Below are positions 1 through 64,000 of a stretch of 64,000 bases of DNA, in pieces. How positions within the stretch are numbered: the stretch's first letter is position 1; each line of letters starts with the position of its first letter. A program made the translations under genes and the position numbers. This DNA comes from a virus, in IMG/VR virus record IMGVR_UViG_2974715105_000001, positions 720 through 64,719 of that record; one strand, given 5' to 3'. The notes beneath the pieces were generated by a model, which was given only the letters and a program-made list of their open reading frames with translations, was not told where the DNA came from and did no database searches.

Positions 1-1086
1 ATCGCCCGTAACCTGTCGGAAATCAAGTCCACCGAAGGCATCGACATTCTCTGGCTTGAGGAAGCTCACTATCTGACCCAGGAGCAATGGGAAGTCATCG
101 AGCCGACCATCCGGAAAGAGAACTCAGAAATCTGGATCATCTTCAACCCGAACGAAGTGACCGACTTCGTGTATCAGAACTTCGTGGTCAAGCCACCGAA
201 AGATTCCTGCGTCAAGATGATCAACTGGAATGAAAATCCGTTCCTCAGTGAGACGATGCTCAAAGTCATTCACGAAGCATATGAGCGCGACCGGGAGCAG
301 GCCGAGCACATTTATGGCGGGATTCCGAAGACTGGTGGCGACAAATCCGTCATCAATCTCAAGTTCATTCTTGCGGCCATCGACGCCCACAAGAAACTCG
401 GCTGGGAGCCGGCCGGATCGAAGCGCATCGGCTTCGACGTTGCGGACGACGGCGAGGATGCGAACGCAACTACGCTCATGCACGGCAACGTCATTATGGA
501 AGTGGACGAATGGGACGGCCTGGAAGATGAACTGCTCAAGTCGTCCAGCCGCGTTTACAACCTGGCGAAGATGAAAGGCGCCTCGGTCACTTATGACTCC
601 ATCGGCGTCGGCGCTCACGTCGGATCGAAGTTCGCCGAGTTGAACGATGCCAGTCCCGACTTCAAACTGATCTATGATCCATTCAACGCGGGCGGCGCTG
701 TCGATAAGCCTGATGATATCTACATGAAGCTGCCGCACACGACGATCAAGAACAAAGACCACTTCAGCAACATCAAGGCGCAGAAGTGGGAAGAAGTCGC
801 GACCCGATTCCGGAAGACTTATGAAGCGGTTGAGCATGGAAAGGTTTATCCCTTCGACGAATTGATTTCGATCAACTCTGAAACGATTCACCCGGACAAA
901 CTAAATCAACTGTGTATCGAACTTTCGTCGCCGCGCAAAGACCTGGACATGAACGGCCGGTTCAAAGTCGAGTCCAAGAAGGATATGCGCGAGAAACGCA
1001 AGATCAAGTCGCCGAACATCGCTGACTCGGTGATTATGTCGGCCATTCTGCCGATCCGGAAGCCCAAAGGTTTCTTCGACTTCTAA
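1..1086 (+). CDS. terL: Terminase large subunit, 5'-truncated by window edge
   Basis: Frame is open from base 1 (IARNLSEIKSTEGIDILWLEEAH, Walker B). C-terminal nuclease motifs GFDVADDGED and SPNIADS. Confidence 0.93.
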   Translation: MARNLSEIKSTEGIDILWLEEAHYLTQEQWEVIEPTIRKENSEIWIIFNPNEVTDFVYQNFVVKPPKDSCVKMINWNENPFLSETMLKVIHEAYERDREQAEHIYGGIPKTGGDKSVINLKFILAAIDAHKKLGWEPAGSKRIGFDVADDGEDANATTLMHGNVIMEVDEWDGLEDELLKSSSRVYNLAKMKGASVTYDSIGVGAHVGSKFAELNDASPDFKLIYDPFNAGGAVDKPDDIYMKLPHTTIKNKDHFSNIKAQKWEEVATRFRKTYEAVEHGKVYPFDELISINSETIHPDKLNQLCIELSSPRKDLDMNGRFKVESKKDMREKRKIKSPNIADSVIMSAILPIRKPKGFFDF

Positions 1087-1094
1087 ACACAGAA

Positions 1095-1116
1095 AAGCCC
1101 GGATCGCTCCGGGCTT
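1095..1116. terminator. Intrinsic terminator between convergent genes
   Basis: AAGCCCGGA-TCGC-TCCGGGCTT hairpin, A-run on the left side. Confidence 0.75.
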
Positions 1117-1122
1117 CGGGTC

Positions 1123-1506
1123 TTACTCGGTGTGGTTCCTGGCGCTGAGTGTCGACGCAACGGCCTCGCCGACTCCCAGGGCTTCCTGGCCGGCCGCGAG
1201 CGCTTCGGCTTCCGACTCGACGATGAAGTCATCACCTTGGCCGTCGCCTGGCGGAACCTCGACCAGCACGGCTTCTTCGCCTTCGAACCGCAGGTCATAA
1301 GTCTTTTCGACGGACAGTCCGTAACGGGCATTGAGCGCATCCCAGAGCTGAGCTTCATAGTTGCGCAGGTCTTGCAGAGATTTCTGGTGGCTGAGCATCG
1401 CCATATCGACGGCCCGTTGCAGGGTTTCGTCCAGGACGTTGAATCGCATGCGAAGAGAACGAATCCGCTCGACCACTTCCGCATCCACTACATGTCTTTC
1501 GATCAT
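1123..1506 (-). CDS. Hypothetical protein, acidic (127 aa)
   Basis: ORF in a coupled leftward array; start overlaps the upstream stop. Confidence 0.75.
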   Translation of the reverse strand: MIERHVVDAEVVERIRSLRMRFNVLDETLQRAVDMAMLSHQKSLQDLRNYEAQLWDALNARYGLSVEKTYDLRFEGEEAVLVEVPPGDGQGDDFIVESEAEALAAGQEALGVGEAVASTLSARNHTE

Positions 1507-1721
1507 CGCTTTTCACCTTTGCTGAATGTTACGTTGTAGCCATTGTCGGCCAGGTAGGTCAGGGCGCCTTCGAAGGAAGTTCCGACGAGATGCTTGAGCT
1601 GCATTTCGCGTTGCGCGGCGATCCAGAATGCCGTTCCGGAGAACTCTGCGTGGCCTTCCGACAATACCTTGCCATCAGGCCCGTCGATCCGAACGTGAAC
1701 GGAAGATAGCTTCAGTACCAT
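1503..1721 (-). CDS. Hypothetical protein (72 aa)
   Basis: TGATG stop/start overlap with the upstream gene at 1721. Confidence 0.72.
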   Translation of the reverse strand: MVLKLSSVHVRIDGPDGKVLSEGHAEFSGTAFWIAAQREMQLKHLVGTSFEGALTYLADNGYNVTFSKGEKR

Positions 1722-2071
1722 CAATGAATCCCTCCACTGGCTTGCGACGGCATGCTTTCAGCGCGAGCGGCTTCACAGTCCGGGCAGGGACAGGCTTGGC
1801 GGACGCGCTCCAACTCGTCGGCGTCCATGACATAGAGCTTCCCATCGGAAGTGTCGTGCGCCATGGCGATGTTCGGGAAGTCGGTGGCGCTCAGGCCGGC
1901 GACAGCGCGGATTTCGCCCCAGAGCGCTTCATTCTCGGCATTCAGGCGAGCGGCGAGCGCTTCGTGCTCTTTCGCTACACGCGCCATGAACTCGTCCATC
2001 CGGAATGCGAATTCCGCATCGATGGCGCGGGCCGAGGCCATAGAGCTGAGGTGAATCGGTTCTTTCTTCAT
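1721..2071 (-). CDS. Hypothetical protein (116 aa) with C-terminal CPCPDC motif
   Basis: ORF preceded by AAAAGAGA; coiled-coil N-half and Cys cluster. Confidence 0.75.
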   Translation of the reverse strand: MKKEPIHLSSMASARAIDAEFAFRMDEFMARVAKEHEALAARLNAENEALWGEIRAVAGLSATDFPNIAMAHDTSDGKLYVMDADELERVRQACPCPDCEAARAESMPSQASGGIH

Positions 2072-2115
2072 GGTGATTCTCTTTTGGCTGGGGTTTGTGG
2101 TCTACCCAGGCCTAT

Positions 2116-2517
2116 TCAAAGCCTGGGTAGCATGGTGCTGAAAATGAACAAGAATGCTACAAACGCCAATAGCGTCCCTGCGAGCATTCTTTCTTGACTC
2201 TGCAGCTCAGCACACTCCTTGGTGGACATTCCTTGCTGCGCCGCCTCGGCCGCGAAGCGGGCTTTCGCCTCGATAACTTCCGGGCGCAGCGAAAGGACAT
2301 ATTCTAAGGCCTCTTCCCGCGCCTTTTCGACCTCGACCAACCTAGGGTCGCGGGCCGAGACTTCGCTGTGCCCTGGCCTCGCGGGATGGGCCTGCAGCGC
2401 TTGAGGAAGTTCGGCTGCCACGACTCCATAGTCGGAGCAGGCCCAAGCGATCCCGATGAGGATCGCGAGGATGGACTGGACGATTCGCAGCATCACTTTG
2501 TCGCTAGGAAGACTCAT
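2116..2517 (-). CDS. Membrane protein with N-terminal signal/lipobox-like segment and C-terminal TM helix
   Basis: RBS GGAGGA; ILAILIGIAWAC near the N-terminus; LAGTLLAFVAFLFIFSTML at the C-terminus. Confidence 0.75.
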   Translation of the reverse strand: MSLPSDKVMLRIVQSILAILIGIAWACSDYGVVAAELPQALQAHPARPGHSEVSARDPRLVEVEKAREEALEYVLSLRPEVIEAKARFAAEAAQQGMSTKECAELQSQERMLAGTLLAFVAFLFIFSTMLPRL

Positions 2518-2519
2518 GG

Positions 2520-3299
2520 TTAATCCTCCACCGACCGAACGATTTCCATATTGCGCCCGGCATTGGTTCCGGCAGCGTAGGCGCGCCGACCGTCACTGTC
2601 TTCCAGACGCATGAGTTTGGTAACATTCGACTTCTTGTAACCCGGATCGCCGAAATGTTCGTGGACCGCAGCCTCTTTCACCACAACCAGAGACGTTCCG
2701 GCCGAGGAAACCAGTTCCATACGTTTCCTGGTGATGGATTGGAGGCGATAGCTGATTTCCTGGGTCGCGGCGAGCTTAAATTGCGCGGCAACCTTGACGT
2801 TAAACCGCTCGAACCCTTGAGCCTTCTGATATTCCCGGCACAGACGGTCTACTGCCTCGACCAGGGAGTTGAACATGTTCACCGCAAGCTCAACATCCGA
2901 TTTGTAGCCTTTAAATCGAACGGCATGACCCCAGCGCTTGGTGGTGCTGCCGTCGCGAGCGCTCCTGGACGCCTTAGCCGATGCTCGGTGATTGTTGATG
3001 CCACCGGCGAAATCCATGATGCAATCATTATACGTCGCCACTGCCACCGAGAAGAACTTCATCCAGTTCGGGATTGCGGAATAGTAGCGAGTAGCAATTT
3101 GCTCGTCGAATTCTTCGCGAATCTCACCGGTCGCTTCGAAGTCGTGAAGGTCATATTTATCCTTCAGCTTCTTCACGCGTTCTGCCGCGATGGCAGCTTC
3201 GTGCGGACTGGAAGAGTCGGCCGCCATTGCAGTCAGCTTGCGAATGCGATCTTTCGCCTTCTCGATGGCTTCAGGAGTGAATTCGTTATGGTCGGTCAT
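2520..3299 (-). CDS. DUF2786-like protein (259 aa)
   Basis: N-terminal KAKDRIRKLTAMAADSSSPHEAAIAAERVKKLKDKYDL resembles DUF2786; C-terminal AYAAGTNAG; RBS AAGGA before ATG 3299. Confidence 0.75.
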   Translation of the reverse strand: MTDHNEFTPEAIEKAKDRIRKLTAMAADSSSPHEAAIAAERVKKLKDKYDLHDFEATGEIREEFDEQIATRYYSAIPNWMKFFSVAVATYNDCIMDFAGGINNHRASAKASRSARDGSTTKRWGHAVRFKGYKSDVELAVNMFNSLVEAVDRLCREYQKAQGFERFNVKVAAQFKLAATQEISYRLQSITRKRMELVSSAGTSLVVVKEAAVHEHFGDPGYKKSNVTKLMRLEDSDGRRAYAAGTNAGRNMEIVRSVED

Positions 3300-3322
3300 G
3301 GTCGGTTCCTTTTGTCTGAAGG

Positions 3323-3371
3323 TTTCGCGTTTCGATGGAGCTATTCTGCCTTCATCCAGAGTGGAAGTAAA
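3323..3371 (-). promoter_or_regulatory. Early sigma70-like promoter with hairpin and conserved leader
   Basis: GCTTTACT (-35), 17 nt, CAGAAT (-10), then CATCGAAACGCGAAA. Confidence 0.7.
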
Positions 3372-3384
3372 GCATTTTCTTTCA

Positions 3385-3822
3385 TTATTTCGGAAGAGCC
3401 TGGAAATAGTTCCAGATCCAATCGCCTGCGGCCAGGACAACGACGAGAACTGCGAAGAACACGACTGCAGAGACCAATTGTGCGCCAGGCTTCAGCTTGG
3501 GGTGGCTGAGTTTTGGCTCTACCGGATTCGCCGGAGTGCTGGCGCTTGGCCCGGCGTCTTCTGGACCAAAGCCGGCGCCGCGCTCGCGTGCCTGGATGGA
3601 CGCTATGGATTTCAAATACTCTGTCTGCTTTTGCGACTCTTCGTAGATGCCGGCGACGGCGAACCAGAGTGCGAACACTACGGCCGTGCAGACGACCCAG
3701 GCTCCGGTCAGAAGGATGGCCAGCGGACCGATGATTAAGACGGAAGCCGTCAGGACGATGGCGCCGCCCCAGATGATGAAGCCGGCCAGACCATTGGTGA
3801 TGTCGATGCAGAATTTCTTCAT
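3385..3822 (-). CDS. Membrane protein, 2-3 TM helices (145 aa)
   Basis: Hydrophobic N-terminal hairpin and C-terminal TM; RBS AAGGA. Confidence 0.78.
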   Translation of the reverse strand: MKKFCIDITNGLAGFIIWGGAIVLTASVLIIGPLAILLTGAWVVCTAVVFALWFAVAGIYEESQKQTEYLKSIASIQARERGAGFGPEDAGPSASTPANPVEPKLSHPKLKPGAQLVSAVVFFAVLVVVLAAGDWIWNYFQALPK

Positions 3823-3839
3823 TTTTCTGGTTCCTTCGG

Positions 3840-4427
3840 TCAAGGAATGGATGGGATTTGGAACTCGGCGCCGCCGAGGACATCAATGACGATCTCCCAG
3901 AGCGTCGGAACCGACCACTGATAACGGTCGAAGTCGGTTTCAGGATCGACTCCCATGGTTACATAGGAAGTGGCCGGCCATTTGTGAACGGCGCCTTTTC
4001 GCATGAGAGTGGCCACGCGACCGTCACCGAGCGGATTCGTCCTGTGAGGAACGTAAGCCGACATCGAGTATTGCTGTCCAGCGCCAATGATAAATTCTTG
4101 CCTCTGGCGCAGACATACAGAGCCTACAGGCTCCCAACCGCGACCGCCGCAGGCCTGGCGAGCCGAAGAGTGCTCATACCCTTCATGAGTCAATTCACCG
4201 AGGCGCGCCGAACGATCCACGTAATAATTTGTATTCTCCATAGACCCAACCAGAACCAAGGACTCGAAATCGAATCGGTGATCGTGGATGGAAGAGTGAT
4301 GGAAACAAAGCCGGCGCGGCAGCTCCGGATGCCACACATGGAGGCGTCCGGCCGGGAGCTGGACCTGGACGAAGCCCAGGCCGTGCAGCGTGATTTTGTC
4401 CTTCATCGGATCAGGGACGGTATCCAT
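3840..4427 (-). CDS. Cupin-fold protein, possible metal-dependent dioxygenase (195 aa)
   Basis: RLHVW...SSIHDHRFDFESLVLVG...PHRT pattern; RBS GAGGA. Confidence 0.65.
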   Translation of the reverse strand: MDTVPDPMKDKITLHGLGFVQVQLPAGRLHVWHPELPRRLCFHHSSIHDHRFDFESLVLVGSMENTNYYVDRSARLGELTHEGYEHSSARQACGGRGWEPVGSVCLRQRQEFIIGAGQQYSMSAYVPHRTNPLGDGRVATLMRKGAVHKWPATSYVTMGVDPETDFDRYQWSVPTLWEIVIDVLGGAEFQIPSIP

Positions 4428-4436
4428 GGATAATCC

Positions 4437-4508
4437 TCAGTAGCAGAAGTGGATGGTAAAGGTTATGATGGCCAAGCCGGTCGCCCATAGGAGGGCGAAC
4501 CAGGCCAT
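4437..4508 (-). CDS. Possible 23-aa membrane micropeptide MAWFALLWATGLAIITFTIHFCY
   Basis: Fills the gap between two genes and is fully hydrophobic; not in the ORF track; no clear RBS. Confidence 0.4.
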   Translation of the reverse strand: MAWFALLWATGLAIITFTIHFCY

Positions 4509-4527
4509 GGCTTTGATTGTAAGGGGA

Positions 4528-5460
4528 TCATCCGAAGAACTTTCCGGCGCAGATGGGACCGATGCCCATGTCGATGGATGCGTGATTGGTCAACTCGCGA
4601 CCGCAGCAGGAGCATTGACCAGTCTTCCGACCGTAGGCGACTGCCGATTCCATTGGCTTTTCGAACATCTTCAGGATATCGCCATACTCTGTGTCGGTGC
4701 AGTCGCGGCTCTTGATGAACTTGCCGTTAGTGATCCGGCCGAGGTAGATGTCGCCCAGGACATACAGACTCCCGGCGTTCCGGCTGTTAGCGCTAGCCTC
4801 TTTGACCACAACGATGAGAGGTTCCTCACCTTCGCCAGCCAGACGCATTTTCGGGCGCTTAATACCAGAGTCTTTCGCCTTCTCAAACGCCTTCTCGATT
4901 CCGGAAATGTCCAGAGTCGGCGCAGCAGCCTCCTGCGCGGCCACTTTCTCGCGATGTTTGGCGAGGTTTTCGATGGCTCGCTTAGCAGCAGCAATCTGAT
5001 TTTCGGTCAACGAACCATATCTGTAAAGAGAATCCTTAAGGCTCTGGGCAAAGCTGAAAGAGTTGTCAGTCCACCACTCGATGATGTCCGGGTGAGCGGC
5101 TTCGAAAGCCTGAATTTTAAGGCCGCGATATTGCTCAGCCTTCTGTATTTTCTCGATGCGCTTTTCTGCCGCCTTAGCACGACTCTTGGCGCGTTGCTCC
5201 GGGCTGCTCTTGTACTCTTTATATCCAACGCCGCCGCAGGCAAAGCAGGCGCGACCATAAGACGAAGGACCACGGTACAGGCCGGTGCCTGCGCATTTGG
5301 GGCACTTTTCGCGATACAGCTTCGGTTCCTTCCAGGAGTTCGGGCGGGCACCCATGGACACCTCTTCCAGGGTCTTCGGCGCTTCGTTGTTGACCTCTAC
5401 GGTGGCGAAGTCATCGCCCAGGTCTTCGAAGCCGGTGAACAGATTCTCTGCTGCGTTCAT
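4528..5460 (-). CDS. Protein with N-terminal CxxCxGxG zinc finger and C-terminal DUF6011-like zinc finger (310 aa)
   Basis: CPKCAGTG...CFACGGVG and CSCCGRELTNHASIDMGIGPICAGK; RBS AGGAGA before ATG 5460. Confidence 0.8.
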   Translation of the reverse strand: MNAAENLFTGFEDLGDDFATVEVNNEAPKTLEEVSMGARPNSWKEPKLYREKCPKCAGTGLYRGPSSYGRACFACGGVGYKEYKSSPEQRAKSRAKAAEKRIEKIQKAEQYRGLKIQAFEAAHPDIIEWWTDNSFSFAQSLKDSLYRYGSLTENQIAAAKRAIENLAKHREKVAAQEAAAPTLDISGIEKAFEKAKDSGIKRPKMRLAGEGEEPLIVVVKEASANSRNAGSLYVLGDIYLGRITNGKFIKSRDCTDTEYGDILKMFEKPMESAVAYGRKTGQCSCCGRELTNHASIDMGIGPICAGKFFG

Positions 5461-5563
5461 ATCGATTCTCCTGTTTGGAAAGTTCGTTTCGATGGGTTGA
5501 CTATACTCCATAAATGGAAACGCGGTAGCACTTTCGCACTACCGTTCGTCGGGTTGCTGACGA

Positions 5564-5911
5564 TCAATAAATGTCGCTGCTGATCTTGAACCCATGCTCA
5601 GCGCCGTCGTTGTAGTCATACTCAGCATAGCTGTCGCAGTAGTCATTCAGATGTTGGATGATTCCAAGAACGTCGTTAGCGACCTTGTGACGCTTCGTCG
5701 CGATGGTCTTGGCAATGCTGTCGCCGACTTCCAGGGTTTCGGCGGTCCGGCGATGGATCAACAAACGGCTCCAAAGATAGAGTCGGACCCGGCGAATCAT
5801 GTCACGATGGCGCCTCAGTCGGCTCTGCAGCTCTTCAATTTCGAATTCGCGAGATTTGACTACTCGTCGAAGCTGCTGAACTTCCAATTCCAAATCGGCC
5901 TTAGTAGCCAT
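5564..5911 (-). CDS. Hypothetical coiled-coil protein (115 aa)
   Basis: RBS GAGGTG before MATKADLELE. Confidence 0.72.
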   Translation of the reverse strand: MATKADLELEVQQLRRVVKSREFEIEELQSRLRRHRDMIRRVRLYLWSRLLIHRRTAETLEVGDSIAKTIATKRHKVANDVLGIIQHLNDYCDSYAEYDYNDGAEHGFKISSDIY

Positions 5912-5918
5912 ATTCACC

Positions 5919-6176
5919 TCAGAAAGGGAAATCGTCTGAGGCTCCAGGAAGCTCGACGATTGTTGTTGAGCCTGATCGGTCGAGTATGCATCCGACCGAT
6001 CCTGCCCTATGGGGATAATGCCTGCACGAACCGTAACAAGTAACTTCTTTGACGATTCGCCATGTCGATCCTCCACACCACCTACATGCTGGTGGGCGCT
6101 TCGACTTCAGTTTGCGTTCGTCCAGGACGGCGCGTCTGTCGCAGGAAAGGCAGCGAGTCTTAACCGACGTAACCAT
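5919..6176 (-). CDS. Small Cys/His-rich putative zinc-binding protein (85 aa)
   Basis: CLSC, CRWC, CRHYPHRAGSVGC. Confidence 0.62.
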   Translation of the reverse strand: MVTSVKTRCLSCDRRAVLDERKLKSKRPPACRWCGGSTWRIVKEVTCYGSCRHYPHRAGSVGCILDRSGSTTIVELPGASDDFPF

Positions 6177-6471
6177 GAGTGTAGTCGATCATGCGAATGA
6201 GTTTGTCATCCACCGATTCTCTCGACTTCAAACCGTTCAACGAATCCGACTGGCCGTTGCAATTTCCATTAATATCCATGGAAGACAGAAAGCCTGCCGA
6301 CACTACTGTGATGTCAACTTTGTCTCCAGATTTCTTGAAGCCTTCGCATTCAGCGTCGAGGGCCACCAACGCACTCGCGGCCATGTTGACGTGACTGATT
6401 AAGACGGGGAAGATTACGGGAACTTCACGAGACATTCCACGAACCGTCATCTTCAGCACTACATACTTCAT
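6160..6471 (-). CDS. Hypothetical protein (103 aa)
   Basis: RBS AAAGGA before MKYVVLKMTV. Confidence 0.7.
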   Translation of the reverse strand: MKYVVLKMTVRGMSREVPVIFPVLISHVNMAASALVALDAECEGFKKSGDKVDITVVSAGFLSSMDINGNCNGQSDSLNGLKSRESVDDKLIRMIDYTHGYVG

Positions 6472-6476
6472 ACTCG

Positions 6477-6680
6477 CTATCCTTTTTGTATGTGAGGAAA
6501 GAATTTGCTGTTTTCCGGATGGTGGAAACGTTCGGCCGCAGGCGGTCTTTCTTCCGGACACGGAATCGTCGAAGGCGGGAAAACCGCGCTGGAGATTATC
6601 GCCGCTAGCAGCGCAGCGGATGTCGACATCCACAGGGCAGTTTCCAGGCTGACCCGCACTTCCGGTCGGCGCGGCTTCAT
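6477..6680 (-). CDS. Small single-TM protein (67 aa)
   Basis: LWMSTSAALLAAIISSAVF hydrophobic segment; start overlaps the upstream stop. Confidence 0.55.
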   Translation of the reverse strand: MKPRRPEVRVSLETALWMSTSAALLAAIISSAVFPPSTIPCPEERPPAAERFHHPENSKFFPHIQKG

Positions 6681-7000
6681 TCGCTCCAACCCCTTCCCGG
6701 CTCATAAGACGGGATGCTGCCGCCGCGAATCCAATTGTCCCACATATGGTTCAGACCAGTGGGCGGCTGGGGCGGCGGACTGTAAAAGCCGGGAACTTCT
6801 GTGCTGCTGAGGAAATAAGGCGTGCAAACGGCCCGAACAACCAGCTGATGTCGCTCCCACATCTTATCAATCGCTCTTAGCATGACGTCTTCACACTGAG
6901 CTTTGCTGTCGAACCGTCTGCTGGTATGATCCGGCATCTGGACACAGCCATCGCCAGTACAAAGAAAAGCAGTGGCGATCCATACTGTGATGCTTGCCAT
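6677..7000 (-). CDS. Putative secreted Cys-containing protein (107 aa)
   Basis: Hydrophobic N-terminus MASITVWIATAFLC, four Cys, RBS GAGGGTG. Confidence 0.68.
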   Translation of the reverse strand: MASITVWIATAFLCTGDGCVQMPDHTSRRFDSKAQCEDVMLRAIDKMWERHQLVVRAVCTPYFLSSTEVPGFYSPPPQPPTGLNHMWDNWIRGGSIPSYEPGRGWSE

Positions 7001-7022
7001 ATCGTCACCCTCTTTGGTAGGT

Positions 7023-7060
7023 GAGCAGATTTTATTCCATCTGCTCGTCAGAAGTAAAGC
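7023..7060 (-). promoter_or_regulatory. Sigma70-like promoter with perfect 8-bp hairpin around -10
   Basis: GCTTTACT, 18 nt, TAAAAT; GAGCAGAT/ATCTGCTC inverted repeat. Confidence 0.62.
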
Positions 7061-7433
7061 GCTTTTCGTCGGGATAAATGCCGATGATGTCCGCGTCAAG
7101 CATCCAAATGTCCACGGACGGATCGTTGCTTTCGATCTGGTACAGGTGATACAGCTCTTTCTCGTCACGCGCCGATTCGCCGCGAGGTTCGACGGCCAAG
7201 ATGCGACCGTGCCCTTCTCCATGCTCATCGCGATACATGACGCGATCCCCGACTTTATAGCGGTCTCTTTTAAAGAGGCGCGAGCGCGAGCTGTTCGGCG
7301 ATTCCACTACCCAGGAATCAACAACCGCGTCTTTCACATTGCTGTACCACTTCGCAGATTTGTCGCAGTCGAACACGCCCAGAACTTCGCCGTCCTTCAA
7401 CACGATATGTACGATAGGAAGAAGAGGATTCAT
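7032..7433 (-). CDS. Hypothetical protein (133 aa)
   Basis: First gene of the leftward block; SH3-like YKVGDRVMY...GRILAVE pattern; start could be 7445. Confidence 0.72.
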   Translation of the reverse strand: MNPLLPIVHIVLKDGEVLGVFDCDKSAKWYSNVKDAVVDSWVVESPNSSRSRLFKRDRYKVGDRVMYRDEHGEGHGRILAVEPRGESARDEKELYHLYQIESNDPSVDIWMLDADIIGIYPDEKRFTSDEQME

Positions 7434-7445
7434 GTTAATCTCCAT

Positions 7446-7612
7446 TGGTTGATAATTAGAGTCTAATCTGCCGAAAAGTTCCCGTAAAGAATTATTTTCT
7501 CATAACTGATTAGTTGCGACTGTTAATGTGATGTATATGTTTGAATCTCTTTTGAACGTTTGATGTTTCCCCTATAATAAGCGCACACAACCAGCAACCG
7601 CATGGAATTAAA
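7446..7612. promoter_or_regulatory. AT-rich divergent promoter region
   Basis: Lies between divergent genes; TATAAT at 7573-7578 upstream of the portal. Confidence 0.55.
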
Positions 7613-9910
7613 ATGTTTAAACTTTCCTGGATATTCGGGCGCAAAAAGGATAATGCTGCCTGTTCTGAATCGGCGCCGGAGAAAGTCGCACGAATCCCTC
7701 AGCACGATCCGCTCGACCCTATGATTAAGCTTGGGAAGATTCGCGGCTGGAACGTCGAGCCGGAGAAAGCTCCGGTCATCCGTAGCGTGAAGGATTTTCT
7801 GGAGCCGGGTCTATCCGTCGCAATGGACAGTGCGTATGGTGACGGACCCACCCCAGCCGCGAAAGCTGCCGCTGGCGGCCAGAATCCCTATGTAGTCCCG
7901 ACCATGCTGCAGGACTGGTATAATTCCCAAGGATTCATCGGATACCAAGCTTGCGCCATCATTTCTCAGCACTGGTTGGTTGACAAAGCTTGCTCCATGT
8001 CAGGCGAAGACGCCGCGCGGAACGGATGGGAACTCAAGTCGGACGGCCGGAAGCTGTCGGATGAACAAAGCGCGCTGATCGCCCGGCGCGACATGGAGTT
8101 CCGCATCAAAGACAACCTTGTCGAGCTGAATCGATTCAAGAACGTTTTCGGCGTTCGCATCGCGCTATTCGTAGTGGAATCCGACGATCCTGACTACTAT
8201 GAGAAACCGTTCAACCCTGATGGCATCACCCCCGGCTCTTACAAAGGTATCTCCCAGGTTGACCCGTATTGGGCGATGCCGCAATTGACTGCGGCCTCGA
8301 CTGCAGATCCATCTGCCGAGCACTTTTATGAGCCGGATTTCTGGATCATCAGCGGGAAGAAGTATCATCGCAGCCATCTGGTGGTCGTTCGTGGGCCGCA
8401 GCCGCCAGATATCCTGAAGCCGACATACATTTTCGGAGGCATCCCGCTCACCCAGCGCATTTACGAGCGCGTGTATGCTGCCGAGCGAACTGCGAACGAA
8501 GCGCCGTTGCTGGCGATGTCGAAGCGAACCAGCACCATTCACGTTGACGTGGAAAAGGCCATCGCGAATGAGGATGCCTTCAACGCCCGTCTGGCGTTCT
8601 GGATCGCCAATCGAGACAACCATGGCGTGAAAGTTATTGGTATTGATGAAACCATGGAGCAGTTCGATACGAACCTGTCCGATTTCGACAGCGTCATCAT
8701 GAACCAATATCAGCTGGTTGCGGCCATCGCCAAGACTCCTGCGACGAAGCTACTCGGCACTTCTCCCAAAGGATTCAACGCGACTGGTGAGCACGAGACG
8801 ATTTCTTATCACGAAGAGTTGGAATCGATTCAAGAGCATATATTCGACCCGCTGCTTGAGCGTCATTATTTGCTGCTGGCAAAATCGGAAGCGATCGATG
8901 TACAGCTGGAAATCGTCTGGAACCCTGTGGATTCCACAACCAGCCAGCAGCAAGCCGAGCTGAACAACAAGAAAGCGGCAACTGATGAAATTTACATCAA
9001 CTCCGGCGTCGTGTCTCCGGATGAAGTCCGCGAGCGCCTGCGTGATGATCCGCGCTCCGGCTATAATCGACTCACCGACGATCAGGCCGAAACCGAGCCG
9101 GGCATGTCTCCGGAAAACCTGGCCGAACTCGAAAAGGCCGGTGCGCAGTCGGCGAAGGCGAAAGGCGAGGCCGAGCGAGCCGAAGCCCAAGCGGGCGCCG
9201 TAGAAGGCGCAGGCGACCCAGTTCCGGCCGCTCCACGCGGTACTAAGCCCCTCGCGAAAGCGGCCGAGGAAGGGGCCGGCGAGGCCGCTACACCGCCGTC
9301 GCGGCCGAACCCCAGGGCCGAGCTTCGGAACCTGCTGTCCGATCTACTGTCGAAACTCGAAGCCCTGGACGACGCGCAGGCTCCGGACGGCGTGGACATA
9401 GAGCAGGATGACGCGCCAGGTCTGAAGAGAACGTCAAAGCCGAGCGTATCGGGTATGGAGCCTTCGGTGTTTTCGTCCAACCGCATCGTCGGCCCTCGTG
9501 ATCATTCTGAACTCCAGAGGATCAAGGTCAATGGAATTACTACCTTGATCGAAAATCCGCGCGGAAGTATCCGGCAAGGGAAGGATGGGAGCTGGCGAGT
9601 CCAGATGAAACACCACTATGGGTTCATCAAAGGTACGAAGGGGGCTGATGGTGATGAGGTCGATTGCTTCGTAGGCCCGAACCTTGGTTCGAAACGGGTC
9701 TTCGTCGTCAACCAGGTGAACAAAGAGGGGCAATTCGACGAGCACAAGTGCATGCTCGGCTTCAACAACATCAACGACGCCAAGTCTGGATATCTGTCTT
9801 GCTTCCGTCCGGGCTGGGATGGACTCGGCTCCATCCATGAAGTTGATCTGCCCGCCTTCCGTCGCTGGCTGGCAAACGGCGACACTACGAAGCCATTTGG
9901 AGGCAAGTGA
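7613..9910 (+). CDS. Portal protein with C-terminal pyrophosphatase-like extension (765 aa)
   Basis: First structural gene; DUF1073/anti-CBASS-unrelated portal-type core (LLGTSPKGFNATGEHE); Ala/Pro/Glu linker; terminal ~130-aa domain. Confidence 0.88.
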   Translation: MFKLSWIFGRKKDNAACSESAPEKVARIPQHDPLDPMIKLGKIRGWNVEPEKAPVIRSVKDFLEPGLSVAMDSAYGDGPTPAAKAAAGGQNPYVVPTMLQDWYNSQGFIGYQACAIISQHWLVDKACSMSGEDAARNGWELKSDGRKLSDEQSALIARRDMEFRIKDNLVELNRFKNVFGVRIALFVVESDDPDYYEKPFNPDGITPGSYKGISQVDPYWAMPQLTAASTADPSAEHFYEPDFWIISGKKYHRSHLVVVRGPQPPDILKPTYIFGGIPLTQRIYERVYAAERTANEAPLLAMSKRTSTIHVDVEKAIANEDAFNARLAFWIANRDNHGVKVIGIDETMEQFDTNLSDFDSVIMNQYQLVAAIAKTPATKLLGTSPKGFNATGEHETISYHEELESIQEHIFDPLLERHYLLLAKSEAIDVQLEIVWNPVDSTTSQQQAELNNKKAATDEIYINSGVVSPDEVRERLRDDPRSGYNRLTDDQAETEPGMSPENLAELEKAGAQSAKAKGEAERAEAQAGAVEGAGDPVPAAPRGTKPLAKAAEEGAGEAATPPSRPNPRAELRNLLSDLLSKLEALDDAQAPDGVDIEQDDAPGLKRTSKPSVSGMEPSVFSSNRIVGPRDHSELQRIKVNGITTLIENPRGSIRQGKDGSWRVQMKHHYGFIKGTKGADGDEVDCFVGPNLGSKRVFVVNQVNKEGQFDEHKCMLGFNNINDAKSGYLSCFRPGWDGLGSIHEVDLPAFRRWLANGDTTKPFGGK

Positions 9911-10746
9911 TGGCGTTCAAAGCCTCCAAGAAACGCGAACGCCGGGCGCCTCTTCCAGTCGGAAGAGGCAAGCCCATAATTCCTTCTGCTGGAATCGAAG
10001 CCTGGTATCGAAAGCAAATGAAGGATATTACCAAACTCATGATCGCCGATTATCGAAGTGAAATTGAAAAGGCCATATCCCAGCCCGCGGCCGAACGGTT
10101 CTTCGCGAAAGACGAATCTGTGAACGTCCTGTTCAAGATGACTCTGCGAAGCCTTCAGCAGCGATGGAATCGCATCTTTGAAGGTTTCGCATCCAAAATC
10201 GCTCCTGAGTTCGTCAATCGGGCCGACGAAGCCGCGACCGCTGCGACTCTACATAGCCTGTCAGTTGCCGGCGTCGATCAGCCGCGAGCTTCGTACAATG
10301 AGAGCGTCAGGAACACCCTGGAAGCCGCGACTACTTACAACCATACCCTCATCACCAATATTCAGGAGGAAGTCCACGAGAAAATTTACACATCCGTCAT
10401 GCTGTCTCTGACTTCCCCAAACCCAGAGGAACAAGGAACTTCCGGAATAACAAATGCACTTCGAGAAGTCGGAAGGTTTTCTGAAAACCGAATCGAACTC
10501 ATCGCAAGAGATCAAACCAGTAAACTTTACAGTTCGTTGAGTGATGAGAGAATGGCAGAGAATGGAGTCGAAGAGTTCGAATGGATGCACTCTTCGGCAG
10601 GAAAGACGCCTCGCCATACCCACCTGGAAAAGGACGGGAAAAGATTCAAACTGAATGACCCTAGACTTTGGGAAGGTCCGAAGGCCGACCAAGGGCCGCC
10701 AGGTTGGGCGATTAACTGCCGGTGCAGAAAAATCCCAATCATTTAG
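9910..10746 (+). CDS. MuF-family minor head protein (278 aa)
   Basis: ELIARDQTSK, EFEWMHS...RHTH, PPGWAINCRC motifs; directly after the portal. Confidence 0.88.
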   Translation: MAFKASKKRERRAPLPVGRGKPIIPSAGIEAWYRKQMKDITKLMIADYRSEIEKAISQPAAERFFAKDESVNVLFKMTLRSLQQRWNRIFEGFASKIAPEFVNRADEAATAATLHSLSVAGVDQPRASYNESVRNTLEAATTYNHTLITNIQEEVHEKIYTSVMLSLTSPNPEEQGTSGITNALREVGRFSENRIELIARDQTSKLYSSLSDERMAENGVEEFEWMHSSAGKTPRHTHLEKDGKRFKLNDPRLWEGPKADQGPPGWAINCRCRKIPII

Positions 10747-10765
10747 TCGTCGATAGGAGTGCGAT

Positions 10766-10972
10766 ATGCCGTTAGTCCATGGAACTTCCAATGAAGCCCG
10801 TTCTGAAAACATCAAGCGGGAGATTGAAGCAGGGAAAGACCCGAAACAGGCAGCCGCCATAGCCTATTCCGTCCAGCGCAGCGAGAAAGGGAAGAAGGCG
10901 AAAGATTGTTCGCCTGAACTCGTCGCCGATCTTCGCGCCCTGGTAGACTCGCTGTCGAGGCTCGTGAAATGA
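10766..10972 (+). CDS. Small hypothetical protein (68 aa)
   Basis: RBS AGGAG; [23 protein letters not shown] is a motif common in head-module small proteins. Confidence 0.78.
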
Positions 10973-11106
10973 ACCGAAAGACATGCATACGCCGACTCGC
11001 GACCGATGTAATCAAGGCCAATATTAACGGCGGATTCTTCAGCCTGAAGTTTGCCGCAGTTGATCTGGCCATCATCGGCGTCTCAATCCTGATTGCTTTC
11101 GGCTGA
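10969..11106 (+). CDS. Small membrane protein (45 aa)
   Basis: ATGA overlap; [10 protein letters not shown]...[13 protein letters not shown]; read by eye, not in the ORF track. Confidence 0.6.
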
Positions 11107-11540
11107 TGATGCCGCGAAAATCCGGATTCTGAATAAAAATTCGGGTCCGGATAGCCGCAAATTACCGTTTCTGGGAAATAGCGGTAATTTGGAAAGCCTA
11201 CTGCCGCAAGGCTTTAACATGCTAAATTCCTAATTTCCAATTTCGCCGCATGCCGCAAAAGTATATAGCATGGGAAATTAGGAATAACGTTCTAATAGAA
11301 TTCATCTATAAGTAACGTTATAATATAACGTGAATCGATATGCTCTATACGTATTGAAATTCAATTTTTAATTGGTAAATTGGTAATTTGGATTAGTTTA
11401 AAGATTGAAAGTCTTGCGGCAGTAGGCTTAGACAAATCCCGTCAAATTTCCGAAACCAAGTTACCAGTTTTCGCGGCTGAGGAAATCCGGTAATTAGATC
11501 ACAATACAGATTCTAGTGTAAATTAACAGTCGCGGCTACA
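11107..11540. other. AT-rich non-coding element A with convergent GCCGCRA motifs and nested inverted repeats
   Basis: 17-bp perfect IR at 11194-11210/11413-11429; 13-bp IR at 11226-11238/11273-11285; homologous to 57173-57450. Confidence 0.8.
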
Positions 11541-11560
11541 TCTAATTATTGTTCCGCTTA

Positions 11561-11589
11561 TTTACCCTTGGATGTCCTGCGTATATAAT
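11561..11589 (+). promoter_or_regulatory. Sigma70-like promoter of the head operon
   Basis: TTTACC, 17 nt, TATAAT. Confidence 0.65.
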
Positions 11590-11621
11590 ACAGCCATAGT
11601 CCACGACTCTTCGAATTAACG

Positions 11622-13058
11622 ATGGCAAAGTCGAAAAGAAAAATTGACGAAAATGGATATATGACCATCGAGGGTTGTCCAATCAGCTCTTATGGCATTT
11701 TCCAATATTCTGCCGGTCAACTCGGTCTTCCGGGCGATCCGATGCGGATTGTCAACGTGTATCGTCCGGAGTCTGCCGTTAGCGATCCTGAGTACATCGA
11801 ATCTCTGAAGAATCTCCCGCTGATCGACGAGCACGAAATGCTGTCGGGATTCGACGGCGATGACGACGGCGTGGCTCCCGAAGACAAAGGCGTGGAAGGC
11901 ATCATCACAGCCAACGCCTACTACGAAGCTCCATGGGCTCGCGGCGATATCCGCATCTATTCCCGCAACATGCAGCATCAGCTGGAAAGGGGCAAGGAAG
12001 ATCTGTCCCTAGGCTATAGTTGCCGCTACACTGAGCAACCCGGCATCTGGAATGGAACGCCTTATGAAGTCGTCCAGGACAAGATGCGCGGCAACCACAT
12101 CGCCCTGGTAAAAGAGGGTCGTGTGCCGGGGGCCAGAGTATTGGATGGTCTGTGCTTTGACCATCTCAGTTTTGATTTCAGACCATCCGATGAGGGTAAT
12201 GAAATGGGTCTCAAGAAAGCCAAGCAGAAGACTCCTGTCCAGCGCGCAGGACAAGCTGCTGATTCGGCGGTCGAAGAGTTGCGCGCCCTGTGGCCGAAGC
12301 TCTCTGCATCTGTCCAGAAGTTCCTGGGCGAAGAGGCGCAGGAGCCGGAGCACCAGGAAGGCGCAGCCGCTCCGGCCGAACCGACCGACAGCGAGCACAT
12401 GACCGAGCATCCGACTCTGGAAGGCGCTCAGGGAGACGACGAAGAGCACGAAGAAGCGCCGTCCGTTGTCGATCCGGCCGTGGCCGCCGTCGATCCGGAG
12501 CATCAAGAAGGTGCCGCATCCGAAATGTCCGGTGAAGGCGAAGTCGCCGAACTGATCTCCCAGGTCAAGGCCATTCTGGCTCGACTGGAGGGCACGGTAG
12601 CCGAAGAGGCGGACGAAGAGCATGGCAAAGGTCAAGATGTCGTCGAGGGCTTGGAAGAACAGAGCATCCTCAGCGGCGCGCAAACCGCCAGCGACGATGG
12701 TGGTGAGGGCAAGGATAACAGCGAGGAACTTCCTGAAATGGCACAGAAGAACGCGCAAGATGCTGCAATTCGTGGTCTCTATCGCGACATTGCTGCTAAA
12801 GATCGCCTCTACAAGCGTCTTAGTTCCGTGGTTGGTGCGTTCGATCACCGAGCTATGGACTCGGCTGAAGTCGCTGTTTACGGCGTGAAGAAGCTGGCGA
12901 TCAGCTGTGAGAAGGGCCAGGAAGTTCTGGCGCTCGACATGTACCTGAAAGGCGTCGAAGCTGCTCGTGGCGCGGCCAGCCGTCAATCGAAAGCCCAGGA
13001 TTCGGCCAGTTCTGCTCCGCAGTGCGCCGAGCTGGACAGTTACCTGAAGGGGGAGTAA
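11622..13058 (+). CDS. DUF2213-type prohead protease/scaffold protein (478 aa)
   Basis: N-terminal DUF2213-like domain (DLSLGYSC...GNHIALVKEGR) followed by an acidic scaffold; upstream of the capsid genes. Confidence 0.85.
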   Translation: MAKSKRKIDENGYMTIEGCPISSYGIFQYSAGQLGLPGDPMRIVNVYRPESAVSDPEYIESLKNLPLIDEHEMLSGFDGDDDGVAPEDKGVEGIITANAYYEAPWARGDIRIYSRNMQHQLERGKEDLSLGYSCRYTEQPGIWNGTPYEVVQDKMRGNHIALVKEGRVPGARVLDGLCFDHLSFDFRPSDEGNEMGLKKAKQKTPVQRAGQAADSAVEELRALWPKLSASVQKFLGEEAQEPEHQEGAAAPAEPTDSEHMTEHPTLEGAQGDDEEHEEAPSVVDPAVAAVDPEHQEGAASEMSGEGEVAELISQVKAILARLEGTVAEEADEEHGKGQDVVEGLEEQSILSGAQTASDDGGEGKDNSEELPEMAQKNAQDAAIRGLYRDIAAKDRLYKRLSSVVGAFDHRAMDSAEVAVYGVKKLAISCEKGQEVLALDMYLKGVEAARGAASRQSKAQDSASSAPQCAELDSYLKGE

Positions 13059-13061
13059 CCC

Positions 13062-13697
13062 ATGTTCCAGAAACAAGTCTATCGCCAGTACACTCCTGGT
13101 TTTCCTGGTGATCTGATCGAGGACGGCCCGAAGCGTGCGCGGCCGGGTCGGATCATGGCGTTGGCATCGGTCACTCCGGCCGCGACTGCCACCGGCCCCA
13201 ACCGCATCAGTCGCGCGTTCGGTTACGCAGGTGATGTCGGCTCCCTCGGTGAAGGCCAGCCGAAGACCGTTGCCGCGCGCGCTTCTGAAGTCGTGGTCGG
13301 CGGCGCAACCTTCTTCGGCATCCTCGGCCACCCGAAGCATTATTCTCTGTACGGGTCGGCCGGCGATTCCCTGGCCCCCAGCTATGACCTGCCCGATGGC
13401 TCCGAAGGCGAGTTCTTCGACATGGCCACCGGCCTGGTCGTCGAAATCTTCAACGGCGCCGCCACCGCCCTGGATTTGAGTTACGGCGATCCGGTGGCAT
13501 ATGTACCGAACAACCTGCCTACCGCCGACAACGCCCTGGGCCTGCCGGCCGGCGCCCTGGTCGGTTTCAAGGCTGGCTCCATGCCAACCGGCCTGGTTCA
13601 AATCCCCAACGCGCGTATCGTCAATGCCATCAGCCTGCCTGCCCAGTCGGCGGGGAATCTGGTAGCTGGCGTTACCATCGTCCAGCTCACGCAGTAA
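13062..13697 (+). CDS. Capsid decoration (cement) protein (211 aa)
   Basis: Position between scaffold and major capsid gene; Gly/Ala-rich beta protein. Confidence 0.75.
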   Translation: MFQKQVYRQYTPGFPGDLIEDGPKRARPGRIMALASVTPAATATGPNRISRAFGYAGDVGSLGEGQPKTVAARASEVVVGGATFFGILGHPKHYSLYGSAGDSLAPSYDLPDGSEGEFFDMATGLVVEIFNGAATALDLSYGDPVAYVPNNLPTADNALGLPAGALVGFKAGSMPTGLVQIPNARIVNAISLPAQSAGNLVAGVTIVQLTQ

Positions 13698-13706
13698 GGA
13701 GGCGTC

Positions 13707-14855
13707 ATGAGCCATATCAGTAAGACCCATTCGCGCCTCGCAGGCCGTCACGCAAAGCCATTCGACCTGAAGAACGTCACCCACGAAGCCGTGGCCGCCC
13801 TGAGTCGCATCGGCCTGGTATTCGATCACGCCGTCGTCCAGGACCAGATCAAGGCCTTGGCGAAGGCCGGCGCATTCCGTTCCGGCTCGGCCATGGACAG
13901 CAACTTCACCGCCCCGGTGACCACGCCGTCCATCCCGACCCCCATCCAGTTCCTTCAGACCTGGTTGCCTGGGTTCGTGAAGGTCATGACCGCCGCGCGG
14001 AAAATCGATGAGATCATCGGCATCGACACCGTTGGCTCCTGGGAAGACCAGGAAATCGTTCAGGGCATCGTTGAGCCGGCCGGCACTGCGGTGGAATACG
14101 GTGACCACACCAACATCCCGCTGACCAGCTGGAACGCCAACTTCGAGCGCCGCACCATCGTTCGTGGTGAGCTGGGTCTGCTCGTGGGTACTCTGGAAGA
14201 GGGCCGCGCTTCGGCCATTCGCCTGAACAGCGCAGAGACCAAGCGTCAGCAGGCGGCCATCGGTCTGGAAATCTTCCGCAACGCCATCGGTTTTTACGGC
14301 TGGCAGAGCGGCCTGGGCAACCGCACCTATGGTTTCCTGAATGACCCCAACCTGCCGCCGTTCCAGACCCCGCCGAGCCAGGGCTGGGCCACTGCCGATT
14401 GGGCGGGTATCATCGGGGATATTCGTGAGGCCGTCCGCCAGCTGCGCATCCAGAGCCAAGACCAGATCGACCCGAAGGCCGAGAAGATCACCATGGCCCT
14501 GGCCACCAGCAAGGTGGACTACCTGTCGGTGACCACGCCTTACGGCATTTCGGTTTCTGACTGGATCGAACAGACCTATCCGAAGATGCGGATCGTGTCG
14601 GCTCCGGAGCTGTCCGGCGTCCAGATGCAGGGCCAAACGCCGGAAGACGCCCTGGTCCTCTTCGTCGAAGAAGTTGACGCGTCCGTCGATGGCAGCACCG
14701 ATGGCGGCAGCGTGTTCAGCCAGCTGGTTCAGAGCAAGTTCATCACCCTTGGCGTCGAAAAGCGGGCGAAGTCGTATGTGGAGGATTTCTCCAACGGCAC
14801 TGCCGGTGCTCTTTGCAAACGCCCTTGGGCTGTGGTGCGCTACCTCGGCATCTAA
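13707..14855 (+). CDS. Major capsid protein (382 aa)
   Basis: DUF2184-like HK97-fold features (GFLNDPNL); strong codon bias; RBS AGGAGG; followed by a terminator. Confidence 0.9.
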
Positions 14856-14870
14856 CCGATGCTGACTCAC

Positions 14871-14894
14871 CAAAGGCCGGGCTTCCGGCCTTTG
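14871..14894 (+). terminator. Intrinsic terminator after the major capsid gene
   Basis: CAAAGGCCGG-GCTT-CCGGCCTTTG, followed by TT. Confidence 0.85.
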
Positions 14895-14956
14895 TTCACT
14901 CTGACTCTGACTCGGTTGTAGGGGCCGGTTAGGGCATAATTAATAGGACTACGCCA

Positions 14957-15394
14957 ATGACTGTTTACATCGTTTCCGCAATGACTCAATCCGTGTCTTA
15001 CAATGCGTATGACACCTCTGATCCGTCCAACCCTCGTCTCCAGAGAAAGGTGCTGATTCGCGGCCGCGCTGGCATTGCATCCGAAACGTCCGGCTTCGGT
15101 GACATGATTTCCGACGCATCCGGGCGCCCGATCTGGACGCCGCAGGGCGATTGCACGGCGGTGAGCGATTCCGATTTCGAACTGCTCCAGACCAACAAAA
15201 TCTTCATGCGGCACATGGAGAAAGGTTACCTGCGAGTCGTGAAAACCGACATCACCAATGACCACCAGCGGATTGCGAAAGAGACTCGCACCATGGAGCG
15301 TGATGGTTTTCAACCTCTGGATTCTGCTCGCCTGAAGCAGAAGATTAAAGTGACTACTGCCAGCGCTTCCCAGGAACAAGAGTTCCGGGTTTAA
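14957..15394 (+). CDS. Head-module structural or hypothetical protein (145 aa)
   Basis: RBS AGGA; follows a CATAAT promoter-like box. Confidence 0.78.
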   Translation: MTVYIVSAMTQSVSYNAYDTSDPSNPRLQRKVLIRGRAGIASETSGFGDMISDASGRPIWTPQGDCTAVSDSDFELLQTNKIFMRHMEKGYLRVVKTDITNDHQRIAKETRTMERDGFQPLDSARLKQKIKVTTASASQEQEFRV

Positions 15395-15408
15395 CCGAGG
15401 GTTTCGGT

Positions 15409-15876
15409 ATGGTGATTTTCGACGAGCAAAAGTTTCGCACGCTTTTTCCGGAGTTTGCTGACCCAGCGTCCTATCCGGCTGTGCGCCTGCAACTGTATTT
15501 CGACATTGCGTGCGAATTCATTTCTGATCGAGATTCTCCATACCGAATTCTCAATGGCAAAGCTTTGGAAGCCTGTCTGTATCTTCTGACGGCCCACCTC
15601 CTTTCGCTGTCGACGATGCAAGTTCAGGGCGCGGCCGGCGGCGGGGTCACAGCAGGTGGGACCCAAGGCGGTTTCATCACTAGCGCTACGGTCGGCGAGG
15701 TCAGCGTTGCCAAGCTCGCGCCCCCTGCCAAGAATGGTTGGCAGTGGTGGCTTTCCGGGACGCCTTACGGTCAGGAACTGTGGGCGCTCCTGAGTGTCAA
15801 GGCCGTTGGCGGATTCTACATCGGCGGCCTTCCAGAACGCAGAGGATTCCGGAAGGTTGGAGGGACGTTCTGGTGA
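15409..15876 (+). CDS. Head-to-tail adaptor (DUF4054-like, 155 aa)
   Basis: FRTLFPEFAD...YLLTAHLL...SATVGEVSV...TPYGQELW. Confidence 0.82.
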   Translation: MVIFDEQKFRTLFPEFADPASYPAVRLQLYFDIACEFISDRDSPYRILNGKALEACLYLLTAHLLSLSTMQVQGAAGGGVTAGGTQGGFITSATVGEVSVAKLAPPAKNGWQWWLSGTPYGQELWALLSVKAVGGFYIGGLPERRGFRKVGGTFW

Positions 15877-16271
15877 TCCCTGGAGCGAATCTGCTGCGTA
15901 TGGCATTTAGCGTCATAGGAACGCAGCTCGTTCAGTATCGCAAATTCGAGCAGAGGACGAAGAATAGCCAGGCGCAGTACGTTTCTGTGTTTGGCGAGCC
16001 ATTCCAATTGGCCGCTTCCATCCAAAGGGTTCGTCGCGATCAGTATGTCCAGTTCAATCTGGAGTTTCAACGAAATTACGTCATGATCTTCGCCAACTTT
16101 GAGATGGTTGACTTGGATCGAGATTTGGCCGGCGACCAGTTTATATGGACCGGAAGAGTTTTTCAACTAGAGTCTCAAGGCTCTTGGTTTTATCAGGACG
16201 GCTGGGGAGTCTGCTTAGCCGTGGATATCGGTACAGCAAAACTAGCTGAAGACGGAACCCTGACTTTCTAG
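15873..16271 (+). CDS. Neck / head-closure protein (132 aa)
   Basis: GTG start overlapping the adaptor stop (GTGA); position in the neck module. Confidence 0.7.
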   Translation: MIPGANLLRMAFSVIGTQLVQYRKFEQRTKNSQAQYVSVFGEPFQLAASIQRVRRDQYVQFNLEFQRNYVMIFANFEMVDLDRDLAGDQFIWTGRVFQLESQGSWFYQDGWGVCLAVDIGTAKLAEDGTLTF

Positions 16272-16278
16272 GTGGCTT

Positions 16279-16830
16279 ATGTTCGACGGCGAACTGATAG
16301 AAAAATTGGTGGTCGAGCTTACTTCCGCCATGACGTCAGCCAAAGAAACTTTGCAATTTCCTGATTTTGAGGTCGTGCAGAAAGCCCAGCCGACTCAACA
16401 GGGCACGTCAACCAAGCCTGCAATCTTCTTCCAGAAGCTGTTTGACATCCCTCGCGGCTGGCCGGCAACCGATTGGTATCTGGACAACGCCGCCAGAAAA
16501 TATGTAGAAATTACTCGGCAGCATGTCGAGACGACTTTTCAGATAAGTTCCCTTCATTGGCAAAATCCTGAGCTGGATCATGTAGTAACGGCAGCCGATA
16601 TCGCCAATTATGTGAGAGCTTATTTCCAGGCTCGGTCCACCATTCAGCGAGTCAAGGAACTGGACTTCCTCATCCTTCGCGTGTCTCATATATCCAACGA
16701 GGCATTCGAAAACGACAATCATCAATTCGAATTCCACCCAAGTTTTGACATGGTTGTAACTTACAATCAGTATATTCGTCTGCACGAAAACGCAGCATAT
16801 TCGGCCGATGGGGTGTTGATAGGCATATGA
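16279..16830 (+). CDS. Neck / tail-terminator protein (183 aa)
   Basis: Position; TTFQIS and FDMVVTY strands typical of tail terminators. Confidence 0.68.
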   Translation: MFDGELIEKLVVELTSAMTSAKETLQFPDFEVVQKAQPTQQGTSTKPAIFFQKLFDIPRGWPATDWYLDNAARKYVEITRQHVETTFQISSLHWQNPELDHVVTAADIANYVRAYFQARSTIQRVKELDFLILRVSHISNEAFENDNHQFEFHPSFDMVVTYNQYIRLHENAAYSADGVLIGI

Positions 16831-17408
16831 GCCTGAGACGCGATTCAGAACTGATCGCCGCGCACTTGCAGATGTTAAGAGCAATGCGCGGCAGGTCCGT
16901 TTCGGCCGGATGGTATTCCACCGCTCGATATCCTGATAAGGCGGGCGGATCGGTCGGAATACAAGTCGCGAGAATCGCGCGCCTCAATGAGTACGGCGGA
17001 ACTATCGACCATCCGGGCGGGACCAGGTATATTAGGGACGCCATTGTTCGGGGTCGGTTTGTTGGCGTTCGGTTCGTCAGAAACGATTTTCCGGGAGAAA
17101 CCGAGGTAACAAAACCTCACAGGATTACAATCCCGGCTCGACCGTTTATGCGATATGCTTGGAACTTATTTTCCGCAGATCGCGCAGCAATCCAGAATCG
17201 AATAGCCATGAGGCTGGCCAGAGGACAAATCACGCCGGATCAAGCGCTTGCCCAGATCGGCCTGGCGTTGGAAGGATACATAGCCAGAAGCATAAGGACC
17301 GGGCCATGGGTGGCTAACTCAGCATCTACGGTCAGGAGAAAGGGTTTCAACAGACCGCTGGTCGATACGGCTCACATGCTCCAGTCGATTAGCAGCAGAG
17401 TAACATAA
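16827..17408 (+). CDS. Virion morphogenesis / tail completion protein (193 aa)
   Basis: LNEYG, IPARPFMR, NSASTVRRKGFNRPLVDTAHML. Confidence 0.75.
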   Translation: MSLRRDSELIAAHLQMLRAMRGRSVSAGWYSTARYPDKAGGSVGIQVARIARLNEYGGTIDHPGGTRYIRDAIVRGRFVGVRFVRNDFPGETEVTKPHRITIPARPFMRYAWNLFSADRAAIQNRIAMRLARGQITPDQALAQIGLALEGYIARSIRTGPWVANSASTVRRKGFNRPLVDTAHMLQSISSRVT

Positions 17409-17424
17409 ACCAGGAGATCATCCA

Positions 17425-18939
17425 GTGATCAGTCAGAGCCGTTATATCCGGATCATTTCCGGCGTAGGCGCAGGCGCTCCGGTCGCAGGCCGAAAGCTGA
17501 TTCTGCGCGTCATGACCACCAACAACGTCATTCCGCCTGGAATCGTCATCGAGTTCGACAATGCCAACGCGGTGCTGTCTTACTTCGGCGCCCAGTCTGA
17601 AGAATACCAGCGCGCTGCGGCCTATTTCAAGTTCATCAGCAAGAGCGTCAATTCTCCGTCCAGCATCAGCTTCGCTCGCTGGGTAAACACCGCCATCGCG
17701 CCGATGGTAGTTGGCGACAACCTGCCGAAAACCATCGCCGATTTCGCCGGCTTTTCCGCAGGCGTTCTGACCATCATGGTCGGCGCGGCTGAGAAAAACA
17801 TCACCGCCATCGATACGTCCGCCGCGACTTCCATGGACAACGTGGCGTCGATCATCCAGACCGAAATCCGCAAGAACACCGATCCGCAGTTGGCCCAAGC
17901 CACCGTCACCTGGAATCCGAACACCAACCAGTTCACCTTGGTCGGCGCTACCATCGGCACCGGCGTTCTGGCCGTGGCGAAATCGGCCGATCCGCAGGAC
18001 ATGTCCACCGCCCTCGGCTGGTCCACCTCCAACGTCGTGAACGTCGCCGGTCAGGCTGCCGACCTCCCCGACGCGGCCGTGGCCAAGAGCACCAATGTCA
18101 GCAACAACTTCGGCTCGTTCCTGTTCGCCGGGGCGACCCTCGACAACGATCAGATCAAGGCCGTGTCGGCCTGGAACGCGGCTCAGAACAACCAGTTCAT
18201 CTATACGGTTGCGACCTCTCTGGCGAATCTCGGCGCTCTTTTCGACTTGGTGAAGGGCAACTCCGGAACCGCGCTGAACGTTCTGTCTGCGACTGCCTCC
18301 AACGACTTCGTTGAGCAGTGCCCCAGCGAAATCCTGGCCGCTACCAACTATGACGAGCCGGGCGCTTCGCAGAACTACATGTACTATCAGTTCCCTGGTC
18401 GCAACATCACCGTGTCCGACGATACCGTTGCGAACACCGTCGACAAGAGCCGGGGCAACTACATCGGCGTCACCCAGGCCAACGGCCAACAGCTCGCGTT
18501 CTACCAGCGCGGCATTCTGTGCGGCGGTCCGACCGACGCGGTGGACATGAACGTCTACGCCAACGAAATCTGGCTGAAGTCCGCCATCGCCCAGGCTCTT
18601 CTGGATCTGTTCCTGAACGTGAACGCCGTTCCGGCCAGCATGGTCGGCGAAGCGATGACTCTGGCCGTCCTCCAGCCGGTTCTGGACAAGGCGACTTCCA
18701 ACGGAACTTTCACCTACGGCAAGGACATCAGCGCCGTCCAACAGCAGTACATCACCCAAATCACCGGTGATCGTCGCGCCTGGCGTCAAGTCCAAACCTT
18801 GGGTTATTGGATCAACATCACCTTCTCCAGCTATACCAACAGCAACACCGGCTTGACCGAGTGGAAGGCCAACTACACCCTGATCTATTCGAAGGGCGAC
18901 GCAATCCGCTTCGTCGAAGGATCGGATGTAATGATCTAA
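17425..18939 (+). CDS. Contractile tail sheath protein (DUF3383-like, 504 aa)
   Basis: YFGAQSEEYQRAAAYF; size and position; strong codon bias. Confidence 0.88.
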   Translation: MISQSRYIRIISGVGAGAPVAGRKLILRVMTTNNVIPPGIVIEFDNANAVLSYFGAQSEEYQRAAAYFKFISKSVNSPSSISFARWVNTAIAPMVVGDNLPKTIADFAGFSAGVLTIMVGAAEKNITAIDTSAATSMDNVASIIQTEIRKNTDPQLAQATVTWNPNTNQFTLVGATIGTGVLAVAKSADPQDMSTALGWSTSNVVNVAGQAADLPDAAVAKSTNVSNNFGSFLFAGATLDNDQIKAVSAWNAAQNNQFIYTVATSLANLGALFDLVKGNSGTALNVLSATASNDFVEQCPSEILAATNYDEPGASQNYMYYQFPGRNITVSDDTVANTVDKSRGNYIGVTQANGQQLAFYQRGILCGGPTDAVDMNVYANEIWLKSAIAQALLDLFLNVNAVPASMVGEAMTLAVLQPVLDKATSNGTFTYGKDISAVQQQYITQITGDRRAWRQVQTLGYWINITFSSYTNSNTGLTEWKANYTLIYSKGDAIRFVEGSDVMI

Positions 18940-18996
18940 CGGTTTGCGGCGGACTCGACCGCCGCAACCTTCCATGAATGGAGTGAGGAATAAGCA

Positions 18997-19449
18997 ATGA
19001 TCAACATTTCTGCGTTCGGCTCGATTGCCCAATTCACGGCAAGCAGAACCTTCCCGAACGGATTCACCGTGACCGAGTTCGCTGATGATGCGGACCCCAT
19101 CGACAGCCCGCCGTTCACTGCGGCTGATACCGGCGTCGGCCTCAATGGCGATATGGTGGTTTGGAACCGGGCCAACATCCTGGAAGTCGTCGTCAACGTC
19201 ATCCCGAACACCGAGGGTGAGCGCAACTTGGCCGTCCTGCTGGATGCCAACCGCACCGGAAAAGACAAGTCGGGTGCTCGTGATGTCATCGGTCTGGTCG
19301 TGGCGATGCCGGACGGTAGCAAAATCACCTGCACCAACGGCACCCCCATCGACGGCGTTCTGATCAACGCGGTGGCAAGCGTCGGCCGTCTGAAGACCAA
19401 GCCGTATCGGTTCCGATTTGAAAAAGTGATCAAAGCCGGTACTAGCTGA
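18997..19449 (+). CDS. Tail tube protein (150 aa)
   Basis: Follows the sheath gene; FADDAD...VGLNGDMVVW. Confidence 0.85.
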   Translation: MINISAFGSIAQFTASRTFPNGFTVTEFADDADPIDSPPFTAADTGVGLNGDMVVWNRANILEVVVNVIPNTEGERNLAVLLDANRTGKDKSGARDVIGLVVAMPDGSKITCTNGTPIDGVLINAVASVGRLKTKPYRFRFEKVIKAGTS

Positions 19450-19772
19450 TGAAGAAAATTCCGCTGACAGCAGTCCCCAATCAAGCGATCTCATTTAACG
19501 CCGGTAGCAGCTATTGGAAGATTCGCCTGTACCAGAACATGGACATGATGAATGCCGATATCAGCCGCGACGGCGTGATCGTTTGCCATGGGGTTCGCTG
19601 CTTCGGCGGGATTCCTCTTCTCCAGTACAGCCATCAGTACCGACCTGACTATGGCAATTTCGTCTTCGACCGCGACGCCGATTGGACATTGTTCGGCGAC
19701 GGCATCAACCTGTTCTATCTGGACGGCGCCGAATTCGCCGAGTATCAGGCGCTTGCCACGAGGAAAGAATGA
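19449..19772 (+). CDS. Tail/baseplate-associated protein (107 aa)
   Basis: Coupled ORF; IPLTAVPNQAISF motif common in myovirus tail modules. Confidence 0.7.
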   Translation: MKKIPLTAVPNQAISFNAGSSYWKIRLYQNMDMMNADISRDGVIVCHGVRCFGGIPLLQYSHQYRPDYGNFVFDRDADWTLFGDGINLFYLDGAEFAEYQALATRKE

Positions 19773-20119
19773 GCACATCAACGATCAGAACCGGGACGAA
19801 CAACGATATCCTTTTGGACGACAATGGAAACATGGTTATCCTCAGGGATGTCGAAGCGTGCGCCCAGGACGTTCGGGCGGCGATGCTCATGCGCACCGGC
19901 GAAAACATTTTCGATGTGAACTCCGGCGTGGGATATTTCGAATACATCTTCTCGCCGCAGAAAAGCTATGATGACGCTCGCAAATCCATCGCGGATGCAA
20001 TTTTATCCTCGCCGGATGTGACCGGCATCGAGCAGCTTGACATCGACATAACCGGGGAAGTCTTCGGCGTCGATGCGAAAGTCATCACCATCCACGGGCC
20101 TGTTACCACAGGAGTTTGA
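19769..20119 (+). CDS. Sheath initiator, gp25-like (116 aa)
   Basis: ATGA overlap; DILLDDNGNM...GENIFDVNSGVGYF...ILSSPDVTGIEQL. Confidence 0.75.
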   Translation: MSTSTIRTGTNNDILLDDNGNMVILRDVEACAQDVRAAMLMRTGENIFDVNSGVGYFEYIFSPQKSYDDARKSIADAILSSPDVTGIEQLDIDITGEVFGVDAKVITIHGPVTTGV

Positions 20120-20120
20120 A

Positions 20121-20552
20121 ATGAGTACCATCCGCATCCAATACGCCAACGGCACCCAACTGTTCCTGGACGGCAAAAATCCGCCGCCCCTGGACCCGCT
20201 GCCCTCGTTTAACCCGTCTGTCGAAGATCTGGAAGGCCTGGACCGCGAAAAGAACATCGACAAGGGCGACTCCTCGCCGGCCGGTCTTCCCGTTCCCCCG
20301 GTAAACGTCGATTCCAATGTCGACAACGGCGGAACCATCCCGGCTCCGGTATCGACCGACGCTGCTGCGGCCGAATCGGCCCCAGAAGGCGCCCAGGAAG
20401 CTCCTGCAGCAGGCCAAGGCGACGAGAAAGGCGCCGAGGAAGCCCCGACTACAGCCCCGGTAGAAAAGGCCGAGGAAACGGCCTCGCCGGCCGCTGAAGA
20501 GGAAACCCCGGCTCCCGCCAAGGCCACCTCTCGCAAAACCACCAGCAAGTAA
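20121..20552 (+). CDS. Low-complexity Ala/Glu/Pro-rich protein (143 aa)
   Basis: RBS AGGAG; mostly disordered composition. Confidence 0.72.
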   Translation: MSTIRIQYANGTQLFLDGKNPPPLDPLPSFNPSVEDLEGLDREKNIDKGDSSPAGLPVPPVNVDSNVDNGGTIPAPVSTDAAAAESAPEGAQEAPAAGQGDEKGAEEAPTTAPVEKAEETASPAAEEETPAPAKATSRKTTSK

Positions 20553-20561
20553 GGACTCGAC

Positions 20562-21065
20562 ATGATCAACGTCAGCGGCTTCGGCACAGGAATTGTAATA
20601 GTTTCAGCCTCATCGTTCCCGATGGGGTTTTCCTTGTCGAAGTTCGCTGATGATGAGAGTCCGATATCCTCCAAAGAGCTGGAGCCGTTCGGATATGAGA
20701 TGCTTTATGACGGCGGCCTATTCGCCTTTGACAAGGCTGCTCCTCTGGAAGTATCTGTATCCGTCATCGCAGGGAGCGAGGATGATATTAACCTTCGCAT
20801 CCTTCTCAATTCCAAAAAGGGATCATTCAGATTTCTTCCGGGCAGCATCCCGGATATGACGACTCTCGTGGCCACTCTTCCTGATGGCGGCCGCACCGTT
20901 CTGTCCAATGGGACTATCATCAAGGGTCCGGCCATCGACACCATACAGAACACCGGACGACGCAAAGGCAACACGTACACTTTTGTTTTCGGTAGCTATC
21001 TTGGCGCCCAGACTGCGCGTCAAGCCATTTCTAACGTTATCCAATCGGTGCTGGAGGTGGTCTGA
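20562..21065 (+). CDS. Tail tube paralog / tube initiator (167 aa)
   Basis: MINVSGFG...KFADDESPI parallels the tube protein MINISAFG...EFADDADPI. Confidence 0.78.
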   Translation: MINVSGFGTGIVIVSASSFPMGFSLSKFADDESPISSKELEPFGYEMLYDGGLFAFDKAAPLEVSVSVIAGSEDDINLRILLNSKKGSFRFLPGSIPDMTTLVATLPDGGRTVLSNGTIIKGPAIDTIQNTGRRKGNTYTFVFGSYLGAQTARQAISNVIQSVLEVV

Positions 21066-21604
21066 TGTTGGGGATTTTCACCAGCCTCCTAAGTTCGCGA
21101 TCTTTTTCGATTGTGGACCAAAACACAAACCAGCTAGTTGCTGCGGATTTGAGGATAAGCCGGGTCAACACCCGGTTTTCTTCTGTAGGGCAACGCCACA
21201 TGCTGGAAGATGGTACGACCAAGATGGATTCCAGAACGATCCACCCTATGGAAATCATCGTCGAAGTATTTTGCCCTTCAATTGATGTCGTCGATCAGAT
21301 CAATCAATTGCTCCTGGATCGCGACACACTGTACAAAGTCATCACTCGCGGCATGGTATTCGAACGGATGATGTGTACCAGCGAAGCGCTCAATCAGACT
21401 CCGGATATGATATCGGCGACTCCTGCGCGGCTGACATTCTCCCAAGTTCTCGTCCAGAATCCCAAGCCTATAATGTTCAGAAATGCAGGGGACTCTTCTA
21501 TGATCGACCGAGGGCTGGCCCTAGCTGAAGACGTGGTTGGCTCGGCCGGCGATCTGTTCGACTACGCAGTAAACGGCGTCCAGAACGCCGCAGACTTGTT
21601 CTGA
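21065..21604 (+). CDS. Baseplate cap / Dit-like protein (179 aa)
   Basis: LEDGTTKMDSRTIHPMEI; position before the tape measure gene. Confidence 0.65.
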   Translation: MLGIFTSLLSSRSFSIVDQNTNQLVAADLRISRVNTRFSSVGQRHMLEDGTTKMDSRTIHPMEIIVEVFCPSIDVVDQINQLLLDRDTLYKVITRGMVFERMMCTSEALNQTPDMISATPARLTFSQVLVQNPKPIMFRNAGDSSMIDRGLALAEDVVGSAGDLFDYAVNGVQNAADLF

Positions 21605-21612
21605 GGTGCCAA

Positions 21613-22206
21613 TTGAACTCTTTCCTCAAGTCTATTCTCAACACGCCTACTCTCACCATACGCAATGATGTTACCAAACTTCCTGTCTGGAAGAGTCTTC
21701 AAGTCAAGAAAGTGGAAATTTACTCGCCGGCTTCCGTAGTGTCGAAACCTCTGGCGACGAAAGACCAGACGGAAGCTCAAGTGTACACCGAAGCTCTGGA
21801 CATTGATGTGAAGAATGGAAAGATCATCCAACCGGTGCGACTCCGCATCAATGCTATCTGTCCGGACCTGTCCACCGTTGAAAGTATCATGAACGCTTTC
21901 AATGATAACACCTCGACTTTCGCTATCACTTCTAAGTCGATATTGGCCGATAAAATGGCCATCATGGCGCTCGATGTAGATCAGTCTCCAGACATGTTGA
22001 ACGCGGCTGAGATCAATATGGAATTCGAGCAGGTTGAGCCTCCAGTATTGAATGAATTCGATCCTGCGTTCCCTCAAGATAGTCCGACTTATGGGGTACA
22101 GATTCAATCTCTTTCTGATGCTAATTTGCTGGATTTGGGCGCCATCGGCGATTCGATATCTTCGGCCGCAAAATCGCTATATAATCGCGTGACCAGCTAC
22201 TTCTGA
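21613..22206 (+). CDS. Baseplate cap / Dit-like protein 2 (197 aa)
   Basis: Similar layout to the previous gene (KIIQPVRLRINAICPDLSTV vs TIHPMEIIVEVFCPSIDVV); TTG start. Confidence 0.65.
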   Translation: MNSFLKSILNTPTLTIRNDVTKLPVWKSLQVKKVEIYSPASVVSKPLATKDQTEAQVYTEALDIDVKNGKIIQPVRLRINAICPDLSTVESIMNAFNDNTSTFAITSKSILADKMAIMALDVDQSPDMLNAAEINMEFEQVEPPVLNEFDPAFPQDSPTYGVQIQSLSDANLLDLGAIGDSISSAAKSLYNRVTSYF

Positions 22207-22215
22207 GGATGTATC

Positions 22216-22644
22216 ATGCTTGAAATCAATCTTCCCGATGGCCGTCAAACTCGCGTACAAATCGAGGCGTGGTCGGCATTGGATGGCTGGGACCTCCAGC
22301 GCCGTTTCGTCGAATTCGCTGTCAGCCAAGATTCCGACTTCCGCCGCTCTTTCACCATGGAAATCCTGGGCTATGCGAAAGTGCTGCTTGGCGACGATGA
22401 CGCCGGCATTCCGCTGACCACCGCGGCAGTCATCAACAACCACCTCGGCCACTGGAAGAACGTGGAACTGGTTTTCAACTCTGTTCTCAAGCACAATGGC
22501 ATCGACCCGGCCACGCACGCCGACCGGCCGGACTATTGGGAACAAGTCGGATCGCAGATGGCCATCGCATTTCTGGCCGAGGCGTCCAAGCTCATTGGTC
22601 CAGCAATGAAGATCGCCGAAGGACTCGCCAACAAGCCGGAGTGA
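22216..22644 (+). CDS. Tail assembly or tape-measure-associated protein (142 aa)
   Basis: Immediately upstream of the tape measure gene; N-terminus shares SA(L/V)DG with 26087-26620. Confidence 0.65.
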   Translation: MLEINLPDGRQTRVQIEAWSALDGWDLQRRFVEFAVSQDSDFRRSFTMEILGYAKVLLGDDDAGIPLTTAAVINNHLGHWKNVELVFNSVLKHNGIDPATHADRPDYWEQVGSQMAIAFLAEASKLIGPAMKIAEGLANKPE

Positions 22645-22647
22645 TTC

Positions 22648-25224
22648 ATGTCTAGTGATTTGGATGAATTCATACTTCGGTATGAGGCCGATACTGCCAG
22701 AGCCGAGCGCAATCTGGAGCGCCTCCAGAACCAGATCAGGCGCGTGAACAGCGCATCGACGAGTGGCCTTCAGGATTTGCGCCACTTCGCAGACGGCGCG
22801 GCCACTGAACTCGGCCGAGTCGTTCCGCAGATCGATTCTGTGACGAGCGCGATTCGCGGGATGAACGCGCAACTGGCGATAGGCGCCACTGGCGTGGCCC
22901 TGGTCGCGGCCGGCGTCAAGGCGTTCATGAACACCAGGGACCAGTACAATCAGCAGCGCATCCAGGCGATGGACATCGGCATCGCCCCGGCACGCTTGGA
23001 AGAGTACCAGAGAAAATTCGTTCGCCAGTCCGGTGGAACCATCAGCCGCGAGCAGGGCGCGGAGATGACCAAAAATCTGGCAGACACTTTCCGGCGTGCT
23101 TATCGCGATATCGGGCGAGTCGGCCCGGAAGCGCGAATTCTGCGTATGGCCGGCGTTGATGTCGGGAGCTTCCAAAAGGGCATGCGGCCGCTCAACGACA
23201 TCATTACTGATCTGGCCACGAAAATGGCCAAGCTGAAGCCAGACGAAATTTCTGCCTACGCTGATGCCCTCGGCGTCTCGCGAGACTACCTGAGCACCCT
23301 GGCTAAGATCGGCCCGGCCATGGGAAAAGTCACCGAGATGACGACTGCGGAACTCCAGTCCAGGGTCCAGGGCGAGTCCAACATTCAGAAATTCAACGAT
23401 GCTCTGGCGAATCTCAACCAGACGTTCACCACCCTGGAAAACCGAGTCGGCGAAAAGCTCGCGCCTGCGTTCACCAAGCTGATCGAAATCATCGACAAGA
23501 TAGTCCAGGCTATTCCCAATGAAGTGGAAAGCTTCGCGAAGGACACCAAATCCCGTTGGGAAGATGGAGTGCTCGGGAAGGCGACCGTTGGCAGTGATAT
23601 CCTATCCCTCCTCAGCCCCGGCGCCCTGCTCGGTCGCCTGGCAGCGTGGGGGACTCGTCGCGGCATGGAAGAATCAGGGCTCATCGACAAGGACAAGGTT
23701 CCCGGCGCTCAAACCAGCGAAGACCTGGCCAAGAAACAAGAAGACCAGGACAAAGCTACGAAGTCGATGAAAGAGCTGGAGAAATTGGCCGACCAGACTA
23801 CGAAGTCAACGAATGATTTTGCGGTGGCGATCAACATGTTCAGTGGCGCGGTATCGTCGTTCGCGAATGCCGTTGACGAGCGCCAAGCTTGGGCAGCCTG
23901 GGCGGGGGAAATTGGTCGGGCGGTCGGTATGGGAAGCACCGCGCCGACTTCGCGGGCAACCGGCGTCTATCCGCACGCGATCTATGATCAGTCGAAGAGT
24001 GGCGCGGCCGGACAAGTCTTCGGCGAGCCAATCGGCGCCCAGTCTCTTCGCAATCGCATGTTCTCGCCGCAGCGCAAGGCAGAGCCGGTCACCGTTCCAT
24101 CGTACATCAACGATATCATCAAAGATGCTTCGAAGATGTACAACATTCCTGAGCTGGACATCAAGAAACTCATATACACCGAAAGCCGATTCAACGCCAG
24201 GGCCACCAGCGAAGCCGGAGCGAAAGGCCTCATGCAACTGATGCCGGAAATCGCCAAGGCGTATGGAATCACTGACGTATATGACCCTCGCCAGAACATC
24301 CTCGGCGGAACGCGCCTACTGCGTGAAAACCTAGATCGAGCAAATGGCGACATGCGGTTGGCCTTGACATACTATCATGGCGGACTCGATCCGAAGAACT
24401 GGGGCCCAAGGACTCGCGCATATCCGGGTTTGGTAATGAGCGCTCCAATCGAGCTGATGGAAGAGGCTCAGCGCAAGCAGAAGGCTGCGGCCATGGCCGT
24501 CGCCAACGAGACGTTCGCCCCGGAAGGCGGCGACATGGACATTCGTCCCTATGATGGCGGGCGACTGGAAACCCCAGACCAGGGCAAGAAGGAAGATGAG
24601 CGCCGCGAAGCCCGTCGATATGACGACAGGGTTGTGCGACCGGAAATTCGCATCATCGACCGCATGCCAGACCGCAGCGACGGCGAAATCCTCAAGATGT
24701 CTAGACGTCAAGAGGCCGACCGGGCAGATTCTGGATTCCGGAAGTTCCCGAATCAAGTTCGCGGCGAGACCAAGCAGAACATCCAGGCTCAACTCACTGC
24801 AGGAGCCATCGCGCAAGTGATCGGCGTTAACCCCAACCAGATCATGCGCCGCGAAATCAGCCGTTCTGACTTGCTGTTCGGATACAACCAAGCCATCCTG
24901 GGCAAGCAACAGGAGATCAAGGCCGCCGCGACCGAAGCCAACAACGTATTCCTGTCTCCAGCCAAGCTTGCCGAAGCCACGGCCAAGGTGAACGCCGCAT
25001 CGCGAGAAATGGATATTCTCAGGACGTACGGCGAGCAACTTCTGAAGAGCGCTCCAGAGCGCGGCCAGGAGCTGACCATCGGTCGAATCGACATGTTGGT
25101 CAACGTCACCGGCGCGAATTCTCCGGAAGAGGCTCGTGAGATATTCAGCAAGCAGACTGCAGACCAGCTGACTACGGCAATCCAGGACGCTCAAAACGAT
25201 TCCGCAACTAATATACTCTACTGA
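22648..25224 (+). CDS. Tape measure protein with lytic transglycosylase (SLT) domain (858 aa)
   Basis: Long helical protein; IYTESRFN...GAKGLMQLMP...ALTYYHGG SLT motifs. Confidence 0.9.
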   Translation: MSSDLDEFILRYEADTARAERNLERLQNQIRRVNSASTSGLQDLRHFADGAATELGRVVPQIDSVTSAIRGMNAQLAIGATGVALVAAGVKAFMNTRDQYNQQRIQAMDIGIAPARLEEYQRKFVRQSGGTISREQGAEMTKNLADTFRRAYRDIGRVGPEARILRMAGVDVGSFQKGMRPLNDIITDLATKMAKLKPDEISAYADALGVSRDYLSTLAKIGPAMGKVTEMTTAELQSRVQGESNIQKFNDALANLNQTFTTLENRVGEKLAPAFTKLIEIIDKIVQAIPNEVESFAKDTKSRWEDGVLGKATVGSDILSLLSPGALLGRLAAWGTRRGMEESGLIDKDKVPGAQTSEDLAKKQEDQDKATKSMKELEKLADQTTKSTNDFAVAINMFSGAVSSFANAVDERQAWAAWAGEIGRAVGMGSTAPTSRATGVYPHAIYDQSKSGAAGQVFGEPIGAQSLRNRMFSPQRKAEPVTVPSYINDIIKDASKMYNIPELDIKKLIYTESRFNARATSEAGAKGLMQLMPEIAKAYGITDVYDPRQNILGGTRLLRENLDRANGDMRLALTYYHGGLDPKNWGPRTRAYPGLVMSAPIELMEEAQRKQKAAAMAVANETFAPEGGDMDIRPYDGGRLETPDQGKKEDERREARRYDDRVVRPEIRIIDRMPDRSDGEILKMSRRQEADRADSGFRKFPNQVRGETKQNIQAQLTAGAIAQVIGVNPNQIMRREISRSDLLFGYNQAILGKQQEIKAAATEANNVFLSPAKLAEATAKVNAASREMDILRTYGEQLLKSAPERGQELTIGRIDMLVNVTGANSPEEAREIFSKQTADQLTTAIQDAQNDSATNILY

Positions 25225-26087
25225 TGAAAAAGAGAATTCTGCGAGTAACATTCAACATGCCTTATGGACCCGAAGTCATCCGCGAAGATCTGGATGTTCG
25301 GGTCCGGATTATGAAGGCTGCGTTGCGGATTCAGAACCGGGCGACGATGGAAATTTTCGGCCTCACCACTCAGCTGCGCGAGTCTCTTCTGTCGCAGTTC
25401 ACCGCGTGGAAGCACCGGCAACGTCAAGTGGGCAGGGAAGATGAATTGATGATCAAGGTGTCGGTGGAAGCCGGCTACTCTGACCAGGGGCGCGAGCAAG
25501 TTTCCAGAGTCTTTGTCGGCGAAGTTGCCATTGTCGATATCATTTCTCCGCCACCTGACATTGGAATCCGCATCCAGTGCTATACCAGGCAAATCGACAG
25601 GACGAAGACCATTCGGAATATGCCGCCCGCCAACACGACGTTTGTCAAGTTCGTCGAGTGGGGCGCGAACGAAATGGGATTGAACTTCATCTGCGATACC
25701 AGTTACAACGATCAAGTTCTGAAGAATCCGGGCCGGTCTATCACTGTCGCGTCGGCAATCCTGGCGTCGATTCAGGATATGTACATGCCGGACGTGGCCG
25801 CGTTCGTCGATGATGACATATTGATCGTGAAGGACCGCGATAAAGTCATTCGTCCGGATGAGGTGACCAACGTCAACTCGTTTGTTGGAATTCCATCTTG
25901 GTCTGAATGGGGCGTGGAATTCCAGTGTCTGTTTGAGCCATCGATTCGTGTGGCTGGAGGCGTAGCGGTCGAATCTCTCATGAATCCAAGTGTTAATGGT
26001 AACTATGTAATAACTGCTCTGGAATACGATTTGGCCAGTCGGGATCGGCCGTTCTATATCAAAGTCATGGGGAGTCCAGCAGCATAA
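25224..26087 (+). CDS. Baseplate hub protein (287 aa)
   Basis: Position between tape measure and spike genes; beta-rich hub pattern. Confidence 0.75.
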   Translation: MKKRILRVTFNMPYGPEVIREDLDVRVRIMKAALRIQNRATMEIFGLTTQLRESLLSQFTAWKHRQRQVGREDELMIKVSVEAGYSDQGREQVSRVFVGEVAIVDIISPPPDIGIRIQCYTRQIDRTKTIRNMPPANTTFVKFVEWGANEMGLNFICDTSYNDQVLKNPGRSITVASAILASIQDMYMPDVAAFVDDDILIVKDRDKVIRPDEVTNVNSFVGIPSWSEWGVEFQCLFEPSIRVAGGVAVESLMNPSVNGNYVITALEYDLASRDRPFYIKVMGSPAA

Positions 26088-26620
26088 TGGCCAGGGAAAT
26101 CAAATCATTCAACATGTTCGGAGTTCACTATACTTCGCGGCAATTCTCTGCTGTCGATGGGCTCAGCATGATGTCGGAAATTCAGAGCGTGCCGCCAGAA
26201 GAATTGCTCAAGGGTACTGATGTATTGGCGCATCCGGAAGACCATCCGGAAGGCGTCTGGCTTCCCTTGACCGCTGCGAACATAAATCTTTATGTCATTG
26301 ACCGGGCGAACGTAATAGCTCCCGTACAAGTGCTTGCGCTTTTATCTGAACTGGTCATAGATTGGAACTTTGGCTTCCTCAAAGATTGGACAGGGGTCAA
26401 AATTCCAGCCAGATTTGTCGAAGATATCAAAAGTGTGAAAACAGCCCATTCACCTTCTGTGGTCGCAAGTTTGGTGGCGAATGGGTCAGCTTCTATGCGC
26501 GAGCTGGAAGAATATTATTCGACTCAAGATGCCTTTAAGATGATTGACATCATGACGGCGAAGAGCGTGAATGAGGCTCTAGCGTCCGAAGCATCACAGA
26601 ACAGAATCAAAAAGGGATAA
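26087..26620 (+). CDS. Probable tail assembly chaperone (177 aa)
   Basis: C-terminal SMRELEEYYSTQDAFKMIDI resembles the C-terminal chaperone segment of myovirus tail modules. Confidence 0.55.
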   Translation: MAREIKSFNMFGVHYTSRQFSAVDGLSMMSEIQSVPPEELLKGTDVLAHPEDHPEGVWLPLTAANINLYVIDRANVIAPVQVLALLSELVIDWNFGFLKDWTGVKIPARFVEDIKSVKTAHSPSVVASLVANGSASMRELEEYYSTQDAFKMIDIMTAKSVNEALASEASQNRIKKG

Positions 26621-26651
26621 TTCCTAAGCGGGCCTGGGAAGGCTATACTAG

Positions 26652-27341
<690 letters not shown>

Positions 27342-27351
27342 GGAGAATTTC

Positions 27352-27405
27352 ATGGCTAGTTTTGATTTTTCTGATTTAACAGCGGGGGGGGGTTGTAATG
27401 GCTAA
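27352..27405 (+). other. Leader mini-ORF (17 aa) containing a G9 homopolymer
   Basis: Strong RBS AGGAGA before ATG 27352; G9 at 27384-27392; its stop overlaps the start of the next gene. Confidence 0.55.
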
Positions 27406-28651
27406 TTATGACTACATAGTAGATACTGGAGTCATAGTCGCCGATACTGCTGACGTTTTGAAAGACGTTGAAGCGGAATTCAGAGCGGCCCTCGGCGCCA
27501 ATATCAACCTGGCAGCCTCAACTCCCCAAGGAACTCTGGTCGCGGCTGAGACCATTGCGCGTTCCAGCGTAATGAGGAATGAAGCTCGCATTGCCAACAC
27601 CATCAACCCGAACGTGTCTTTCGGGACGTTCCTGGACGCCATCTGTGCGCTGATGGGGATCGAGCGTGGCTCTGATCTTTCGACGTTCGGCTATGGCGTC
27701 CAAGTGACCGGCCGCAGCCAGACCCGAATTTCTACCGGGTCGCGTGTGCAGACTCCGGCCGGAGCGATTTTCACGGTCATGAGTGACGTTCTGATTCCGG
27801 CAACCGGAGTCGCCACCATCGACGTAAAATCGCAGGACTATGGAAACATCCCTCTTCCCGTAGGAAATCTGATCATCATCGATGGAACCATCGGTTGGGC
27901 CGGGGCGAAAGTCATCGCTTCAACTCGCGTCGATCCTGGCAGCCGCCAAATGACCGATGCAGAACTAAAGAATGCTCGCGTCAATCGTCTGGCGATCCAA
28001 GGTCGCAACTCGACTTTGGCCATTAAAGCGTATGTCAGCGCCGTGCCCAACGTTACCTCGGTCAACGTCATCGAAAACAATACCGGCACGGTTCAAGTTG
28101 TCAACGGCGTATCATTCACCCTTCCGTATGCTGTCTGGGTCTGCGTCGCCGGAAATCCGGATAAGCAGGCCGTCGCAGATGCTCTGTGGGCCGCCCACAA
28201 CGGCGGAACTCCCTGGGACTATGGCTCGGCCAACAACGGCGTCCCGGTGGATGGGCCTACTGGCGTTCCTGTTCGCGATCCGGCATCCGGTCGAAAGTAT
28301 GTCGTGAAGTGGACTACTCCGATCATGTATGACGGATATGTAAACGTCACCGTTCAGCAAGGCTCTTCCTCGGTCGCTCCGGAAGCAATCCAGAACGCAG
28401 TTGTGAATTACGCCCAGGGGAAAGTGGAGGGCGAAGAGGGGTTGGTCGTCGGCGCGAGTCTGTCTGCCTTTGAAGTGGCTGGGGCTATCGCTCGCGAGAT
28501 TCCCGGCATCTACATCAAACTATGCCAGGTGGCTTGCGTCCCGGCTGGATCGCCGGCCCCGGCTCCCGGCGACTTCTCGCCTGAATACGTCATGAGCGCA
28601 TTCGGTCAGGCTACCATTTCGGTTGGTAACGTTAGGGTGACTTTCGTATGA
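27398..28651 (+). CDS. Baseplate J-like wedge protein (417 aa)
   Basis: STPQGTLV, ATGTFLDAIC-like FGTFLDAICALMGIER, VSAVPNVTSVNVIEN. Confidence 0.88.
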   Translation: MANYDYIVDTGVIVADTADVLKDVEAEFRAALGANINLAASTPQGTLVAAETIARSSVMRNEARIANTINPNVSFGTFLDAICALMGIERGSDLSTFGYGVQVTGRSQTRISTGSRVQTPAGAIFTVMSDVLIPATGVATIDVKSQDYGNIPLPVGNLIIIDGTIGWAGAKVIASTRVDPGSRQMTDAELKNARVNRLAIQGRNSTLAIKAYVSAVPNVTSVNVIENNTGTVQVVNGVSFTLPYAVWVCVAGNPDKQAVADALWAAHNGGTPWDYGSANNGVPVDGPTGVPVRDPASGRKYVVKWTTPIMYDGYVNVTVQQGSSSVAPEAIQNAVVNYAQGKVEGEEGLVVGASLSAFEVAGAIAREIPGIYIKLCQVACVPAGSPAPAPGDFSPEYVMSAFGQATISVGNVRVTFV

Positions 28652-30162
28652 CTCTGCCTGCGTACAATTCTGATATTCAACAGGCGCTGAAGTGGCTCCA
28701 AAACCAGGCCCCTGGGATCACCGGCTTGGTTCAGCGAAAGGCTCAATGGTATGATCGTTTCAGCCGTCAGTTTTGGGTGAACTGGGAGCGCGACGTTTTC
28801 AACTTGAAGACCGCCAACCCGTTCGGCCTTATGGTTTGGTGCATCATCCTCGGCACGCCTTCGAAAGGGTTCGGCCTGTATCCAAAAAACAGTTCTTGGG
28901 CATTCGGTCGGCTACGCCAGAACTTCATCTATAGCGGTACACAAGTTCCGCCACCGGCAGACGCATCGCCGGGCGGCAACTTCTACGGTGGCGGCAATGC
29001 CGAAATTCTCAACTTGGACGAAATCAGGAAAGTGCTTCAGCTAAGATATATAGCGCTGATTTCGAACGGCTCGATTGCATATATCAATCGCATGCTTCGC
29101 TACATATTCAATGATGATGAGCCGTGGGACGAGGCGACCGGTCTGTACTTTTATCTCATGGACTCAACCGGCGAGAATGGCCCTGTTGAGAACTTGGCCA
29201 TATATCGGAAAGATTGGGAAGGTATGGTATTGTTGTCCAGTTCGCCCAGAACGAACCACGTGCTGACATCGACCCCTGCCAGCGACGCCGATTGGCCGGG
29301 AGTCGATCCGGCCGCGAGCGGTCTTCCGGTAACGGTCGAAACGGCGTCCGCTACGGCCCCGGACGGCTCCGCTACGGTGTGCAAGCTTACTAAGCCGGCC
29401 GGGAGTACCGCTTACGTCTCCGCGCCGATAGATGGGCCGCTGGGGTCCGGTAGCACTGTAACGTTCTCGTTCTTCGCGAAAGCCGGCTCCACCCGTTTCA
29501 TTGCAATTCAGTCGGCTGCCGATTTCCCCAGTCGAGCCGATGCCGTTTTCGACCTGGATTCCGGGAACGTGATCAGCGATCAGATGTTGGACAGCAGCGT
29601 GGTAAGCGCCCGAATGATTCGTCTGGAAAATGGCTGGTGGCGTTGCGTTCTCACGACCAAGACCGTCAGTTCTTCGTTCCGCGCTGCTTACGTCGCTCCG
29701 GCAGAAACCAACTTCAGCTGGATTGATTCGAATTCCAGCGCGGCGATTGATGTGCTTATCTGGGGCGCTCAGATCGAACTGGGTGATACTCCAACCGGAT
29801 ACTTGGAGACTACCGGAACGCCCATAACCATCACCGATTACGTTCTGCAGAGCGCCCAGACCGGAACGGTCAAGTTCACACAGCCTCTTCCGACCGGAGT
29901 AGAAGCGTATTGGACTGGAGACTGGAAAGGTGGGTCTGCGACCGAGCCGGCCAGATTCGCAGTAGGGGATGGGACTCAAGATACATTCAATCTGTCCAGC
30001 CCTGCATACATCGGCCTACCCACTAGTGGGGCGTTCAAGCTAGAATACAGAGTTGGTCCGGCGCTTAATTTGTCGCCGCAATTGATCAACCTCATGAATG
30101 ACCGGGCGGTCGGCATCATGCCGACTTGCGCCGGTTGCGATGTAAAAGTCATTCAGGAGTAA
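28648..30162 (+). CDS. Baseplate wedge protein (DUF2612-like) with inserted beta-sandwich domain (504 aa)
   Basis: FNLKTANPFGLMVWCIILG N-terminal domain; internal TVTFSFFAKAG...WWRC...IWGAQIELG insert. Confidence 0.8.
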   Translation: MTLPAYNSDIQQALKWLQNQAPGITGLVQRKAQWYDRFSRQFWVNWERDVFNLKTANPFGLMVWCIILGTPSKGFGLYPKNSSWAFGRLRQNFIYSGTQVPPPADASPGGNFYGGGNAEILNLDEIRKVLQLRYIALISNGSIAYINRMLRYIFNDDEPWDEATGLYFYLMDSTGENGPVENLAIYRKDWEGMVLLSSSPRTNHVLTSTPASDADWPGVDPAASGLPVTVETASATAPDGSATVCKLTKPAGSTAYVSAPIDGPLGSGSTVTFSFFAKAGSTRFIAIQSAADFPSRADAVFDLDSGNVISDQMLDSSVVSARMIRLENGWWRCVLTTKTVSSSFRAAYVAPAETNFSWIDSNSSAAIDVLIWGAQIELGDTPTGYLETTGTPITITDYVLQSAQTGTVKFTQPLPTGVEAYWTGDWKGGSATEPARFAVGDGTQDTFNLSSPAYIGLPTSGAFKLEYRVGPALNLSPQLINLMNDRAVGIMPTCAGCDVKVIQE

Positions 30163-30166
30163 TGAC

Positions 30167-33061
30167 GTGATCACACCCGAACTGATACCCAGTCCGTTTG
30201 CTGCGCAGGGCGACAAAGACCCGATCCCGCAGACCTCTTCCACTGGTTTTGCCAACCTTCGCGACGGCTACACGCCGGACTACGAAATCAGCCTGGCGTC
30301 GAACAACCCGCAGGCCAAAGCGGTCGAGCGGAAAATTCAAAACCAACTCTTCTTCATCGCGACCCAGAACGCACAGGCGTGGCAGCGACAAATGGCGCCG
30401 CCGTGGTTTCAGGGCATGCCTGGCGGCTACGAACAGAATGCAGAAGTCGTGCGCGTCGGAAATGACGGCATAATGCGGCGTTATCGTTCCATGGTGAATG
30501 CCAATGCGAGCGACCCTCTCAGCAGCACGACTTGGGAAGAACAACCCGCATGGTCGGCGATGCGCTCCAACATCCCGATGCCGGCCGGAGGCCCAGGCCT
30601 ATCTTCTGGCGGAGAAGTCATCACGACCGGCCGCAACTTCAACGACCTGTTAAATGGGACGTGGGAGTTCTTCTCTGATTCAGTGGTTATCGCTTCTCAG
30701 AATGCCCCCGTATATCCGGCTTCCGCTGGTGCCGCTGCTGGCATGTTGGAGGCGAAATCTTGGGTGTCCGGGTCAAATACGTTCTGCGTCCAACGCTACA
30801 CTGATCGCGTCGGGAACGTCGCTGTGCGCGGGCTTAATGCCGGAGAGTGGACCAACTGGATGTATGCGGTAAACGTCATGGCCCTTCAACAAGGTCGGGT
30901 CACCTATGGAGTCGCGGCCGGATCGGCGAACGCTTACACGTTGACGCTAGTTCCGCAGCTCCAAGGCGGCCTGGTGGACGGCATGATTCTTCGGGTCAAG
31001 TTCAACACCATGAACACCGGCGCCTCCACCATCAACGTCTCCGGACTCGGCACCAAAGCCATCGTCGGCGCGGCCAACTTCCCTCTCACCGGCGGCGAAC
31101 TTGGCCAAGGACTCATCGCTGAGCTTGTCTTCGACGCAGCAGGCGACCGCTGGAGGATTCTGGCAGGCGCGCCGCGCATCCAAGTCGGCAACGCCGATCA
31201 GGACTACCAGGCGCCGAGTTGGAAGCAAGTTAAAGACTATGTCGCGTCCCAAAAGCTCACCGAAGTGGATTGGACGGATGTCGTCAACAAGCCGAACGTC
31301 GCTATCCAAGATACAACGCCGTGGTTCGCCAATCTGGAGCTGTCCGATGCTCGGCCTTTCATCGATTTCCACTTCAACAGCAATCGCGCCAAAGATTTTG
31401 ACTATCGGCTGATATCTGAAGCAGACGGATCGCTGGCTTTCTATTCGCGGCAGGGGTCTGCTGGGCCTACCCAGGACATCCTGTTCAGCAGGTCGAATGT
31501 TACATTCCTCCAGCCGCGACTGGATGTTGCGAAAAACCTCGCGTACATCGCGAACTCTGGCCCCCTTTGGCAGAACACCACTGCCGATCAGCCTGGTTGG
31601 AAATTCACCTTCGCACAAGGCGTGGACGCCAACAACAACGCGGTGATCGCAGTCAATACCACCAATCCTGACGGCTCTTATCGCTCGCAAATCATGCGAT
31701 GGGACTGGGCGTCCACGAACGTCATATTCAACAATCGCCCTCTGTTTGCTGGACAATATGTCCCTTGGGACTCCGGAAACTTTGATCCGGCCACCAAGCT
31801 CACTGTCGGGACTACCAACAACATTTCGGGACCGACCGGAATTCGCAATACCACCAGCAATACCGGAAATATGAACACCTGGGGCTCCAGCTCCACAACT
31901 GCATCGTATGGAAACGCAACCCTTCAAATCTTCGGTAGAGGGGGCGGCGAGCCTGTGGCCATCTACTTCGACAACTCCCAAACCGGCTGGTATTTGGGCA
32001 TGGACAAGGACGGCCAGCTGAAGCGAGCAGGCTGGTCGCTCGGCAATAACTCCTATGTGGTCACTGACGAGTCGAATATTCGTTTCCACGTGAATTCTAT
32101 GGCTGGCACTCCAGTATGGGGCGGAAACGAATTCTGGGGGCCGTGGAACTTCAATCCGAACACCAAGTTGACCATCAAAGCCGGCACGCAGGAAACTAGC
32201 AGCACTGCGATATTCAGCGGAACCATGCCGTTCGCCCCAATCGCGTCTCTGTCCGACTATTCCCAGGCGCCATTGACGGTTTACAACTCGCCGACTGGTC
32301 CATCTGCTAAGCCTGCCGTTATCGCGTTCATTCGCCATGGAAACTGGGGCGCGTTCTTCGGCATCGATACCGACAACAAGCTGAAATGGGGCGGCGGATC
32401 GCTCGGCAACAGCTCCAGGGAAATCGCCGATTCCAGCAACATCATGAATCTTTGGGCGGCCAACCCGACCGCGCCGACCTGGAATGGCCAAACCATTTGG
32501 CGATCCGGGAACTTTGATCCGGCAACGAAGGTGGATTTGAACGCCGCGAACTCCACCAACGGAAACATGATCTTCAACCGCATCGCCGGAACTGGCAGCG
32601 GGATCGCCTCTTCCGGCCGCGTCGGCGCAATCAGCCTCCAGAACGGCGCAACGGCAGGCGCGGCCGCAGCAGTAACATTCGAGCGGGGCGGTGGTTTCTT
32701 CGTCAACTTCGGCTTGGACACCGACAACGTTCTCAAAGTAGGTGGCGGAAACCTGGGGGCAAACGCCTATCCGGTCATCCACGCCGGGAACTACAATAAC
32801 TACATCAACCAGGCGCTGGTTCAGGTAGGTCTTGGCGGAGTCGGTTCCTATGGCATTTTCGCGGTTCTGGACAATGCCGCTCCAACCGCGACCGTTCAAC
32901 CAGGAGTGATTGTGGACGGCTCCATTCTCATCTACTCGTCTTGCTCCGCAAACTACAATAGCGGTCAAAGACCTGCCGGAACTTGGCGCTGCATGGGCTA
33001 TGTAGTCAACCGGGACGCCAACACCCCTGACTCCGCGACCCTTTTCCAGCGAGTGACGTGA
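30167..33061 (+). CDS. Tail fibre protein (964 aa)
   Basis: Baseplate-binding N-terminus; three ~122-aa repeats; C-terminal GTWRCMG tip; followed by a chaperone. Confidence 0.92.
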   Translation: MITPELIPSPFAAQGDKDPIPQTSSTGFANLRDGYTPDYEISLASNNPQAKAVERKIQNQLFFIATQNAQAWQRQMAPPWFQGMPGGYEQNAEVVRVGNDGIMRRYRSMVNANASDPLSSTTWEEQPAWSAMRSNIPMPAGGPGLSSGGEVITTGRNFNDLLNGTWEFFSDSVVIASQNAPVYPASAGAAAGMLEAKSWVSGSNTFCVQRYTDRVGNVAVRGLNAGEWTNWMYAVNVMALQQGRVTYGVAAGSANAYTLTLVPQLQGGLVDGMILRVKFNTMNTGASTINVSGLGTKAIVGAANFPLTGGELGQGLIAELVFDAAGDRWRILAGAPRIQVGNADQDYQAPSWKQVKDYVASQKLTEVDWTDVVNKPNVAIQDTTPWFANLELSDARPFIDFHFNSNRAKDFDYRLISEADGSLAFYSRQGSAGPTQDILFSRSNVTFLQPRLDVAKNLAYIANSGPLWQNTTADQPGWKFTFAQGVDANNNAVIAVNTTNPDGSYRSQIMRWDWASTNVIFNNRPLFAGQYVPWDSGNFDPATKLTVGTTNNISGPTGIRNTTSNTGNMNTWGSSSTTASYGNATLQIFGRGGGEPVAIYFDNSQTGWYLGMDKDGQLKRAGWSLGNNSYVVTDESNIRFHVNSMAGTPVWGGNEFWGPWNFNPNTKLTIKAGTQETSSTAIFSGTMPFAPIASLSDYSQAPLTVYNSPTGPSAKPAVIAFIRHGNWGAFFGIDTDNKLKWGGGSLGNSSREIADSSNIMNLWAANPTAPTWNGQTIWRSGNFDPATKVDLNAANSTNGNMIFNRIAGTGSGIASSGRVGAISLQNGATAGAAAAVTFERGGGFFVNFGLDTDNVLKVGGGNLGANAYPVIHAGNYNNYINQALVQVGLGGVGSYGIFAVLDNAAPTATVQPGVIVDGSILIYSSCSANYNSGQRPAGTWRCMGYVVNRDANTPDSATLFQRVT

Positions 33062-33062
33062 A

Positions 33063-33491
33063 ATGAAATGGACGCGGATCAGAAACCCACGTTGGCTGGA
33101 CGCAGTAAACATCCACGCCATGGTGACTTTCGAGGGAATCGGTGAAGTGCCGTTCACCGCCAATCCGCAAGACGTTGAGGCCCACGGAAGGGCCATCTAC
33201 GCTGCGATTCTATCTGGGGAGCACGGGCCTATCGCCCCGGTCGATTCGAAGCGGGAGAAGGCCTTGCAGGACGCTATACGAGCCAGGGAAAAGCGGGCTA
33301 TCCTTCGGGATACCCGCTGGCCCATAGATCGCCACGACGAGCAGAGACGGCTGGGTATCGAAACCACGGACGGCCCTGGGCTGATCGCAGCCCTTGTTCA
33401 CTGGAGGCAGCAGATTCGCGACTGGAACAGCGGGGATCGGCCGCGACTTCCCATGGCTCTGAAAACAATGTTCAAAAATCAGGAGTACTGA
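33063..33491 (+). CDS. Tail fibre assembly chaperone (142 aa)
   Basis: VPFTANPQDVEAHGRAIY; WRQQIRDW; position after the fibre gene. Confidence 0.82.
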   Translation: MKWTRIRNPRWLDAVNIHAMVTFEGIGEVPFTANPQDVEAHGRAIYAAILSGEHGPIAPVDSKREKALQDAIRAREKRAILRDTRWPIDRHDEQRRLGIETTDGPGLIAALVHWRQQIRDWNSGDRPRLPMALKTMFKNQEY

Positions 33492-34153
33492 TGAAAATAA
33501 CGAAGGATATTTTGATCACCGGAACCGGGTGTACCATGGATCGGGCGATCAAGTGGCTGGATGACGTCCAGGCGGCCATGGATAAGTTCCACATCGAGTC
33601 GCCGCGAGCCATTGCGGCCTACCTCGCCAACATCGGCGTCGAGTCCGGTGGATTGGTGAGTCTGGTGGAGAATCTCAACTACAGCGCCCAAGGACTGGCC
33701 AACACTTGGCCGCGCCGGTACGCAGTGGACCCGCGCGTCCGTCCGTATGTGCCGAACGCTCTGGCGAACCGCCTAGCCCGCAATCCGGTCGCCATCGCCA
33801 ACAACGTGTACGCGGATCGCATGGGTAATGGCTGCGAGCAGGACGGGGACGGCTGGAAGTATCGCGGTCGCGGCCTGATCCAGCTGACCGGGAAATCGAA
33901 CTATGCCCTGTTCGCCGAAGACTCCGGTATGGACGTTCTGGAGAAGCCGGAGCTGCTGGAAACTCCGGCCGGCGCGTCGATGTCTTCGGCATGGTTCTTC
34001 TGGCGCAATCGCTGCATCCCCATGGCGGAATCCAACAACTTCTCCATGGTCGTGAAGACCATCAACGGCGCCGCGCCGAACGATGCGAACCACGGTCAAC
34101 TCCGGATAAACCGCTATGTGAAGACCGTCGCCGCGATCAATCAAGGCTCCTGA
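33491..34153 (+). CDS. Endolysin, glycoside hydrolase family 19 (220 aa)
   Basis: ENLNYSAQGL, DGWKYRGRGLIQLTGKSNY, SAWFFW, INGA motifs. Confidence 0.93.
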   Translation: MKITKDILITGTGCTMDRAIKWLDDVQAAMDKFHIESPRAIAAYLANIGVESGGLVSLVENLNYSAQGLANTWPRRYAVDPRVRPYVPNALANRLARNPVAIANNVYADRMGNGCEQDGDGWKYRGRGLIQLTGKSNYALFAEDSGMDVLEKPELLETPAGASMSSAWFFWRNRCIPMAESNNFSMVVKTINGAAPNDANHGQLRINRYVKTVAAINQGS

Positions 34154-34167
34154 TCTTCTCCGAAAAG

Positions 34168-34194
34168 AAAAGGCCGCTTATTCAGCGGCCTTTT
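34168..34194. terminator. Bidirectional intrinsic terminator
   Basis: AAAAGGCCGCT-TATTC-AGCGGCCTTTT between convergent genes. Confidence 0.88.
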
Positions 34195-34429
34195 TGCTTT
34201 CCGGCTTTGCCTCTTCAATCTTCCTGACTTCAATAGGCGCGGCAGACTCTTCCTGGGTGACCGAGTCCACATAGTTCCCTAGCGAACTCAGAACGCCGAT
34301 CAACAGCGCTCTTACCACCTTGTCCTTGACTGTCTCGCCTATGATCTTTGTCAGAACGGATATCAACTCTTCCCGGAGTCTTGGGCTTATTCTTGGCCGA
34401 AAACGCTTTCGATGCTCTTTGCGTTTCAT
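34178..34429 (-). CDS. Hypothetical protein (83 aa)
   Basis: RBS AGAGGA; TATAAT box upstream on the minus strand near 34513. Confidence 0.65.
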   Translation of the reverse strand: MKRKEHRKRFRPRISPRLREELISVLTKIIGETVKDKVVRALLIGVLSSLGNYVDSVTQEESAAPIEVRKIEEAKPESKKAAE

Positions 34430-34646
34430 GTTTAGTCCTCTGTTTGCGGTCTTCTCCTCACCCCGATAATAGCTTGGGGATGCGCTGTGTTAATCGGAAG
34501 GGTCGGGCGTTATTATAACTCGACGAAAATGCTCGCGCTTAACTGTTTAACGATACGCACCGCGATATTAAATCGCCTTCTTTCTGGCCAAGGAACTCTG
34601 GCGCCCGAGTCCGGTCTAAGGCTTAATTTGTCGACATTAAAACGAG

Positions 34647-34685
34647 AAAACCCGGATCGCCTTTAGGATAAGGCGTCCGGGTTTA
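34647..34685 (-). terminator. Hairpin after the ligase gene
   Basis: AAACCCGGA-TCGCCT...AGGCG-TCCGGGTTT, with a T-run on the minus strand. Confidence 0.7.
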
Positions 34686-34708
34686 TTTCGATCTAGTGTC
34701 CGCTAGAA

Positions 34709-35620
34709 TCAGTGGCTCGCGCCCCATCCGTCCAACCAGCAGTCGAAGACGGCATGGCGCGGCTTATCCTTCGCACCATGCGGGAAATGCGTGAATCGGA
34801 TGACCTGACCATTGAGGGATTCTCTGTCCTTCCAGAGACGCTGCTTTTCATCGTGAGTGATGCTGGATGCCGAAACCCTGAATGTCTGCCCAGGCCAAAC
34901 TTTTTCGTTGCGGCAGACGAACGAACCGACCATGCCGGACGGAACAAGATTTTCTGCGTGGCTGGAACGGGCAGTGTAGCCAAGCTCATCGATGAAGGCT
35001 TCGTTTTCGTTGATCATCAACTCTTCGACGCCGATAATTTCGGCCTCTTCGGAATCGTACCTCTTGAACTTCACACAATGGCCTTCTTTCGCGGTCGAGC
35101 GACCGAACTTGTAAATTCCATTCTTCTTCTTACCAATGGAACCTTCGAAGCCCAGGCCGACGTGCCGCAGCTCCGCCTCGGTCATCTGTTCAACGGACGT
35201 AACCAGCTCCTGCTCGACCAGGTGGATGCGGGTCATTTCGAAGCGTTCCCGGAGTTCCTTGACCCGATGCTCGGCCGCGTCGAGGCGTTCGTCAGTCGGC
35301 ATTCTGGGATCGGTGAAATCGTCGAACACGTGGAACGACCAGTCCGGTTCGCCATCGCGGCGGCGAAGATCGCCGGACGATTTCTGAAAGACTTTCGGGT
35401 CGGTTATGTCGCCGCAGACCAACTCGCCGTCCAGGCCGTTGAAAATCGGATTGCTGAGGTATTGATTGATGGCCGCGTTCGCCTGCGGCTTGAATGATCG
35501 GGTCAGAGCGTGGCCATCGTGGATGAAGGCGCGAAAGCCATCGATCTTCGGCGACATGAAGATTGGCAGTTGGCCTTCCAGCAGACCGGGATCGGCCATC
35601 GATGCGAACATCGGTTTCAT
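34709..35620 (-). CDS. lig: ATP-dependent DNA ligase (303 aa)
   Basis: SPKIDGFRA motif I, LDGEL, GFEGSIG, VKFKR motifs. Confidence 0.93.
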   Translation of the reverse strand: MKPMFASMADPGLLEGQLPIFMSPKIDGFRAFIHDGHALTRSFKPQANAAINQYLSNPIFNGLDGELVCGDITDPKVFQKSSGDLRRRDGEPDWSFHVFDDFTDPRMPTDERLDAAEHRVKELRERFEMTRIHLVEQELVTSVEQMTEAELRHVGLGFEGSIGKKKNGIYKFGRSTAKEGHCVKFKRYDSEEAEIIGVEELMINENEAFIDELGYTARSSHAENLVPSGMVGSFVCRNEKVWPGQTFRVSASSITHDEKQRLWKDRESLNGQVIRFTHFPHGAKDKPRHAVFDCWLDGWGASH

Positions 35621-35637
35621 AGAATTCTCCAGAAAGA

Positions 35638-35655
35638 AGCCCGGCGAACCGGGCT
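35638..35655 (-). terminator. UUCG-loop terminator-like hairpin
   Basis: Minus strand AGCCCGG-TTCG-CCGGGCT followed by TCTTTCT. Confidence 0.7.
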
Positions 35656-35673
35656 GAATGGCGGTAAGCCGGA

Positions 35674-36228
35674 TCAGATGGTTTCGTTGGCGTGATTCAG
35701 CTCGGCCATGATCGATGCATAGCGCTCATCCGACTCCTTGATGAACACGCCGTTGTACATCACGCCTTTGCGATCCTTGATGGTGTCGTAGGCCGCCTGG
35801 TAGCATTCGAGCATGCTGGTGTCATGCTCTTCTGCCGCGTCGAACAGGGATGCGACTGCCATGACCAAACTCTTGATGGCAAGCCACCGATTCCCGCGAG
35901 CCAGCGAGCCGGCCAGGTCGCCGAGCAATTTCAGATCTTCGCCGTAGGACGGGCGACGCTCGACCGCCAAGACGAAGGCTGACATATGGTCGAACAGATT
36001 TTCGCCGAGCTGCGCGGCCATGATGGTGGCCACGACCATGACATCGCCGATGCCGTCTTTCACTTCGGCGGTGTTATTCTGGATGTAGGCTTCGCAAACT
36101 TCTGCGAATTCTTCTACCAGCTTGAGGAACTGATCTTTGGCCGAAGAGCCTTTGATCAGGTTACGGTCTGAACCCCATTTTACCACCAGGTCATGGAGTT
36201 CGCTATTCATGATTCGTTCGATGATCAT
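35674..36228 (-). CDS. MazG-like nucleotide pyrophosphohydrolase
   Basis: WGSDRNL...QFLKLVEEFAEV...VKDGIGDVMVV all-alpha NTP-PPase motif; start may be 36210. Confidence 0.8.
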   Translation of the reverse strand: MIIERIMNSELHDLVVKWGSDRNLIKGSSAKDQFLKLVEEFAEVCEAYIQNNTAEVKDGIGDVMVVATIMAAQLGENLFDHMSAFVLAVERRPSYGEDLKLLGDLAGSLARGNRWLAIKSLVMAVASLFDAAEEHDTSMLECYQAAYDTIKDRKGVMYNGVFIKESDERYASIMAELNHANETI

Positions 36229-36830
36229 TCTTTCGATTCCTTCTGTATTTGGGATTTGACTGCGTTGATGATGGACGCCGTGCTCTGGCGCGATCCGTCC
36301 TTAGTGGTGCCGAAGTAAAAGGCCATAACAGACTTCAGTTCGGCAAACCAATAGCCGATGATGGTGCCGATGGCGACGGAAGAAGTCGGGTCCATCAGCG
36401 CCTCGCGGCCGAATGTGAAAATTGCGATGATGATGAGAATGGAACCGGTCAGAAGAGCAAAAGTTATCGCCGGGCGAACGAAGTCATTTTGTTGCGCAGC
36501 AAGCCTTCTCGCCGAATCCCTGTCTGCCGCCTCGGCGGCGAACTGGCTGAGTTCGGCTTGGAGCTGGTTTTGCTCAGACTGAAGACGGTTTTGTTCGGCC
36601 TGGATGGCCAGCTCCTGGAGGCGAACGCGCTCGGCGCTCTGGAGTTCTGCGAGGCGCGCTAGAGCCTCCGGATTCGCGTCTAGAGCGCTCGCGACCGAGG
36701 CTGGGTCGGCCTTCGACCCTAGCGCCGTCGCGACGATAGCGCCAACGGCGGCGCCTGCAGGACCACCCAGGAGCGACCCCAGGGCCGGAGCGGCCGCGCC
36801 GATCTTACTACCTATGTCCTTCCAGTCCAT
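36225..36830 (-). CDS. Holin-like membrane protein (GTA 3TM holin-like, 201 aa)
   Basis: APALGSLLGGPAGAAVG...DRDSAR...RPAITFALL...VMAFYFGTT. Confidence 0.68.
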   Translation of the reverse strand: MDWKDIGSKIGAAAPALGSLLGGPAGAAVGAIVATALGSKADPASVASALDANPEALARLAELQSAERVRLQELAIQAEQNRLQSEQNQLQAELSQFAAEAADRDSARRLAAQQNDFVRPAITFALLTGSILIIIAIFTFGREALMDPTSSVAIGTIIGYWFAELKSVMAFYFGTTKDGSRQSTASIINAVKSQIQKESKE

Positions 36831-36845
36831 ATTTCGATTCCTCAA

Positions 36846-36873
36846 AAGAAAGGCGCCATTACAGCGCCTTTCT
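36846..36873 (-). terminator. Intrinsic terminator after the SSB-like gene
   Basis: Minus strand GAGAAAGGCGC-TGTAATG-GCGCCTTTCTTT. Confidence 0.72.
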
Positions 36874-36886
36874 CTGGCCGTTGACG

Positions 36887-37783
36887 TTAGAACTCTTCGG
36901 CTTCAGTGGCATCGCCCACGCCACCGGCGTCGCCGCGCGGCTGTTCCTGCTTGCTGTAGTCCACCTTCACCTCACCGCCGACGAACGACTTGTACAGATC
37001 GGCGGCCGCCTTGAAGTGATCCGGGTTTTTCACCAGGCCTTCCAGTTCGAACTGGACGCCGGACCAGCTGCCCTTGTCGTTCGACATGCCGACAGTGGTC
37101 ATACGGACCAGGTTGGCGAAAGTCGGCGGCGTGCGCAGGCCCTGCGGAGTCTGAACTTTCTTCTGGGACAGAGCGGTCATGAGCTTCTTCGAGGCCTTGA
37201 TCTGCGAAGACGACAGGGAGATCAGGGCCTGGCCGAAGTCGCCGGTTTCCGGATCGATGACGATGACGTAATGACCACGGGTGTCGGCGAAGTAATCCGA
37301 TTTCTTGTCACTGACCGAGCCGTCTTCGTTCGGCGCGTACAGGCGCCCTTCGACTTCCTTGACCTTGGTAGGGTCTTTCATCATTTCCTTGAAGTCTTCG
37401 ACGCTGATGGACCCTTTGAAACCGCCCTCGGCCTCGCGACCAGCCCAGCGGATGAACTCGCGACGATACGCGGCCGGGATGATCAGCAGACCGGTCTTGC
37501 CGTCGTAAATCTTGCCGGTGACGGTATTCAGGAACATGCCGGCCTTCGCGCCCTCGATGTACTTCGGATCGTCTTCATCGACCTGCGGCGACATCTTTTG
37601 CAGCACTTGGATGAAGGGAATGGCATAGGAATCTGCGTCAGCCCCTTCGAAACCGGCGCCGTCATACGCGTACAGGTCCATGAAGTCGGGAACGTCAGTA
37701 GTCGCGACGGCGCCGCCGTTGGCCACTGCAACGGCCTTGGTTTCTTCAGTTGCTTCGGAAGTCTCGGTTTTCTTGCCAGCCAT
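36887..37783 (-). CDS. Putative single-stranded DNA-binding protein (298 aa)
   Basis: Strong codon bias; in the replication block; acidic tail DATEAEEF. Confidence 0.6.
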   Translation of the reverse strand: MAGKKTETSEATEETKAVAVANGGAVATTDVPDFMDLYAYDGAGFEGADADSYAIPFIQVLQKMSPQVDEDDPKYIEGAKAGMFLNTVTGKIYDGKTGLLIIPAAYRREFIRWAGREAEGGFKGSISVEDFKEMMKDPTKVKEVEGRLYAPNEDGSVSDKKSDYFADTRGHYVIVIDPETGDFGQALISLSSSQIKASKKLMTALSQKKVQTPQGLRTPPTFANLVRMTTVGMSNDKGSWSGVQFELEGLVKNPDHFKAAADLYKSFVGGEVKVDYSKQEQPRGDAGGVGDATEAEEF

Positions 37784-37831
37784 GTTAGGCTCCTTGTTTG
37801 TCGAATTTCAGTTATTTCTAACTGTGGGTTT

Positions 37832-37861
37832 ATAATAACGTAAGTTGCAACTAAGTAAAGC
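37832..37861 (-). promoter_or_regulatory. Sigma70-like promoter
   Basis: GCTTTACT, 16 nt, TATTAT upstream of the SSB-like gene. Confidence 0.55.
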
Positions 37862-37871
37862 AAATTACATA

Positions 37872-38492
37872 TTAAGCTTTGCTCTTTTTCACCTTCGGCT
37901 TCGTGATCTTGGCCTCTTTATATTCGTGGACGCCGATGAAATCTGGCAACTCTTCGCCCTTCTCCAGGTACTCGCGACCGAACGCCTGGAGGGTCTGGTA
38001 GTGAACATCGCGGTTGATGGTGGCGTCATAGCCGGCTTCGATGATCGCTTCGGCCGCCTTCTTCGCATCTTCCATTTCGCCGCGACCGAATTCTGCCAGA
38101 ACTTTGGTCTTGATGATGCCGTCGTTGTCTGTGTCTTCCAGCCACTTCCAGAACTTCGACTTGTTCTCTTCCTTGACGGAAATGATGGCTTTCGGCTCGA
38201 CTTTTACCGTGCGGCCATCAGCCAAAGTCGTGGTCTTCTGGCCGAGTTCCTCCAGAAGCTCAGGAATGGTGTTGCGCTTGAGGGTCTTCAGCTCTTCCTC
38301 TTTTTCGGCCAGCGCCTTTTGTAAATCGAGGATTTCGCCGTCCAGCTGAGACGCCTTGTCCACCAAGTTCAGCAGTCGATGGCCAATGTCGGTAGCTTCG
38401 ACTGCCATTTCATCCATGACGCCGAAATAGTCAATTTCGCCCGGCGCATTGTCCTTCAGATACTCCGGAACTTCCAATTCTTGCTCGCTCAT
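37872..38492 (-). CDS. Conserved replication-module protein (206 aa)
   Basis: RBS GGAGG; coiled coil then IPELLEELG...WLEDTDNDGIIK...VHYQTLQAF. Confidence 0.78.
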   Translation of the reverse strand: MSEQELEVPEYLKDNAPGEIDYFGVMDEMAVEATDIGHRLLNLVDKASQLDGEILDLQKALAEKEEELKTLKRNTIPELLEELGQKTTTLADGRTVKVEPKAIISVKEENKSKFWKWLEDTDNDGIIKTKVLAEFGRGEMEDAKKAAEAIIEAGYDATINRDVHYQTLQAFGREYLEKGEELPDFIGVHEYKEAKITKPKVKKSKA

Positions 38493-38586
38493 GTCAGCCT
38501 CCAACTTAGTGATGTTCCCTTACTTGAACTAAGTATTGAGTAGATATTATGCCGCATCTTCCTTGATACGGCTACTGATTTACATA

Positions 38587-40146
38587 TTAAATTTCGTCGC
38601 GAGTGCTAACGTCAGCCTCGAACACTCCATCAACGACATAACTCGCGAGATTGCGCTTCCACTCCAAACTAGTCTGGATTTTCTCGTCGATGGAGTCCAG
38701 GCAGATGAGGTCGAAGTACAGAACAGAGTTGACGGTCCCGATGCGATGGTTCCTGTCTTCGGACTGCATCCGCAACTCGTTGTCTTCGTCGGTCGTGTAG
38801 TAAATTGCCACGTCTGCGGCGGTGAGCGTGATTCCGATCCCAGCTGCGGCCGGGTTGCCCAGGAAGACTTGGACGCGCTTGGCCTGAAAATCATCGATCA
38901 GCTTTTCTCGTTCGTCCTCTTTGGTCTCGCCATAATAGGTTCCAAACGAAATTCCTTGGGTCTCAAGATACGCAGCGATCTGACCGATTTCATGAATCCG
39001 CATCGCCCAGATGATGATAGACCGTTCCGGGTCTTCCTCCAACAGACCCTCCAGAAGGTCGGTGAACACTGCGAATCGCGGGTTATCTTCGGGCGGCAGG
39101 ATCACCGGTTCCCCATAAACGTTGATATAGCCAGATGCCACTTGCTTGAGTTTCGAACGAGCCGCAGCGGCGTCGAACGATACATCCAACATGAAATCTT
39201 CGTTCTTGAGCACGAAGTGGTAGTCTTCTTCCACTCGCTGATAAACCTTCCTTTGCTCAGGCGACATTTCGAAATATATGCGCTTGTAAACCTTTTCTGG
39301 CAGGAATGGTAATGCCTCTTTCTTCGTGACCCGGAAGCTGTGCGGCTCGATCAGGGACCGCAGTTTGTCGAGATTTCGGAATACTGGCCGCCCCAGATCG
39401 TCTTTCTCGACGAGCTGAGGGGGAACGGTCCTCTTTCCATCCAATTTGCGCATGATGGCTATCATTCGTGGATCGTCACTGGGAACAAGAACAGAAAATT
39501 CGGCCACGAACGCCCGATAGGATTTCGTCCCAAGAATGCCATCGCGCAAAAATTGAAACTGCATGAACAAATCCGTAGGCGCTCGCGTCAGAGGCGTGCC
39601 AGAAAGTATGCGACGCGCCACGGCCTTCTCGCCCAGTTCTACAATTTTCTTTGCGCGTTTCGCCTGTGGGTTTTTGATCCTCGTTGATTCGTCCACAATC
39701 GCGCATACTCTGAACGTCTTGAGGAACCGCTTGACTTCGTCATAGCCAGCCTGATGGTTGATGGCATCGACGTTGATGGCAAATACCCGAAGCACTTTTT
39801 CGTCGGAGAACGTCTCGGCATACAGGCGATCCAAACGCGCCCTAGCCTTTTTGGAAGTCGGTCTGCCGCGCCAATCCACGCACAGGGTCTTGACTGCGAC
39901 GTGAGTAGGAATTTCGCGCAGAATCCAGTTGGTATGTACGCCTTTGGGGGCGACGATAAGCAGCGCGTCAACCCTTCCTTGCAGGAAGAGCCTAACTGAG
40001 TCTGCCAAAGTAGTCCAGGTCTTCCCGGTGCCCTGCTCCATCAGGTATGCGAAATTCCTTTTGTTAAGGGAAGCTTCCAGGGCATTGAACTGGTGTTGCA
40101 TCGCCTCGGTCTTCATACCCTTGACTGGAAAGGTTTTGGCTTTCAT
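38587..40146 (-). CDS. SNF2/SF2-family DNA helicase (519 aa)
   Basis: MEQGTGKT, IVDES, LSGTP, AAAGIGITL, QSEDRNHRIG motifs. Confidence 0.92.
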   Translation of the reverse strand: MKAKTFPVKGMKTEAMQHQFNALEASLNKRNFAYLMEQGTGKTWTTLADSVRLFLQGRVDALLIVAPKGVHTNWILREIPTHVAVKTLCVDWRGRPTSKKARARLDRLYAETFSDEKVLRVFAINVDAINHQAGYDEVKRFLKTFRVCAIVDESTRIKNPQAKRAKKIVELGEKAVARRILSGTPLTRAPTDLFMQFQFLRDGILGTKSYRAFVAEFSVLVPSDDPRMIAIMRKLDGKRTVPPQLVEKDDLGRPVFRNLDKLRSLIEPHSFRVTKKEALPFLPEKVYKRIYFEMSPEQRKVYQRVEEDYHFVLKNEDFMLDVSFDAAAARSKLKQVASGYINVYGEPVILPPEDNPRFAVFTDLLEGLLEEDPERSIIIWAMRIHEIGQIAAYLETQGISFGTYYGETKEDEREKLIDDFQAKRVQVFLGNPAAAGIGITLTAADVAIYYTTDEDNELRMQSEDRNHRIGTVNSVLYFDLICLDSIDEKIQTSLEWKRNLASYVVDGVFEADVSTRDEI

Positions 40147-40559
40147 TTGTTCTCCAGATCGGCGAGAAATTGAATGATGTTGTCCAGTCCTTCTGCATGA
40201 CTCGCGACTTCCACCAGGTCGCGGCTGTTAAGATCGAACAGATCGAGCATGGGATTCAGGAGCAGCCAATCGGTTCCGATTTTCACCAGAACGAAGCCGC
40301 GACCGCCCCAGCCGATCCGCTCCCGAAGGAAAGGGATTTGCCCAGGCTCGAAACAGCGCGCCATTGGGCAGGTCGAGGTGCGCTTTGGCCAAGCTTCCAG
40401 AGCCTTGAACTCGACCCAAAACTGGACACCGTGACGATTCAGACAGATCGAATCGGACATGCCAGACCGGCGCGTCTCCAGGAAATCGACCAGGATTCTG
40501 CCTAGCGAGCGTTGCTTAAACACATTCGCGGCTTTCGTTTCGCGATCATTCATCGCCAT
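40143..40559 (-). CDS. PD-(D/E)xK nuclease, VRR-NUC/resolvase-like
   Basis: GMSDSIC...WVEFKA...QIPFL...GGRGFVLV. Confidence 0.75.
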   Translation of the reverse strand: MAMNDRETKAANVFKQRSLGRILVDFLETRRSGMSDSICLNRHGVQFWVEFKALEAWPKRTSTCPMARCFEPGQIPFLRERIGWGGRGFVLVKIGTDWLLLNPMLDLFDLNSRDLVEVASHAEGLDNIIQFLADLENK

Positions 40560-43500
40560 TCCCCTCTTCTGAATCTTTCTCTGCTTGCGCTGCCAACTTT
40601 GCTTTCTCGCGTTCGGTCAATATCCGCTTGACGGCCTTCACGATGAACATATCGATTCCGCTGAGCTTCCATCCTTTGATGAGGAACCAAGAGCCGGTCG
40701 GCGTCCCTTCGGCAATATTCTTCCCGTACCGAAGATATTTTTCAGGGCGAATCCTGAAACGAATCGGTTGGTCAACCGAGTCATCCACGCACATCAAATC
40801 GAGGAACTGCGACTGGCCTTTGTACATCGGATTCTTTCCTTGGTCAGCCCTCTTCTTCTGGCGGATCGGTTCATTCTCATCCGACAGAACTTTCTTCACC
40901 AGCTTGACGATAACTAGGCCATCGTCGCCATCGCGGATATCCCGAATGTTCTGAATGGGATTTCCGGAAGTCACCCCAACCAACTCAGGATTGTCATATG
41001 CATGGCCCCAGAGCGTATGAGATTCGTTCAAATCCGCGAATTGAACCTCAGAATTGGACAAACTCGCGGCAACTTTCTCCCAATCCTGAAGCGTTTTAAG
41101 ATGGGAGCCGGCCAGCTCTTTATATTGCGCCTTCAACTCCTTCAGTTCAGCTTTCAACTCCTTTAGATCAGCTTTGAGCAGCTTCTCCAGTTCTTTGTCT
41201 CTGCTGACTTTCGCCGAAAGAATCTGGGCTTCCAGCGCGGCAACGTCATCAGCCTTATCCTCTACATCCTGCGCCGAAATCGGGCAATTGGCCAGGGCAA
41301 TCCTCGCGACCTTGACTTCCTCGCGAAGACGCAAGAATCGCTCGGCCTTAGCCGGGCCGAAGCCTTTGGCGTTCATGATGCCGCCGATCAGGCGTCCGTC
41401 CGCTACAACCCAGTTGAGTTCGGAATGCTCCGGGTCCAGGGCCGTATATTCTACGCCTTCTTTGGCCAATTCGCGAAGGATAGACACAGTTTGCTGGTCG
41501 TCCTTCGCCGCCCGAAGGCACGCGGCCGCGTATTCCAGGCGATGATACCGCTTCATGTAGCAAGTCCAGTACGTCACCACGGCATAGCTTACCGAGTGGG
41601 AGCGGTTGAATCCCCAGGCTCCGAACGTCACCATTTCCTGCCAAACTCGGTGAGCGTCTTCCGGGGCGACGCCTATGGTCTTGGCGCCTTCGATGAACAG
41701 TTCTCGGCGCTTGTTGAAGAACTCTTCACCCTTTCGCGCCGACATCGCTTTCCGGATTGCCGACGTTTGTTCCCAGTCGAACTGACCGATGTCCTTCACA
41801 ATTGACATGATCTGTTCTTGGTACAGGAACACGCCATACGTACCAGACAGATACTGCTCGACCTGCGGAACGGTATAGGTCACAGGCTCGCGACCAGCCA
41901 CGCGCTCGATGTATTTAGTGGCCATTCCCGAAGACAACGGACCCGGACGAGCGAGCGCCGTGATGTGGTCGATGTTTTCGAACGCGGTGATATTGATCGC
42001 GTTTGCGACCGAACGAACTGCCTGCCCTTCGAACTGGAAAATGCCGGACATTTTGTCTTCGTTGAGAACATCCAGGACCGCCTTGTCGTTCAAAGGCAAG
42101 TCGTACAACTCCTGCGCAGTCACACAGTTCGCGTCCTGGATGACGCCCAGAGTTCGAAGGCCGAGCGCATCGATCTTGAGGAGATTCAAATATTCCGAAT
42201 CCGGCTTATCGAGCTGCGCGACGCCTTCAGAAGTTACCGTACAGAAGTCGATAACTTCATCGTTGCAGACCAGGATGCCTGCCGCGTGTACGCCAGAGTG
42301 GGATGGGTGAATTTCGAGGTCGCCCATGCAGGCGGACGCGATCTCATACTTTTCGCGGAAGTCGCGGCCGGGCTGAGTTTTTTCGAAAGTATCCTCCAAT
42401 CCTTTTCCATATCGTTCGTCCGCCGAAGTATATTCAATGATCGAGTTTTTGATGTTATCGGTATCATGGAATGGAATGCCGAAGCGCTTCCCGACGTGAG
42501 CGATAACCGACGCGGCCTTCAGCGTATTGATGTTACCGAGCTTCACCACGTTCCAAGTGCCGTATTTCTGCTGGAGATATTCGAACACTAGATAGCGATG
42601 GGTATCGGCGAAGTCGATATCTATATCGGGAAGATCGGAACGGGAAATGTCGATAAAGCGCTGGAAGAGAAGGCGATGCGGGAGCGGATCAACCTCGGTA
42701 ATACCCAGCAGGTAGCAGACCAAAGAGCCGGCCGAAGAGCCGCGAGCCGGGCCGACCAGCATGTGCTTCTTGGCGAACGCAACCAGATCGGCTACCACCA
42801 GGAAGTAGCTGTCGAAGTCTTTCAGCTGAATTTGCTTGATTTCTTCCTGGAACCGATCTTCGTAAGCTTGGGTCCATTCCTTGATGTGGCCGCGACTGAG
42901 ACGGTAGGCTTGGCCCTCGCGAGCCAGGGCGACGATATCACCATCTAGGTGGATCATTGGCGCTTTTGCCAGTTTTACATCGACCAGCTGCTCGACCACC
43001 GCACGAGTATTGGCGGCGGCGGCATCGAACTCTTCGCGAGTCATGATGTGGCGTAAACGGCTCCACAACTCCTCTTCGGTGGCGATGTGGCGAAGGCCGA
43101 CCGATTCCCGCACCTTCCAGGCCGACGCGAAATCAGCATGGTCGATGGACGGCATGTCGTTGTAAGAGGTAATTACCACCGGCTTTCCGAATGCCCTGGC
43201 CGTCTCCATAGCGCCGTGCGCGGCGACCATCGACGCGGGATTGATGTCAATGTAGTCGATTCCGGCCAGATCCAGATGGGCATAGGCCTCGCCAGCGAAT
43301 TTGATGACGCCGTCAGCTTCCTGGAATTCTTGCGGAGTCAATCCTTGATTCTGGACCGACTTGGAAGTCAAGCGGTAGAACTTCTTGGTGTCCTTGGCGA
43401 GCACCCAGGCTTTGAGCTTCAGCTCTTTCTCGCCATCGTCGGCGCATTTGATCGGGATTTCCATGCCGAATCCGCGAGGCAGTTCTGCCTTGGTAGCGGC

Positions 43501-43656
43501 TTGTTCCCAACGGACGTGACCCCATGTTCCATCATCGACGATGGCGACGAATGGGGATTCGATCTCTTTGGCGCGCTCGATGATCTCCGGGAATCGACCA
43601 TATGCGGCGCCGTAGGAGTAACCAGAGCGAACGCGGAGCTGAGGGAAAGACATCAT
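40546..43656 (-). CDS. dnaE: DNA polymerase III alpha-like replicative polymerase (1036 aa)
   Basis: PHP domain, GPARGSSAGSL, DLPDIDIDF, HAAG, LKIDALGL, YQEQ, FNRSHS, HhH and OB domains. Confidence 0.95.
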   Translation of the reverse strand: MMSFPQLRVRSGYSYGAAYGRFPEIIERAKEIESPFVAIVDDGTWGHVRWEQAATKAELPRGFGMEIPIKCADDGEKELKLKAWVLAKDTKKFYRLTSKSVQNQGLTPQEFQEADGVIKFAGEAYAHLDLAGIDYIDINPASMVAAHGAMETARAFGKPVVITSYNDMPSIDHADFASAWKVRESVGLRHIATEEELWSRLRHIMTREEFDAAAANTRAVVEQLVDVKLAKAPMIHLDGDIVALAREGQAYRLSRGHIKEWTQAYEDRFQEEIKQIQLKDFDSYFLVVADLVAFAKKHMLVGPARGSSAGSLVCYLLGITEVDPLPHRLLFQRFIDISRSDLPDIDIDFADTHRYLVFEYLQQKYGTWNVVKLGNINTLKAASVIAHVGKRFGIPFHDTDNIKNSIIEYTSADERYGKGLEDTFEKTQPGRDFREKYEIASACMGDLEIHPSHSGVHAAGILVCNDEVIDFCTVTSEGVAQLDKPDSEYLNLLKIDALGLRTLGVIQDANCVTAQELYDLPLNDKAVLDVLNEDKMSGIFQFEGQAVRSVANAINITAFENIDHITALARPGPLSSGMATKYIERVAGREPVTYTVPQVEQYLSGTYGVFLYQEQIMSIVKDIGQFDWEQTSAIRKAMSARKGEEFFNKRRELFIEGAKTIGVAPEDAHRVWQEMVTFGAWGFNRSHSVSYAVVTYWTCYMKRYHRLEYAAACLRAAKDDQQTVSILRELAKEGVEYTALDPEHSELNWVVADGRLIGGIMNAKGFGPAKAERFLRLREEVKVARIALANCPISAQDVEDKADDVAALEAQILSAKVSRDKELEKLLKADLKELKAELKELKAQYKELAGSHLKTLQDWEKVAASLSNSEVQFADLNESHTLWGHAYDNPELVGVTSGNPIQNIRDIRDGDDGLVIVKLVKKVLSDENEPIRQKKRADQGKNPMYKGQSQFLDLMCVDDSVDQPIRFRIRPEKYLRYGKNIAEGTPTGSWFLIKGWKLSGIDMFIVKAVKRILTEREKAKLAAQAEKDSEEGNGDE

Positions 43657-44207
43657 GCGGCCTCCATTGCTTGATACGCCCGATACACTCCCATGCGCTT
43701 GCAGACTTCGTGGAGCAGCCGCACGTCGTCGAGCGCCCGGTGTTTCTGTACATATGGGCCGCAGTAGTGCTCATAAAGATGTTGCAGCCGCATGCGGTGG
43801 CCGAACAACGGCGCCGACTCTTCCACAGTACAGATATCGAGCGATGGGAAATTGACTTCGTCCAGGCCGAACTTGCCGCGAGCCAGATCGCAGGTCAGCA
43901 TGAACTTATCGAATGGCAGGTTGTGGGCAATATTCGCGTCGGCTCTGGAAAAGAAGTCGCGAACTTTCTGGCGCTGATCGAGGAAAGATGGGTGCTTGAT
44001 CAGGTCTTCGTTCTTCAACCCGGTGATCTTGGTGATGATTTCCTCGATAACGATTCCAGGATTGCAGATGAACTCTACTTCATCCAAAATCTTTTCGCCA
44101 TCAGTTATCACGCCGGCGAATTCGATGATTCTCGGCTGCTTTCTCAGACTCACCCTTTGGTGGAACGGGAGTCCTGTGGTCTCAGTATCCCATACAGCGA
44201 ATATCAT
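43653..44207 (-). CDS. dnaQ: DEDDh 3'-5' exonuclease (epsilon-like, 184 aa)
   Basis: DTETTG, AHNLPFD, HRALDDV. Confidence 0.92.
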   Translation of the reverse strand: MIFAVWDTETTGLPFHQRVSLRKQPRIIEFAGVITDGEKILDEVEFICNPGIVIEEIITKITGLKNEDLIKHPSFLDQRQKVRDFFSRADANIAHNLPFDKFMLTCDLARGKFGLDEVNFPSLDICTVEESAPLFGHRMRLQHLYEHYCGPYVQKHRALDDVRLLHEVCKRMGVYRAYQAMEAA

Positions 44208-44229
44208 GTTTGTTCCCTCTTATGTCGAA

Positions 44230-44255
44230 AGGCCGGCTGCTTTCGCGACCGGCCT
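44230..44255 (-). terminator. Terminator-like hairpin
   Basis: Minus strand AGGCCGG-TCGC-GAAA-GCAG-CCGGCCT-TT. Confidence 0.55.
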
Positions 44256-44282
44256 GAGGAGTATACCGCGACGGCTGAAGAT

Positions 44283-45299
44283 TTACGCCTTCTGTCCGTC
44301 TTTCGGCGTGATGCGGCCGGAGCGCATGGTGGCGTGAACAAACGCCGAATAGTTGATCGAGTCCAAGGCCGAATCGGCATCCTTGAACCCGCTATTCGCC
44401 AGGCGAGTGAGTTTGCCCACCATATGCATCACGAACAGGGCGAGCCGATGGTCATCTGCTGTCTTCGCCACCAGGCCGTTCGGGAAGAGGATTTCCATGA
44501 TCTTTCCGTACATCAGGTCATTGCGACCATAGGTGCTCTGGCGGGCGCGGAAGACTTCTGCTGCGGCGTACAGATTGTTGAGAACATCTTCCGCGAAATC
44601 ATCGGGATGAGCGTCATCTTCGCCAGGCCAGACGGATTCCATGGCGAACGGCGCGGCGTCTTCGGTCGGGTCTTCGGACTGAGCCGTTTCAGCGAGCGGA
44701 GACGGGGCTTTCGCAAACGCCTCGTCGAGGGTAGGGGCGGAGTTCGGGGCGGCCGGGAACGGCTCGCCTGCCATGTCGTTGGGCGCGCTATCGGGGTCGC
44801 TATCGGCCGCGACGGCGAAGAACGGCGCATCGCAACCTTCCAGGTTCAGGATGTAGGAGTCGATCCCCAGGCTATTGTAGGCATCGATGATGTCCTGGCG
44901 ATCATCGAACGCCGCGACGATCTTGGTGACGCCTTCGATTTTCTTCAGGATGTCGAGCGCGACTGCCCGCTTGAACTGAGGTGCCGGCTCGGTGTTACCA
45001 TACGGCCGCATGATGAGTTCATACTCGCGATGTTCGGCGATGCCGAGTTCGCGGTGGAGCTTGGCCCTGGTCTGGAAAAAGTGGTTGTCGGTTCGGCCGG
45101 TGATGAAGAAGATCATGAGGTCGGCGTCGATGGCATTCCTGATGCGACCTACAGCGTGCGGGTTGAGAGTGTCCTTGTCGAGACGAGAATGATACTCGTC
45201 CCATTGCCGTTCCAAGGCGAAGCTCTTGCGGTGGCTATCGTCGAATACGCAGCCGTCCAGGTCGAAGATGATGATGCCATTCTTTGGTTTGCGTTCCAT
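44283..45299 (-). CDS. HAD phosphatase (PNKP-like) fused to DUF6378-like all-alpha domain (338 aa)
   Basis: FDLDGCVFD, ITGR, FDDR; acidic Pro-rich linker; C-terminal RARQSTYG...KLTRL...DSALDSINYSA. Confidence 0.75.
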   Translation of the reverse strand: MERKPKNGIIIFDLDGCVFDDSHRKSFALERQWDEYHSRLDKDTLNPHAVGRIRNAIDADLMIFFITGRTDNHFFQTRAKLHRELGIAEHREYELIMRPYGNTEPAPQFKRAVALDILKKIEGVTKIVAAFDDRQDIIDAYNSLGIDSYILNLEGCDAPFFAVAADSDPDSAPNDMAGEPFPAAPNSAPTLDEAFAKAPSPLAETAQSEDPTEDAAPFAMESVWPGEDDAHPDDFAEDVLNNLYAAAEVFRARQSTYGRNDLMYGKIMEILFPNGLVAKTADDHRLALFVMHMVGKLTRLANSGFKDADSALDSINYSAFVHATMRSGRITPKDGQKA

Positions 45300-45301
45300 A
45301 T

Positions 45302-45493
45302 TCAGATTTCCTTACTGGTTGCTTTCTGGGTGACGGTTTTATCGATGAACGCCCCATCAGAAGTGAGGCGGAAAACTTCGCCATTCTGGATGAAATCGAA
45401 CGATTGCACGTTCATCGTGATGCGAATGGATTCGCTGCCGTTGGTCACTTCGACTTGTGCGATGTCGCCAACTTTCTCGACAATGATCTTCAT
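45302..45493 (-). CDS. Hypothetical protein (63 aa)
   Basis: ATG 45493 directly after the ThyX stop. Confidence 0.62.
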   Translation of the reverse strand: MKIIVEKVGDIAQVEVTNGSESIRITMNVQSFDFIQNGEVFRLTSDGAFIDKTVTQKATSKEI

Positions 45494-45494
45494 G

Positions 45495-46412
45495 TTACAT
45501 GGACTTCCCATTGACGGCCACAGGGTTGGCCTCTTGTTTTTCCGATCCCCAGAAATCGCGGCGCAGTTCTTCCTGCTCGGCCGAGCGATCCATCCAGGGG
45601 CGATAGAACTTGCACTGGTAGATAGGTTCCAACGGAACATCAATCACAGGAATCTGACCTGGCTTTGTCTCCAGAGCGGCCATGAACCGGTCATAGGATT
45701 TCTGCTGGATTTCCTCTTCATTCATCACCTTCGACCCATAGCGCGGGAAGGCGCAGGAGCCGGTGGCGACGCAGTGCGGCTGGAGCAGGCTGTCGAACAT
45801 AGGATAGACTTCCAGAACCAGCCGGCGCATTTCGCGGAATACTTCCTGATATTCACCCTGGGTCCGAACGCACAGGCGAACCTTCGCCATGTCGCTGAGA
45901 GTCCGCAGATTGAACTTGGCCGCGATCTTCGTTTCCATGTTGGAAGGGATGATGGCACGAGCGTCCTGGAGCGACGCGCCGGCCTCCAGAAGCTTCTGGT
46001 AGCTGGTTTGCGCGTCGGCAATGGCGTCATGCCACAGACGGTTCAGCTCTTCGCGGACATGGTAGGTCGGGTCAGGCTCGCCATTTACCGTAGCCGGTTC
46101 GTCGAATTCCCAGCGGAAGGCTTCCGGCTGAACGACGGCGCTGATTTCCAGAGCGCGACTGGTTTCCTGCTGGTAAGCCCCGGTGCGAGTCCGAACGAGT
46201 TGATGGGTGAAATTCTTGCTGACGCCCTCGATCTGGAAAATGAAGTCCACGAACTCGAACGGCGAGCGGATGGTGTCCAGCATGTACTTCCAGTGGTCAA
46301 GCTTTTCGGCCTCGGTCATGGTCGCCGGGTCTTGGCCGCGCATGCGAGTGGATTTCGTCCCCAGGAGAAGTTCCCAGGCGTTCTGGGTGTAACTGATCAG
46401 AGAAATTTTCAT
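45495..46412 (-). CDS. thyX: Flavin-dependent thymidylate synthase-like protein, divergent (305 aa)
   Basis: SPFEFVDFIFQIEGVS...THQLVRTR...DARAIIP...NLRTL...RLC...QGEY ThyX pattern, with an altered RHR motif. Confidence 0.85.
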   Translation of the reverse strand: MKISLISYTQNAWELLLGTKSTRMRGQDPATMTEAEKLDHWKYMLDTIRSPFEFVDFIFQIEGVSKNFTHQLVRTRTGAYQQETSRALEISAVVQPEAFRWEFDEPATVNGEPDPTYHVREELNRLWHDAIADAQTSYQKLLEAGASLQDARAIIPSNMETKIAAKFNLRTLSDMAKVRLCVRTQGEYQEVFREMRRLVLEVYPMFDSLLQPHCVATGSCAFPRYGSKVMNEEEIQQKSYDRFMAALETKPGQIPVIDVPLEPIYQCKFYRPWMDRSAEQEELRRDFWGSEKQEANPVAVNGKSM

Positions 46413-46618
46413 CAGAAATCTTCCGGAATTGGCGTGAAGTGGAATTTTTTGGTTAGATCCAGGGCCAGGCCTTGGGCTTGCTCTTTACGAAGGCCATACT
46501 GCTCTATCTCTTCCTTGAGCAGTTCGCAGGCCTCCAGACGCGACTCATACTCTTCAGCCTCCTGAACGGATGAGAAAACGGTTCCATCAGAGGTTCTGTA
46601 CACAAGTTCAATCGACAT
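46412..46618 (-). CDS. Hypothetical protein (68 aa)
   Basis: YRTSDGTVFSSVQEAEEYE; RBS GAGG. Confidence 0.7.
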   Translation of the reverse strand: MSIELVYRTSDGTVFSSVQEAEEYESRLEACELLKEEIEQYGLRKEQAQGLALDLTKKFHFTPIPEDF

Positions 46619-46625
46619 GATGACC

Positions 46626-46856
46626 TCAGTAGCAGCGGATGATTTCGGCGCGGATATCTCGACGGTCGAGGTAGTGCTCACGAATCTTATCGCGGGCGCG
46701 CTCGGCCTCTTCTCGACTGCCGAACGACAGGTTGAACGAAGTGAAAGGCTTATCGTCCAGTTCAGCGCCGGTTTGATACAGGATGCCTACCAGAACGAAA
46801 GACGGCGCGGTCTTCGGCTGCTGGTCGGCTTGCATTTCGAGTTCGAGGAAGGACAT
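46626..46856 (-). CDS. Hypothetical protein (76 aa)
   Basis: ORF in coupled array; RBS GAGG. Confidence 0.62.
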   Translation of the reverse strand: MSFLELEMQADQQPKTAPSFVLVGILYQTGAELDDKPFTSFNLSFGSREEAERARDKIREHYLDRRDIRAEIIRCY

Positions 46857-46888
46857 AGGAACCTCTTCAGGATGATCTGGTGCGTAAA

Positions 46889-47107
46889 TTAATAGCGCTC
46901 CTGCTGAGCAGCTACGGTTTCCGGCTCGTAGATGAGCATGTCAACGATTTCCGGGCACTGGCCTTTCACCCAGTCGATGGCCGCGACCAGTGTGGTGGAA
47001 GCGGAGAAAGAGAAAGTGCGGTAAGACTCATGGATGTACGGCGACCCCATCGAATCGCGCTCGGTCGTGCGAGAAATGACTGCTTTGATATTAACGATCC
47101 GGCCCAT
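46889..47107 (-). CDS. Hypothetical protein (72 aa)
   Basis: ORF in coupled array. Confidence 0.6.
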   Translation of the reverse strand: MGRIVNIKAVISRTTERDSMGSPYIHESYRTFSFSASTTLVAAIDWVKGQCPEIVDMLIYEPETVAAQQERY

Positions 47108-47309
47108 CTTCGGCCTCCACTTTAGCGATTATATCTGACAGGCTCAGCTTCTCGCCATTCAGGAAATAACTGGCGCGAAACTTCCTGTCACCCTCTGGCC
47201 CGACGATCCGGGCCGTTATGGTGAGACTCCCGCCGCCAAGGGCATCGGTGTCCCTGAAGAAAGCCAGCAGCGCCCGCTTGAGCGCTGCCTCGCGAGGATC
47301 GACGGCCAT
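47091..47309 (-). CDS. Hypothetical protein (72 aa)
   Basis: TAATG overlap at 47309-47311; MAVDPREAALKR. Confidence 0.65.
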   Translation of the reverse strand: MAVDPREAALKRALLAFFRDTDALGGGSLTITARIVGPEGDRKFRASYFLNGEKLSLSDIIAKVEAEDGPDR

Positions 47310-47539
47310 TAACCTACCACGTTCCAGCCGTGCTGAGCGCACCAAACCGCACCGGCCCCTGCAGGAAGGCTATTCAGAAGGAACACAGGAGTCAGGCGGC
47401 CGTCCTCGGTCATATGTATGAAGTAGCGGGCGCCTTCACCGAGCCATTCGGCCTTGGCGATAGCGCGTTCGAGATTGGCCTTGGTGGCGTAGGTTTTGGT
47501 GTGGTTCTTGTCGGTGGAGAAGGTTACTTCGCGGGCCAT
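47309..47539 (-). CDS. Hypothetical early protein (76 aa)
   Basis: First gene after the conserved promoter and leader; RBS AAAGGA. Confidence 0.78.
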   Translation of the reverse strand: MAREVTFSTDKNHTKTYATKANLERAIAKAEWLGEGARYFIHMTEDGRLTPVFLLNSLPAGAGAVWCAQHGWNVVG

Positions 47540-47564
47540 TTGTCGATTCCTTTTGGTTGAAGGG

Positions 47565-47615
47565 TTTCGCGTTTCGATGAGGGAATATTACGCCCACCTG
47601 ATCCAGAAGTAAAGC
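47565..47615 (-). promoter_or_regulatory. Early promoter with hairpin and conserved leader
   Basis: TGCTTTACT, 17 nt, TAATAT, then CATCGAAACGCGAAA. Confidence 0.75.
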
Positions 47616-47626
47616 ACTTTTGTAAA

Positions 47627-48628
47627 TTACTTCACGAACATCTGCTTGGCCTTCTGATAAGACGAAGAAGTCATCAGGCGCTCGATGACGTCCATGTCAG
47701 AAACCAGATCGTCCAGAAGGACGTTTCGCCAAGTCGCGAACCGACCTAGCGAGAAGATGCCGGCTTCATGGGTGAGATTCCAGATCATGGATTCGCGCTC
47801 GTCGCGACCGAGCGGAATGATTTTACCCTTGGTCTGGATGGTCGGCTCGCCGTCCTGAATGAGATTCTTCTTCCTGATGCCGAAGGCCGAGCAGACGTCA
47901 TCCAGGTCCCAGGCGCTGTCCCATTCGATGGTTTCGATTTCACCATCTACAGTCTCCACGACGCCCTTAGTAACGGATTCGACGATAAGGGTGTCGCCGG
48001 TGATGGACGCTCGAAACGTTCCCACTTCGGGACCAGGGAAATACACCGTCTGGAAGACATCGCAAGGAATGGAAAGCTTGTATCGACTCACGACGATGGA
48101 GGTTCCTTCGCCGAATGACTGGTCGATCCCCAGGTCCAGCCCTGCCGCAGCCAGATTGGCGCGGAATGGCGCCGTGCTGATGATATTAACGTGATCGTCT
48201 TGCCGGCGAAGGAACTGGAAGAAAGAGGCGTCGAAAGGCCTGCCCCAGCTGATGCGATTCGCCAGCTTAGCGACCAGCTGCTCATAGTAGTCGGCCGGAG
48301 CGATCCACCGCTTTTCGGTCGCCATATTCCAGATGGACCGATCCGACAGGCCGCCCGTTACTTTCCTGGAGTACATGTTGCAGTGGTCGATGCGCGGCTG
48401 GGAGATGAACTCGCCGTCGATGTAGATAGCTTTGTGTACAGTGACTTCGCGGAACGGGATACCGGTGAGTTGGCCAATTACTGGCGAGCGGAATCGCAAG
48501 AGTGCGTTGTGACGCTCCTTGTTCTCCGGCGTCGCCGCGTCGATGATTTGGGCTTGAGGAAAGCGATGCGCGGCGATCAGTCCGGCGAGTCCAGCACCTA
48601 CGATGATGACTTTCTGATCAGGAATCAT
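47627..48628 (-). CDS. FAD-dependent oxidoreductase-fold protein (333 aa)
   Basis: VIIVGAGLAGLIAA Rossmann motif; C-terminal IFSLGRFATWRN flavoprotein GR motif. Confidence 0.8.
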   Translation of the reverse strand: MIPDQKVIIVGAGLAGLIAAHRFPQAQIIDAATPENKERHNALLRFRSPVIGQLTGIPFREVTVHKAIYIDGEFISQPRIDHCNMYSRKVTGGLSDRSIWNMATEKRWIAPADYYEQLVAKLANRISWGRPFDASFFQFLRRQDDHVNIISTAPFRANLAAAGLDLGIDQSFGEGTSIVVSRYKLSIPCDVFQTVYFPGPEVGTFRASITGDTLIVESVTKGVVETVDGEIETIEWDSAWDLDDVCSAFGIRKKNLIQDGEPTIQTKGKIIPLGRDERESMIWNLTHEAGIFSLGRFATWRNVLLDDLVSDMDVIERLMTSSSYQKAKQMFVK

Positions 48629-48666
48629 GATGTGTTCCTTCTGAGTGTACAAAACTTGAGAGGATA

Positions 48667-48695
48667 AAAAAGGGACCCATTTTCATGAGTCCCTT
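48667..48695 (-). terminator. Intrinsic terminator
   Basis: Minus strand AAGGGACTCAT-GAAA-ATGGGTCCCTTTTT. Confidence 0.8.
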
Positions 48696-48732
48696 GAAGA
48701 GCTAGACGATTCGGTCTCAGAAGAGCGGCGGC

Positions 48733-49606
48733 TTACTCTTCTTCACCATCGGAACCGTCGGCGCCCTGACCTTCACCGTCGTGCTCCTGGCCTTCATCGG
48801 CCTTCTCGTCATCGCCCTGGCCAGCTTCGTCTTCCTTCGAAGCGATGGCAACCAGATCGACCCAGCCCATGATTTCCAGCTTGCTCAGATAGCTGCGAAC
48901 CGAGGTGCCGTACAGCAGGTGGGCCACCTTCTCGCCGAAGGATTCGATTTCGACCGGCTCACCAACGGTGCAGTGCTCGTTGATGTAAGCAAACACCTTG
49001 CCGCGAGTCGAGAAGGCCTGCGGGGTTCCATGGCCGTCGCCGGTCGGGATGAAGTGAGTGGCGCGGGGGCGACGCGAGCCGTTGGACTTCAGGTCTTCGC
49101 GGCGGGCTTCGGCCTTCGCGCGGCGCTCTTCCTGCTCTTCCTTGCGGCGCTGCTTCTCGGCTTCGCGCTCTGCCTTCTTCTGCTCGGCCAGGCGCTTGCG
49201 CTCTTCTTCGCGTGCGGCTTTCTGGGCTTCCTGCGCGGCCTTCTGCGCGCTCGGCTTCCTTCTCGGCCTTCTTCTGCTCGCGCTCGGCTTCCTTCGCCTT
49301 GGCCTTCTCGGCCTGCTCGGCTTCCTTCGCCTTGGCCTTTTCAGCGCGCTCGGCTTCCTTGGCGGCGGCCTTTTCCTTCGCCTTCTCGGCGCGCTCGGCT
49401 TCTTTCTTCTCGCGCTCGGCTTTGCGCTTCTCTTCGCGCTCGGCTTTCTTCTGCTCGGCTTCCTTGGCCTTGGCTTCGGCCTTCTCGGCGCGCTCGCGCT
49501 CTTTACGTTGGCGCTCAGCGGCCTTCTCGGCCTTGCGCAGGGCAGCGGCTTGTTCCTTGGTCAGCTCTTCGCCTTGGGTCTGTTCGTTCTGGTCCTTCTG
49601 TTCCAT
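48733..49606 (-). pseudogene. Frameshifted gene: long Glu/Lys/Ala charged helix, winged-helix domain and acidic tail (291 aa if restored)
   Basis: The charged-helix frame shifts at GCGCGC 49245-49250; adding one GC unit gives ...EAERAQKAAQEAQK... open to the stop at 48733. Confidence 0.75.
49282..49347. repeat. 33-bp tandem repeat (AEKAKAKEAE(Q/R)) within a larger degenerate array
   Basis: Units 49282-49314 and 49315-49347 are near-identical. Confidence 0.85.
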
Positions 49607-49766
49607 GTTCTTACTCCGGGAATGTTTAAAGGGATGGCTTATTGGCCTGTGAGGGGATTATCTCTAAACTAATTGAAGAAGGGAATACCCTTAGCCTGAA
49701 CTTTCCTAAATATTTTCTTTCGGGAAAGTCCAAACTCTAGGGAACTTATTTATGTTCGAGAAGTTC

Positions 49767-50954
49767 CTAGCTTTTACGCAAGAACAGTAAGTATTCGATT
49801 GCGCGAGTTATCCCAGTATACATCAACTGACTATAAGGGATGGACGGCAAGTTTTCTTCCAACATGGCGACCCGTTTCCATTCCGATCCCTGCGACTTAT
49901 GGAACGTCATCGCCCAGCCGAAGTCGAATCCGCCAATGGCCTTCTGCGCCTCCAGCCGCGCATCTTCCTCGACCGAAAAGCTCAAGGGATTGAACTTCAC
50001 CCAGCGCTCATAGTTCGTGCCGATAATGCGAACTTTGGCAAACAGCATCTCATCAGGCTCGTCATCATCTTCTTGCCCTTCAGGAACTGGCTTGAAGTCC
50101 AGCAGAATGGCTTGTTCGCCGTTCATGATTCCATATTCGTGCTGGTTCCCGGTGCATACCAGCTTCTCACCGATTCCTGGCTGCACGCCTTTGTAGCCGA
50201 GGATTCGCCGAGCGCGCGCGTTCAAGCGACGACGAGTATTGTTGTAAGCACAAAGAATCACGCCATCGTCGTCCAGGAACGTCCGCATTTCATCATCCGA
50301 CATATCGAAGCCGGCCCGGACCAATATGTCGTCATACTCGCGGCAGGGCAGGCGCTTTCCCTGGCGGACGAACATCGACGCCCGAACGATATTGCCAGCG
50401 TTGCGCTCGATTTCGGTCATGATGGTGTCACAGCTGTTCTCGTGAAAAATCTGGACGCCGCGTACAGGAGGAACTTGGCCAAAGTCGCCAATCTCCAGAA
50501 CCGGAATTCGGTGCGACAACAGGCGCTCTTCATCCCACTCGCCGATCATGGACGACTCGTCGAGAACTACCAACTTCGGTTTCTCGTCGAGCGAGTCTTT
50601 GTTGGCAAACATGATTTCGCCGTCTTCATCTTCACCAATCGGTCGATAGATAAAGCTGTGAAGAGTCCGGGCATTGACGCAACCTTTCTCACGAAGCCGA
50701 GCGGCAGCCTTTCCGGTCGGCGCGATGAAGACTGTCCAGTCCATCGAGCAGCAAAGTTCGGCGATGATCTTCGCAATAGAAGTCTTACCAGTTCCTGCAA
50801 AACCGGCGAGTCGATAGACCTGGCGGCGGTGCGCTCGATCACACCAACCGCGATACCAGTTAACGACGGAATTAATCGCGTCGATCTGCTGGCTATTAGG
50901 TCGGAAGCCGAATCGCTCTTCGATCTGATCGACGGTGAAGTTAGATGCTGACAT
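49767..50954 (-). CDS. RecD/Dda-like SF1B helicase (395 aa)
   Basis: GFAGTGKT, APTGKAA, VLDESSM, GDFGQVPPV, TFHKSQGSEW, LMYTGITRA. Confidence 0.92.
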   Translation of the reverse strand: MSASNFTVDQIEERFGFRPNSQQIDAINSVVNWYRGWCDRAHRRQVYRLAGFAGTGKTSIAKIIAELCCSMDWTVFIAPTGKAAARLREKGCVNARTLHSFIYRPIGEDEDGEIMFANKDSLDEKPKLVVLDESSMIGEWDEERLLSHRIPVLEIGDFGQVPPVRGVQIFHENSCDTIMTEIERNAGNIVRASMFVRQGKRLPCREYDDILVRAGFDMSDDEMRTFLDDDGVILCAYNNTRRRLNARARRILGYKGVQPGIGEKLVCTGNQHEYGIMNGEQAILLDFKPVPEGQEDDDEPDEMLFAKVRIIGTNYERWVKFNPLSFSVEEDARLEAQKAIGGFDFGWAMTFHKSQGSEWKRVAMLEENLPSIPYSQLMYTGITRAIEYLLFLRKS

Positions 50955-51363
50955 ATTTGCGTTCTCCAACGCTAGGTTTAATTGAATTGAGACTCAGTTT
51001 AAGCAGACCGTCCACAGACCACCCAGTATCACGACGATATTTGCGGCCGTGCGGATCGACATAGAAGTTTTTCGTGCGCCGCAACAGGACATAGTGCCAA
51101 GCAGCGCCGAGTGCATGAACCCTTCCTTTATAAGGGAAGGCCTTAAGTTGCTCTGCGGCCTTCTTCGCCCCAGGGAGCCAGCGGACGGTCGAAAGGACCA
51201 AGACCGCACCCTTGACAGCCTGGGAAGCGGCGCGGCCGTCCTGTGGGCTATAGCGATGTCTATCGGGGTCTACCCAGTGGTGGTTGCCGCGCCGGAGCTT
51301 CACCGTCCGGGACCGGCCCTCAAACACCACAGTACCTTCGTGAGTAAAAATATGTTCCGCCAT
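50941..51363 (-). CDS. Basic hypothetical protein with internal duplication (140 aa)
   Basis: RBS AAGGA; two LRR...VDP..R.Y...G units. Confidence 0.7.
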   Translation of the reverse strand: MAEHIFTHEGTVVFEGRSRTVKLRRGNHHWVDPDRHRYSPQDGRAASQAVKGAVLVLSTVRWLPGAKKAAEQLKAFPYKGRVHALGAAWHYVLLRRTKNFYVDPHGRKYRRDTGWSVDGLLKLSLNSIKPSVGERKYVSI

Positions 51364-51391
51364 GGAATGTTCCTTATAACGTACAGTTCTG

Positions 51392-51486
51392 CTTTACCTC
51401 TGCGCAAGAAGAGTATACTATCAGCTGACTCGTCAAAGCGAGCTAATTTAATCCGACTTTACTTCGGCAGGAAAGTGGCCGATACT
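51392..51486 (+). promoter_or_regulatory. Tandem rightward sigma70-like promoters
   Basis: CTTTAC..TATACT (51414-51419) and TTTACT, 17 nt, GATACT (51458-51486). Confidence 0.6.
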
Positions 51487-51530
51487 AGCGCCGCCGCCTG
51501 TACTGCCCTCCAAAACAGAGGATACATTAA

Positions 51531-52316
51531 ATGCAAGAATGCAAGATTTCCCGCGACCAACTCCCGGTCGGCAATCCGAATCCCAATGTCGACAAGACTC
51601 GCGACCCGAACCTAAAGCCCGGCTACCTGCGTCGCAGTCGCGAGCTGGACCCGGCTCTGGCCGTTCGCATCCGTCGCGAGCTGATCCATGCGGAAGCCTC
51701 CGACTTGGCCATGGCCGGGTGGGTCAATTCCCAGTCCAGCCTCTATGGATCGAAAGCGTTCCCGCGCCATTCCGTCGTTCGCGTGACTGGGATGGCGGAA
51801 TCTGAAACGAACATCGGAATGCTCATCGGCTTCATCGAGCACCGCAAGCACGGTGAATGGGCAGTTCTGGAAACTGGGACGAAAGAAGGCGGCGCGATCA
51901 CCATCCCAGTCGAGAGCATCATGCGTGCGTCATTCGCAGAGGCCGAAGAATTCGCCGAGAAATGGAAGCGTAACCTGGGGTGGCGCCTCCTGCGTCAGCT
52001 TCGTGAATGCGGCGCCCTGGCCGGGACTGAAGACGAGTTCCTGCGGCGGATCATCAATCGATACGTTCGTGATCGCACGATCCTCGATCACCACAAAGTC
52101 GGCGCGGACAAAGACTACACTGATGCAGTACTCAAAAGCATCGGCGAAACATGGCCGAAGATTCCTTCGGGGAAATTCGTCGGACACCGAGTCGCGCAGC
52201 TCCTGATCGGCCACAAGCTAGGTCGAGCGGGGACCATTCTGAATGACCTGGTGGACTTCCTGGAGAAGTTCGCGGCCGGGCGCGATAAAGTTCTCAACAT
52301 CGCCATCTGTAATTGA
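51531..52316 (+). CDS. Hypothetical protein (261 aa)
   Basis: RBS GAGGA; first gene of the rightward replication block. Confidence 0.8.
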   Translation: MQECKISRDQLPVGNPNPNVDKTRDPNLKPGYLRRSRELDPALAVRIRRELIHAEASDLAMAGWVNSQSSLYGSKAFPRHSVVRVTGMAESETNIGMLIGFIEHRKHGEWAVLETGTKEGGAITIPVESIMRASFAEAEEFAEKWKRNLGWRLLRQLRECGALAGTEDEFLRRIINRYVRDRTILDHHKVGADKDYTDAVLKSIGETWPKIPSGKFVGHRVAQLLIGHKLGRAGTILNDLVDFLEKFAAGRDKVLNIAICN

Positions 52317-52325
52317 GGTGAAGGG

Positions 52326-53297
52326 ATGAACAATAAACCGACGCTGAATCACCACCATCAAACTGCATTGTTGTATCTGTATAACAATCCAAATCAGCCG
52401 GCCTTCACAGGTCCCAACAATCAGGCGCTCAATGAACTTCGGCAGATGGGGTATGTAAAGGCGAAAGAATTCGAAAACTGGGCAGGCACCGGCCATCTTA
52501 GGATGGAATGGACGCTCACCAAAGCCGGGATTGAGCGCGTCGAAGTCGGGCTTCTGGGGAAGTGCGACGCTTGCAAGGGAATCGGTCAGACTTTGCTTCG
52601 GGGGAAGTGTACTGTTTGCAATGGCCGCGGCCAGGGGTGGATCAGCGAATGGTCGCAGAAGCCAATTGAAGATAATCCTCAAATTGTCCCTAAGTTCGAA
52701 AAGACCGATGCGAATAGGCTTGCAGACGCCATTGAAGAAATCGGCCGGCTGGAAAAGGCACTGGCCGAATCCGAAAAGCGCGGGAGCGAGCTGGCCGCGA
52801 GCTATTGTGACGGCGTAGTCGGCGATGAATACGGCCATCCTTATTGTCGTTATAAAGTGGAACGCGACGCCGCCTTGGCCGAAGTCGAGCGCCTGCGAGA
52901 ATCAAAAGGCGATCCCTCTGGCAGCTTCGACCGTTGTATGAAGATGATGTACGAGCGCGACGAGAATGCAAAACGACTCGACGCCGCCTTGGCCAGGGTC
53001 GCGGAGCTGGAAGGGAAGTTGACGGACTGGGTGCGCGAAGGGTTCCGGCTCAACGAGGCGCTAGCGGTCGCCAAGGCTCAACCCAGCGTGCCGGAGGGGT
53101 GGAAGCTCGTACCGATGGACCCGACATCGCAGATGACCTCTGTCGGTCAGTCCCTGCGTTATGACGCGGTAAACAGCATCGGCGAGATTTACCGGCAAAT
53201 GCTCGCCGTAGCTCCCTCACCCATCAATCCGGCCGCGCATCCTCAGCCGTGCCAGCAACCACAGGCCCATCCTGCCCGCTGCGGGTGCGAGCGGTAA
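52326..53297 (+). CDS. Mosaic protein with zinc finger and Ead/Ea22-like repeats (323 aa)
   Basis: CDACKGIG..CTVCNGRG; DAALAEVERLR / DAALARVAELE; VPEGWKLVP. Confidence 0.75.
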   Translation: MNNKPTLNHHHQTALLYLYNNPNQPAFTGPNNQALNELRQMGYVKAKEFENWAGTGHLRMEWTLTKAGIERVEVGLLGKCDACKGIGQTLLRGKCTVCNGRGQGWISEWSQKPIEDNPQIVPKFEKTDANRLADAIEEIGRLEKALAESEKRGSELAASYCDGVVGDEYGHPYCRYKVERDAALAEVERLRESKGDPSGSFDRCMKMMYERDENAKRLDAALARVAELEGKLTDWVREGFRLNEALAVAKAQPSVPEGWKLVPMDPTSQMTSVGQSLRYDAVNSIGEIYRQMLAVAPSPINPAAHPQPCQQPQAHPARCGCER

Positions 53298-53320
53298 GTG
53301 CCAAGTAAGGAGTTTATGTA

Positions 53321-53779
53321 ATGGAACAGCAGAAACCTTCGGAAGTAGATGGAGCCATCGTCATGACCGATCTCGATATTCGCATTCTTCGAAAGGCGAA
53401 GCCAGAAGCGCAGGACGAGTGCGCCGTGTCCATGTTCGCAACGGCGATCCGCCAGAAACTGCAGCGCTCCCGCGATAAGGGCCGAGGCGGCTGGATCGAC
53501 TGCGACGAAGATGTTCTGATCAACGGATTCGCCGAACATGCGCTGAAGGGCAATGAGAACAACCTCCTGGACCTGGCGACGTTCCTGATGTTCATGTGGG
53601 TGCGCGGCATCGATGATGCGAAGATTCCCCCGGCGCTCGAAAAGGCGAGACAGCACAAGATCATGGAAGCCTGGAGTCGAATCCATGAAGACGGCCTGAA
53701 CTCCGCCAGAAAGGCGAGCGCTGCGCGACAGTTCGTGGAAGTGCCGCGACGCAAGGGGCGCCCGGAGCGACTTGCATGA
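53321..53779 (+). CDS. Hypothetical all-alpha protein (152 aa)
   Basis: RBS AAGGAG; FATAIRQKLQRSRDKGRGGW...EHALKG...DLATFLMF. Confidence 0.72.
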   Translation: MEQQKPSEVDGAIVMTDLDIRILRKAKPEAQDECAVSMFATAIRQKLQRSRDKGRGGWIDCDEDVLINGFAEHALKGNENNLLDLATFLMFMWVRGIDDAKIPPALEKARQHKIMEAWSRIHEDGLNSARKASAARQFVEVPRRKGRPERLA

Positions 53780-54852
53780 AGCCTCACGAAATAAGACTGG
53801 CCCAGGCCGAAGAGTTCCTGCGCGAACTCGGCCGAGGGATTCCGGACGACGAACGGGTAATGGTCGGCTACGCTGAAGAGGCCACAGTCCAAACCGACGA
53901 GAACGGCCGCAAGCTCAACGCAGGCTGGTGGCCCGTGCCCTGGAAGGAAGGCAAGTACATCAATTCCAGGTCAAACGCCTACGCCTGTATCTCGTCTTCC
54001 ATCAAGACGCCCAACCCGAAGACCGGCCAGATGCGATACTGGCGCGGCGAGGCCTCTTTCGGCCACGGCCTGGCGTTAATGGTCGATGACATCGGCTCCG
54101 GCAAAGGTTCCAAAGGCGACTTCGACCGCGACGAGTTCCGCGAACGCCTGGAGCCGACCGCGATTGTGGAGACTTCGCCGAACAACTACCAGTTCTGGTA
54201 TTTCTTCAAAGAGCCGATGTCCCACATGCTTCAGTTTAAGGCATTGCTCTATTCGTTCGTGGACCAGGTGCTAAAGAAAGGCGGTGACAACACCGTCAAA
54301 GATGTCAGCCGTTATGGTCGCATGCCATTCGGCTTCAACAACAAGCGCGGGAAAGACGGCAACTTCAAGTATGCCGACGAAAACGGCAAACCCGAACTCG
54401 TGCGTCTGTATCACGCAGACTATTCCAAGCGCTACTCGCCAGAGGAAATCACCCAGGCCTTCGGCGTCCGTATCATTATGCCACAGATGAAGAAGGTGGA
54501 GATAAATCGCGACGATTGGGTTTATGACCAAGTATGGCTGAAGTATGCCGAGCATATCTGTACGAAGTACAAGATGGGTGAGGCAGCGGGCGGCCAAGTC
54601 CAACAGAATATGTCCGGCAAATATCGCATCCGCTGCCCATGGGGAGACGAGCATACAAATGGCGATCCATTCGGCGCCTACTTTCGCGGGCCGATCCCTG
54701 GAGCTGAGCACGAATATGTATTCGGCTGCGGCCACGATACTTGCCGCAAAGAGCATCGTCGGACGTGGGCTGCCTTCACGGATGAAGTCGTGCTACCCTA
54801 TATCGTCGAACAATTGGAAAGAATCAACCGCCGTCATATCGGTGAGGAGTAG
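53776..54852 (+). CDS. RepB-type (AEP superfamily) DNA primase (358 aa)
   Basis: LMVDDIG, TAIVETSPNNYQFWY, RYGRMPFGFN; C-terminal CPWGDEH...CGHDTC zinc site. Confidence 0.82.
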   Translation: MKPHEIRLAQAEEFLRELGRGIPDDERVMVGYAEEATVQTDENGRKLNAGWWPVPWKEGKYINSRSNAYACISSSIKTPNPKTGQMRYWRGEASFGHGLALMVDDIGSGKGSKGDFDRDEFRERLEPTAIVETSPNNYQFWYFFKEPMSHMLQFKALLYSFVDQVLKKGGDNTVKDVSRYGRMPFGFNNKRGKDGNFKYADENGKPELVRLYHADYSKRYSPEEITQAFGVRIIMPQMKKVEINRDDWVYDQVWLKYAEHICTKYKMGEAAGGQVQQNMSGKYRIRCPWGDEHTNGDPFGAYFRGPIPGAEHEYVFGCGHDTCRKEHRRTWAAFTDEVVLPYIVEQLERINRRHIGEE

Positions 54853-54857
54853 ACAAT

Positions 54858-55043
54858 ATGCAAAACGATCCTGGAATCCTGATTACCGCCATCGGCTTGC
54901 TGTTCCTCGGCCTTATCATCTTCTTCGAAGGCCTAAAGGGATGGAAAATACAAGTCGCAAACTTCCTCGCGTCGCTTCTGTGCTTCTTCTTCGGCCTTTC
55001 TGCTTTGACGTTCTGGTTCGTCGTCGCGTTTGACGTATTTTAA
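54858..55043 (+). CDS. Small two-TM membrane protein (61 aa)
   Basis: RBS GAGGAG; two hydrophobic segments. Confidence 0.7.
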   Translation: MQNDPGILITAIGLLFLGLIIFFEGLKGWKIQVANFLASLLCFFFGLSALTFWFVVAFDVF

Positions 55044-55190
55044 TCGACGAACGGTACAGAAATTTTCGGATGGGGACGGAACTTATTAGCTATGCCGGTT
55101 TAGGTAGGAGATAATAGCCGTCCCTTTCGCCTCAATATGTAGAGGCAATGTTGAATCCGATCATGTAAAGCAGAAGGCGGCAAACCTAAC

Positions 55191-56921
55191 ATGATTATCG
55201 ACGACGATAACATTCTTGATGATGACGAATCGGGGTCCAGTGAGTTCGACCTCACGCAGATAGAAGATGCCGGAATGGACCCTTTGATGACCGCCGCAAG
55301 TAAAGCGGCCGATGATGCGATTGCGAGGAATGAGACGTATCGCGCACAAAAGGCGGCAAAGTATGCCGAGGCTTATGCGGAACCAGATTTGAAGAAGCGA
55401 GCGCGATTGTTGATGCTCGATCAGGCCTTTGATCTTCCGGTCAGCCGGCTAGTGAAAGGACCGTTCGACGACTTCATCACAAAGTACAGCTCGACTTCAG
55501 ACAGCAACTACCTCGCGGTCTATGATACGTTGTTCTGTAAGGGCGACGGAACTGTCCCACACCCGCACTTCGACGAGTTTCGCGGCCGGCTGGTGGACCA
55601 TCGCGGCGTGGCGTTCAACAACAAGACCCTCGACCCGATTGACCTGATGGGCGCCCTCGCGGCTGCGGCCTTGGATGATCCATCGATCAAGAAAACGATT
55701 GAGACTTGCTGCGTTTGGGCGCGTCGATATCGCCGCAACTCGCTGATCGAGACGTTTGAGAAGAAGATACCGGAGTGGGACGGCGAAGAGCGAATTAGCA
55801 CGTTGCTGATCGATCTTTTCAAGCCGTTCGACACCGAATTGAACCGGATGGTGAGCAAGTATTTCTGGCTGAGCCTGTACTGCCGCATCAACTATCCGGG
55901 AATCTCGGCGCCGATCTCGCTGGCATTGATTGGTGGGCAGGATGCGGGTAAATCCTATTTCGGCCTGCTGATCTGCAAAGAGCTGTCGGGCGGTCGCGAT
56001 CTGGCTCCAGTCCAACTCGACCTGAGCCGGCATGACCAGACGCCATTCCTGCGCAACATCACCGGTAACTCGGTTATTGCGAACGTCGGTGAAATGTCCG
56101 GCTTCAAAAAGGGCGACATGGAACGCATCAAAGAGTTCCTGGTGCGATCTTCTGATACATTCGACCAGAAGTTTGAGCCGGGCGAGACGATCAAGCGACA
56201 ATGGATCACCATCATGGACGGCAACGGCTACGATGGACTCCAGCGGGACGACTCTGGTAACCGCCGTTTCTATCCAATGTTCGTGGCGCAACTGCCCGAT
56301 GAGGATGGAAAGCCGAACTGGGTAAAGCCAGGCGACGGCAACGAACCGTTCAAAGTGGACTTCACCGACTTCGGCCGCAAATTCTGGCAAGCGATGGCCG
56401 AGTGCCGCGCCTGGATCGAAGAGCATGGCGTCGATGGCTACCTGAATATGGTGTCGGAGGCAAACCGCGAAGTCCAGAACTTCTCTATTTCGGAAATGGA
56501 GAATGCGCGCGGCGTGGTTCGCGACGATACGATTGATATGTATCTGATCAATGTTCTGATCAGTTGCGAGTTTGAAGAGGTTAAGCCTGGTGGGAATTCC
56601 AAGACTCCTGGGTGGCGTGTCAATACGGTGGAAATCTTGAAGTGGTTCGATATTCTCGCCAGGAAGAAGCCGATTTCTCGCCATTTAACTCCGCACCTGA
56701 AAGCACTTGGGTTCATTCCGAATAAGAACGGCCTGAATGGATGGCTCCTGCCTGCCGATAAAGTTGCCGGTCAGGAAATGATTGGGTCCTTGCCGTCATT
56801 CAACGATGCGCTGATATATATGGTCAGGAAGAATGACGCCGCTGTCTCTGATGATGATGCCATGTCGCATGTCCGCAGAGTCAAGGCAGAGCGAGCCAAG
56901 ATATTGGGCGAGGATTTCTAG
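55191..56921 (+). CDS. VirE/VapE-family P-loop helicase (576 aa)
   Basis: ALIGGQDAGKS Walker A, VGEM, DDSGNRRFYP. Confidence 0.85.
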   Translation: MIIDDDNILDDDESGSSEFDLTQIEDAGMDPLMTAASKAADDAIARNETYRAQKAAKYAEAYAEPDLKKRARLLMLDQAFDLPVSRLVKGPFDDFITKYSSTSDSNYLAVYDTLFCKGDGTVPHPHFDEFRGRLVDHRGVAFNNKTLDPIDLMGALAAAALDDPSIKKTIETCCVWARRYRRNSLIETFEKKIPEWDGEERISTLLIDLFKPFDTELNRMVSKYFWLSLYCRINYPGISAPISLALIGGQDAGKSYFGLLICKELSGGRDLAPVQLDLSRHDQTPFLRNITGNSVIANVGEMSGFKKGDMERIKEFLVRSSDTFDQKFEPGETIKRQWITIMDGNGYDGLQRDDSGNRRFYPMFVAQLPDEDGKPNWVKPGDGNEPFKVDFTDFGRKFWQAMAECRAWIEEHGVDGYLNMVSEANREVQNFSISEMENARGVVRDDTIDMYLINVLISCEFEEVKPGGNSKTPGWRVNTVEILKWFDILARKKPISRHLTPHLKALGFIPNKNGLNGWLLPADKVAGQEMIGSLPSFNDALIYMVRKNDAAVSDDDAMSHVRRVKAERAKILGEDF

Positions 56922-56957
56922 TGTACTGATGCAGTTGGGGTGAATTGTGGTTGGAAT

Positions 56958-56980
56958 AGGCCGCCTTCGGGCGGTCTTTT
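56958..56980 (+). terminator. Intrinsic terminator, UUCG loop
   Basis: AGGCCGCC-TTCG-GGCGGTCT-TTTCTTT. Confidence 0.88.
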
Positions 56981-57172
56981 CTTTGGCGCGGAGAACATTA
57001 ATTTAGCTTGTGAACGGGTGAGGTTTGAAAGCCATGTGGGAATTAGGGTGGCGCGGCGGTGGTGTATTATGGGAAGTTGATAGATTTTCGGTATTGGTCT
57101 GGTGTGTATGATGGTTGGATTTTGCGTGAAATGTTGAGAAATTATGGGTTTGAGGTGGATTTTTTGTGGGAA

Positions 57173-57470
57173 ATAGCCGCAAATTCCTGGATAGCGATTC
57201 TGACTGGGAAGATGGGAGGCCTACTGCCGCGTGGGTTAGCGGCCAATTTCCCGAATTCCCGGTTTTTCGAGCATGGTTTAAAACTATTCTACAGCGAAAA
57301 TCGATTGCACAATCCTAATAGAAAAAATCTATCACGGACGTTACCTATCTTTAAAATTAATAAAATTAATGGGAATTTGGTAATTTGGAATAGTTTAGTC
57401 TTTGAAAGCCTCGCGGCACTAAGCCTGTACACTACCCGGCAAGTTTCCGATTCCGCTCAACTCGCGGCAG
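57173..57470. other. AT-rich non-coding element B, homologous to element A
   Basis: Exact 13-mers ATAGCCGCAAATT and TTGGTAATTTGGA shared with 11151-11453, in the same order. Confidence 0.8.
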
Positions 57471-57902
57471 GGTCGCCGGAAACTTCCGTCCTTCCAATCC
57501 ATGGGCAGCGGCAACACCACGGCGGACTAAGCGGCAAGGTCCAAAACCGGACGAGCGGAACCGGAAATTTGGCAACGGGACAGAATCGCTCATCTGGACA
57601 TATTCCTAACATTCGATTTAACATTCGATCCAAACACTCACCGCCACCATCACCCGCCACCAGCCAATCCGATCCTCACCCACCAGCATACCTCCCATAT
57701 AACATCCTATAACACCACCTAACACTCATTCACCATCCAACCCACCCATACCTACCGACCACCCACAAGCAGCCCATAGACGTGCTCCCTGGCCCCATAG
57801 TACAATCGCGCCATACTCAGTGTCGCGGCAAAGCACTAGGTCCCATCAACAGCCAGGCAACCGCGACGGTCCAAGAATCGAACTCCAGGGACGCAGCAAC
57901 AA

Positions 57903-58475
57903 ATGACCGCCAAATCCTACAGACCCGACGATTTAGTCACGCCACAAGAATTCGCTGATCCGCAGTTCGCGGCGATCAACCAGAAGCGTTTCGATCTGTA
58001 CATCGACCTGCGCGTTCAAGGCTACAGCTCCTGGCGGGTCTTCCGGGCGATCTGGGGCGAAGAGCACATGGACGGGCCGGCCCAGGCTCGCATCTTCGCG
58101 ATGGAGTCCAACCCGTACTATCGCAAGCAGTTCAAAGCCAAGCTGAATGCGACCAGAACGTCCGATCTGTGGAATCCAAAGACGGCGCTTCACGAACTTC
58201 TCCAGATGGTTCGCGATCCCACTGTCAAGGACTCCAGCCGTCTATCGGCCATCAAAGAGCTGAACGTTCTGGCCGAAATCACGTTCGTTGACGAGTCTGG
58301 CAAAACCAGGGTCGGTCGCGGATTGGCAGACTTCTACGCATCGGAAGCCGAGGCCCAGACCGCCACCGTCGCTGCTGCGGCCGAAGCCAATGGCTATGTA
58401 CAGGACGGTAAAGAGGGCGATTTCCCGTCCCCGACGCCGGAACCGACCGAGGAGGACCGCGCCAACCCCATTTAG
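57903..58475 (+). CDS. terS: Terminase small subunit (190 aa)
   Basis: HTH-like N-terminus, oligomerisation helix SSRLSAIKELNVL; a TerS far from TerL has been reported for Pbunavirus E217. Confidence 0.72.
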   Translation: MTAKSYRPDDLVTPQEFADPQFAAINQKRFDLYIDLRVQGYSSWRVFRAIWGEEHMDGPAQARIFAMESNPYYRKQFKAKLNATRTSDLWNPKTALHELLQMVRDPTVKDSSRLSAIKELNVLAEITFVDESGKTRVGRGLADFYASEAEAQTATVAAAAEANGYVQDGKEGDFPSPTPEPTEEDRANPI

Positions 58476-58595
58476 ACATAAAATAACATCGTTCTAGGCC
58501 TGAATCGGACCGATCTAAGGCGACGGTAGCGGGTAGGGGCGAAAAACGATTCTAGGGCTGTTCTAGGAAGCCGACCAATAACGATCAGAAGCGAC

Positions 58596-58631
58596 AAAAG
58601 CCCCGGACTCTAGTTCAGAATCCGGGGCTTT
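58596..58631. terminator. Bidirectional intrinsic terminator
   Basis: AAAAGCCCCGGA...TCCGGGGCTTT between convergent genes. Confidence 0.85.
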
Positions 58632-58644
58632 CTTTTTGTGCTTC

Positions 58645-59259
58645 TTATTCTCCAGCTTCGATGATTTCGAAGTTGTATTTGACGCCTTCGTGCTCGAAAG
58701 TCAATTTGCCGGCCTCCTTCAGCTGCATGCGGAAGCGGATGTGCTTCGAAGAGGGCAGGCCGAACTCGATGAATGCTGCGTTGGTGGACCGGAACTCACC
58801 GCGCTTCCCTTTGACGGTCACCGCCACGCCATGACGCTGGGTGCGCTTTTTGGAGACTTCCGGGTCTTTCCAGGAGTTGGCGATGGCTGCGGACAGGTCT
58901 TTGGACTCTTTGACCTTCTCTGGCGCTTTCTTCGCCTCTTCGCGCATCTTCCGGATTTCTTCCAGCGCTTCCTCTTCGGTGACCTCTTCCTCCGGCTTCA
59001 GATTTTCTTCTTCGGCCTTCTCTTCTTCCTTCTTCTTGGAAGTGCGGGTTTTGTAAACCTTGGCCGGGGCTTCCTCTTCCTGGAAAGCTTCTTCCTCGGC
59101 CGGCAGAGCGTTCAGGATGGCGAGGCAGCGACGCTCGGCGGTCTTGCGATCAGAGAAGCGCTTGACAGTCGCATCGGCGTTGTGAGCGTTGTAGAAGGCG
59201 ACCAGTTCTTTCATTTCTGCGTTCTGGATGTCGCCGAAGGTTTTGATGGAGTTGGTCAT
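58645..59259 (-). CDS. Putative early DNA-binding protein (204 aa)
   Basis: Basic terminal domains, Glu-rich linker, SAAIANSWKDPEV motif; own promoter. Confidence 0.75.
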   Translation of the reverse strand: MTNSIKTFGDIQNAEMKELVAFYNAHNADATVKRFSDRKTAERRCLAILNALPAEEEAFQEEEAPAKVYKTRTSKKKEEEKAEEENLKPEEEVTEEEALEEIRKMREEAKKAPEKVKESKDLSAAIANSWKDPEVSKKRTQRHGVAVTVKGKRGEFRSTNAAFIEFGLPSSKHIRFRMQLKEAGKLTFEHEGVKYNFEIIEAGE

Positions 59260-59321
59260 TTTGCGATCCTCTGTTTTGGAAGATTTCGTTCGGGCTTCAG
59301 TTTGTCGCCCCGTTGAAAGAG

Positions 59322-59350
59322 ATTATGCCTAGGTCGATGCTGCGTGTCTA
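59322..59350 (-). promoter_or_regulatory. Sigma70-like promoter
   Basis: TAGACA, 17 nt, CATAAT. Confidence 0.7.
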
Positions 59351-59450
59351 CATTTATTTCAGCATAATGATGACGAACCCGACGAACGGTTGTCGGATGT
59401 GAAAACACAGCAGGACAGGCTGCGGTGTTTTCTGGACGATGCTGCGACGG

Positions 59451-60059
59451 TCAGAAGGTCGGGATCGGCTCGACAGGCAGGTCGCCAGGCTTATCGTTGT
59501 CCGACGCGGGAGACGGACTGGACGGGATGGCCCCGGACCGAAGCCCCAGCGGTTCAGGCCGCCTGCTTACCTGCGGTGCCGGAGGCGCGGGCGGAGCTTT
59601 TGGTGCTTTCGGCACTGGAGGCGCGGGCGGAGCTGGTGGAGACATCGGCCCTTCTGGGAGGTCGGGAAGGCTCGGTTCTTTCGGCTCGTAGTGAACTGTC
59701 GTGTCGTTGCCCGGTTCTGCGGGATCGACGCCTACGAACGGGGTTGTGACGCAGCGCATGTTTGGATAGTTCGGCAGATTCTTCAGGGCGATGGAGTCTG
59801 CCCAGACATACGGATTCTTGTGTTTGCCAGGGCCGTGGCTGATGATCTCGGCAGGCATGTGGCCGTTGAGGTTCAGCCACTCCGCCATCCCTTGCCGAGA
59901 CAGCGGGCTTACCACGATCTGGCCAGTGGCCTCTTCGGCAACGGCGAACAAATCGCCGAGTTTGAATCCGATGATCAAGTAGTTGGACCTGGCCTCGCCG
60001 ACGAAGGCGACAGTTTCAGTGCCGTGATGGATATCTTGATCTTCCCAGATGTATAGCAT
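59451..60059 (-). CDS. Protein with Pro-rich C-terminal tail (202 aa)
   Basis: RBS GAGGG; PPAPPAPPVPKAPKAPPAPPAP; 18-bp direct repeat at 59581 and 59617. Confidence 0.72.
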   Translation of the reverse strand: MLYIWEDQDIHHGTETVAFVGEARSNYLIIGFKLGDLFAVAEEATGQIVVSPLSRQGMAEWLNLNGHMPAEIISHGPGKHKNPYVWADSIALKNLPNYPNMRCVTTPFVGVDPAEPGNDTTVHYEPKEPSLPDLPEGPMSPPAPPAPPVPKAPKAPPAPPAPQVSRRPEPLGLRSGAIPSSPSPASDNDKPGDLPVEPIPTF

Positions 60060-60068
60060 GGTGCGCCC

Positions 60069-60386
60069 TCAGTAAGGTTGCTTGGTGTGCTCGACCAGAG
60101 ACATTCCGGCAGGAACTTTGAAGCGTATGTACTCGATCATCATCGCAGTTCGGCGACGATTCGTTCCGGACTCGTCATTCACGAAGAGTTCGCACTGGTG
60201 CGGAATGACTCGCGTCACCAATGCTTCGCCTTTCGAGCCGTAGAACTTGATGTAGGCTGCGACGCCTCGCGTCATGTTCAGATGGATCGTTTCGCAGAGT
60301 CGCTGCGCGGCCGACGCGCTGGAAAGATCTGTCGGGCTGACCGTCACCCAGTAATGGGCATTCGCCGTTTGCTCTTTGTCAGACAT
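60069..60386 (-). CDS. Hypothetical protein (105 aa)
   Basis: RBS GGAGA before MSDKEQ. Confidence 0.68.
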   Translation of the reverse strand: MSDKEQTANAHYWVTVSPTDLSSASAAQRLCETIHLNMTRGVAAYIKFYGSKGEALVTRVIPHQCELFVNDESGTNRRRTAMMIEYIRFKVPAGMSLVEHTKQPY

Positions 60387-60433
60387 CAATGGTCTCCATG
60401 GTGAAGCCTCCACCGAATGGCAGAGGCTAGTTG

Positions 60434-60655
60434 TTAGTCGCGCTTCATCAGGACGACTTTGGTTGATGAGACGTATTTACCGATCCAATCTTCCCAGTAG
60501 TCGCCGACCGGACAAGTCAACTCCAGAGTTACTTCACCATGCCAGAGTTCGACCGACAGGATGATGGCCCTGTTTCTTGCTGCTGAGTCGGGTCTGAGTT
60601 TAATCAGAATCTCGTCGCCTGTTTTAAGCTCGTCCACCCTTACTACTTTTGCCAT
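60434..60655 (-). CDS. Small beta-barrel-like protein, paralog A (73 aa)
   Basis: MAKVVRVDELKTGDEIL; RBS AGGAGA. Confidence 0.75.
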   Translation of the reverse strand: MAKVVRVDELKTGDEILIKLRPDSAARNRAIILSVELWHGEVTLELTCPVGDYWEDWIGKYVSSTKVVLMKRD

Positions 60656-60664
60656 GTCGTTCTC

Positions 60665-60892
60665 CTATGCGATTGAGTTCCAGATGATGGTTGGGTAGTC
60701 ACTTCTGAGTTTAATCCCGAAATCCTTCCACTCACCGCCGACAAGTGCTGACAATCCGACACTTACTTTGTTGTGCGGAGCAGGACTGGTGCGCAGGACT
60801 ATGGCTCGACGCCGAATGGGGTCACTGTCGTCCACATGGGTGAGTATTTCATCGCCTACGGTCAGTTCACAAGCCAACATAACCTTGGCCAT
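60665..60892 (-). CDS. Small beta-barrel-like protein, paralog B (75 aa)
   Basis: MAKVMLACELTVGDEIL; RBS AGGAGG. Confidence 0.75.
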   Translation of the reverse strand: MAKVMLACELTVGDEILTHVDDSDPIRRRAIVLRTSPAPHNKVSVGLSALVGGEWKDFGIKLRSDYPTIIWNSIA

Positions 60893-60944
60893 AATAACCT
60901 CCTGTGGAAGGCGCGGCCAGAACGATCCCGACCGCGCCGATGGA

Positions 60945-61169
60945 TTAACGTTTGTGAAGGATGGACACGGAGTCCACGTCGATGATTTTGATGGTACGGC
61001 GACGGCGTTTGTTGCTGCGTTCGTGAATAAGAATCAGATCAGCGGATGGAGCTTCGTCCACCACCCATACGTCTTCCGGTTTCTGCGTCCGGAGCAGGAC
61101 CGTCACTTCAGTACTCTGGGCGAGTCCGTTGCAGATGAACGTGAACTTGGACGAGGGAGTTCTGTACAT
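60945..61169 (-). CDS. Hypothetical early protein (74 aa)
   Basis: RBS AAAGGA; follows the promoter at 61210-61251. Confidence 0.72.
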   Translation of the reverse strand: MYRTPSSKFTFICNGLAQSTEVTVLLRTQKPEDVWVVDEAPSADLILIHERSNKRRRRTIKIIDVDSVSILHKR

Positions 61170-61209
61170 TTCGAGATTCCTTTTTGGACTTTGGGCCCGG
61201 CTTCTCAGC

Positions 61210-61251
61210 CGGTGAAGAGATTATGCCCTGATTCTCACCGCCGAGTAAAGC
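61210..61251 (-). promoter_or_regulatory. Early promoter with hairpin around -10
   Basis: GCTTTACT, 18 nt, CATAAT; CGGTGA/TCACCG inverted repeat. Confidence 0.7.
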
Positions 61252-61561
61252 ATTTATGTATCAATTCTCCCGTCAGGTGGAACCAAAGCGCGGTATCGCT
61301 TATGGCTACGCTACCGCGCCATGGACCTTCTTGCTCGCACACTGCGAACCACAAGCTTATTTCCATCCTTGCCAGGACTCGGCCGAAAGATTCAAACCTG
61401 CGCCGACTGGCCAATATGTCGACATTCACTCGTCGATTGATCTCGTACCGGCGACCGTTGATGACGAAGACCAGACGTATGGTTTGTCCGTCAAGACACT
61501 CCCAGTACCTGGTCTCATATCGGAGCCAATAGCGTTTGCCTGCCGGCCCTACCGTCGTCAT
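61235..61561 (-). CDS. Hypothetical basic protein (108 aa)
   Basis: ATGA overlap with the upstream gene; MTTVGPAGKRYW. Confidence 0.68.
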   Translation of the reverse strand: MTTVGPAGKRYWLRYETRYWECLDGQTIRLVFVINGRRYEINRRVNVDILASRRRFESFGRVLARMEISLWFAVCEQEGPWRGSVAISDTALWFHLTGELIHKCFTRR

Positions 61562-62205
61562 CCTTCTATGCTCCTGGCTGCTCCACGGGGACCGGATGGT
61601 GGAGTCGGATCGAATCGACCCAGGATGTAGTCGGGCCGACGCGCTTCCTGCGGACAGACGGCGAGAAGGCGCCATCCCGCGTCCAGGGCGTGCTGGAGTT
61701 CGTCCGTGCAGCAGTCTTCCTTGAGCAGCAGGCGATTGACGTTCTGGAGGTTCGGGCCAGGGATGGCCGAGCTGGTGTGCGAGTTCCAACCTTCGATGCC
61801 GTCCACCATCTGTGGTTGGTTGATGTAGCCTTCGGACCTGCCAGCCAACCGGCTCGCGGCCAGCTCCAGGCGCTCCAGCATTGGCCGCAGAGCGGCTTCC
61901 GGGTCAACATCGTCCCAGAGAAGGACCAAGCTGATGATGGTGTACGGATAGTCCTTGTCCAGATCCCAGGCCGAAGCGGTCAGACGGCCCAGGCCGATTT
62001 CATTACACATCACGGGAACGTCGTTGCTCCATGTGGACGGCTCCCAGTTCCGCTCACCAGGATTCCCGATTGTTACGCCTTCCAGGTTCCCCAGGAGAAC
62101 GTGGAGTCTGCTGACGTATTCCGCCTCCAGCGCTTTCCGCTCTTCGTCGGTCTGGTTGTGGCGATAGAAGGATGGAGGGCTGACTTTTGCATGGTAGAGT
62201 TTCAT
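61558..62205 (-). CDS. Hypothetical protein (215 aa)
   Basis: RBS AGGA; C-terminal ELQHALDAGWRLLAVC...PDYILGR. Confidence 0.78.
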   Translation of the reverse strand: MKLYHAKVSPPSFYRHNQTDEERKALEAEYVSRLHVLLGNLEGVTIGNPGERNWEPSTWSNDVPVMCNEIGLGRLTASAWDLDKDYPYTIISLVLLWDDVDPEAALRPMLERLELAASRLAGRSEGYINQPQMVDGIEGWNSHTSSAIPGPNLQNVNRLLLKEDCCTDELQHALDAGWRLLAVCPQEARRPDYILGRFDPTPPSGPRGAARSIEG

Positions 62206-62232
62206 GATTGTTCCTATATGTAGGGTTCGACT

Positions 62233-62445
62233 TCAAAGAATTTTGTCGCAGAACTTCTCGAAAGGACTCTGCCTTTTCTTCTCGCAGACGGCACAGGTGA
62301 TTTCCAGTGCAGGAATCTCGTTATAGGTCTTGCCGAAGTACAGCCAGCGTTTACATAGGCTTCGACCGTCCGCCATGAAGAAGTGAACTTTTCGAGCAGC
62401 GCCGGGTTGTGCCCAGCCGCTCGGCAGCTTACTGGACTTGTTCAT
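62233..62445 (-). CDS. Small zinc-finger-like protein (70 aa)
   Basis: H..G.SLCKRW...CAVC. Confidence 0.7.
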   Translation of the reverse strand: MNKSSKLPSGWAQPGAARKVHFFMADGRSLCKRWLYFGKTYNEIPALEITCAVCEKKRQSPFEKFCDKIL

Positions 62446-62632
62446 GGTGACCCTCTTGTTTAGGTTCTGGAAGCCATTTGTTCATTTCAGACACCCATGC
62501 TCCATCGATGTATGCCAGATAGAACATGGCATCCCGACCGAAGCTAAATCCAACATAGAATGAGCCTGGGTCTATTTCCATTCCGGCATGCCCGTGATCT
62601 TCGATGTAGAAATCGAACATCGCATAGCTCAT
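62429..62632 (-). CDS. Hypothetical protein (67 aa)
   Basis: Coupled early array. Confidence 0.65.
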   Translation of the reverse strand: MSYAMFDFYIEDHGHAGMEIDPGSFYVGFSFGRDAMFYLAYIDGAWVSEMNKWLPEPKQEGHHEQVQ

Positions 62633-62844
62633 ACCATCACCATGTCGATTTCGTTGATGAAGAAGTGCACGTCGACACCATCTGCGCGGCCGGTGTAACG
62701 CAGACGAGTCGCGCCGTCGATTTTGACTTCTTCTACGCCAATGACTTCCAAGATGGTGTCATTGCAGTACAGCTTGACGAACATCTTTATGCCGGAGCCT
62801 ACCGCCGCGAAGGCGATCTGCTTATACAGGTCTTGCTTGATCAT
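62629..62844 (-). CDS. Hypothetical protein (71 aa)
   Basis: ATGA overlaps; coupled early array. Confidence 0.7.
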   Translation of the reverse strand: MIKQDLYKQIAFAAVGSGIKMFVKLYCNDTILEVIGVEEVKIDGATRLRYTGRADGVDVHFFINEIDMVMV

Positions 62845-63041
62845 GCTTTGCGCTCCCGTTTGCTGGTGTATATAGCTTCGACTTCGGCCTCAAGCTTCGC
62901 CCAAAGTTCGTTGTCCACCGGACCCCATGGTCCGGTCTGGGTGCCGTCAACCGGCGCGAACTTCCCACCGGCGCGACGATATTTGGAAAGGGTCTGGAGT
63001 TCGATGATTCGCCGTTCGTAGGCGTCGAATTGAGGTGTCAT
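62841..63041 (-). CDS. Hypothetical early protein (66 aa)
   Basis: RBS AGAGGA after the conserved leader. Confidence 0.75.
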   Translation of the reverse strand: MTPQFDAYERRIIELQTLSKYRRAGGKFAPVDGTQTGPWGPVDNELWAKLEAEVEAIYTSKRERKA

Positions 63042-63062
63042 TTCGCAATCCTCTTTTGGACG

Positions 63063-63116
63063 TTCGCGTTTCGATGAGGTGACTATATCTAAGTCGCCTC
63101 ATCGAGTAAAGCACTT
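63063..63116 (-). promoter_or_regulatory. Early promoter with hairpin and conserved leader
   Basis: GTGCTTTACT, 17 nt, TATAGT; TCGATGAGG/CCTCATCGA inverted repeat. Confidence 0.8.
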
Positions 63117-63165
63117 CTGCGAAATTATTTGATATTCTGTAAGGTCAGGAGGCCGGACGATTTGG

Positions 63166-63351
63166 TCAGTCGATTGAGCCGAGTCTCCACCCGTTGCGGG
63201 CGAAGGCCGAGCGACCCGACAGCTTGCGGCACTGAATGGAGCTTCCATCGTCGAAAGTATAGGCTGTGGCCCAGTCCAGGCGCTCACGACGTACTGCCGC
63301 ATTGGCGATGTCTTCCAGACGGGCTTTAAGGAGTTGCTCGGCTTTAGTCAT
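63166..63351 (-). CDS. Hypothetical early protein (61 aa)
   Basis: RBS AGAGGTG before MTKAEQLLK; lies between two duplicated promoters. Confidence 0.7.
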   Translation of the reverse strand: MTKAEQLLKARLEDIANAAVRRERLDWATAYTFDDGSSIQCRKLSGRSAFARNGWRLGSID

Positions 63352-63378
63352 CTCACACCTCTTTGGTTTATTCACTCT

Positions 63379-63421
63379 ATGAGGTGACTATACCTCAGCC
63401 ACCTCATCGAGTAAAGCACTT
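63379..63421 (-). promoter_or_regulatory. Early promoter with hairpin, near-duplicate of 63074-63116
   Basis: GTGCTTTACT, 17 nt, TATAGT; ATGAGGTG/CACCTCAT inverted repeat. Confidence 0.8.
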
Positions 63422-63430
63422 TTGAGAGAA

Positions 63431-63619
63431 TTATCTGAAATTTCTGGAAGCCAGGAATTGTCGCCAGAGCCAGTCAATGTGATCGTTCAGATAGCGCTCG
63501 CCATCGGATGACAGAGACAGGCAGCCGTCATTGATGCCGAGTTTGGAACTGGCGATCCGTTCGAATTCGAACTGGAGCGTTCCGGGCCGAGGGATATGGT
63601 ACATGCAATATTTCTGCAC
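63431..63619 (-). CDS. Hypothetical protein (62 aa)
   Basis: GTG start with RBS GAGGA. Confidence 0.65.
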   Translation of the reverse strand: MQKYCMYHIPRPGTLQFEFERIASSKLGINDGCLSLSSDGERYLNDHIDWLWRQFLASRNFR

Positions 63620-63621
63620 GA

Positions 63622-63999
63622 TCAGCAGTCCTCGAAAGGTTTACGGTTCGCAATTTCCGCGATCCTTTGCATGCCGATGCGATAGAATTCGGCATCTTCG
63701 CGCGCCCGCGACAATGCTTCGCGCGCTTCGCAAGCCAACTTGTACTGGTTGTTGGCATTGGCGATGCTTCCGTCCAGGCTTCTGTCAGACTCTTCCCGGA
63801 GCGCCTTTTGGGACTCCAGCTCGGCCTCCAGCTCGCGGATTCGAAGGGCGAGCTGGCTATTCGTTTCGGCAGCTTTGTTTTCCAGATCGATGGCCGATTT
63901 CGCTGCTGTTTCGAGCCTGTCTTTGTCGGCCATGAGGGTTTCCAGGCTCTTGTCGAGTGCTTCCAGAAGAGTCTTCTTGGACTCCAGCTCCAGCGAAAA
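63622..63999 (-). CDS. Coiled-coil protein, 5'-truncated by window edge
   Basis: Frame stays open past ATG 63933 to the window end; internal repeat ELESKKTLLEALDKSL / ELESQKALREESDRSL. Confidence 0.7.
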   Translation of the reverse strand, partial: FSLELESKKTLLEALDKSLETLMADKDRLETAAKSAIDLENKAAETNSQLALRIRELEAELESQKALREESDRSLDGSIANANNQYKLACEAREALSRAREDAEFYRIGMQRIAEIANRKPFEDC

Positions 64000-64000
64000 T

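What the first reader, a model, noticed from the sequence alone, without database searches (positions are those of the whole stretch)
11107..11540. Origin-like element A: regularly spaced convergent GCCGCRA motifs around an AT-rich core with nested inverted repeats
Seen: forward GCCGC(A/G)A at 11111, 11154, 11203 and 11252 (spacing 43, 49, 49) and reverse T(T/C)GCGGC at 11414, 11471 and 11530, flanking an AT-rich core at about 11260-11410. There is a perfect 17-bp IR (AAGCCTACTGCCGCAAG 11194-11210 / 11413-11429), a 13-bp IR (11226-11238 / 11273-11285), a 9-bp IR (11159-11167 / 11182-11190), an 8-bp IR (11284-11291 / 11314-11321) and a G-U-compatible hairpin at 11120-11152. Established: inverted iterons around an unwinding element is classic origin architecture. 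Inference: an origin, a late-transcription activator platform for the head operon just downstream, or a structured RNA.
Basis: partly seen in the sequence, partly recalled or inferred. Interest (0 to 1): 0.7.

Follow-up and report, generated by a model that had tools for sequence, protein, structure and literature searches.

The report
Uncut twin of phage packaging site
The flagged stretch is real and conserved, but it is best read not as a replication origin but as a second, normally uncut copy of the DNA module where this PB1-like Pseudomonas phage starts packaging its genome, sitting just upstream of the head-gene promoter; what the second copy does is still unknown.

Summary
The window is a PB1/F8-like Pbunavirus. 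The cluster is far beyond chance: 7 motifs in 434 bp, at most 4 anywhere else, 0.03 expected locally.

Element A (11107-11560) is a colinear paralogue of element B (57160-57500), with 71% identity and z = 13.8. B lies just upstream of the small-terminase gene. B's AT-rich core holds the experimentally mapped packaging start: JG024 long-read starts and the Ab27 fixed end both map to window 57301|57302.

The A/B pair recurs at the same two syntenic positions in four diverged lineages: Pbunavirus, two IMG/VR lineages, and E. coli Wifcevirus-like phages. All keep inward-pointing GCCGC motifs. Each lineage has its own short repeat, found in both of its copies; where its wider distribution was checked (the window and the G003 record) it occurs nowhere else.

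A always sits next to a sigma-70-like promoter of the head protease/scaffold/capsid operon. A is not the main cut site.

Best reading (about 0.5): A is a second binding platform for the pac-recognition factor, probably TerS, that is bound but rarely or never cut. Its role would be regulatory or synaptic. A twin origin and a dedicated promoter-control site remain open. A structured RNA is unlikely.

Earlier agents of this scan reached the same twin-pac reading on other Pbunavirus genomes and on B of this genome.

The parts
11107..11560 (.). Element A as a whole: non-coding module between ORF020 (10969-11106) and the head-operon promoter
   Evidence: No conserved ORF and no terminator. It is as conserved among Pbunaviruses as the flanking coding DNA, at 82-98% per 50 bp. 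It is a colinear paralogue of 57160-57500.
11154..11258 (+). Left arm: inward-pointing GCCGC sites at 11154, 11203, 11245 and 11252, plus the F8-specific site at 11111
   Evidence: Sites 11154, 11203 and 11245 are kept in five other Pbunaviruses. Measured from the CTAATAGAA anchor they lie at -138, -89 and -47 in A, against -139 and -89 in B.
11194..11210 (+). Left half of the perfect 17-bp inverted repeat (AAGCCTACTGCCGCAAG). It can also form a small local hairpin.
   Evidence: The R position co-varies with the right half (A:T in the F8 type, G:C in the others). The homologous box in B, CCTACTGCCGCG, lies at 57220-57231.
11255..11410 (.). AT-rich core (25.6% GC). Blocks shared with B: CTAATAGAA 11292-11300, ACGTTA 11315-11320, TGGTAAATTGGTAATTTGGA 11373-11392 and TTGAAAG 11405-11411.
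   Evidence: The stretch 11300-11400 is 92-98% identical across Pbunaviruses.
11279..11293 (.). Position homologous to the pac cut in B (about 11279|11280), and the start/end of the E215 GenBank record (11292|11293)
   Evidence: Alignment of A with B. B's cut at 57301|57302 lies 13 nt left of CTAATAGAA. E215 boundary.
11159..11496 (.). Lineage-specific GGTAATTT-type repeats: 11159-11166 (-), 11183-11190, 11273-11280, 11374-11381, 11382-11389 and 11489-11496 (+)
   Evidence: The exact 8-mer GGTAATTT / AAATTACC occurs 3 times in A, once in B and nowhere else in 64 kb.
11413..11536 (-). Right arm: the right half of the 17-bp inverted repeat (11413-11429) and inward-pointing GCCGC sites at 11414-11420, 11471-11477 and 11530-11536
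   Evidence: All three sites are kept in the other Pbunaviruses.
11561..11589 (+). Sigma-70-like promoter TTTACC-17-TATAAT for the head protease / scaffold / major capsid operon
   Evidence: 10 of 12 matches. The equivalent site is annotated as a predicted promoter in the LMA2 record; the KTN6 record annotates one about 12 bp upstream of it. Equivalent sites lie 24-35 nt upstream of the protease ATG in three other lineages.
11622..13058 (+). Head maturation protease / scaffold gene, the first gene downstream of A
   Evidence: phrog_3778, E = 1.6e-223.
57160..57500 (.). Element B, the twin: the pac region, with the mapped packaging start at 57301|57302 (GAAAAT|CGATTG)
   Evidence: Literature: PMC4482731, PMC10913387.
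57903..58475 (+). Small terminase (TerS) gene downstream of B
   Evidence: PDB 7UXE 'Small terminase', E = 1.9e-119.

Best explanation
Element A is the conserved paralogue ('twin') of the phage's packaging-initiation (pac) module. It works as double-stranded DNA. Two arms carry inward-pointing GCCGC(R) sites and short lineage-specific repeats (GGTAATTT type). The arms flank a sequence-conserved AT-rich core.

The factor that recognises pac is most likely the decameric small terminase TerS, with or without a helper protein. It is predicted to load on both arms of A as it does on B.

At B, the large terminase then cuts the core at GAAAAT|CGATTG and headful packaging runs rightwards. At A the complex forms but is rarely or never cut.

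The bound complex at A spans about -30 to -480 relative to the sigma-70-like promoter of the head protease/scaffold/capsid operon. I infer that it does one of two things:
- it couples terminase occupancy to head-gene expression, as B could for terS itself; or
- it serves as a pairing partner for pac.

Shown: the paralogy, the conservation of the pair, the restriction of the repeats to the two copies, the position of the genome end in B, and the adjoining promoter.

Inferred: the identity of the binding protein, the absence of cutting at A, and the role.
For: 1. A and B are colinear over about 340 bp: 71% identity, z = 13.8 against block shuffles. The GCCGC sites lie at the same offsets from a shared anchor.
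2. B is the packaging start.
   - Base 1 of the Ab27 record (a fixed read end, PMC4482731) and JG024 position 59,376 (36 of 161 long reads start there and a pac fragment is seen, PMC10913387) both map to window 57302.
   - Four of 60 sampled Pbunavirus records start at 57300-57304.
   - terS lies directly downstream.
   - In the E. coli relatives, Mansfield's PhageTerm boundary and an end of the ECO71P1 record fall in the AT core of their own B.
3. The pair recurs at the same two syntenic places in four lineages with only 41-51% protein identity, spaced 16-22 kb apart.
4. Evolution is concerted. Within a lineage A and B are 70-77% alike; in the one cross-lineage DNA search run (the G002 element against the G003 record) no similarity was found. 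Each lineage has its own repeat, found in both of its copies. Its absence elsewhere was checked in two lineages:
   - GGTAATTT: 3 in A, 1 in B, 0 elsewhere in the window.
   - TATCSGATAA: 14 of 14 hits fall in the two elements of G003.
5. Over 8 elements, GCCGC lies left of the core and GCGGC right of it in 41 of 43 occurrences.
6. The repeats have an 8-12 bp period. This suits a ring oligomer better than 17-22 bp iterons (my own knowledge).
7. A sigma-70-like promoter adjoins A in all four lineages.
Against: - No binding data exist. E217 TerS showed no appreciable DNA binding in vitro (review PMC9611059), although the DNA that was tested is not known to me.
- If TerS binds A as it binds B, it is unexplained why A is not cut.
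- One record, E215 (a SPAdes contig), does start inside A's core, 13 nt from the position homologous to the cut. A may therefore be cut at a low level.
- The distance between the nearest GCCGC site and the promoter varies between lineages (about -63, -76 and -113, measured by hand). This argues against a simple class-I activator geometry.
- Nothing excludes a replication initiator as the shared binding protein.
Confidence: 0.5

Rival explanations
1. Twin replication origins. A and B would be two copies of an origin: initiator sites in inverted orientation around an AT-rich unwinding element, as in SPP1 oriL/oriR or P4 ori/crr. The packaging cut would simply happen to lie in one of them.
For: - The architecture fits: an AT core at 25.6% GC flanked by inverted repeated sites.
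- B lies directly after the VapE-type helicase and close to the RepB-type primase genes.
- The SCUT-S1 authors remarked that the AT-rich pac region 'could be a replication origin' (PMC6521218).
- Paired paralogous origins are known from SPP1 and P4 (my own knowledge).
Against: - There are no DnaA boxes in any of 8 elements beyond single 1-mismatch hits.
- The cumulative GC-skew minima lie at about 41.9 and 52 kb. A lies next to the maximum at 13.2 kb (PMC12390725).
- A sits in the middle of the head-gene block, away from any replication gene.
- The AT core is sequence-conserved, whereas unwinding elements are usually conserved in composition only.
- The repeats have an 8-12 bp period.
- A physical genome end maps inside B.
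Confidence: 0.2
2. A dedicated transcription-control platform. A lineage-specific phage regulator would bind the repeats in A and B to switch the two adjoining sigma-70-like promoters (head operon and terS) on late or off early. Terminase would use B for a separate reason.
For: - Both copies are followed by a promoter-like site and a late gene in every lineage.
- In G003 the homology between the copies runs on into the promoter itself.
- These phages have no RNA polymerase of their own. Their late operons carry near-consensus host-type promoters, which need temporal control (PMC10914365).
Against: - The repeats are absent from all other late operons, including those for portal, tail and terL.
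- The distance from the element to the promoter varies from about 25 bp in A to about 300 bp in B.
- An element of about 340 bp with a conserved core is large for an operator.
- The pac cut falls in the centre of the same architecture.
Confidence: 0.2
3. A structured RNA: a long leader, an RNase III-type processing site or a small RNA made from read-through or internal transcription of A.
For: - The predicted folding is very strong: z = -8.0 on the + strand.
- No terminator separates ORF020 from A.
- RNA-library contigs span A.
- One both-sided change keeps the 17-bp inverted repeat perfect.
Against: - The opposite strand folds nearly as well (z = -6.6), so the signal reflects DNA symmetry.
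- Rfam gives no match.
- The 10-bp and 13-bp hairpins are broken by uncompensated changes in other Pbunaviruses.
- B's long inverted repeat has mismatches in this genome.
- The contigs cannot show transcription, because DNA can be present in such libraries.
- The motifs are oriented symmetrically about a DNA cut site.
Confidence: 0.04
4. A decaying duplicate of pac with no function of its own, or a MITE-like mobile insert.
For: There are two copies with terminal inverted repeats, and no cut at A is documented.
Against: - The pair is kept at the same two places in four lineages whose proteins are only 41-51% identical, while the sequences have turned over completely.
- A is as conserved as coding DNA.
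- In the E. coli group A is better conserved than B: 95-100% in 29 of 29 records.
- A carries more copies of the lineage-specific repeats than B, and its 17-bp inverted repeat is perfect where B's counterpart has mismatches.
Confidence: 0.03

Closest known systems
Phage P1 pac site (my own knowledge; the type is also discussed in the TerS review PMC9611059)
   Same: Short oriented repeats form two clusters (4 and 3 in P1) on either side of the region where terminase makes the first cut. That cut starts a headful series.
   Different: - The P1 repeats are Dam-methylatable hexamers.
- P1 has an IHF site. None is found here.
- The P1 site is single and lies inside the pacA gene.
- Here the motif is GCCGC plus a lineage-specific repeat.
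- Here the module is about 340 bp and non-coding.
- Here a second, apparently uncut copy sits 20 kb away.
Bacillus phage SPP1 pac (pacL-pacC-pacR) (my own knowledge)
   Same: TerS-binding repeats on both sides of a central cleavage region, located at the terS gene.
   Different: SPP1 has one pac. No paralogous copy upstream of its head genes is known to me.
Phage T4 pac-like pair in genes 16 and 19, with the 'twin ring pac synapsis' model (PMC9611059 and my own knowledge)
   Same: - Two homologous sites per genome.
- A TerS that binds DNA poorly in vitro and can stack rings. E217 TerS was proposed to form higher-order oligomers through its C-terminal helix.
   Different: - The T4 sites are about 24 bp, lie inside coding genes and are a few kb apart.
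- Here the sites are about 340-bp non-coding modules with their own promoters, 16-22 kb apart, and conserved across genera.
- Synapsis here is untested.
SPP1 oriL/oriR and P4 ori/crr (my own knowledge)
   Same: Two distant paralogous cis elements per genome, each carrying repeats for one phage protein next to an AT-rich stretch.
   Different: - Those are bound by replication initiators and hold no genome end.
- Here one copy holds the packaging start.
- The skew and DnaA-box tests give no support to an origin.
Putative pac site of Pbunaviruses JG024, Ab27-29 and SCUT-S1 (PMC10913387, PMC4482731, PMC6521218)
   Same: That published site is element B of this genome, to the nucleotide.
   Different: None of the Pbunavirus papers I read (PMC3008698, PMC4482731, PMC5971607, PMC6521218, PMC10913387, PMC10914365, PMC12390725) mentions the second copy upstream of the head genes. 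Earlier work annotated only predicted sigma-70 promoters in A (PMC3008698; LMA2 record).

Membership tests
pac site (headful packaging initiation region) | A fixed genome end or terminase cut maps inside it | tested here: not met
   - The ends map to B at 57301|57302.
- Of 288 Pbunavirus records holding A, 285 hold it in one unbroken piece. Only E215 is seen to start inside it.
- None of 29 E. coli-group records starts in A.
- This test is indirect. Low-level cutting is not excluded.
pac site (headful packaging initiation region) | Clusters of oriented repeats flank the cut region | tested here: met
   A shares this architecture, and the offsets of the sites, with B.
pac site (headful packaging initiation region) | Lies in or next to the small-terminase gene | tested here: not met
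   terS is at 57903-58475. Counted rightwards from B around the circular 65,852-bp genome, A lies about 20 kb away. It sits upstream of the head protease gene.
pac site (headful packaging initiation region) | Bound specifically by TerS | not testable with these tools
   This needs EMSA, footprinting or ChIP. E217 TerS gave no appreciable binding in vitro (PMC9611059).
Replication origin (initiator sites plus an unwinding element) | AT-rich unwinding region flanked by repeated sites | tested here: met
   Core at 25.6% GC between repeat arms. This is a matter of form only.
Replication origin (initiator sites plus an unwinding element) | Strand-composition switch (cumulative GC-skew minimum) at the site | tested here: not met
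   The minimum is at 41,944 and the maximum at 13,164. The same pattern is published for 41 Pbunavirus genomes (PMC12390725). Skew is a weak guide in phages.
Replication origin (initiator sites plus an unwinding element) | DnaA boxes, or adjacency to an initiator gene | tested here: not met
   No DnaA box in A or B. A's neighbours are MuF, two small ORFs and the head protease. B, but not A, adjoins the helicase and primase genes.
Replication origin (initiator sites plus an unwinding element) | Supports initiation of replication | not testable with these tools
   This needs marker-frequency analysis, 2D gels or a plasmid assay.
Late-promoter activator platform | A promoter adjoins the sites | tested here: met
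   TTTACC-17-TATAAT at 11561-11589, with equivalents in three other lineages.
Late-promoter activator platform | The same sites recur at the other promoters of the same temporal class | tested here: not met
   The repeats occur only in A and B.
Structured non-coding RNA | Match to a described family, or pairs kept by compensatory change on one strand | tested here: not met
   No Rfam match. Both strands fold alike. Most hairpins are not compensated.

The most novel reading that the evidence does not exclude
A and B may work as a pair. Stacked TerS rings would bring the uncut twin and the true pac site together, on one genome or on neighbouring units of a concatemer. That synapsis would license the first cut at B, or gauge concatemer maturity. 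It would also tie head-protein synthesis to packaging. This would be a defined, sequence-specific version of the T4 'twin ring pac synapsis' model, conserved across several myovirus genera. A weaker variant is that A is a reserve pac site used at a low level or under particular conditions, as the E215 record start hints.
Probability: 0.15. Interest if true: 0.8.

Novelty: new variant of a known kind. Interest (0 to 1): 0.55.

Why it matters
Pbunaviruses are among the most used therapeutic Pseudomonas phages, and their genomes are now rebuilt synthetically. How their terminase recognises DNA is open: E217 TerS, whose structure is solved, did not bind DNA in vitro.

This analysis gives two defined, conserved candidate recognition modules with explicit motifs: GCCGC and the GGTAATTT type. 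One is cut and one is not, which is a natural experiment for what makes a pac site cleavable.

It also warns genome engineers that the 450-bp 'gap' in front of the head genes is not spare space.

If the two copies act together, the only other evidence for paired pac sites, in T4, would gain a tractable second system.

Tried and rejected
- **Rfam and tRNA scans:** no match at gathering threshold over the whole window, and no tRNA.
- **IHF consensus** (WATCAANNNNTTR, up to 1 mismatch): no conserved site in the 8 elements.
- **DnaA boxes:** none.
- **RNA evidence:**
  - Two RNA-seq runs (X16, X17) hold contigs across A, but contigs cannot show transcription and DNA may be present.
  - The raw-read run X24 laid no read at all.
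  - This says nothing either way.
- **TSS table of the 14-1 ONT-cappable-seq paper** (Table S3 of PMC10914365): not held.
- **The E217 terminase paper** (PMC10026623): not held.
- **Contig-end census** in IMG/VR and JGI metagenomes with core patterns: only 4, 5 and 2 contigs, too few to count ends.
- **Natural deletions:**
  - FBPa35 lacks window 10284-12627 and FBPa21 lacks 56920-57431.
  - The first deletion removes essential gene parts and both records are about 4 kb short, so I treat them as assembly faults.
- **E215 using A because B is lost:** rejected, because its B is intact.
- **The CTGGG 'alternative promoter' motif of 14-1:** present in the A core of 14-1, but it is CATGGG in this window and is not enriched. 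It remains a lead only.
- **GC skew:** weak and noisy.

Full report
**What the window is**

The region matches about 290 Pseudomonas Pbunavirus (PB1-like) genomes at 87-100% identity. The nearest are BL6, PA01 and F8. The window is bases 720-64719 of a 65,852-bp virus record.

The finding lies in a 515-bp non-coding gap, 11107-11621. On the left are the portal gene (7613-9910), a MuF-type head-morphogenesis gene (9907-10746) and two small ORFs. On the right is the head maturation protease/scaffold gene (11622-13058), followed by a virion protein gene and the major capsid gene.

**The observation**

The cluster is not chance:
- Seven GCCGCRA sites in 434 bp is the maximum in the window.
- The best 434-bp window elsewhere holds four.
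- Local shuffles give a mean of 0.03.
- All GCCGC sites lie left of the core, and all complements lie right of it.
- The core 11255-11410 is 25.6% GC.

Comparison with LMA2, KTN6, JG024, Ab27 and LBL3 refines the picture:
- The sites at 11111 and 11252 are peculiar to the F8 lineage.
- So there are three conserved sites on each side.

The non-coding element is as conserved as the coding DNA around it. Conservation peaks at 11300-11400 and at the promoter.

**A is the twin of the packaging-start region**

A self-comparison finds one other similar place, 57160-57500. A global alignment shows the two are colinear over about 340 bp, with 71% identity in 312 columns and z = 13.8.

The shared blocks, in order, are:
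- ATAGCCGCAAAT
- CCTACTGCCGC
- CTAATAGAA
- ATCTAT
- ACGTTA
- TGG(T/G)AATTTGGTAATTTGGA
- TTGAAAG
- GCGGCA(G/C)TA(G/A)GC
- TTTCCGA
- TCGCGGC

Measured from the CTAATAGAA anchor, the left GCCGC sites lie at -138 and -89 in A and at -139 and -89 in B.

B lies between a VapE-type helicase/primase gene (55191-56921) and a 190-aa gene. That gene is the small terminase: it matches PDB 7UXE, 'Small terminase', a ten-chain entry, at E = 1.9e-119. The review PMC9611059 lists 7UXE as the decameric E217 TerS.

- Essoh et al. opened the Ab27 genome at a fixed read end (PMC4482731).
- Ipoutcha et al. found 36 of 161 long reads of JG024 starting at 59,376 +/- 5, together with a matching pac restriction fragment (PMC10913387).

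Both positions map to the same nucleotide, window 57302 (GAAAAT|CGATTG), in B's AT-rich core.

In a 60-row sample of 295 records, PAP8, PA8P1, Ab27 and phage 109 all start at 57300-57304. B is therefore the pac region.

By alignment, the equivalent point in A is about 11279|11280.

**The pair is old and evolves in concert**

I found the same arrangement in three further lineages whose proteins are only 41-51% identical to those here. In each, one copy lies upstream of terS and one upstream of the head protease.

| Lineage | Source | Spacing |
|---|---|---|
| G002/G004 | IMG/VR contigs | 19.9 kb; copies 73% alike |
| G003 | IMG/VR contig | 21.6 kb |
| ManiWeber/Wifcevirus group | E. coli phages | 16.3 kb |

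In the one cross-lineage DNA search run (the G002 element against the G003 record), no similarity was found between lineages. Within a lineage the two copies are 70-77% alike.

Each lineage has its own short repeat, found in both of its copies:
- **GGTAATTT type here:** 3 in A, 1 in B, none elsewhere in 64 kb.
- **TATCSGATAA in G003:** 14 of 14 hits fall in its two elements.
- **TTGCGG runs in G002.** Its distribution outside the two elements was not established.
- **CCGTATCAT runs in the E. coli group.** Its distribution outside the two elements was not checked.

One feature is common to all. GCCGC lies left of the AT core and its complement lies right of it, in 41 of 43 occurrences over the eight elements.

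In the E. coli group, Mansfield's PhageTerm-defined genome boundary and an end of the ECO71P1 record again fall in the AT core of their own B, just before terS (PMC6753283).

Within Pbunavirus, JG024's B left arm is closer to A than this window's B is. LMA2-type B left arms have been replaced but still carry GGTAATT copies. This indicates patchy conversion between the copies and selection for the motifs themselves.

**What this says about mechanism**

Three properties point to a dedicated protein, or proteins, that bind double-stranded DNA at both copies:
- A set of short oriented sites.
- Restriction of those sites to the two loci, where this was checked (the window and G003).
- Co-variation of both loci within each lineage.

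B is the site of terminase action and lies at terS. The economical candidate is therefore TerS. A decameric ring suits repeats with an 8-12 bp period.

I therefore read A as a second terminase-recognition platform. The identity of the binder is inference, not result. E217 TerS did not bind DNA appreciably in vitro (PMC9611059).

**Is A cut?**

Mostly not.
- Of 288 records holding A, 285 hold it in one unbroken piece.
- All 29 E. coli-group records hold A intact.
- The JG024 long reads showed a single preferred start.

One exception is odd. The E215 record is a SPAdes single contig deposited as assembled (PMC5971607). It begins at 11292|11293, 13 nt from the position homologous to the cut. Its B is intact.

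If so, that assembler also opened the circle inside A.

My rough estimate is that two such events in about 290 records have a probability of a few per cent by chance. This is a lead for read-level checking, not evidence of cutting.

**The promoter**

Directly right of the last site lies TTTACC-17-TATAAT, at 11561-11589. The equivalent site is annotated as a predicted promoter in the LMA2 record; the KTN6 record annotates one about 12 bp upstream of it.

Equivalent 9-10 of 12 matches lie 24-35 nt upstream of the protease ATG in the other three lineages. In G003 the similarity between the two copies extends into this promoter.

So each twin consists of an element, a host-type promoter and a late gene (terS or head protease). 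A role in controlling these two promoters is plausible.

The repeats are absent from other late operons, and the spacing to the promoter varies. I therefore rank a pure transcription role below the terminase reading.

**Origin?**

The form fits and B adjoins replication genes, but no test supports an origin:
- No DnaA boxes.
- No IHF sites.
- The cumulative GC-skew minima are at 41.9 and about 52 kb, with the maximum at 13.2 kb next to A. This matches the published profile for 41 Pbunavirus genomes (PMC12390725).
- The AT core is conserved in sequence, not only in composition.

I keep this reading at 0.2 because skew is a weak guide in phages. Paired origins are also known from SPP1 and P4 (my own knowledge).

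**RNA?**

- The + strand folds with z = -8.0, but the - strand gives -6.6. That is what nested DNA inverted repeats produce.
- Rfam has no match.
- The 10-bp and 13-bp hairpins are broken by uncompensated changes in other Pbunaviruses.
- Only the R position of GCCGCRAG changes on both sides of the 17-bp repeat: A:T in the F8 type and G:C in the others. That is equally expected for symmetric protein half-sites or for conversion between the arms.
- RNA-library contigs span A but cannot show transcription.

**Standing**

Its 'platform' reading is partly right.

The best-supported description is a conserved, normally uncut twin of the pac module in front of the head operon. Several earlier agents of this scan reached the same description on other Pbunavirus genomes and on B of this one.

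New here:
- The nucleotide-level agreement of the two published ends.
- The E. coli lineage, with its PhageTerm boundary in B.
- The confinement of the repeats to the two loci.
- The 41-of-43 orientation count.
- The E215 record start inside A.

I found no description of the second copy in the papers I could read.

Noticed in passing
window 11292|11293 (MF490241.1 / NC_042080.1, loci L051, L052): The GenBank record of phage E215 is a SPAdes single contig. It starts and ends inside A's AT core, 13 nt from the position homologous to the pac cut in B. It is the only record seen to do so among 288 that hold A, and its B is intact.
   Followed up: partly
L043 (PP916316.1, phage HTN3) 374-627 = window 11223-11349, twice: A perfect 127-bp tandem duplication inside A. 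It is unique to HTN3 in the phage collection. It is probably an untrimmed k = 127 assembler overlap, which would mean the assembler opened the circular contig inside A.
   Followed up: partly
ON857938.1 (FBPa35) and ON857942.1 (FBPa21): FBPa35 lacks window 10284-12627, which covers A and parts of the essential MuF and protease genes. FBPa21 lacks 56920-57431, which covers B's left arm and cut site. Both records are about 4 kb short. These are probably assembly gaps at the two elements rather than viable deletions.
   Followed up: partly
window 56990-57170 and 57600-57800; L036 and L046: B has a G/T-rich left flank with almost no C, and a C/A-rich right flank with almost no G, as another note of this scan says. 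The same lopsided flanks occur around B in the distant relatives G002 and G003. A lacks them.
   Followed up: partly
L060 / MK903282.1, MK373776-7 (E. coli phages Mansfield, WFH, WFC): The E. coli relatives are reported or deposited with long direct terminal repeats (3,673 bp in Mansfield). Several of their records place A about 15.8-15.9 kb from base 1, as Mansfield's does, so they appear to open in or near B's AT core. The packaging mode may therefore differ from the headful mode proposed for Pbunavirus, while the start site is homologous.
   Followed up: no
L076 368-376 (phage 14-1) = window 11269-11278: In 14-1, LMA2, KTN6 and Ab27 the A core reads TATATAGCCTGGGAAAT. It thus contains the CTGGG core of the 'alternative' 14-1 promoter motif, which lies about 5 bp from a TSS (PMC10914365). 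This window has CATGGG there. Whether a TSS maps there could not be checked.
   Followed up: no
whole window: The heptamer GCCGCGA/GCCGCAA occurs 100 times against 37 expected from dinucleotide shuffles. Most copies lie in coding DNA. The cause (codon usage or a dispersed site) is unexamined.
   Followed up: no
window 53776-54852 and 55191-56921: The phage encodes a RepB-type primase domain (PF16793, E = 1.8e-59) and a separate VapE-type helicase. RepB-type primases of IncQ plasmids start synthesis at specific hairpin sites on opposite strands (my own knowledge). This is a lead for anyone seeking the true origin.
   Followed up: no
window 10969-11106; L015 1985-2130; L053 6414-6551: A 45-48-aa ORF with a hydrophobic C-terminal half lies directly left of element A here and at the matching position in two of the three other lineages examined (G002 and the E. 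coli group).
   Followed up: no

What the first reader, a model, noticed from the sequence alone, without database searches (positions are those of the whole stretch)
57173..57470. Second diverged copy of the element 46 kb away: candidate bipartite replication or packaging system
Seen: 57173-57450 aligns in order and orientation with 11151-11453. Shared blocks are ATAGCCGCAAATT, GCCTACTGCCGC, CTAATAGAA..ATCTAT..ACGTTA, TTGGTAATTTGGA.TAGTTTA, TTGAAAG.CT.GCGGCA.TA.GC.T and CCCG.CAA.TTTCCGA. The ~50-bp motif spacing is kept (57176/57226; 57411/57462). The long-range IR shows a compensatory change: GCCGCA/TGCGGC in A, GCCGCG/CGCGGC in B. Copy B lies between the VirE-type helicase and terS; copy A precedes the head operon. 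Established: phage P4 needs two separate iteron-bearing sites (ori1 and crr) bound by its primase-helicase. Inference: a two-site replication system read by the RepB-type primase and VirE-type helicase, or paired elements coupling late transcription or packaging. This is my top candidate for an undescribed system in this window.
Basis: partly seen in the sequence, partly recalled or inferred. Interest (0 to 1): 0.78.

Follow-up and report, generated by a model that had tools for sequence, protein, structure and literature searches.

The report
Twin packaging-site modules in PB1-like phage
The flagged non-coding stretch is where this PB1-like Pseudomonas phage starts cutting and packaging its DNA and holds a promoter for its small-terminase gene; it has a real, co-evolving look-alike copy in front of the head genes, whose job is unknown.

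Summary
Window 57160-57480 (B) and 11150-11460 (A) are the only two copies of a ~300-nt module: z about 21 against shuffles, same orientation, and present in all ~295 Pbunavirus records.

B is not an uncharacterised site.
- Published virion-DNA ends fall on window 57301/57302, in B's nearly invariant AT-rich core. These are JG024 long reads and the Ab27-29 fixed read ends.
- A mapped sigma70 start site of phage 14-1 (P040, transcript covering terS) uses the shared block TTGGTAATTTGG..TAGTTTA.
- The gene 430 nt downstream is TerS (PDB 7UXE).

So B is best read as the pac region plus the distal terS promoter.

The pair itself seems undescribed in print. It recurs in three further lineages: two uncultured lineages and Escherichia phage WFC. 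In WFC the terminal-repeat boundary lies in the B-type core, and the module stays next to terS although the helicase is 8.7 kb away. Within each lineage the two copies resemble each other, but not their positional counterparts in other lineages. This implies one shared lineage-specific reader, or gene conversion between the copies.

A replication-origin role is neither supported nor excluded. A's function is unknown.

Earlier follow-ups in this scan reached the same reading on other Pbunavirus genomes.

The parts
56958..56985 (+). Rho-independent terminator ending the primase-helicase operon
   Evidence: Terminator scan. The same sequence is listed as a terminator in JG024 (PMC3008698). It is invariant in the 9-phage alignment A2.
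56990..57165 (.). G+T-rich left flank of B (GC skew +0.46 to +0.70)
   Evidence: The sequence is poorly conserved (60-73% identity). The skew is nevertheless kept in the G001, G002, WFC and Gekk3-15 lineages.
57166..57284 (.). Left recognition half of B. It holds the block ATAGCCGCAAATT, GCCGC motifs at 57175 and 57225, and the left arm of the long inverted repeat (57219-57239).
   Evidence: Pbunaviruses fall into two haplotype classes here. The window's class carries an A-like arm.
57285..57400 (.). AT-rich core of B, nearly invariant across Pbunaviruses. It contains CTAATAGAA (57315-57323).
   Evidence: Mean pairwise identity is 98.8% for 57300-57349 and 93% for 57350-57399, against 60-75% in the left flank. 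GC content is 0.32.
57301..57302 (.). Preferred virion-DNA end, taken as the start of the packaging series (pac cut): AAAAT|CGATTGC
   Evidence: JG024 position 59,376, where 36 of 161 reads longer than 30 kb start (PMC10913387), is this nucleotide. Records Ab28, TH15, E2005-C and BrSP1 start here, and PA8P1 starts 2 nt further on. Essoh 2015 reported fixed read ends for Ab27-29. The site is assigned to this window by homology, not measured on this isolate.
57366..57406 (+). Homologue of the 14-1 promoter P040 (sigma70 type), the distal terS promoter. -35 TTAATG, 17-nt spacer GGAATTTGGTAATTTGG, -10 AATAGT, start site around 57401-57406.
   Evidence: 14-1 TSS 59399(+) with its upstream 50 nt, and TU045 covering gp76 (terS) (bioRxiv 10.1101/2023.10.13.562163, Tables S3 and S5). 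In this window the -10 is weaker than 14-1's TATACT, and the strict promoter scan does not call it.
57404..57640 (.). Right recognition half of B and the conserved segment after it. It holds the right arm of the long inverted repeat (57404-57424), (T/C)GCGGC(A/T) at 57412 and 57463, GCGGCA at 57508 and 57531, and the block CCCG.CAA.TTTCCGA.
   Evidence: Conservation is 89-94%.
57600..57800 (.). C+A-rich right flank (GC skew -0.43 to -0.81), part of the terS leader
   Evidence: The same polarity is seen in other lineages.
57777..57812 (+). Proximal terS promoter (homologue of 14-1 P041): TAGACG, 18 nt, TACAAT
   Evidence: Promoter scan. 14-1 TSS 59807 with matching upstream sequence.
57903..58475 (+). 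terS (small terminase)
   Evidence: E=1.9e-119 to PDB 7UXE, the E217 small terminase.
11151..11456 (.). Element A, the diverged paralogue of B. Long inverted-repeat arms lie at 11196-11216 and 11407-11427, around an AT-rich core at 11217-11406. GCCGC motifs lie on the left and GCGGC motifs on the right.
   Evidence: As a single strand it folds with z = -6.4. No TSS is mapped inside it in 14-1. The E215 GenBank record is linearised at 11292/11293.
11561..11597 (+). Sigma70 promoter of the head operon (homologue of 14-1 P014), downstream of A
   Evidence: TTTACC, 17 nt, TATAAT. 14-1 TSS 13257 with matching upstream sequence.
11622..13058 (+). Head protease/scaffold gene (DUF2213), the first gene after A
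   Evidence: Pfam PF09979, E=2e-32.
55191..56921 (+). VapE/VirE-like helicase gene upstream of B
   Evidence: Pfam PF05272, E=2e-22.

Best explanation
B is the packaging-initiation (pac) region of this headful-packaging Pbunavirus, and it overlaps the distal sigma70 promoter of terS. Terminase makes the first cut of a packaging series at or near 57301/57302, in an invariant AT-rich core. The core is flanked by inverted arrays of short repeats: GCCGC on the left, GCGGC on the right at about 50-nt spacing, plus GGTAATTT units. Packaging then runs rightwards through terS.

A is a paralogue of the same module placed just upstream of the head protease-scaffold-capsid operon. It is not a known DNA end or transcription start. 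A and B are kept alike within each phage lineage while diverging between lineages. I therefore infer that the same lineage-specific DNA-binding protein reads both, most likely the small terminase or the terminase holoenzyme.

Shown, mostly in close relatives: the DNA ends at B, the TSS in B, and the identity of TerS. Shown here: the pair, its conservation, and its co-evolution. Inferred: which protein reads the repeats, and what A does. A could be an uncut terminase loading or synapsis site, or a control site for the head operon.
For: 1. DNA ends at B. JG024 long-read starts at 59,376 (36 of 161) with a coverage dip upstream (PMC10913387). That nucleotide is window 57302. Fixed read ends were reported in Ab27-29 (PMC4482731), and several records start at the same nucleotide. 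In SCUT-S1 the pac site was predicted in an AT-rich region (PMC6521218).
2. Escherichia phage WFC. The left boundary of its 3,784-bp terminal repeat lies in the AT-rich core of a B-type module, 360 nt upstream of terS.
3. Linkage to terS. B-type architecture lies upstream of terS in 6 of 7 lineages examined. In WFC it stays with terS although the helicase is 8.7 kb away.
4. Conservation. B's core is 93-99% conserved while its left flank is 60-75% conserved.
5. Promoter. TSS P040 and transcript TU045 in 14-1.
6. Twin copies. A-versus-B similarity gives z = 21.6 (Pbunavirus), 18.7 (G002), 42.3 (G001) and 11.5 (WFC). Cross-lineage scores are at background, 20-29.
7. Motif arrays. The repeats are inverted about the core at both sites.
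Against: - No end mapping exists for this isolate. The site is assigned by homology.
- PhageTerm analyses of Banzai found no significant peak (PMC12390725).
- JG024 authors reported no second cluster of read starts at A. A's only hint of a DNA end is an unexplained SPAdes contig break in E215.
- In this window P040's -10 is AATAGT and the scan does not call it.
- Three relatives (Gekk3-15, tabernarius, FoX6) show no detectable second copy, so A is not universally required.
- The arms of the long inverted repeat show compensatory changes. That fits base pairing as well as protein-site symmetry.
Confidence: 0.6

Rival explanations
1. Two-site replication origin system, like SPP1 oriL/oriR or P4 ori/crr. 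An initiator binds the repeats at A and B, melts the AT-rich core and loads the VapE-type helicase and RepB-type primase. B could be an origin and a pac site at once.
For: - Inverted repeat arrays flank an easily melted AT-rich core at both sites.
- B abuts the helicase gene in Pbunavirus, G001, G002, Gekk3-15 and tabernarius.
- A promoter lies at the edge of the core.
- The SCUT-S1 authors speculated that the AT-rich pac region could be an origin.
Against: - In WFC the module sits 8.7 kb from the helicase but next to terS.
- Cumulative GC skew minima lie at about 42 kb and 51 kb, not at A or B (PMC12390725).
- The only experimental signals at B are virion DNA ends and a TSS.
- No initiator has been identified.
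Confidence: 0.17
2. Shared transcription-control modules. A phage regulator binds the repeats upstream of two late operons, terS and the head genes, to time their sigma70-type promoters. Packaging uses only B-specific features.
For: - In every lineage that has the pair, each copy is followed within 100-400 nt by a sigma70-like promoter for terS or for the head protease. These are P014, P040 and P041 in 14-1, the scans, and the WFC, G001 and G002 sequences.
- The mirror-skew flanks are specific to B.
Against: - No TSS lies inside A.
- The modules are large and symmetric about an AT-rich core, unlike ordinary operators.
- Other structural-gene promoters (P013, P015-P019) have no copy.
- No candidate regulator was found.
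Confidence: 0.13
3. Structured RNA or single-stranded-DNA elements. The long-range stem encloses the core in read-through transcripts (a processing or insulating site), or in melted DNA.
For: - Three stem pairs change on both sides. 81.8% of cells are paired, against 37-46% when the partner is slid.
- One-sided changes are G:C to G:U.
- A folds with z = -6.4.
- Contigs from RNA libraries run across B.
Against: - The mapped TSS lies between the arms in B.
- B's fold is not better than shuffles (z = -1.25).
- Five of ten B copies, including this window, carry two mismatches.
- There is no Rfam match.
- The contigs cannot prove transcription.
- The covariation rests on few independent events.
Confidence: 0.08
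4. A neutral duplication, a mobile MITE-like repeat, or a chance similarity of AT-rich DNA.
For: The element has terminal inverted arms around an AT-rich core. There is evidence of gene conversion between the copies: B's left arm is A-like in this window.
Against: - Similarity is z about 20 against shuffles.
- The pair holds fixed positions in about 295 genomes and in four lineages whose head-protease and TerS proteins are only about 40-50% identical to this phage's.
- No further copies exist.
- The core is nearly invariant.
Confidence: 0.02

Closest known systems
Putative pac site of Pbunavirus JG024, Ab27-29 and SCUT-S1 (Ipoutcha 2024 PMC10913387; Essoh 2015 PMC4482731; Guo 2019 PMC6521218)
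   Same: It is the same nucleotide. JG024 59,376 and the first base of the Ab28 record correspond to window 57302 in B's core.
   Different: Those papers report only a position. None that I could read describes the flanking repeat arrays, the long inverted repeat, the mirror-skew flanks or the second copy A. Garbe 2010 mentions only unexplained AT-rich boxes and conserved intergenic motifs.
Bacillus phage SPP1 pac (pacL-pacC-pacR), and P1 pac with repeated hexamers on both sides of the cut (own knowledge of the classical literature)
   Same: A cut region is flanked on both sides by short repeated recognition elements. It lies at or upstream of terS and overlaps the terS promoter. The phage packages by headful.
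   Different: There is no sequence similarity. Here a paralogous uncut copy lies 46 kb away (19.8 kb the other way round the circle). TerS binding is unproven, since E217 TerS did not bind DNA in vitro.
SPP1 oriL/oriR and P4 ori/crr: two distant sites sharing initiator-binding repeats
   Same: Two separated non-coding sites share repeats and an AT-rich stretch, presumably read by one protein.
   Different: One of the two sites here is a mapped virion-DNA end next to terS. Linkage to replication genes breaks down in WFC. There is no evidence of initiation at either site.
T4 terminase 'synapsis' of homologous pac-like sequences in genes 16 and 19 (Black's model; own knowledge)
   Same: Two homologous sites are proposed to be bound by small-terminase rings. 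Reviewers have suggested a T4-like strategy for E217 TerS.
   Different: The T4 sites are short and lie inside genes. Here there are 300-nt non-coding modules with a defined cut at one of them. The T4 model itself is not firmly established.

Membership tests
pac site of headful-packaging phages | Virion DNA ends cluster at one site, the start of the packaging series | tested here: met
   Published ends in JG024 (36 of 161 long reads at 59,376) and in Ab27-29 were mapped onto window 57302. The data come from close relatives, not from this isolate.
pac site of headful-packaging phages | Circularly permuted, terminally redundant virion DNA | not testable with these tools
   Reported for JG024, R26, Banzai and SCUT-S1. 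An older report claimed fixed ends for PB1 phages.
pac site of headful-packaging phages | Located in or next to the small-terminase gene | tested here: met
   The cut lies 601 nt upstream of the terS start codon. The same linkage holds in G001, G002, WFC, Gekk3-15 and tabernarius.
pac site of headful-packaging phages | Repeated recognition elements flank the cut | tested here: met
   Inverted GCCGC/GCGGC arrays and GGTAATTT units. Lineage-specific arrays occur in relatives.
pac site of headful-packaging phages | Specific binding by TerS and cleavage by TerL | not testable with these tools
   No DNA-protein tool was available. The literature says E217 TerS showed no appreciable DNA binding in vitro.
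Iteron-type phage replication origin pair (SPP1 oriL/oriR, P4 ori/crr) | Two loci share repeats next to an AT-rich unwinding region | tested here: met
Iteron-type phage replication origin pair (SPP1 oriL/oriR, P4 ori/crr) | Evolutionary linkage to the replication-initiation genes | tested here: not met
   In WFC the B-type module is 8.7 kb from the helicase and next to terS. A always sits in the head-gene block.
Iteron-type phage replication origin pair (SPP1 oriL/oriR, P4 ori/crr) | Genome-scale strand-skew switch at the site | tested here: not met
   Cumulative skew minima lie at about 42 kb and 51 kb (PMC12390725). The skew switch at B is local, about 300 nt on each side.
Iteron-type phage replication origin pair (SPP1 oriL/oriR, P4 ori/crr) | Initiator binding and origin activity | not testable with these tools
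   This needs replication assays.
Sigma70 promoter (14-1 P040 homologue) | -35 and -10 hexamers with a mapped TSS | tested here: inconclusive
   The TSS is mapped in 14-1 (TTAATA, 17 nt, TATACT). This window has TTAATG, 17 nt, AATAGT, and the strict scan does not call it.
Known structured RNA families (Rfam 15) | Covariance-model match at the gathering score | tested here: not met
   There were 0 matches in the whole window, and no tRNA or tmRNA.

The most novel reading that the evidence does not exclude
A and B form a functional pair. One phage protein, probably the decameric TerS which can stack ring on ring, binds both modules. It either synapses them on replicating concatemers to license the first cut at B, or uses A to couple head-protein expression to packaging. 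The same modules could also serve as unwinding sites for replication. This would be a two-site packaging-control device conserved across several myovirus genera and not described for any headful phage.
Probability: 0.18. Interest if true: 0.8.

Novelty: new variant of a known kind. Interest (0 to 1): 0.55.

Why it matters
Pbunaviruses are among the phages most used in therapy against Pseudomonas aeruginosa, and they are now rebuilt synthetically. The DNA target of their terminase is unknown, and their TerS did not bind DNA in vitro.

This analysis gives the pac region a defined anatomy: a cut in an invariant core, flanking repeat arrays, a built-in terS promoter, and mirror-skew flanks.

A second co-evolving copy exists in front of the head genes in at least four lineages. 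This offers concrete binding substrates for TerS. It warns genome engineers that two non-coding islands are probably cis-essential. It also raises a testable question: why would a headful phage keep an uncut twin of its pac site?

Tried and rejected
- Rfam and tRNA scans found nothing.
- RNA evidence was inconclusive. The only raw-read run tried (X23) held no phage reads. RNA-library contigs (X16, X20) span B but cannot show strand, ends or even transcription.
- I had guessed that 14-1's alternative 'CTGGG' promoters P011 and P032 lay in A and B. They do not: they are at 8970 and 50518 on the minus strand.
- The single 14-1 ncRNA candidate is elsewhere, at 62561-62469.
- IHF consensus sites: none in A or B, and one only in WFC B'.
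- Chi-site idea for the skewed flanks. GCTGGTGG occurs twice on the minus strand, correctly oriented, at 57657 and 57680, and twice in Aeromonas phage Gekk3-15. It is absent from the E. coli phage WFC and from three other lineages, so the idea is not supported as a general explanation.
- IMG/VR pattern and protein scans returned few Pbunavirus loci, so I used GenBank phage records instead.
- The right boundary of the WFC terminal repeat carries no module copy.
- The E215 record start inside A comes from an unedited SPAdes contig. No end determination was reported, so it is not evidence of a cut at A.
- The paper on E217 terminase (PMC10026623) is not held.

Full report
IDENTITY OF THE WINDOW. 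The window is 64 kb of a 65,852-bp PB1-like Pseudomonas phage (Pbunavirus). Its nearest record is vB_Pa-PAC8, at 98.6-99.8% identity over the two regions. It starts inside terL. B lies in a gene-free gap of about 980 nt. The gap begins after the VapE-like helicase (55191-56921) and its terminator (56958-56985). It ends at ORF 57903-58475, which is the small terminase (E=2e-119 to PDB 7UXE, the E217 TerS). A lies in a gap of about 550 nt before the DUF2213 head protease/scaffold gene (11622-13058).

- A and B align colinearly in the same orientation.
- The local score is 70, against 19.3 +/- 2.5 for dinucleotide shuffles (maximum 32), so z is about 20. Each element is the other's best hit in the window.
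- The block TTGGTAATTTGGANTAGTTTA occurs exactly twice, against 0 expected.
- Both elements have (T/C)GCGGC(A/T) motifs pointing inwards from both sides at 43-59-nt spacing. They are the densest clusters of that motif in the 64 kb.
- Both have a 21-nt long-range inverted repeat around an AT-rich core of 164-190 nt.
- About 295 Pbunavirus records each carry two places matching B, and nothing outside the genus matches at the DNA level.

WHAT B IS: DNA ENDS.
[quoted passage not shown] Those records, and several others, begin at window 57302.
- Independently, Ipoutcha et al. found that 36 of 161 Nanopore reads longer than 30 kb from JG024 virions start at 59,376 +/- 5. They also saw a coverage dip just upstream, and proposed a pac site there (PMC10913387).
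- I fetched JG024 and found that 59,376 is the C of AAAAT|CGATTGC, the same nucleotide as window 57302.
- Guo et al. placed the PhageTerm-predicted pac site of SCUT-S1 in an AT-rich region (PMC6521218).
- The cut lies in the best-conserved part of the gap. Identity is 98.8% over 57300-57349 in nine diverse Pbunaviruses, against 60-75% in the left flank.

WHAT B IS: TRANSCRIPTION. The ONT-cappable-seq map of phage 14-1 is in the supplement of bioRxiv 10.1101/2023.10.13.562163, the preprint of Putzeys 2024.
- It lists a sigma70 start site P040 at 59399(+). Its 50-nt upstream sequence is the shared block of B: TTAATA, a 17-nt spacer containing GGTAATTTGG, then TATACT.
- Transcript TU045 runs from P040 across gp76, which is terS. 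A second promoter, P041, lies 90 nt before terS.
- The right half of the A/B similarity is therefore a working promoter in B, and the start site lies between the arms of the long inverted repeat.
- In this window the -10 reads AATAGT and the strict scan misses it, so its strength here is uncertain.
- Inside A no start site was mapped in 14-1. The head-operon promoter P014 lies about 140 nt downstream of A. At the position homologous to P040's -10, A has ATTAGT, which lacks the critical A at the second position.

THE PAIR IS OLDER THAN THE GENUS AND CO-EVOLVES. I searched with the head protease and TerS proteins.
- Uncultured relatives (head protease 48-51% identical, TerS 44-49% identical) have a module before the head protease and another before terS.
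- So does Escherichia phage WFC (Wifcevirus; head protease 50% identical, TerS about 41%). The best internal matches of its terS-proximal module all lie at 15,960-16,230, just upstream of its head protease gene.
- Within each lineage the two copies are significantly alike: z = 21.6, 18.7, 42.3 and 11.5.
- Positional counterparts from the three lineages compared across (Pbunavirus, G001, G002) score at background, 20-29.
- The short repeats differ by lineage. Pbunavirus has GGTAATTT. One uncultured lineage has TATCCGATAA and the other has TTGCGG. WFC has ACGGATGAT. A GCCGC...GCGGC frame is common to all.
- Gene conversion between copies is visible in this window. B's left arm is A-like, which costs two mismatches with B's own right arm. 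The other haplotype class (14-1, SN, LBL3, DP1) pairs perfectly over 12 nt.
- This pattern means either one lineage-specific protein reads both sites, or the copies homogenise each other, or both.
- The pair is not universal. No second copy was detectable in Aeromonas phage Gekk3-15, P. syringae phage tabernarius or Xanthomonas phage FoX6. Gekk3-15 and tabernarius still keep a B-type island before terS.

PACKAGING VERSUS REPLICATION.
- WFC is reported with a terminal repeat of about 3.7 kb (PMC6563267). The repeat's left boundary, record position 68,689, falls in the AT-rich core of its B-type module, 360 nt upstream of terS.
- In WFC the helicase (58,057-59,706) and primase lie 8.7 kb or more from the module. 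When synteny breaks, the module travels with terS.
- Genome-scale GC skew turns at about 42 kb and 51 kb. Abramov et al. noted the same for the genus (PMC12390725).
- None of this excludes an added origin function, but nothing positive supports one.

THE FLANKS. B alone is bracketed by a G+T-rich arm on the left (skew up to +0.70) and a C+A-rich arm on the right (down to -0.81). This polarity recurs in the other lineages without sequence conservation. The G-rich strand therefore runs 5' to 3' towards the cut on both sides. A Chi-like protective role is not supported in general. The C-rich, G-poor terS leader could also act as a Rho-loading stretch, but that is speculation.

THE LONG INVERTED REPEAT.
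- Across 10 B copies and 6 A copies, 81.8% of stem cells pair, against 37-46% when the partner column is slid.
- Three pairs change on both sides: C:G to U:A, C:G to G:C, and G:C to A:U. One-sided changes are G:C to G:U.
- This favours selection for complementarity, but the independent events are few.
- The mapped TSS lies inside the loop in B. B's fold is not better than shuffles (z = -1.25, against -6.4 for A).
- I therefore rank a purely RNA explanation low. Pairing in melted DNA, or symmetric protein sites kept alike by conversion, remain open.

EARLIER SCAN NOTES. I consulted them after forming my reading. Follow-ups on other Pbunavirus genomes reached the same conclusion: pac plus the terS promoter, with an uncut twin before the head genes, kept in related genera. 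They are not independent evidence.
- exact nucleotide mapping of the JG024 and Ab27-29 ends onto this window;
- the WFC synteny-break test;
- the haplotype and gene-conversion observation;
- the formal pair counts;
- the three lineages without a detectable twin.

VERDICT. The finding is real. B's main function is largely known from close relatives. The two-site architecture and its co-evolution appear undescribed in the papers I could search and are mechanistically unexplained.

Noticed in passing
window 57000-57285 (alignment A2, columns 50-340): The left flank and left arm of B fall into two sharply different haplotype classes among Pbunaviruses. One class holds the window, L009, KTN6, L012 and JG024. 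The other holds 14-1, SN, LBL3, DP1 and L013. The core to the right is invariant in both. The window's class has an A-like left arm, which suggests gene conversion from A.
   Followed up: partly
window 56990-57165 and 57600-57800: Mirror-image strand skew (G+T-rich, then C+A-rich) brackets B only. The same polarity occurs around the terS-proximal module in the G001, G002, WFC and Gekk3-15 lineages, although the sequences are unrelated.
   Followed up: partly
window 57657 and 57680 (minus strand): Two E. coli-type Chi octamers (GCTGGTGG) lie 23 nt apart, oriented to face a DNA end at the pac cut. Two more lie in the equivalent flank of Aeromonas phage Gekk3-15. None is present in WFC or the other lineages.
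   Followed up: yes
window 11292/11293 (NC_042080.1, phage E215): The E215 GenBank record is a raw SPAdes contig. It begins and ends inside A's AT-rich core with no overlap, 14-15 nt from the position homologous to B's cut. The cause is unknown: a coverage gap or a real DNA end.
   Followed up: partly
L012:~2200-2240 (alignment A2, columns 703-738): One Pbunavirus carries a 36-nt tandem duplication inside the C+A-rich right flank.
   Followed up: no
window 57418 (run X16): An RNA-library contig leaves B at the shared GCGGCA block and continues with A-type sequence (GTAGGCTTAGACAAA). This is probably an assembly-graph crossing between the twins in that phage.
   Followed up: no
L035:2690 and L043:385 (phage WFC, MK373777.1, positions 68689 and 3784): The WFC terminal repeat is 3,784 bp long. 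Its left boundary is in the B-type core, but its right boundary has no module copy or obvious motif. The 'repeat' may be the terminal redundancy of a first headful rather than a true fixed repeat.
   Followed up: partly
window 49150-49560: Degenerate tandem repeats with a 33-nt period lie inside a coding region (families D1, D2 and D4).
   Followed up: no
window 63071-63122 and 63376-63427: A 52-nt direct repeat (87% identity) contains a hairpin, in the leftward early-gene region.
   Followed up: no
L046:870-1070 (phage tabernarius, MG018926.1, 65393-65425 / 65689-65721): The terS-proximal island of tabernarius has its own 33-nt long-range inverted repeat. It shares GATTGCCGCGC with a small GCGGC/GCCGC pair upstream of its head protease gene, possibly a vestigial A-type site.
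   Followed up: no
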